Below, piece by piece: positions 1 through 11,702 of a stretch of 11,702 nucleotides of DNA. The notes beneath the pieces were generated by a model. The model was not told the origin of the DNA and searched no databases. It saw nothing but the letters and a program-made list of their open reading frames with translations. Position 1 is the stretch's first letter, and each line of letters starts with the position of its first letter. The stretch comes from Octopus sinensis (lineage: Eukaryota). The stretch covers positions 1 through 11,702 of the forward strand of contig NW_021826902.1 in NCBI RefSeq assembly GCF_006345805.1, in the 5' to 3' direction. The translations under genes and the position numbers were made by a program.

Positions 1-38
1 ACACACTCATACACACTCACACGCACATATATACGTAT

Positions 39-266
39 GTGTGTATGTGTCTGTCTTTGAGTCTTGTTACCCCCACCCCCCACTTGACAGCTGGTATTGG
101 TTTGTTTTATGCATTTGGTAACCTAGCGATTCCGCAAGAGAGACCGATAGATTTATAAAAATCAAAATGGACAGACACCGGTGTCAATTTGTTCCGCTAA
201 ACCCTTCAAGGCGGTGTCCTCGCATGGCCGCAGTTGACTCTCTGAAAGCAATCAAATAAAAAGATA
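39..266 (+). mobile_element. 3' half of a decayed octopus-type tRNA-SINE, following its internal CA/TG microsatellite; the head lies outside the window
   Basis: Blocks 'ACTTGACAGCTGGTATTGG', 'GTAACCTAGCGATTCCGCAAGAGAGACCGATAG' and 'AAGGCGGTGTCCTCGCATGGCCGCAGT', ending in an A-rich tail (AAATAAAAAGATA), resemble an abundant octopus SINE 3' region as I recall it. Not checked against a library. Confidence 0.65.
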
Positions 267-352
267 CGTATACCAGCCAATAACTACATCGGCGTGTTCT
301 ACAATTTGTACTTTCACAATGACAGGTATTGTTCCATGCTGCTGAGTCAGAC

Positions 353-390
353 ACTTACCTGTGTAAACAAGCAAGAAGCACATGAGTCAG
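353..390 (-). other. Juxtaposed 3' and 5' splice-site consensus (branch point, pyrimidine-rich tract, CAG|GTAAGT)
   Basis: Minus strand reads CTGAC-TCATG-TGCTTCTTGCTTGTTTACA-CAG|GTAAGT. The putative branch A is at 387 and the junction is between 359 and 358. Confidence 0.4.
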
Positions 391-730
391 ATTTTTTGTG
401 TGATAGATATTCTGATGGTGAGCGGAAGTAATGGTCGTGGTAACAATAGCGAACGGACGGGATGGGTCGGGCCGGAGTTGGCTGTCATTATCTCGACGAT
501 TAATTAATCGATGACTTTTTAATGATAAATCATGGTCTCGTATTGAAGGCTAGTTGGATCGATAACGATGGTTCTCGATGTGAACGTTAAGATAAATGAT
601 GTATGAGCAACGATGAGGAGAAGATAAGGAAGAAGACGATGGTAGAAGTTAATATTCAGTAAAATGGAGGCCATCGGAGAGACAATCAGGACGACTGTGT
701 TAATTTTTGTCGTTGCTGTTGGGGACATTA

Positions 731-860
731 ATGATGATAATAATGAAGATAATGATGATGATATTAAGAGCGCTGCTAAAAAAATAAAATAGCGATGGTG
801 GTGATGATGATGACGATGATGATAACGACAATGACGATGACGACGATGATAGTAATTTTG

Positions 861-893
<33 letters not shown>

Positions 894-1050
894 GTGGTGG
901 TGATGATGATGATGATGATGATGATGATGGTGATGATGATAATGGTGATGATGATGATGATGATGATAATGGTGATGATGATAACGACAATGACGATGAC
1001 GACGATGATAGTAATTTTGAGGAAGATGATGATGATGATTATGATTATGA
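731..1050. repeat. Imperfect (GAT)n/(ATC)n trinucleotide repeat with an internal 50-bp perfect duplication
   Basis: Runs of GAT with GGT/GAC/AAT variants. The unit GATGATGATAACGACAATGACGATGACGACGATGATAGTAATTTTGAGGA occurs at 815-864 and 974-1023. This explains the poly-H, poly-S and poly-M ORFs. Confidence 0.95.
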
Positions 1051-1139
1051 TTGCTTACTTGAGCAAAGGCATTGAGATTGTACCGAAAAAAGATCCTTAA
1101 AACAAAAAAAAACTCCATACAATTTATATGTATACTTAC

Positions 1140-1268
1140 CATGTATAATTTTAGAATAGATTCGCGTTAAAAATGCAAGCAAAACGGACCAGACATAATG
1201 ATCGGAGACAAGAGAAAAAAGAAACTGTGCATGGTAGTAAATATCTATTGTTCGCTAAGTAGTGTTAG
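1140..1268 (-). other. Candidate 129-nt non-coding (5'UTR-like) exon ending in ATG
   Basis: Minus strand: upstream TTTTCCTCTTT-CACTAAC-ATTTAACATT-CAG| acceptor (AG at 1270-1269) and downstream ATG|GTAAGT donor (exon ends at 1140). All three frames contain early stops. Confidence 0.3.
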
Positions 1269-1629
1269 CTGAATGTTAAATGTTAGTGAAAGAGGAAAAC
1301 ATTTCTGCCGAATCCACGAGAAATCTGCAGTTACTCCACCCGGACAACGACATTAGATTGAGACATTTGATAATAATTGAGATATTTGGATACGCAACTA
1401 ATTGCTTCAGTGCTAATCTCAAAACAGCAAGGCATCATAAAACCAGAAATAATTAAGAAATTGCCGCTACAAGCCATCTAAAGGCGGTGTGAAAGTATGT
1501 GAAGCGTTCTAATAGAGCGTGTAATAGATGCACGCACAAGTGGGTAGACGTGTAAACATACGCATGAGTCAAAGATATACAATCCACGCATGCAATGGCA
1601 TTCATGCTGGCACGCATGCGTACCTTCGT

Positions 1630-1674
1630 ACATACATACGTGCATGTATAGTGTATGTATATATATGTGTGTGT

Positions 1675-1708
<34 letters not shown>

Positions 1709-1710
1709 GT

Positions 1711-1746
<36 letters not shown>

Positions 1747-1903
1747 TGTGTGTATATATATATATATAAATATACTATATTTCTATATATATATATATGT
1801 ATATATATACATACATACACATATGTGTGTACAATATACATACACACACATGAATATATATATACATGAATACATGCACACATATATATGATATATATGC
1901 ATA

Positions 1904-1950
<47 letters not shown>

Positions 1951-2020
1951 TTGAAGATATGTATTCACACACACACATATAAACCTATACATACTTACGC
2001 ATACACAAACACACACATAT
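1630..2020. repeat. Compound (TA)n/(TG)n/(CA)n microsatellite
   Basis: Pure TA runs (e.g. ~1688-1707, ~1915-1948) and a TG run (~1712-1752); the Y/I/H/T/C/V-rich ORFs are artefacts of these. Confidence 0.95.
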
Positions 2021-2208
2021 TGCATCAGAGTATTTTAAGCGTTTTTCCAGTGAGCAGTGCGTCGATGCTGTTATGTGCAATTCACAGCAAAATATCATAT
2101 TAAAAAGAATAAAAAATAAAAAATGCAAAAAAATCAAATAACTCTATTGACATTACAAATAATTGTTGACGAAAATTCTTGGTTGTGGTTTAACATTTAT
2201 TGCTTAGC

Positions 2209-2260
2209 CATAAATTCTAAGCGCTTTCACGTCCATGATTCTTCATCAGGCGAATTTACG
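2209..2260 (-). ncRNA. Degenerate minimal type I hammerhead ribozyme motif (Penelope-like element type)
   Basis: Minus strand: CGTAAATTC gc CTGATGA AGAATCATGGACGT GAAA GCGC TTA GAATTTATG. It has both core boxes, a 9-bp stem I (one G-U pair) and a palindromic AGCGCT stem III. Stem II pairs poorly. Confidence 0.55.
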
Positions 2261-2576
2261 GTTAATTGTGGCAGGATACATAGGTAAATAACTGTTCCAG
2301 ACATGAAAAAGACTATTTGCATTGTCCACAGCCTACAGAGCTCTGTTCTTAGAGAATTGTGCCTTCGTAATCTGGAATTTTGTGGCATCAGAGAGTATGG
2401 ATAGGTCTATGGGTGTATATTTTTTGTTATATACTGTACTGGGTGGGGTTGTTTGTGAAAATGTTCTCATATACTGATGTAAAACTGCCCTTTTGTAGAT
2501 TTGATGTACGACCCTTCATCGGTGATTTAAGAAAAAATGTAATGTATGTAAGGTTGTTTGTTCCTATATTATGATT

Positions 2577-2653
2577 GTGTGTCTGCGCGTGTGTATGTGT
2601 ATGTGCGTGTGTGCGTGTATGTGTATATGAATGTATGTATGAATATATATATA
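2577..2653. repeat. (TG)n/(TA)n microsatellite forming the left flank of the transposon
   Basis: TGTGTG/TGTATG/TATATA run ending in the TA target dinucleotide at 2652-2653. Confidence 0.9.
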
Positions 2654-2677
2654 CAGGATGCAGTGAATAAATTGTCG
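2654..2677 (+). repeat. Left terminal inverted repeat of the maT element
   Basis: CAGGATGCAGTGAATAAATTGTCG, preceded by TA. Confidence 0.9.
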
Positions 2678-2773
2678 TTTAAATTACACAAAAAATGAAA
2701 ATAACACTGACATCATTTTAACAAATATTTACCAAAATTACATAAAAATATCTTGAAATACTAAAGAGTAAAT

Positions 2774-3822
2774 TTATTCAATAAAATCGCCATTGACTTC
2801 AATCACGGCCTCCAGACGACTTCGGAATCTCTTGCAACTCTTCTAGACAGTCTCCTTTTTTAAGTTGGTCAATGCTGCCATATCCTTGCCGTCAGTACAT
2901 TTTGGTGTTACAAGGAGTTTTGTTGGTCTCACGCTCATCTGTGACCCACACATGACAACCAAGGGGGTTGCAGTCTGGGGAGCTAGGTGGCCAGATGTTA
3001 GGGGTGATGTGATCGCAGAAACTGTCTGACAGCCATGACTGGGTTCTCCTGCTTGTGTGGCATCGTGCAGAGTCCTGTTGCCAGACATAGAGTCTTCCAG
3101 CAGCCACCCTCTTCACCCAGAGCAGTACTACCTCCTCCAGGCACTCAATGTAGACCTCTGTATTGAGTCTGAGGCCGTGTGGGAAGATGAATGGAGGTAT
3201 AACGTCGCCATCACTAATGATCACTCCAAACACCATAATGTTGACTGGACGTTTTGCTTTTATCACTCTCGGTATATATTTTGGGGACACGGCAAGCCAA
3301 CGGATTTTCTGGGTGTTCATCATCTGATCTTGGCAGAAATTTATCTCGTCTGAGAAAAACCAAAGCAAGTTCGGTTGGAGGGGATGTTTGAGTTTGTTCA
3401 AAAGCTTCGCAGCGCGGTCTTTCCTCTTGTCCTTGATGGCTTGGGATAAAAATTGACCATTTTCATCTTGTATTAGGAATACCGAATGTCTTCATGCACT
3501 ACCTGGCTGATAGGAAACTCAGGCACTTCCATGTCCCTGGCGATGGACCTCATCCACTAGGAGGGATCGTTGTCAATCATGGCCTGAATCTTACCAACAA
3601 ATTCAGGATTTTTTTTCTTATCTGAACGATCAGAGTGAGTTTTCCGAGTTGCTGTACCTTTGTAGTCACCATTAAACTGATCCAACTCTTTCTGAATTCT
3701 CTGCACTGTCCTCAGATTGACACATCCAAACACTCTGAAATTTTTGTACTGGAGCTACCAGTGCGAATGCCAAGTAGTACAGCATGTCGTTTCCAAATTT
3801 CTGGCAGAGTGAAAAACATCAT
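2774..3822 (-). pseudogene. DD37D (maT) transposase pseudogene
   Basis: Reconstructed reading: MMFFTLPEIWKRHAVLLGIRTG...NLRTVQRIQKEL (HTH-like)...MIDNDPS*WMRSIARDM...WFFSDE...IMVFGVIISDG...WQQDSARCH...WPPSSPDCNPLG...RFRSRLEAVIEVNGDFIE*. There are 37 residues between the second D (QQD) and the third catalytic position, which is here G. Stops at 3557-3559, 3473-3475 and 2843-2845; frameshifts near 3721, 3459 and 2880-2900. Confidence 0.93.
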
Positions 3823-3931
3823 GGCGCTATTTTTCTCACAGGCGGTGCCCAACTAACCCTACTATACAGCGTAGTCGAGAAAATCAAAAACAAACAATGC
3901 GCATATGTGAAATTAAATATATACAAAATGG

Positions 3932-3955
3932 CGACAATTTACCCATCGCACCCTG
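3932..3955 (-). repeat. Right terminal inverted repeat of the maT element
   Basis: CGACAATTTACCCATCGCACCCTG, followed by TA. Confidence 0.9.
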
Positions 3956-3977
3956 TATATATGTTTGTATTCATGTC

Positions 3978-4016
<39 letters not shown>

Positions 4017-4233
4017 TATATATATAAATGTATGTGTATGTGTACACATGCAATATATATATGTGTATGTATGTATGTATGTATGTATGTAGTATGTATG
4101 TATATATATATATATTTACATACATGCATATGCATATTTATATATTTATGCATTCACATTCATATGTATTTATATGTTTGTACATATATTTAGACATATA
4201 TATATATATGCATATATGTATATATATGTGTGT

Positions 4234-4278
<45 letters not shown>

Positions 4279-4324
4279 AACATACACACATACACACACA
4301 TGTATATATATTTTTTGTGTGTGC
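3956..4324. repeat. Compound (TA)n/(TATG)n/(CA)n microsatellite forming the right flank of the transposon
   Basis: TA runs at ~3981-4013 and ~4237-4268, and a TATG run at ~4064-4100. Confidence 0.95.
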
Positions 4325-6084
4325 CTGCTGAATAAATCTACGTAGAAAGGGAAAATAAACTATTCTACAATGTGGACAAATAAACGCGGTAATAGATCTA
4401 TCCAATCTGATAACGATGGTAATTTCCAGTTACGTAACAAGTGCTTCTCGTACTGTCTGTATTTTGTAACATTTCAACCTTAGCGATTAAGTAGAGTCTA
4501 TAATTGCGTACATTTTCAAGATTAGATTTTAATCAGTTGTGTAAAGGTTATATATTTTTTTTATTTCCGTTCTTGTAAGGTCTTTTCATTAAGAATCTAT
4601 TTAATGTTATTTCGAAACTACTTTTTGAGCTAACACTTTGGTATAATGTTATTATACAACCGGTTTCATTTTCATAGTGATAACATCCACTTCATATTTC
4701 GTTGCTGCTGTATTACAAGAGATACTGTGTTGATATGTACTGACTTTAATACATGAATACCTGATCTCAGTTTTCATACTAGTGGTATAATTGTAGTTTA
4801 ATAGCTGTTGTATATACATGCATAAACGTAATACCCTACTCCACTCAAGTTTTTAAGACACTTAATGACCTCGACAGAAAGATTTCCAATTTCTTCCCAA
4901 GAAAACAATTAAACGATAGATCTGAGTTTTCAATATATCAAGGGCATATGAAAGAATTGGAAATTACCTTCACTACTAGAACATTCCTGACAGCCCCCTA
5001 ACATCCCTACCTGTATTCATTGAGGGGTGTATTCTTTCTCTTTTGTATTATCTATTAATTAGCATTCGTACTCAGCTGGTATGTGTGTCTTCGCGTATAT
5101 TTATATGTATGTACACATACATGTGTATGTGTGTTGTGTGTGTATACGTCTCCTTTTCTACTTATACACCTTTAGTTTTATTTGTTGTCTTAAAATTTTT
5201 ATTTCATTATTTAATTATCACATTTCCTTCTTTTATTGATTTCTGTTTATTATTGTCAACACAAAGAGAAATAAATAAATTTCGTGCATTAAGCTTTATT
5301 CCCACACTAAGGAATACTTTTAAAGATTTAAAATTGTATATATGTTAAATCACGTTCAATAAACAAGTTTGATAAATATCCAATGAATATTAATTTAGAT
5401 CAAATATCAATCAAGTAATAGCTTACTATACGCTCGTACAACTATGTTCAAAATTCCGCTGAAACTAACGATTTCACTGCTTTGCTTTCTTGGAATCACA
5501 GGCGGCCTTTATCGAGACGACAGGCTTCTATTCCTAAGTGGTGTCAATCCGTGAGTGTCCAATGGATTCAGAAAAAATCCTAGTTTCAAATAATTGTAGA
5601 AGCTAATCTCCCCAAGACAAACTATGTTATTCTAGTCCTATCCACTTTCTTTTCTTACATGAGTCACAAACCTAATGAAATGTTAAATTAATTTTCTTAG
5701 ACACTTTATTTATCCAACCTTTCTTTCTCACTTAATGTACCTATTTTTTTTTTACATATAACAATGAAACTTTGGTCAGAAACAATTTTCACCTCCCATC
5801 CCAATGACAGAAACAGCAAATAACAAGATACGAAACAACATAACTTAATACGCGCCTCGGTCCAATATAACAGTCACTAAACCATTAGATCAAGTATCTC
5901 TAAGTCCCTTAAGAAGTATTTTCTCTTAAGTCATAAATAAAATTGCTATCAACTTTCGCATTCACCTACTCAATAGCTATTCACAAAATATTCCGCGTTG
6001 TATTTAAAGAAAAGTTAAGTTTTAAAAGCCGGTTATATTCTCATACCGATAACATACCGATAACAATGTCTTATACCTCATTTT

Positions 6085-6325
6085 GGCGTGCATGGCTTAG
6101 TGGTTAAGGTGTTGATCTTATGATCGTAAGGTTATGGTTTCGATTCCTGGATCGGGTGATGCGTTGTGTTCTTGAGCAAAACACTTCATTTCACCTTGCT
6201 CCAGTCCACTCAGCTGGCAAAAATGAGTAATCCTGCGACGGACTGGCGTCCCGTCCAGGTGGGGAATTTCTATGCCGCTGAAACCGGGAAACCGGCCCTT
6301 ATGAGCCCGGCATGGCTCGAGAAGG
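6085..6325 (+). mobile_element. tRNA-derived SINE with a CORE-like central domain
   Basis: Starts GGCGTGCA; A box TGGCTTAGTGG (6093-6103); B-box-like GTTTCGATTCC (6137-6147). CORE-like block TTGTGTTCTTGAGCAAAACACTTCATTTCACCTTGCTCCAGTCCACTCAGCTGGCAAAAATGAGTA follows, then CCTGCGACGGACTGGCGTCCCGTCCAGG. It is a GC-rich island in AT-rich flanks. Possible partial TSD ATACCTC at 6073-6079 and 6326-6332. Confidence 0.85.
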
Positions 6326-6741
6326 ATACCTCGATACACGTGCCTATATCAACTAATATGCTTCAACATTGTTTTTGTGTATAAAATATTTTATGTTATT
6401 AAACAATCCTCTAATAAATATTTTTTCACCCCACTGTTATTAACGTTTGTAAATCCACCATAGTTAACTCCTCATTGACGTGTATAACTGTTAGCCTTAT
6501 TTTGTATTGTTTTTGGCTTTGATTGTATTAACATTTCAACTGACTTCACTTATTTTTTCATCTTTGCTTCGTTCTATCTCGACACTCCAAAGAGTATTAT
6601 CGAAACTGTATTATCATATTAAATGTCGATTTAATCGAATAAAAAGCACCCCCCACTCTATATTTGTTGTATATTAAGTACTTTCTATTCGGCAGTGACT
6701 ACTTCTGTTTCAACCAACAAATTTTTTTTACCATACAACAA

Positions 6742-6754
6742 ATATATATATATA

Positions 6755-6786
<32 letters not shown>

Positions 6787-7045
6787 CAAAAAAATATACT
6801 TATATATATAACACACATATTCATATATATATATTTTATATTAAAAATATATGTATATATACATGTATATATACAGACATATGTATATATATATGTATAT
6901 ATATGTATATATGCATATATGCAGCTATATATGCATGTATGTGACATCGGATGATTGCATACAAGAATGTATGAAAGTATATAAATATATCTGTATATGC
7001 ATGAGTGTATGTTTATATTTATATATATATATGTATGTGAATGCA
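6742..7045. repeat. Degenerate (TA)n/(TATG)n low-complexity tract
   Basis: Alternating TA with occasional G/C substitutions. Confidence 0.9.
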
Positions 7046-7844
7046 TAAACAAAACAAAATAAAAACAAACATATTGGCATAAGGGTTTTTTTGTTACGAT
7101 TTTCATTTATTTTTTAAGTCAGTTTCTGAATGGAAAAAGTATCACAGGAATATGAAGGCTTGAAAGAATTGCTTCGGCCAATATCACCAGGGCTTTTGAC
7201 TGTCTTTTTTTTTAAATTTAAAAAAATATATTTTTGCTTTTTCTTTTAAAATATATATCGGCGTTCTTTTATAAATTTTGAAATATTTTATATATTTATT
7301 TAACGGTATAATAAAATTTGTAAGTGCTTGTACCATAGAGAAACATCAACCAAAATATACTGATTGGCCTAATGCATTGCCCTGTGTAACTCCACTACCT
7401 GGTCTTTGGGTGACTTTAGCGGATTTCATTCTATTTTGAGGCTATGCCCGAATTTTTCTGCAAAGGTACTGCTCCTTTATCGAAATACTAATTAAAAAAG
7501 ATGAAAAAGAAAAAAAAACCAAACACTCTATCTAACCTTAGGAATTTTATCAACGCAGATTACCTCTAGTCTTCTAGAACTAGGGGTTTTCTTTTTAGCT
7601 TCCCTATTTATTAAGATAATTATGTAGCAATACGTTGTCAATATGGTGATAATTGGCCGAAGTATTTTTTCATTTGTTGTATCTGGTAGAAAAGTAGCAC
7701 ACAAGCAAATTTACTTCCATCGTCCAAGAAAGAAAAAAATAGGGGCAAATTGGTGGTTTTTAAAAAAAAAATTTTGTATGAAAGAGGAGAAAATTGCAAA
7801 GTCATATAAAGTTATTTCTAAAACTGTAACAGTTTCATGGAAAA

Positions 7845-7899
7845 TGTGTGTGTATTTGTGTGTGTGCTTGTGTGTGTGTATCCGTGCGTGCGCATGCGT
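7845..7899. repeat. (TG)n microsatellite
   Basis: Imperfect TG run ending in GCGTGCGCATGCG. Confidence 0.85.
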
Positions 7900-8012
7900 T
7901 TAAATCTAGATGTACCCTCATACACTAACAACCGGCCTATAAGTTCAGACCCTTAATGGATTCTAACATTAGGGTCAACTGCATAAAGTATTCTTGCTTA
8001 AAGTAATGCACG

Positions 8013-8020
8013 TATATATA

Positions 8021-8073
<53 letters not shown>

Positions 8074-8484
8074 ATATATATATGTGTATATATATATGTA
8101 TATACATATATATATATATATACATACATACATATATATATTTATATATGCATATAAAAACAGATGAGTGGTACAATAAGGCACCAATATAATTATGTAT
8201 GTATTTATATATATATGTATATATATATATGTATATATATATATGTGTATATGTGTGTATATATATACAGGCATATATATACATTATTATATGTATATGT
8301 ATACATATATATACACACATGCACACATACATACATACAGTCTAGGTGACATATAAAATATACTTAATACTTGAACACAAGCATACAAATATGCACGCAC
8401 ACACAATCAAACATCAAAACACACACTCAAACACATACACACACACACACACACACACACTCACATATGTAGTATATGTGTATA
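8013..8484. repeat. Compound (TA)n ... (CA)n microsatellite region
   Basis: Long TA runs at ~8013-8150 and ~8205-8265, and a CA run at ~8437-8460. Confidence 0.93.
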
Positions 8485-8912
8485 AAGAAATGAAGTAATA
8501 AATATTCCTTCAAACATTATTAATATTTGTTGCTGACATTTAGAATCAAGGTCACATGGTCAACACTCTGGCTTCACTCAGCTTTCAAATACCAGACGAC
8601 ATGGTTTATTCTAAGGCATCGCATGATTACTCGTTTGCATACGTATATCGTGCTGTTATTTAGTTATACATCAAATAAGAACGACAACGACCACGAAGAT
8701 GTCAAGCCATTCAATCTATCTCCACACTATTCGTATATTCTTCACTTATTTTACGGTTTTTTACGGTTTTTTTCAGTATGCTTCTTTTCTGACAATGAAT
8801 TATATTCTTTTCTGACATCAGAATTATATTCTCAAAGAACACACAGTGAGTCTCTTTTGTGGATTTTACTGAAGTGATTTCTGCCGACAAAGCAAAACTA
8901 CCAGTAGTATTA

Positions 8913-9316
8913 ATCTTTTCTACTCTAGGCACAAGGCCCTAAATTTTGGGGGAAGGGGGGGGCAGTCGATTAGATCGACCCCAGTACACAACTGGTACTT
9001 AATTTATCGACCCCGAAAGATGAAAGGCAAAGTCAACCTCGGCAGCATTTGAACTCAGAATGTAGCCGCAGACGAAATACCTATTTCTTTACTACCCACA
9101 AGGGGCTAAACACAGAGAGAGACAAACAAGGACAGACAAACGGATTAAGTCGGTTATATCAACCCCAGTGCGTAACTGGTACCTATTTAATTGACCCCAA
9201 AAGGATGAAAGGCAAAGTCGACCTCGGTGGAATTTGAACTCAGAATGTAGCAGCGGACAAAATACCGCTAAGCATTTCGCCCGGCGTGCTAACGTTTCTG
9301 CCAGCTCACCGCCTTT
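8913..9316 (-). mobile_element. Full-length octopus-type tRNA-SINE with a duplicated central domain and an 11-bp TSD
   Basis: Minus-strand head GGCGGTGAGCTGGCAGAAACGTTAG (from 9313); B box GAGTTCAAATTCC (9241-9229); central block GAGGT(C/T)GACTTTGCCTTTCATC...GGGGTC...GTACCAG present twice (9148-9266 and 8964-9081). Flanked by a perfect direct repeat CAGTAGTATTA at 8902-8912 and 9317-9327. Confidence 0.92.
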
Positions 9317-9532
9317 CAGTAGTATTATTGAAAACTTATAGCGTATAAGTACTAATATATTACGGATCAGTGTTGCTTTTGGAAATGAATATTCAATAGT
9401 TTGTTCAGCTGTATCATATACTCGTGAACATGGTGTGGAAGTGACGTGAACTGTTAACATTATTCTCACGTGGATCAAACGTGAAACTCAATGACAGGGT
9501 CATGCCCTAGAACTGCAGCTATGAGTGCATAC

Positions 9533-9614
9533 GTGTGTGTGTGTGTATGTGTGGCTGCGTGTGTGTGGCTGTGTGTGAGTATGTGTGTGAGTGTATGCTT
9601 ATGAATATATATAT
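9533..9614. repeat. (TG)n/(TA)n microsatellite
   Basis: Imperfect TG run followed by a short TA run. Confidence 0.85.
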
Positions 9615-9617
9615 AAC

Positions 9618-10250
9618 TTTTTACATACGCCTAAGTGCCTCGTCTGCTGAAGAAAAAGTAAGAAATTGCTATACTAATGGCGGATATTGTGGTAGAAAGA
9701 CGTGTATATCACTGACTTATTGCTTTAAGACAATCAGACTGTCTTTTCTTCAATTACATGTCAATTTTGGAAAATGACTGACACTTCAGATTATCTCTTC
9801 TCATTTAGAGCTGGAACTAATAGCTACCAAACGATTAGTTTACCTACTCCAAAAGGGGGACAGTTTCAATAACCCCCAAAATTATTTTGTATGTTATGTA
9901 ATTTGCTTATAATCGATTTTGCAGTTCAAATAGATGCCACTGGCAATTCGGAGTTATTTCTCTTAGCTTATTTTCTTTTCATATATGCAAATTACCTCGG
10001 CCATGTGTTCTACTCTTGTTTTATATTTGTTTAAATGTCTCAGCTGTTAAACATACGTTCCGGAAAGTACTTTATTGATACTGATGACATCTATTGAGGT
10101 AGAAACACGTGATCTTCTTGTCTTCAGACAATCAGACTGTACATGAATATGAAGAATGTCGCTCTTTCGCATTTGGAGTTGGTGCCAATTGATATCAGAC
10201 GACCTACTCTCTTTAGAGGCGGAAATAATTTTAATAAATCAATAATTTAT
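9618..10250 (+). repeat. Diverged ~400-bp tandem direct repeat (about 1.6 copies), each copy carrying a decayed hammerhead motif
   Basis: Collinear shared blocks: TAA(G/A)TG(C/T)CTC..CTG(C/T)T(G/A)AA (9632/10032); ATACT(A/G)ATG....TATTG.GGTAGAAA.ACGTG (9671/10078); perfect AGACAATCAGACTGT (9728-9742 and 10126-10140); CATTT(A/G)GAG(C/T)TGG (9802/10170); ACCTACTC (9842/10202). Confidence 0.8.
10076..10114 (+). ncRNA. Decayed minimal hammerhead motif, copy B (copy A at ~9666-9711)
   Basis: TGATA CTGATGA C-ATCT-ATTG-AGGT-A GAAA CACGTG (ATC). Copy A retains the matching 3' end GTG-TA-TATCA, which is complementary to TGATA. Confidence 0.55.
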
Positions 10251-10287
10251 CTCATAAGTTATTTTAATATACGTACAGTCATTTTTG

Positions 10288-10290
10288 TTA

Positions 10291-10336
<46 letters not shown>

Positions 10337-10348
10337 ATATATATATAT
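10288..10348. repeat. (TA)n microsatellite
   Basis: Near-pure TA run separating two repeat modules. Confidence 0.9.
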
Positions 10349-10497
10349 CACCTCGGATCTTCTTTCTTCTCCTATGTTTCGACGAAGAGCTCCGCTCGAA
10401 ACGTCATACCCTCCTTCCCTTTTTTCCTGAGCGCCTAATAATACTTTATTGTTCCACTCTTTGCGTTTGTTGTCTTTTTTGTTTTCTTGTTGGATTA

Positions 10498-10501
<4 letters not shown>
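10349..10501 (+). mobile_element. ~150-bp Penelope-like 3'-end/pseudo-LTR fragment between (TA)n tracts, with a decayed hammerhead at 10376-10409
   Basis: GTTT C-GACGA A GAGC-TCC-GCTC GAAA CG TC ATAC: perfect 4-bp stem II, GAAA, ACGT palindrome and GUC triplet, but the core lacks one nucleotide (CUGACGA to CGACGA). Followed by a T-rich tail and flanked by TA repeats on both sides. Confidence 0.6.
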
Positions 10502-10534
<33 letters not shown>

Positions 10535-10563
10535 GGATATATATGAATAATACACACACACAC
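10502..10563. repeat. (TA)n/(CA)n microsatellite
   Basis: TA run at 10502-10529 followed by short CA runs. Confidence 0.9.
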
Positions 10564-10594
10564 TCTTTATTATAAAGCCGCAAAACATCAAAGA

Positions 10595-10636
10595 AACTGC
10601 TACTCAGAGTTTCACATACCCGTTCGTCAGACAGTT
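10595..10636 (-). ncRNA. Apparently intact minimal type I hammerhead ribozyme; predicted cleavage after GUA, between 10601 and 10600
   Basis: Minus strand: AACTGT CTGACGA ACG-GGTA-TGT GAAA CTC-T-GAG TA^GCAGTT. Stem I is 6 bp (AACUGU/GCAGUU), the core is CUGANGA, stem II is 3 bp plus a tetraloop, then GAAA, a quasi-palindromic stem III ACUC(U)GAGU, and NUH = GUA. Confidence 0.8.
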
Positions 10637-10687
10637 ATGATTCAGGATTGGAACAAGAAATACTCTCTGGAGAGAGCAGCACCAGAT

Positions 10688-10811
10688 AAACATGAAACGT
10701 ATAGAAGTTCAATGAGGTGCAATTTGTGTCTAACTGAAAAATTCTTCATCCTTTTCCACGATAAATACGCTCTGAACTAAAAGGTTGGAGCTCTTAAATT
10801 TCTGTAGATAA
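10688..10811 (+). pseudogene. Remnant of the C-terminus of a Penelope-like element GIY-YIG endonuclease
   Basis: Translates as KHETYRSSMRCNLCLTEKFFILFHDKYALN-(+1 T at 10778)-KRLELLNFCR*. This matches my recollection of the CxLCLxEK...LNKRxEL...CRH C-terminal motif of invertebrate Penelope-like ORFs. It is absent from the ORF track because it is short and frameshifted. Confidence 0.7.
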
Positions 10812-10958
10812 TCCACGGAGTATGAAATGTCGAGCGAAAAAATACCATACGGGTAACATTGACTTTCGCATTGGAATTCGACTTAGAACCGGCACCACTT
10901 TGTACAACATTTGTTTTACATTTTTGCCTTTCAAGTAAAACTTCGACTGGAAACGAAC

Positions 10959-11240
10959 TATATATTTTATTTTTATTATATATATATAATTTATTTTTAT
11001 TATATATATTATTATATGATATACATATAATTATTTTATTTTTATTACATATATTATTATATTATATACATATATATTATTTTTTTTATCATATATTATC
11101 ATATTATATACATATATATTATTTTATTTTTATTACATATATTGTTATATATATTTTAATTTTTATTTTCATTATTTTATTTGTTATTATTTTACTGTCA
11201 TTATTTTTATTTTCATTATTTATTGTAACTTTTTACTTTT
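10959..11240. repeat. AT-rich degenerate (TTA/TA)n low-complexity region
   Basis: Nearly G/C-free, with recurring TATTATATACATATATATTATT units. Confidence 0.85.
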
Positions 11241-11399
11241 AATTTACACCTTTAATAATCATATGAAAGTTTTTTCTTACATTCGTAATTTAGCCCATAG
11301 AACCTTTCACGTTGATTTTTAATGTACACATAAAAAAGGCAGCCATCATTGCCCAAAATGTGTTGTATAGATACTGAACACCCGAATGAATTTTTTAAC

Positions 11400-11523
11400 C
11401 ATTTTTTTTTAGTTATTATTTTTGAATTTTTTGTTATTTTATTTTATTATTATTATTATTATTATTGCTTAATTATTTTACTATATTCGTTTTTAATTTA
11501 TTATATTATTATTATTATTATTA

Positions 11524-11558
<35 letters not shown>
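11400..11558. repeat. (TAT)n trinucleotide microsatellite
   Basis: TATTATTAT runs at ~11445-11466 and ~11504-11556. Confidence 0.9.
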
Positions 11559-11570
11559 GATTGTTAATAA

Positions 11571-11640
11571 GACAGGAATGCTGACAGAATCTTAGGGGCT
11601 GGACAAACGTTTAGTAATATTTCAAAATCTCTCGTGGAGG
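11571..11640 (+). mobile_element. Highly decayed 5' head of the same SINE family as 8913-9316
   Basis: CTGACAGAATC-TTAGGG-GCTGGACAAACGTTTAGTAATATTT aligns by eye to the head CTGGCAGAAACGTTAGCACGCCGGGCGAAATGCTTAGCGGTATTT. Confidence 0.5.
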
Positions 11641-11702
11641 CGCCATCCAACTAAAAGCAAATATATGGGAAACTACCACCTGTGTCATCTCTTGTGAAGG
11701 GT

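What the first reader, a model, noticed from the sequence alone, without database searches (positions are those of the whole stretch)
9618..10250. ~400-bp tandem repeat whose two decayed copies jointly reconstruct one hammerhead: candidate non-LTR retrozyme or pseudo-LTR array
Seen: two collinear diverged copies offset by about 360-407 bp. Copy B keeps the 5' half (TGATA CTGATGA..GGTA GAAA CACGTG). Copy A has a broken core (CTAATGG) but keeps the 3' half (CGTG TA TATCA). The composite is a complete type I HHR with stem I UGAUA/UAUCA, palindromic stem III CACGUG and a GUA cleavage site. Known: non-coding monomers of a few hundred bp in tandem, with one HHR each, define animal non-LTR retrozymes, which yield circular RNAs and are thought to be mobilised by Penelope-like elements. 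Inferred: this is a fossil of such a family, possibly uncharacterised in cephalopods.
Basis: partly seen in the sequence, partly recalled or inferred. Interest (0 to 1): 0.72.

Follow-up and report, generated by a model that had tools for sequence, protein, structure and literature searches.

The report
Fossil hammerhead retrozyme, Penelope-style insertion
This is one decayed copy of an old, genome-wide 408-base non-coding repeat that carries a hammerhead (self-cutting RNA) motif and was likely pasted in by a Penelope-type retrotransposon enzyme, probably from a circular RNA; the kind is known, and this copy is predicted to be dead.

Summary
Two collinear decayed copies lie at 9618-10289 (alignment score 96 vs at most 42 in 500 shuffles), and the two hammerhead halves are as described. 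They are one insertion of about 1.75 units of a 408-nt monomer, between (TA)n tracts. The family is dispersed (roughly 500 units or more) and old (81% median identity to its profile consensus). The consensus is non-coding, AT-rich and strongly self-pairing (z about -7). It has a canonical-type type I hammerhead: GUC site, stem I GCUGUG/CACAGC, palindromic helix III. No copy examined is joined to a Penelope ORF, so retrozyme is favoured over pseudo-LTR. Insertions show Penelope footprints: 44 of 67 3' ends in two windows about 60 nt apart, scattered 5' ends, microsatellite targets, some inverted arms. They run through the cleavage site, implying a circular or multimeric template. The composite ribozyme is predicted not to fold in place. 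Cleavage and circular RNA are untested. The scan has already noted many younger families of this kind in this genome; this sequence family was not among them. New member of a known kind; modest interest.

The parts
9618..10289 (+). One insertion of about 1.75 units of a 408-nt hammerhead-bearing monomer (monomer position 319, through a full unit, to about 204-219; positions counted from the cleavage site)
9618..10020 (+).
10021..10289 (+).
9668..9712 (+). Hammerhead A: broken core (CTAATGG), unpaired helix II region, GAAA, GACGTG, cleavage triplet GTA ending at 9706, stem I 3' strand TATCAC
   Evidence: sequence; does not fold as a hammerhead
10076..10111 (+). Hammerhead B: intact CTGATGA, 3-pair helix II, GAAA, palindromic CACGTG; cleavage site and stem I 3' strand deleted
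9707..10112 (+). Stretch between the two cleavage positions = the unit-length RNA (about 407 nt) that intact ribozymes would have released
   Evidence: inferred
9533..9616 (.). (TG)n then (TA)n microsatellite at the 5' flank
10289..10348 (.). (TA)n microsatellite abutting the 3' end; likely the insertion target

Best explanation
The stretch is a decayed copy of a dispersed, non-coding 408-nt repeat with a type I hammerhead motif, a non-LTR retrozyme, that was likely inserted into a (TA)n tract by the reverse transcriptase and GIY-YIG endonuclease of a Penelope-like element and is now predicted to be inactive. Shown: 408-nt period, seamless head-to-tail units, hammerhead consensus, no ORF, strong predicted self-pairing of the consensus, two preferred 3' ends, scattered 5' ends, microsatellite flanks, no attached Penelope ORF among the loci examined. 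Inferred life cycle: multimeric transcripts paired their palindromic helix III (ACACGUGU) between neighbouring units, cut at GUC and released 408-nt monomers; these were probably ligated into circles closed by the long stem I; a Penelope enzyme nicked a microsatellite, primed at one of two sites about 190 or 130 nt before the cleavage site and copied round the template, here for 1.75 laps. The two units then decayed independently.
For: Family: 337 and 980 first-look candidates. A 16-mer of the window has 12 exact hits vs 1 in the control; all 10 hits outside the window and its twin are family members, and 0 of 66 earlier loci hold that 16-mer. Period 408, GC 37.5%, consensus fold z -6.9 linear and -7.2 circular (30 shuffles each), with stems I and II formed in the circular fold. 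Longest stop-free frame 76 aa (first version of the consensus). Core positions retained in 434 of 477 cells (0.91) vs 0.82 expected, pattern-selected loci excluded. Compensated double changes in stem I and its extension: 46 of 73 vs 32.0 +/- 4.2, 0 of 300 shuffles. Across 25 of 30 pattern loci plus the 2 window copies: 74.1% of cells paired vs 57.4%, 9 of 11 pairs with two-sided changes. 3' ends: 44 of 67 in two 25-nt windows (201-225: 17; 265-289: 27) vs 20 of 67 for 5' ends and a uniform mean of 17.5, max 23; 6 of 10 independent loci end at 200-227 or 272-280. Microsatellite-like 3' flank in 31 of 67 vs 10% background. Head-to-head arms in 7 of 76 loci. 51 of 67 loci cross the cleavage site; only 2 of 67 end within 10 nt of it. 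Units of one locus share more derived bases than expected: 116 vs 82, P 3e-4; 15 of 16 loci. No profile hit in 55 Penelope loci. 7 of 93 sequences have a Penelope peptide hit nearby, none collinear and directly 5' of the element. Young Penelope-like ORFs with RT and GIY-YIG exist in the genome.
Against: No autonomous partner with shared sequence was found, so the Penelope link rests on footprints alone. Arrays are short: 23 of 67 loci exceed 1 unit, 6 reach 1.5, 2 reach 2; most loci were picked by BLAST score, not at random. Only 3 of 7 two-armed loci have one arm at each preferred end, and in 4 of the 7 an arm starts inside the internal hairpin, where strand assignment is less sure. The long internal hairpin shows no covariation (53 of 111 vs 49.8; 92 of 300 shuffles), and one of two stem I pairs tested singly is not significant (p 0.22; the other p 0.003). 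The base of helix II is a C-A mismatch in the consensus, not the usual G-C. Shared derived bases could partly reflect local mutation bias. The Penelope query set (50 peptides) may miss a clade: the first set missed the Penelope-type fragment in the window itself.
Confidence: 0.85

Rival explanations
1. The repeat is the pseudo-LTR (3' end) of an extinct autonomous Penelope-like element, and all loci are 5'-truncated partial tandems of it.
For: The footprints are those of Penelope elements (PMC8557442, passages). Xenopus retrozymes are homologous to pseudo-LTRs (10.64898/2026.07.22.740005). A Penelope 3' end lies 380 nt downstream in the window.
Against: Copies longer than one unit re-enter the same monomer seamlessly. 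Upstream flanks share only inverted arms or other common repeats (5 pairs). No ORF remnant in the consensus. No collinear Penelope peptide directly upstream in 93 sequences. The ribozyme has a 6-bp helix I, short helix II and palindromic helix III, unlike the long-helix-II minimal motifs seen on the genome's ORF-bearing elements L158 and L159. The window's Penelope fragment family is not homologous to the monomer.
Confidence: 0.08
2. Same retrozyme, but copied from linear uncleaved multimeric transcripts rather than circles, with tandem units coming from genomic source arrays.
For: Seamless units and passage through the cleavage site are equally expected from a multimer. Weak helix III ribozymes cleave poorly as monomers (PMC4209133). 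No RNA evidence for circles here.
Against: Stem I and its extension (monomer 1-29 with 337-375) close the unit exactly at the cleavage site and covary, as expected of a unit-length circle. Related animal retrozymes accumulate mostly as circles (PMC7229834).
Confidence: 0.3
3. This locus keeps a working ribozyme by selection: B's catalytic strand and A's substrate strand are exactly one core of a strand-exchanged double hammerhead and would cut a host transcript after 9706.
For: All 13 pairs of that core are intact. Both units keep ACGTG in helix III, which only 4 of 35 units not chosen by pattern keep. In a 95%-identical contig of run X1, the 3 changes inside 10076-10111 fall at tolerated positions.
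Against: The fold costs 12-21 kcal/mol in three window contexts (probability below 1e-8) vs 1.6 kcal/mol in the consensus context. The stem I extension is gone and the window unit folds no better than shuffles (z -0.6 to -1.1). The locus was picked for looking this way out of hundreds. Three changes are too few to show selection. No strand or expression data.
Confidence: 0.03
4. A local tandem duplication or satellite with a chance hammerhead-like look.
For: Rfam finds no hammerhead here; neither copy folds as one.
Against: Dispersed family on many chromosomes; 52 exact core-pattern hits vs 0 in the control; covariation; units of one locus are about as diverged as units of different loci.
Confidence: 0.01

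Closest known systems
Metazoan non-LTR retrozymes (Cervera and de la Pena 2020, PMC7229834; seen: search passages and sections 13, 14, 17). Closest example: Mytilus galloprovincialis 350-390 bp repeats
   Same: Monomer of a few hundred bp (408; reported range 150-450), one type I hammerhead per unit, head-to-tail copies, GC below 45%, no ORF, no LTR, strongly self-paired predicted circle in which the ribozyme stems are free to form.
   Different: This family is old and decayed, with short arrays (up to 3 units seen). No RNA shown. The paper's main text does not mention octopus or cephalopods (0 occurrences). It proposes Penelope mobilisation from co-occurrence, not from insertion ends.
Vertebrate non-LTR retrozymes as Penelope derivatives (Li, Clavereau and Pollet, bioRxiv 10.64898/2026.07.22.740005; seen: parts 1-3 of 5)
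   Same: Tandem type I hammerhead units, mostly few units per locus, co-occurring with Penelope-like elements.
   Different: There 24 of 57 Xenopus families match Repbase elements, nearly all Penelope pseudo-LTRs; here no match to the Penelope loci sampled. No mollusc in their sample. By their rule (two consecutive complete ribozymes) this locus is not an active retrozyme.
Penelope-like elements and their pseudo-LTR hammerheads (PMC4209133, parts 1-2 of 4; Craig et al. PMC8557442 and its preprint 10.1101/2021.04.23.441226, passages)
   Same: 5' truncation, partial tandems, inverted copy at the 5' end, a tail on one end only, microsatellite targets, ribozyme needing a dimer.
   Different: No RT-endonuclease ORF; canonical-type rather than minimal ribozyme; the gap between the two 3' ends is about 60 nt rather than the 30-40 bp tail described.

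Membership tests
Metazoan non-LTR retrozyme | Monomer of about 150-450 bp in head-to-tail copies | tested here: met
   408-nt period; 23 of 67 loci over 1 unit, 2 of 67 at 2 or more
Metazoan non-LTR retrozyme | One type I hammerhead per monomer | tested here: met
   Consensus core, GUC site and three helices; core conservation and covariation. Broken in both window copies.
Metazoan non-LTR retrozyme | Non-coding, GC below 45-50% | tested here: met
   Longest stop-free frame 76 aa; GC 37.5%
Metazoan non-LTR retrozyme | Dispersed multi-copy family without LTRs | tested here: met
   primer binding site and polypurine tract were not searched for
Metazoan non-LTR retrozyme | Highly self-paired predicted monomer circle | tested here: met
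   Consensus z -7.2, 64% paired; lost in the window copy
Metazoan non-LTR retrozyme | Self-cleavage in vitro | not testable with these tools
   Needs an assay; predicted lost at this locus
Metazoan non-LTR retrozyme | Expression as circular RNA | tested here: inconclusive
   Only contigs of runs guessed to be RNA were available
Penelope-like element (autonomous) / pseudo-LTR | RT plus GIY-YIG ORF joined to the repeat | tested here: not met
   No collinear upstream ORF in 93 sequences; no profile hit in 55 Penelope loci
Penelope-like element (autonomous) / pseudo-LTR | Minimal hammerhead (helix II 7-8 bp, helix I 4-5 bp, little or no helix III) | tested here: not met
   Helix II 3 bp plus a mismatch, helix I 6 bp plus extension, palindromic helix III (definition from PMC4209133)
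Penelope-type insertion footprint (works like) | Fixed 3' ends with variable 5' truncation | tested here: met
   44 of 67 vs 20 of 67; 6 of 10 independent loci
Penelope-type insertion footprint (works like) | Microsatellite targets | tested here: met
   31 of 67 3' flanks, 15 of 67 5' flanks, 10% background
Penelope-type insertion footprint (works like) | Inverted copy at the 5' end, tail on one end only | tested here: inconclusive
   7 of 76 loci two-armed; 3 of 7 with one arm at each end site; absent at the window's locus

The most novel reading that the evidence does not exclude
The genomic copies are a fossil record of a Penelope enzyme reverse-transcribing a small RNA circle from two staggered start sites. 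The stagger is about 60 nt in this extinct 408-nt family and 55 nt (positions 179 and 234) in a young 363-nt family that is unrelated outside the ribozyme core. That would make it a property of the enzyme rather than of the RNA, and would tie animal retrozymes to Penelope machinery over a long span of cephalopod evolution.
Probability: 0.4. Interest if true: 0.6.

Novelty: new member of a known kind. Interest (0 to 1): 0.3.

Why it matters
How animal retrozymes get back into DNA is proposed, not shown. This family adds an old, extinct example whose insertion ends show the same Penelope-type pattern as a young unrelated family, which suggests a long-standing partnership and gives defined priming sites to test. 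The locus itself is probably inert, and younger families in the same genome are better material for experiments. No paper on cephalopod retrozymes turned up in five searches; Repbase, Dfam, subscription journals and supplements were not seen.

Tried and rejected
Rfam scans of the window and of 9600-10960: no hammerhead family hit among the rows shown. Tandem Repeats Finder and the ungapped repeat finder did not list the pair (only the 20 largest families were shown). A 22-nt pattern from the first consensus gave 0 hits; that consensus had included reverse-strand hits of the internal hairpin, so it was rebuilt without them; period and folding z were unchanged. A third 3'-end cluster at 329-350 and a count of 7 loci with 2 or more units came from loose alignment into microsatellites and inserted repeats; stricter scoring removed the cluster and left 2 loci. 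The first Penelope protein set missed the clade present in the window; the test was repeated with 30 added peptides. Shared flanks between loci were common repeats or inverted arms, not a shared upstream ORF. Contigs of runs guessed to be RNA cover that family patchily and cover parts of the window locus at depth 4-5; neither shows strand, level or circles. The 363-nt family is not alignable to the 408-nt monomer outside the core (score 41 vs 47 +/- 11 shuffled). No target-site duplication could be read because both flanks are microsatellite. No host gene was identified in about 58 kb around the chromosomal twin (ORF listing only). No age in years is given: no rate was available.

Full report
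Setting. The window is a whole unplaced contig (G000:C3373) of a 2.72-Gb genome. It is probably an octopus: earlier scan notes on the same genome say so; I did not test this. Bases 9013-11702 have a 97.8% twin on C11 at 15.0 Mb. The finding is supported by a raw-data contig (run X16, 9619-10280, no substitution).

Observation. The two copies align far above chance (score 96; 500 shuffles 26.6 +/- 3.9, max 42). The offset falls from 407 to 360 nt because copy B has lost 9 nt (cleavage site and stem I 3' strand), 13 nt and about 20 nt. Neither copy folds as a hammerhead alone, and Rfam lists none.

Family. The region finds diverged copies on many chromosomes (47 matches from 40 scored of 337 candidates; 46 from 40 of 980 with another copy as query). 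I built a profile in scripts from 66 loci plus the window (27 new loci after leaving out the window and its twin, 13, the rest; six loci that repeated a place already held were dropped). The period is 408 nt and GC is 37.5%. Median identity to the consensus is 81% (75-90%). Units within one locus are about 70% alike, the same as between loci, so most change came after insertion and the family is old. A window 16-mer has 12 exact genomic hits vs 1 in the control. The 10 outside the window and twin are all family members, and none of the 66 earlier loci has the exact word; with a per-unit retention of about 0.019 this gives roughly 500 units as a loose lower figure.

Ribozyme. The consensus reads stem I GCUGUG, CUGAUGA, a helix II of three pairs on a C-A mismatch with a 6-nt loop, GAAA, CACGUG, UC, then CACAGC; stem I continues past a 3-nt bulge. 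The pattern for this core has 52 exact hits vs 0 in the control, spread over several families. In 25 of the 30 loci returned (five left out: one duplicate, four with a shorter helix II region) plus the two window copies, 74.1% of cells pair vs 57.4 +/- 2.3%, and 9 of 11 pairs change on both sides; helix III was fixed by the pattern and says nothing, and relatedness inflates the contrast. Within the family, with pattern-selected loci excluded, core positions are kept in 434 of 477 cells vs 0.82 expected. Stem I with its extension has 46 compensated of 73 double changes vs 32.0 +/- 4.2; the long internal hairpin has no excess. GUC is the commonest triplet (15 of 42), GUA occurs in 3. The architecture matches the canonical metazoan type I motif with a short palindromic helix III that needs a second copy to cleave (PMC4209133), not the minimal motif of Penelope pseudo-LTRs.

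The composite. B's 5' half with A's 3' half is one core of the strand-exchanged double hammerhead (my inference from the dimer model in PMC4209133), and all 13 pairs are intact. Both units share G-to-A changes at two inner stem I positions, matched by C-to-T in A's 3' strand, so the source RNA likely had ATA/TAT there; the outer two pairs may be chance. In context the fold costs 12-21 kcal/mol, vs 1.6 in the consensus. The locus is therefore predicted dead.

Coding and folding. The longest stop-free frame in three joined monomers is 76 aa. The consensus folds at -125 kcal/mol (z -6.9) linear and -119 (z -7.2) circular, with positions 1-29 pairing to 337-375 so that the unit closes at the ribozyme. 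The window's unit has lost this (z -0.6 to -1.1).

Insertion anatomy. With strict scoring, 44 of 67 3' ends fall in two 25-nt windows (201-225 and 265-289), against 20 of 67 for 5' ends and 17.5 (max 23 in 300 trials) for uniform ends. In 10 independently found loci, 6 end at 200-227 or 272-280; the others end at 42, 47, 86 and 182. 3' flanks are microsatellite-like in 31 of 67 loci, 5' flanks in 15, background 10% (looser ends). Seven of 76 loci have a head-to-head inverted arm; in three (L026, L047, L049) one arm ends at each site, in four not. 51 of 67 loci cross the cleavage site, and only 2 end within 10 nt of it, so the template was not a linear cleaved monomer. Units of one locus share 116 derived bases vs 82 expected (16 loci, P 3e-4), as for copies of one template variant, though local mutation bias may add to this. 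The window's insertion starts at monomer 319 (9618) and ends at 204-219 (10272-10289), in (TA)n on both sides. 5' truncation, partial tandems, inverted 5' copies, a one-sided tail and microsatellite targets are described for Penelope-like elements (PMC8557442). A young 363-nt family with the same helix III (94% between loci, a 99.5% tandem) is unrelated outside the core and ends at 234 or 179 followed by (TA)n in 4 of 6 arms mapped, the other two at 242 and 73.

Pseudo-LTR test. The genome holds many young GIY-YIG elements, including 780-aa RT-endonuclease ORFs, two of which carry minimal hammerheads. The family profile hits none of 55 Penelope loci. Fifty Penelope peptides hit 7 of 93 family sequences (66 loci of 3 kb, 16 re-fetched at 9-10 kb, 10 new, the window); none is collinear and directly 5' of the element. 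In L049 the Penelope fragment faces the 3' end of the inverted arm across a microsatellite. An unsampled clade cannot be excluded.

Mechanism. Shown: anatomy, family, ends, absence of an attached ORF in the sample. Inferred from PMC7229834 and PMC4209133: dimer-dependent cleavage, ligation to circles, target-primed reverse transcription by a Penelope enzyme. I put retrozyme with Penelope mobilisation at 0.85, and a circular rather than multimeric template at about 0.6-0.7 within that.

Novelty. This is a new family of a known kind. Five literature searches listed no paper on cephalopod retrozymes; PMC10886601 mentions both words but I saw only its listing; supplements and repeat databases were not seen. 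The scan's own notes already hold 238 entries fitting 'hammerhead retrozyme' in this genome, several on younger families with the same two-ended pattern; none resembles this sequence. Those notes gave me the lead to map ends and are not independent support. Interest 0.3.

Noticed in passing
window 10668-10955 (+): 3' end of an old Penelope-type element (CNLCL...LN motif in one frame; relatives give GIY-YIG-type peptides; 1236 first-look candidates for 10560-10955). Not homologous to the 408-nt monomer.
   Followed up: partly
window 10585-10637 (-): Second hammerhead-like motif (CTGACGA...GAAA, 5-bp stem I) in a separate short repeat family that some loci hold in tandem.
   Followed up: partly
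window 10349-10500 (+): Very high-copy short repeat with a hammerhead-like core; most laid contigs have an extra C after 10379 that this copy lacks; summed depth near 1e6 in run X16.
   Followed up: partly
window 2205-2256 (-): Hammerhead-like motif (CTGATGA...GAAA GCGC TTA) in a repeat with no match among the fetched loci; hairpin z -2.7.
   Followed up: no
window 2650-3960 (-): Decayed Tc1/mariner-type DNA transposon: weak DDE_3 hit (E 0.003) and terminal inverted repeats beginning TACAGG.
   Followed up: partly
window 1-9000 vs G000:C11:14.99-15.00 Mb: Only 9013-11702 matches the chromosomal twin (97.8%); the match stops inside the common repeat at 8990-9314, so the contig may be a haplotig with a structural difference or a misjoin.
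   Followed up: partly
L061:4545-5518; also L062, L063, L064: Young 363-nt hammerhead family: 2.2 units at 99.5% plus an inverted arm starting at the cleavage site; circle folds at -133 vs -86 +/- 5 kcal/mol. Probably the family of note e1-9876701.
   Followed up: partly
L159, L164, L157, L156: Near-identical 780-781-aa RT plus GIY-YIG ORFs in many copies; L159 has two identical minimal hammerheads 5.9 kb apart: a young Penelope-like family.
   Followed up: partly
L031-L060: The CACGUG/GUC hammerhead is shared by several unrelated repeat families, with a variable, often mismatched pair at the base of helix II.
   Followed up: partly
L065 (-) near 1774: 146-aa frame with motifs that recall a Rep/helicase of circular single-stranded DNA viruses (recalled resemblance, not tested).
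   Followed up: no

What the first reader, a model, noticed from the sequence alone, without database searches (positions are those of the whole stretch)
9618..10830. Nest of four hammerhead motifs from three unrelated families plus a GIY-YIG remnant in ~1.2 kb, partitioned by (TA)n tracts
Seen: the order is (TG/TA)n - [HHR repeat x2, +] - (TA)n - [HHR fragment, +] - (TA/CA)n - [intact HHR, -][GIY-YIG C-terminus, +] - AT-rich tract. The stems differ completely between families, so they are independent insertions. Inferred: several ribozyme-bearing retroelement families share a target preference for TA microsatellites and pile up there. They could form an autonomous/non-autonomous system that uses, and perhaps expands, the abundant microsatellites of this genome.
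Basis: partly seen in the sequence, partly recalled or inferred. Interest (0 to 1): 0.7.

Follow-up and report, generated by a model that had tools for sequence, protein, structure and literature searches.

The report
Penelope retroelement pile-up in TA repeats
This stretch holds decayed ends of three separate jumping-gene insertions sitting in simple TA-type repeats, two from protein-coding Penelope-like families and one from an old non-coding repeat likely copied by such families; only one of its four hammerhead (self-cutting RNA) motifs still has an intact predicted fold, and such pile-ups are ordinary in this genome.

Summary
The four motifs are real, but there are three insertions, not four, and three motifs are broken. 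(A) 9618-10288: 1.6 units of an old, non-coding ~400-bp hammerhead repeat (retrozyme-like); both motifs damaged. (B) 10349-10500: 3' tip of a Neptune/Nematis-type Penelope-like element (PLE) with its own RT and GIY-YIG ORF; 8,924 exact core copies. (C) The intact minus-strand hammerhead and the GIY-YIG remnant are one Hydra-clade PLE insertion: an inverted 3' end joined to a truncated sense copy. The 'AT-rich tract' is its own 3' UTR. B and C ends abut (TA)n (26 of 27; 25 of 34; background 5-8%); A is weakly linked. In 1.2 Mb of random genome, different families cluster beyond uniform chance (11 pairs versus 3.8, p=0.002), but pairs do not exceed placement on TA tracts (p=0.11), and two three-family nests occurred. 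TA tracts after B ends are no longer than expected from splitting existing tracts. Hammerheads in PLE ends, inverted 5' pieces, (TA)n targeting and an octopus Hydra element are published (PMC4209133, PMC8557442). This scan reported similar pile-ups on other DNA of this genome. New members of known kinds.

The parts
9533..9615 (.). (TG)n then short (TA)n microsatellite, 5' flank of repeat A
9618..10288 (+). Family A: about 1.6 units of an old ~400-bp non-coding hammerhead repeat (retrozyme-like); two profile hits, 9618-9970 and 9921-10296
9668..9712 (+). HHR1, decayed type I hammerhead: G5 and A9 of the core substituted, stem II broken
10075..10111 (+). HHR2, type I hammerhead with intact CUGANGA and GAAA boxes but cleavage site and 3' strand of stem I deleted
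10289..10348 (.). (TA)n tract between A and B
10349..10500 (+). Family B: 5'-truncated 3' tip (152 bp) of a Neptune/Nematis-type Penelope-like element, ending at the family's fixed 3' end
10374..10410 (+). HHR3, minimal type I hammerhead of family B with a 1-nt deletion in the core
10501..10562 (.). (TA)n/(CA)n tract shared by the 3' end of B and the 3' end of the inverted arm of C
10563..10662 (-). Family C inverted arm: 3' terminus of a Hydra-clade PLE, ending at the family's short end (no ~70-nt tail)
10595..10636 (-). HHR4, the only intact type I motif (stem I 6 bp, stem II 3 bp, palindromic stem III 4 bp)
10667..10857 (+). Family C sense arm: C-terminal part of the GIY-YIG endonuclease (CxxC and E present; premature stop at 10778-10780, broken beyond)
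   Evidence: 25 of 37 residues identical to L150
10858..11465 (+). Family C low-complexity 3' UTR (the 'AT-rich tract'), with a local 45-bp tandem expansion

Best explanation
The region is three independent, decayed retro-insertions lying in TA-type microsatellites: the 3' tip of a Neptune/Nematis-type Penelope-like element, an inverted-plus-sense insertion of a Hydra-clade Penelope-like element, and an older non-coding ~400-bp hammerhead repeat likely copied in trans by a Penelope-like enzyme. Shown: family membership, ends, ORFs in longer copies, TA adjacency and the clustering statistics. Inferred from known PLE biology: each family's GIY-YIG endonuclease nicks (TA)n and the RT primes there from the RNA 3' end. 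5' truncation leaves mostly short 3' tips, and because the hammerhead lies near that 3' end the debris looks like hammerhead cassettes. In C a second, inverted 5'-truncated copy was joined head-to-head. Nests arise because TA tracts are frequent (one per ~1.3 kb) and clumped, and several families share them. No cooperation between A, B and C is needed. By divergence A and C are older than B.
For: B: 26 of 27 copies have (TA)4 within 10 nt of a fixed 3' end, versus 5.1% of random positions. Of 26 loci examined, 17 were truncated within the profile; 10 of these have TA and 14 some microsatellite at the 5' junction too, versus 8.3% and 14.7%, which points to a pre-existing target. Long copies L146 and L148 carry RT (DKG, YIDD), a CX4CxxC linker and GIY-YIG; 2 of 149 matches lie in 1008-aa open frames. 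C: the hammerhead is sense, 1.1-1.5 kb downstream of the endonuclease in L018/L154, L019, L029, L152 and L009/L155, and inverted upstream of it in L006, L013 and L021, as here. DKT, CxCX5C, CxxC and CxH motifs are present. 25 of 34 arms with a called end abut TA and 31 of 34 some microsatellite (22 further arms had no called end or a partial tail). A: period 366-418 nt in 21 of 26 estimates, no long ORF. Its core is more conserved than letter-matched columns, 90.6% versus 78.3% in 17 copies, p=0.00015. Clustering in 120 random 10-kb loci: 66 events; 11 cross-family pairs within 1.2 kb versus 3.8 (uniform), 7.1 (TA tracts) and 22.4 (length-weighted TA tracts).
Against: Triples exceed the unweighted TA-tract null marginally (2 versus 0.30, p about 0.046; length-weighted 3.6, p=0.66), and one of the two triples (L288) is old and not TA-flanked. 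Family A shows no TA enrichment at profile ends (7 of 71 and 3 of 71 versus 7.8%) and only modest enrichment with a better anchor (TA 12 of 42 versus 16.9%; any microsatellite 25 of 42 versus 27.5%). A loci have other families nearby less often than background (3 of 39 versus 14.8%), so its place in the nest may be chance. No enzyme partner was linked to A. Clade names rest on motifs, not a tree. The family library was seeded from the same random sample used for the clustering test. No empty target site was seen.
Confidence: 0.85

Rival explanations
1. A, B and C form one cooperating autonomous/non-autonomous system that homes into each other's neighbourhood.
For: Cross-family clustering above uniform (p=0.002) and within-locus (p=0.013) nulls; B nested in the 3' UTR of C in L155.
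Against: B and C encode their own, different enzymes. Pair clustering is not above TA-tract nulls (p=0.11, 0.97). Ages differ: best-hit identities average about 90% (B), 75-85% (C) and 72% (A). A loci are not enriched for other families.
Confidence: 0.05
2. The elements make or lengthen the TA tracts at insertion (a slippage-made tail), so the tracts are products rather than targets.
For: A fixed 3' end is followed by TA in nearly all B copies; tracts after B ends are longer than the average tract (median 22 versus 16, p=0.006).
Against: TA or another microsatellite is also found at variable 5' truncation points. 3' tract lengths match length-biased splitting of existing tracts (median 22 versus 27, p=0.73).
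Confidence: 0.1
3. Family A is not a retrozyme but the truncated terminal repeat of an extinct coding PLE whose ORF was not recovered.
For: Scattered 5' ends and concentrated 3' ends, as in PLE debris; PLE terminal repeats also form partial tandems (PMC8557442, section 6).
Against: The unit is cyclically permuted with a constant ~400-nt period, and no copy runs into coding sequence. PLE protein hits occurred in 2 of 67 A loci besides this locus, both weak and separate.
Confidence: 0.2

Closest known systems
Hydra clade of Penelope-like elements, including Hydra-1_Obim (Craig et al. 2021, PMC8557442; read: abstract, sections 6, 11, 15, passages, File S1 Hydra sheet, File S2, fragments of the protein alignment)
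   Same: C-terminal GIY-YIG, DKT, CxCX5C linker, CxxC and CxH near the catalytic E and N, sense hammerhead near the 3' end with a palindromic stem III like Hydra-1/2_Ajap, (TA)n insertion, inverted 5'-truncated copy, tail at one end only.
   Different: The hammerhead sequence differs from that listed for Hydra-1_oBim, so family C is a different family. Its 3' UTR is ~1.3-1.5 kb and its tail ~70 nt (30-40 bp in the paper). Copies examined are broken.
Neptune (or Nematis) PLEs with minimal hammerheads (PMC4209133, parts 1-2 of 4 read; PMC8557442)
   Same: RT with DKG, CX2-5CxxC linker, CCHH-type GIY-YIG, minimal type I hammerhead with palindromic 15.2-16.2 pair, mostly single truncated motifs, microsatellite bias.
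   Different: 3' UTR of ~3.5 kb rich in CA/TACA repeats. Most copies read C at core position 4 (72 of the first 100 of 7,946 matches); U4C is known from a viroid (PMC3088659, passages).
Metazoan non-LTR retrozymes (PMC7229834, passages; bioRxiv 10.64898/2026.07.22.740005, part 1 of 5 and passages)
   Same: Non-coding tandem monomers with one type I hammerhead each; mussel units are ~350-390 bp versus ~400 here; proposed PLE origin and mobilisation.
   Different: Family A is old (copies 60-81% identical to the majority sequence), mostly 1-1.6 units, both motifs here are broken, and expression is unknown.

Membership tests
Hydra-clade PLE (family C) | RT followed by C-terminal GIY-YIG endonuclease | tested here: met
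   RT and EN remnants collinear in L151, L152, L155
Hydra-clade PLE (family C) | DKG modified to DKT | tested here: met
   SDKT in L155; seen in 1 of 4 copies translated, the others are truncated or broken there
Hydra-clade PLE (family C) | CxCX5C linker | tested here: met
   L155; partly decayed versions in L014 and L020
Hydra-clade PLE (family C) | CxxC and CxH flanking catalytic E and N; no CCHH | tested here: met
   CNLC..EK and CRH in most of the 24 copies printed; CxxC and E in the window; absence of CCHH judged by eye
Hydra-clade PLE (family C) | RWK motif near N-terminus; length under 3 kb | tested here: inconclusive
   No 5'-complete copy recovered; RWK not found in 4 truncated copies
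Hydra-clade PLE (family C) | Sense hammerhead near 3' end and (TA)n insertion | tested here: met
Hydra-clade PLE (family C) | RT phylogenetic placement | not tested
   No reference sequences were available to the tree tools; similarity to Hydra-1_Obim judged by eye
Neptune/Nematis PLE (family B) | DKG motif, RT core, CX2-5CxxC linker, CCHH-type GIY-YIG | tested here: met
   L148 and L146; Pfam GIY-YIG E=0.001 and 0.007, below the curated cut-off
Neptune/Nematis PLE (family B) | Minimal hammerhead at 3' end | tested here: met
   Family motif; the window copy is defective
Neptune/Nematis PLE (family B) | Neptune versus Nematis by RT tree | not tested
   no tree built
Non-LTR retrozyme (family A) | Type I hammerhead in each unit | tested here: met
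   Copy L205 passes the strict descriptor; family columns give paired stems I-III; core conserved
Non-LTR retrozyme (family A) | Short tandem non-coding monomer | tested here: met
   Period ~400 nt; longest stop-free stretch 91 codons in six frames
Non-LTR retrozyme (family A) | Two consecutive complete hammerheads ('active' criterion of the bioRxiv paper) | tested here: not met
   Both motifs at this locus are broken; so it is filed as a retrozyme-like relic, not an active retrozyme
Non-LTR retrozyme (family A) | Self-cleavage and circular RNA | not testable with these tools
   needs an in vitro assay and stranded RNA

The most novel reading that the evidence does not exclude
Penelope-like elements in this genome spread their own landing sites. 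Family B carries a ~3.5-kb CA/TACA-rich 3' UTR shared between copies (79-87% identity over 1.4-2.7 kb segments), family C a ~1.3-kb UTR with TA/TATG tracts, and B is found inserted inside C's UTR (L155). Retrotransposed microsatellite cargo would then feed further PLE and retrozyme insertion and help explain the very high microsatellite density, with family A an uncatalogued ~400-nt cephalopod retrozyme riding on this machinery.
Probability: 0.25. Interest if true: 0.5.

Novelty: new member of a known kind. Interest (0 to 1): 0.22.

Why it matters
Mainly annotation value. It shows that the many hammerhead motifs in this genome are 3' debris of TA-targeting Penelope-like elements, at least 55 insertion events per Mb for the seven multi-copy families detected, and that multi-family nests are expected (roughly thousands genome-wide). 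Family B, with ~9,000 exact core copies and 1008-aa open frames, would be a usable source for studying PLE target choice, which PMC8557442 (section 15) names as unresolved. Family A adds a probable cephalopod retrozyme relic.

Tried and rejected
Rfam scan: no hammerhead model hit, only microsatellite-driven miRNA/snoRNA matches. Pfam found nothing for the window's 77-aa GIY-YIG frame; identity rests on homologous copies. Free-energy folding did not recover the hammerhead fold for the window motifs (z 0.55, -2.46, 0.47, -0.22), which is uninformative for such short, dimer-type motifs. Family A as antisense coding sequence: rejected, 6-13 stops per frame. The C11 match as a second copy: rejected, it starts at an assembly gap. 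A sense-arm hammerhead for this C insertion: none found in 30 kb of C11. A loose end pattern gave many false 'short' ends and was replaced by a hammerhead-anchored one. Sequencing runs: no RNA holder listed. Four contig sets were laid on 9400-10950; no piece spans the stretch and no empty site was seen. The random background is 120 loci from C1-C28 (1.2 Mb), not the 140 planned. Paper searches found no description of these particular families; Repbase and Dfam could not be searched and the bioRxiv supplements were not seen, so they may already be catalogued.

Full report
Setting. The window is all of contig C3373 of a 2.72-Gb genome. It looks octopus-like; this rests on a recalled SINE and on similarity to the published octopus element Hydra-1_Obim, not on a test. 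Window 9013-11702 matches C11 at 97.8%, starting at a 100-N gap in C11, so that match is the same locus assembled twice.

Motif check. A strict type I hammerhead descriptor found one motif in the window, 10595-10636 on the minus strand (stems 6, 3 and 4 bp), and none in 1000 shuffles of 9618-10830. The other three are recognisable but broken. HHR1 has two core substitutions, HHR2 lacks the cleavage site and 3' strand of stem I, and HHR3 lacks one core base relative to its family. Rfam returned no hammerhead.

Family B (10349-10500). A 24-mer from its core has 8,924 exact matches, control 0. The best 28 other copies share a fixed 3' end. After removing one duplicate, 26 of 27 have (TA)4 within 10 nt, against 5.1% of random positions. 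5' ends vary: of 26 loci, 9 extend beyond the 290-nt profile, and of the 17 truncated ones 10 have TA and 14 some microsatellite at the 5' junction, against 8.3% and 14.7%. Extending long copies reached, ~3.5 kb upstream through a CA/TACA-rich UTR, an ORF with DKG, YIDD, a CX4CxxC linker and a CCHH-type GIY-YIG (L146, L148). Two of 149 scored protein matches lie in 1008-aa open frames. B is therefore the truncated tip of a coding Neptune/Nematis-type PLE. Most copies read C at core position 4 (72 of the first 100 listed of 7,946). The T copies may be CpG decay (inference); U4C is known from a viroid (PMC3088659).

Family C (10563-11465). Among the 28 loci fetched with the GIY-YIG piece, several also carry the hammerhead piece. 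It is sense and 1.1-1.5 kb downstream in L018/L154, L019, L029, L152 and L009/L155, and inverted and upstream in L006, L013 and L021. In the window the strand switch lies at about 10662-10668. So HHR4 and the endonuclease remnant are one insertion of the inverted type drawn in Fig. 2 of PMC8557442. The AT-rich tract aligns with the family's 3' UTR up to about 11465, and in C11 the UTR resumes after an RTE-like insertion; no sense hammerhead survives within 30 kb. Longer copies show DKT, CxCX5C, CxxC and CxH, the features given for the Hydra clade. The paper lists Hydra-1_Obim with (TA)n preference; its hammerhead differs from ours, so C is another family. Of 56 hammerhead-anchored arms, 34 had a called end (20 short, 14 with a ~70-nt tail); 25 of these abut TA and 31 some microsatellite. 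Of 7 inverted pairs, 4 were short plus long, 2 short plus partial tail and 1 both partial; a looser pattern gave 15 short-plus-long of 26, with several false calls. The closest protein matches to C are broken, while a sister family at about 60% identity has open frames up to 766 aa.

Family A (9618-10288). Copies are dispersed and old, 60-81% identical to the majority sequence. They repeat with a period of 366-418 nt in 21 of 26 estimates, and the longest stop-free stretch in six frames is 91 codons. In 17 copies chosen by overall homology the column majority forms a full type I hammerhead, and its ten core letters are more conserved than letter-matched columns (90.6% versus 78.3%, p=0.00015). 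One random copy (L205) passes the strict descriptor. This fits a relic non-LTR retrozyme (mussel units are ~350-390 bp, PMC7229834). TA adjacency is weak: 7 of 71 3' and 3 of 71 5' profile ends versus 7.8%. With a 3' anchor, 12 of 42 had TA and 25 of 42 any microsatellite within 150 nt, versus 16.9% and 27.5%. PLE protein hits were found in 2 of 67 A loci apart from this locus, both separate from the repeat.

Is the nest special? I drew 120 random 10-kb loci from C1-C28. TA tracts of 5 or more units occur once per 1.3 kb. A strict descriptor found 15 motifs versus 0 in reversed and complemented controls. A library seeded from a relaxed scan (38 hits versus 6 and 6) gave 72 events, 66 in seven multi-copy families; six single-copy candidates were left out of the statistics. 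Cross-family pairs within 1.2 kb numbered 11, against 3.8 under uniform placement (p=0.002), 5.7 within-locus (p=0.013), 7.1 on TA tracts (p=0.11) and 22.4 on length-weighted tracts (p=0.97). Three-family nests within 1,213 bp numbered 2, against 0.04, 0.10, 0.30 (p about 0.046) and 3.6. Scaled by my arithmetic, that is about 4,500 such nests genome-wide (Poisson range about 550-16,000). Around selected loci, another family lay within ~1.5 kb in 5 of 24 B, 8 of 28 C-end and 3 of 39 A loci. Random backgrounds were 10%, 14% and 15%, and TA-centred backgrounds 15%, 23% and 25%. Not all hammerhead families are TA-linked: E 2 of 13, G 0 of 3.

Do they expand the tracts? TA tracts after 27 B ends (median 22 nt) are longer than average tracts (16) but match the remainder expected from splitting a length-biased tract (27; p=0.73). 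No empty site was available.

Mechanism. Inferred from established PLE biology: endonuclease nicking at (TA)n, target-primed reverse transcription from the 3' end, heavy 5' truncation and inverted second arms. Hammerheads near PLE ends, mostly as single truncated motifs, with low and dimer-dependent activity in vitro, are described in PMC4209133. Microsatellite bias of Neptune, Naiad and Hydra elements is discussed in PMC8557442. A PLE origin of animal retrozymes is argued in bioRxiv 10.64898/2026.07.22.740005. Cleavage by any motif here is untested.

Verdict. Real, mostly explained, new members of known kinds. Earlier notes of this scan on other DNA of the same genome describe similar pile-ups; they prompted my short/long end test but are not counted as evidence. 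Interest 0.22.

Noticed in passing
window 9013-11702 versus G000:C11 (L144): The contig overlaps the sequence right after a 100-N gap in C11, while 4330-5060 is found only in this contig; C3373 probably belongs at that gap.
   Followed up: partly
window 11557-11702 and L144 ~6500-6900: 3' end of an RTE-like LINE (name recalled from its translated motifs) after a (TTA)n tract, interrupting the 3' UTR of family C.
   Followed up: partly
window 2645-3960, minus strand: Decayed Tc1/mariner-like transposase (weak DDE_3 hit, E=0.003, below cut-off).
   Followed up: no
window 8921-9315 and 6086-6330: Two abundant SINE-like repeats, the first as a tandem; 244 and 95 profile hits in 1.2 Mb.
   Followed up: no
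family B genome-wide; families C and E in random loci: C instead of U at hammerhead core position 4 in most B copies and in some C (9 of 36) and E copies; activity unknown.
   Followed up: partly
L146, L147, L148, L149: Family B has a ~3.5-kb 3' UTR made largely of CA/TACA-type simple repeats shared between copies.
   Followed up: partly
L252:734-1174: A random-sample nest of three families (B, D, inverted C pair) within 440 bp, tighter than the window's.
   Followed up: yes
L217, L231, L255, L190 (family E): Another abundant hammerhead repeat that is mostly not TA-adjacent (2 of 13).
   Followed up: no
L147:2170-4000: Gypsy-like RT, RNase H and integrase frames upstream of a B copy (name recalled).
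   Followed up: no
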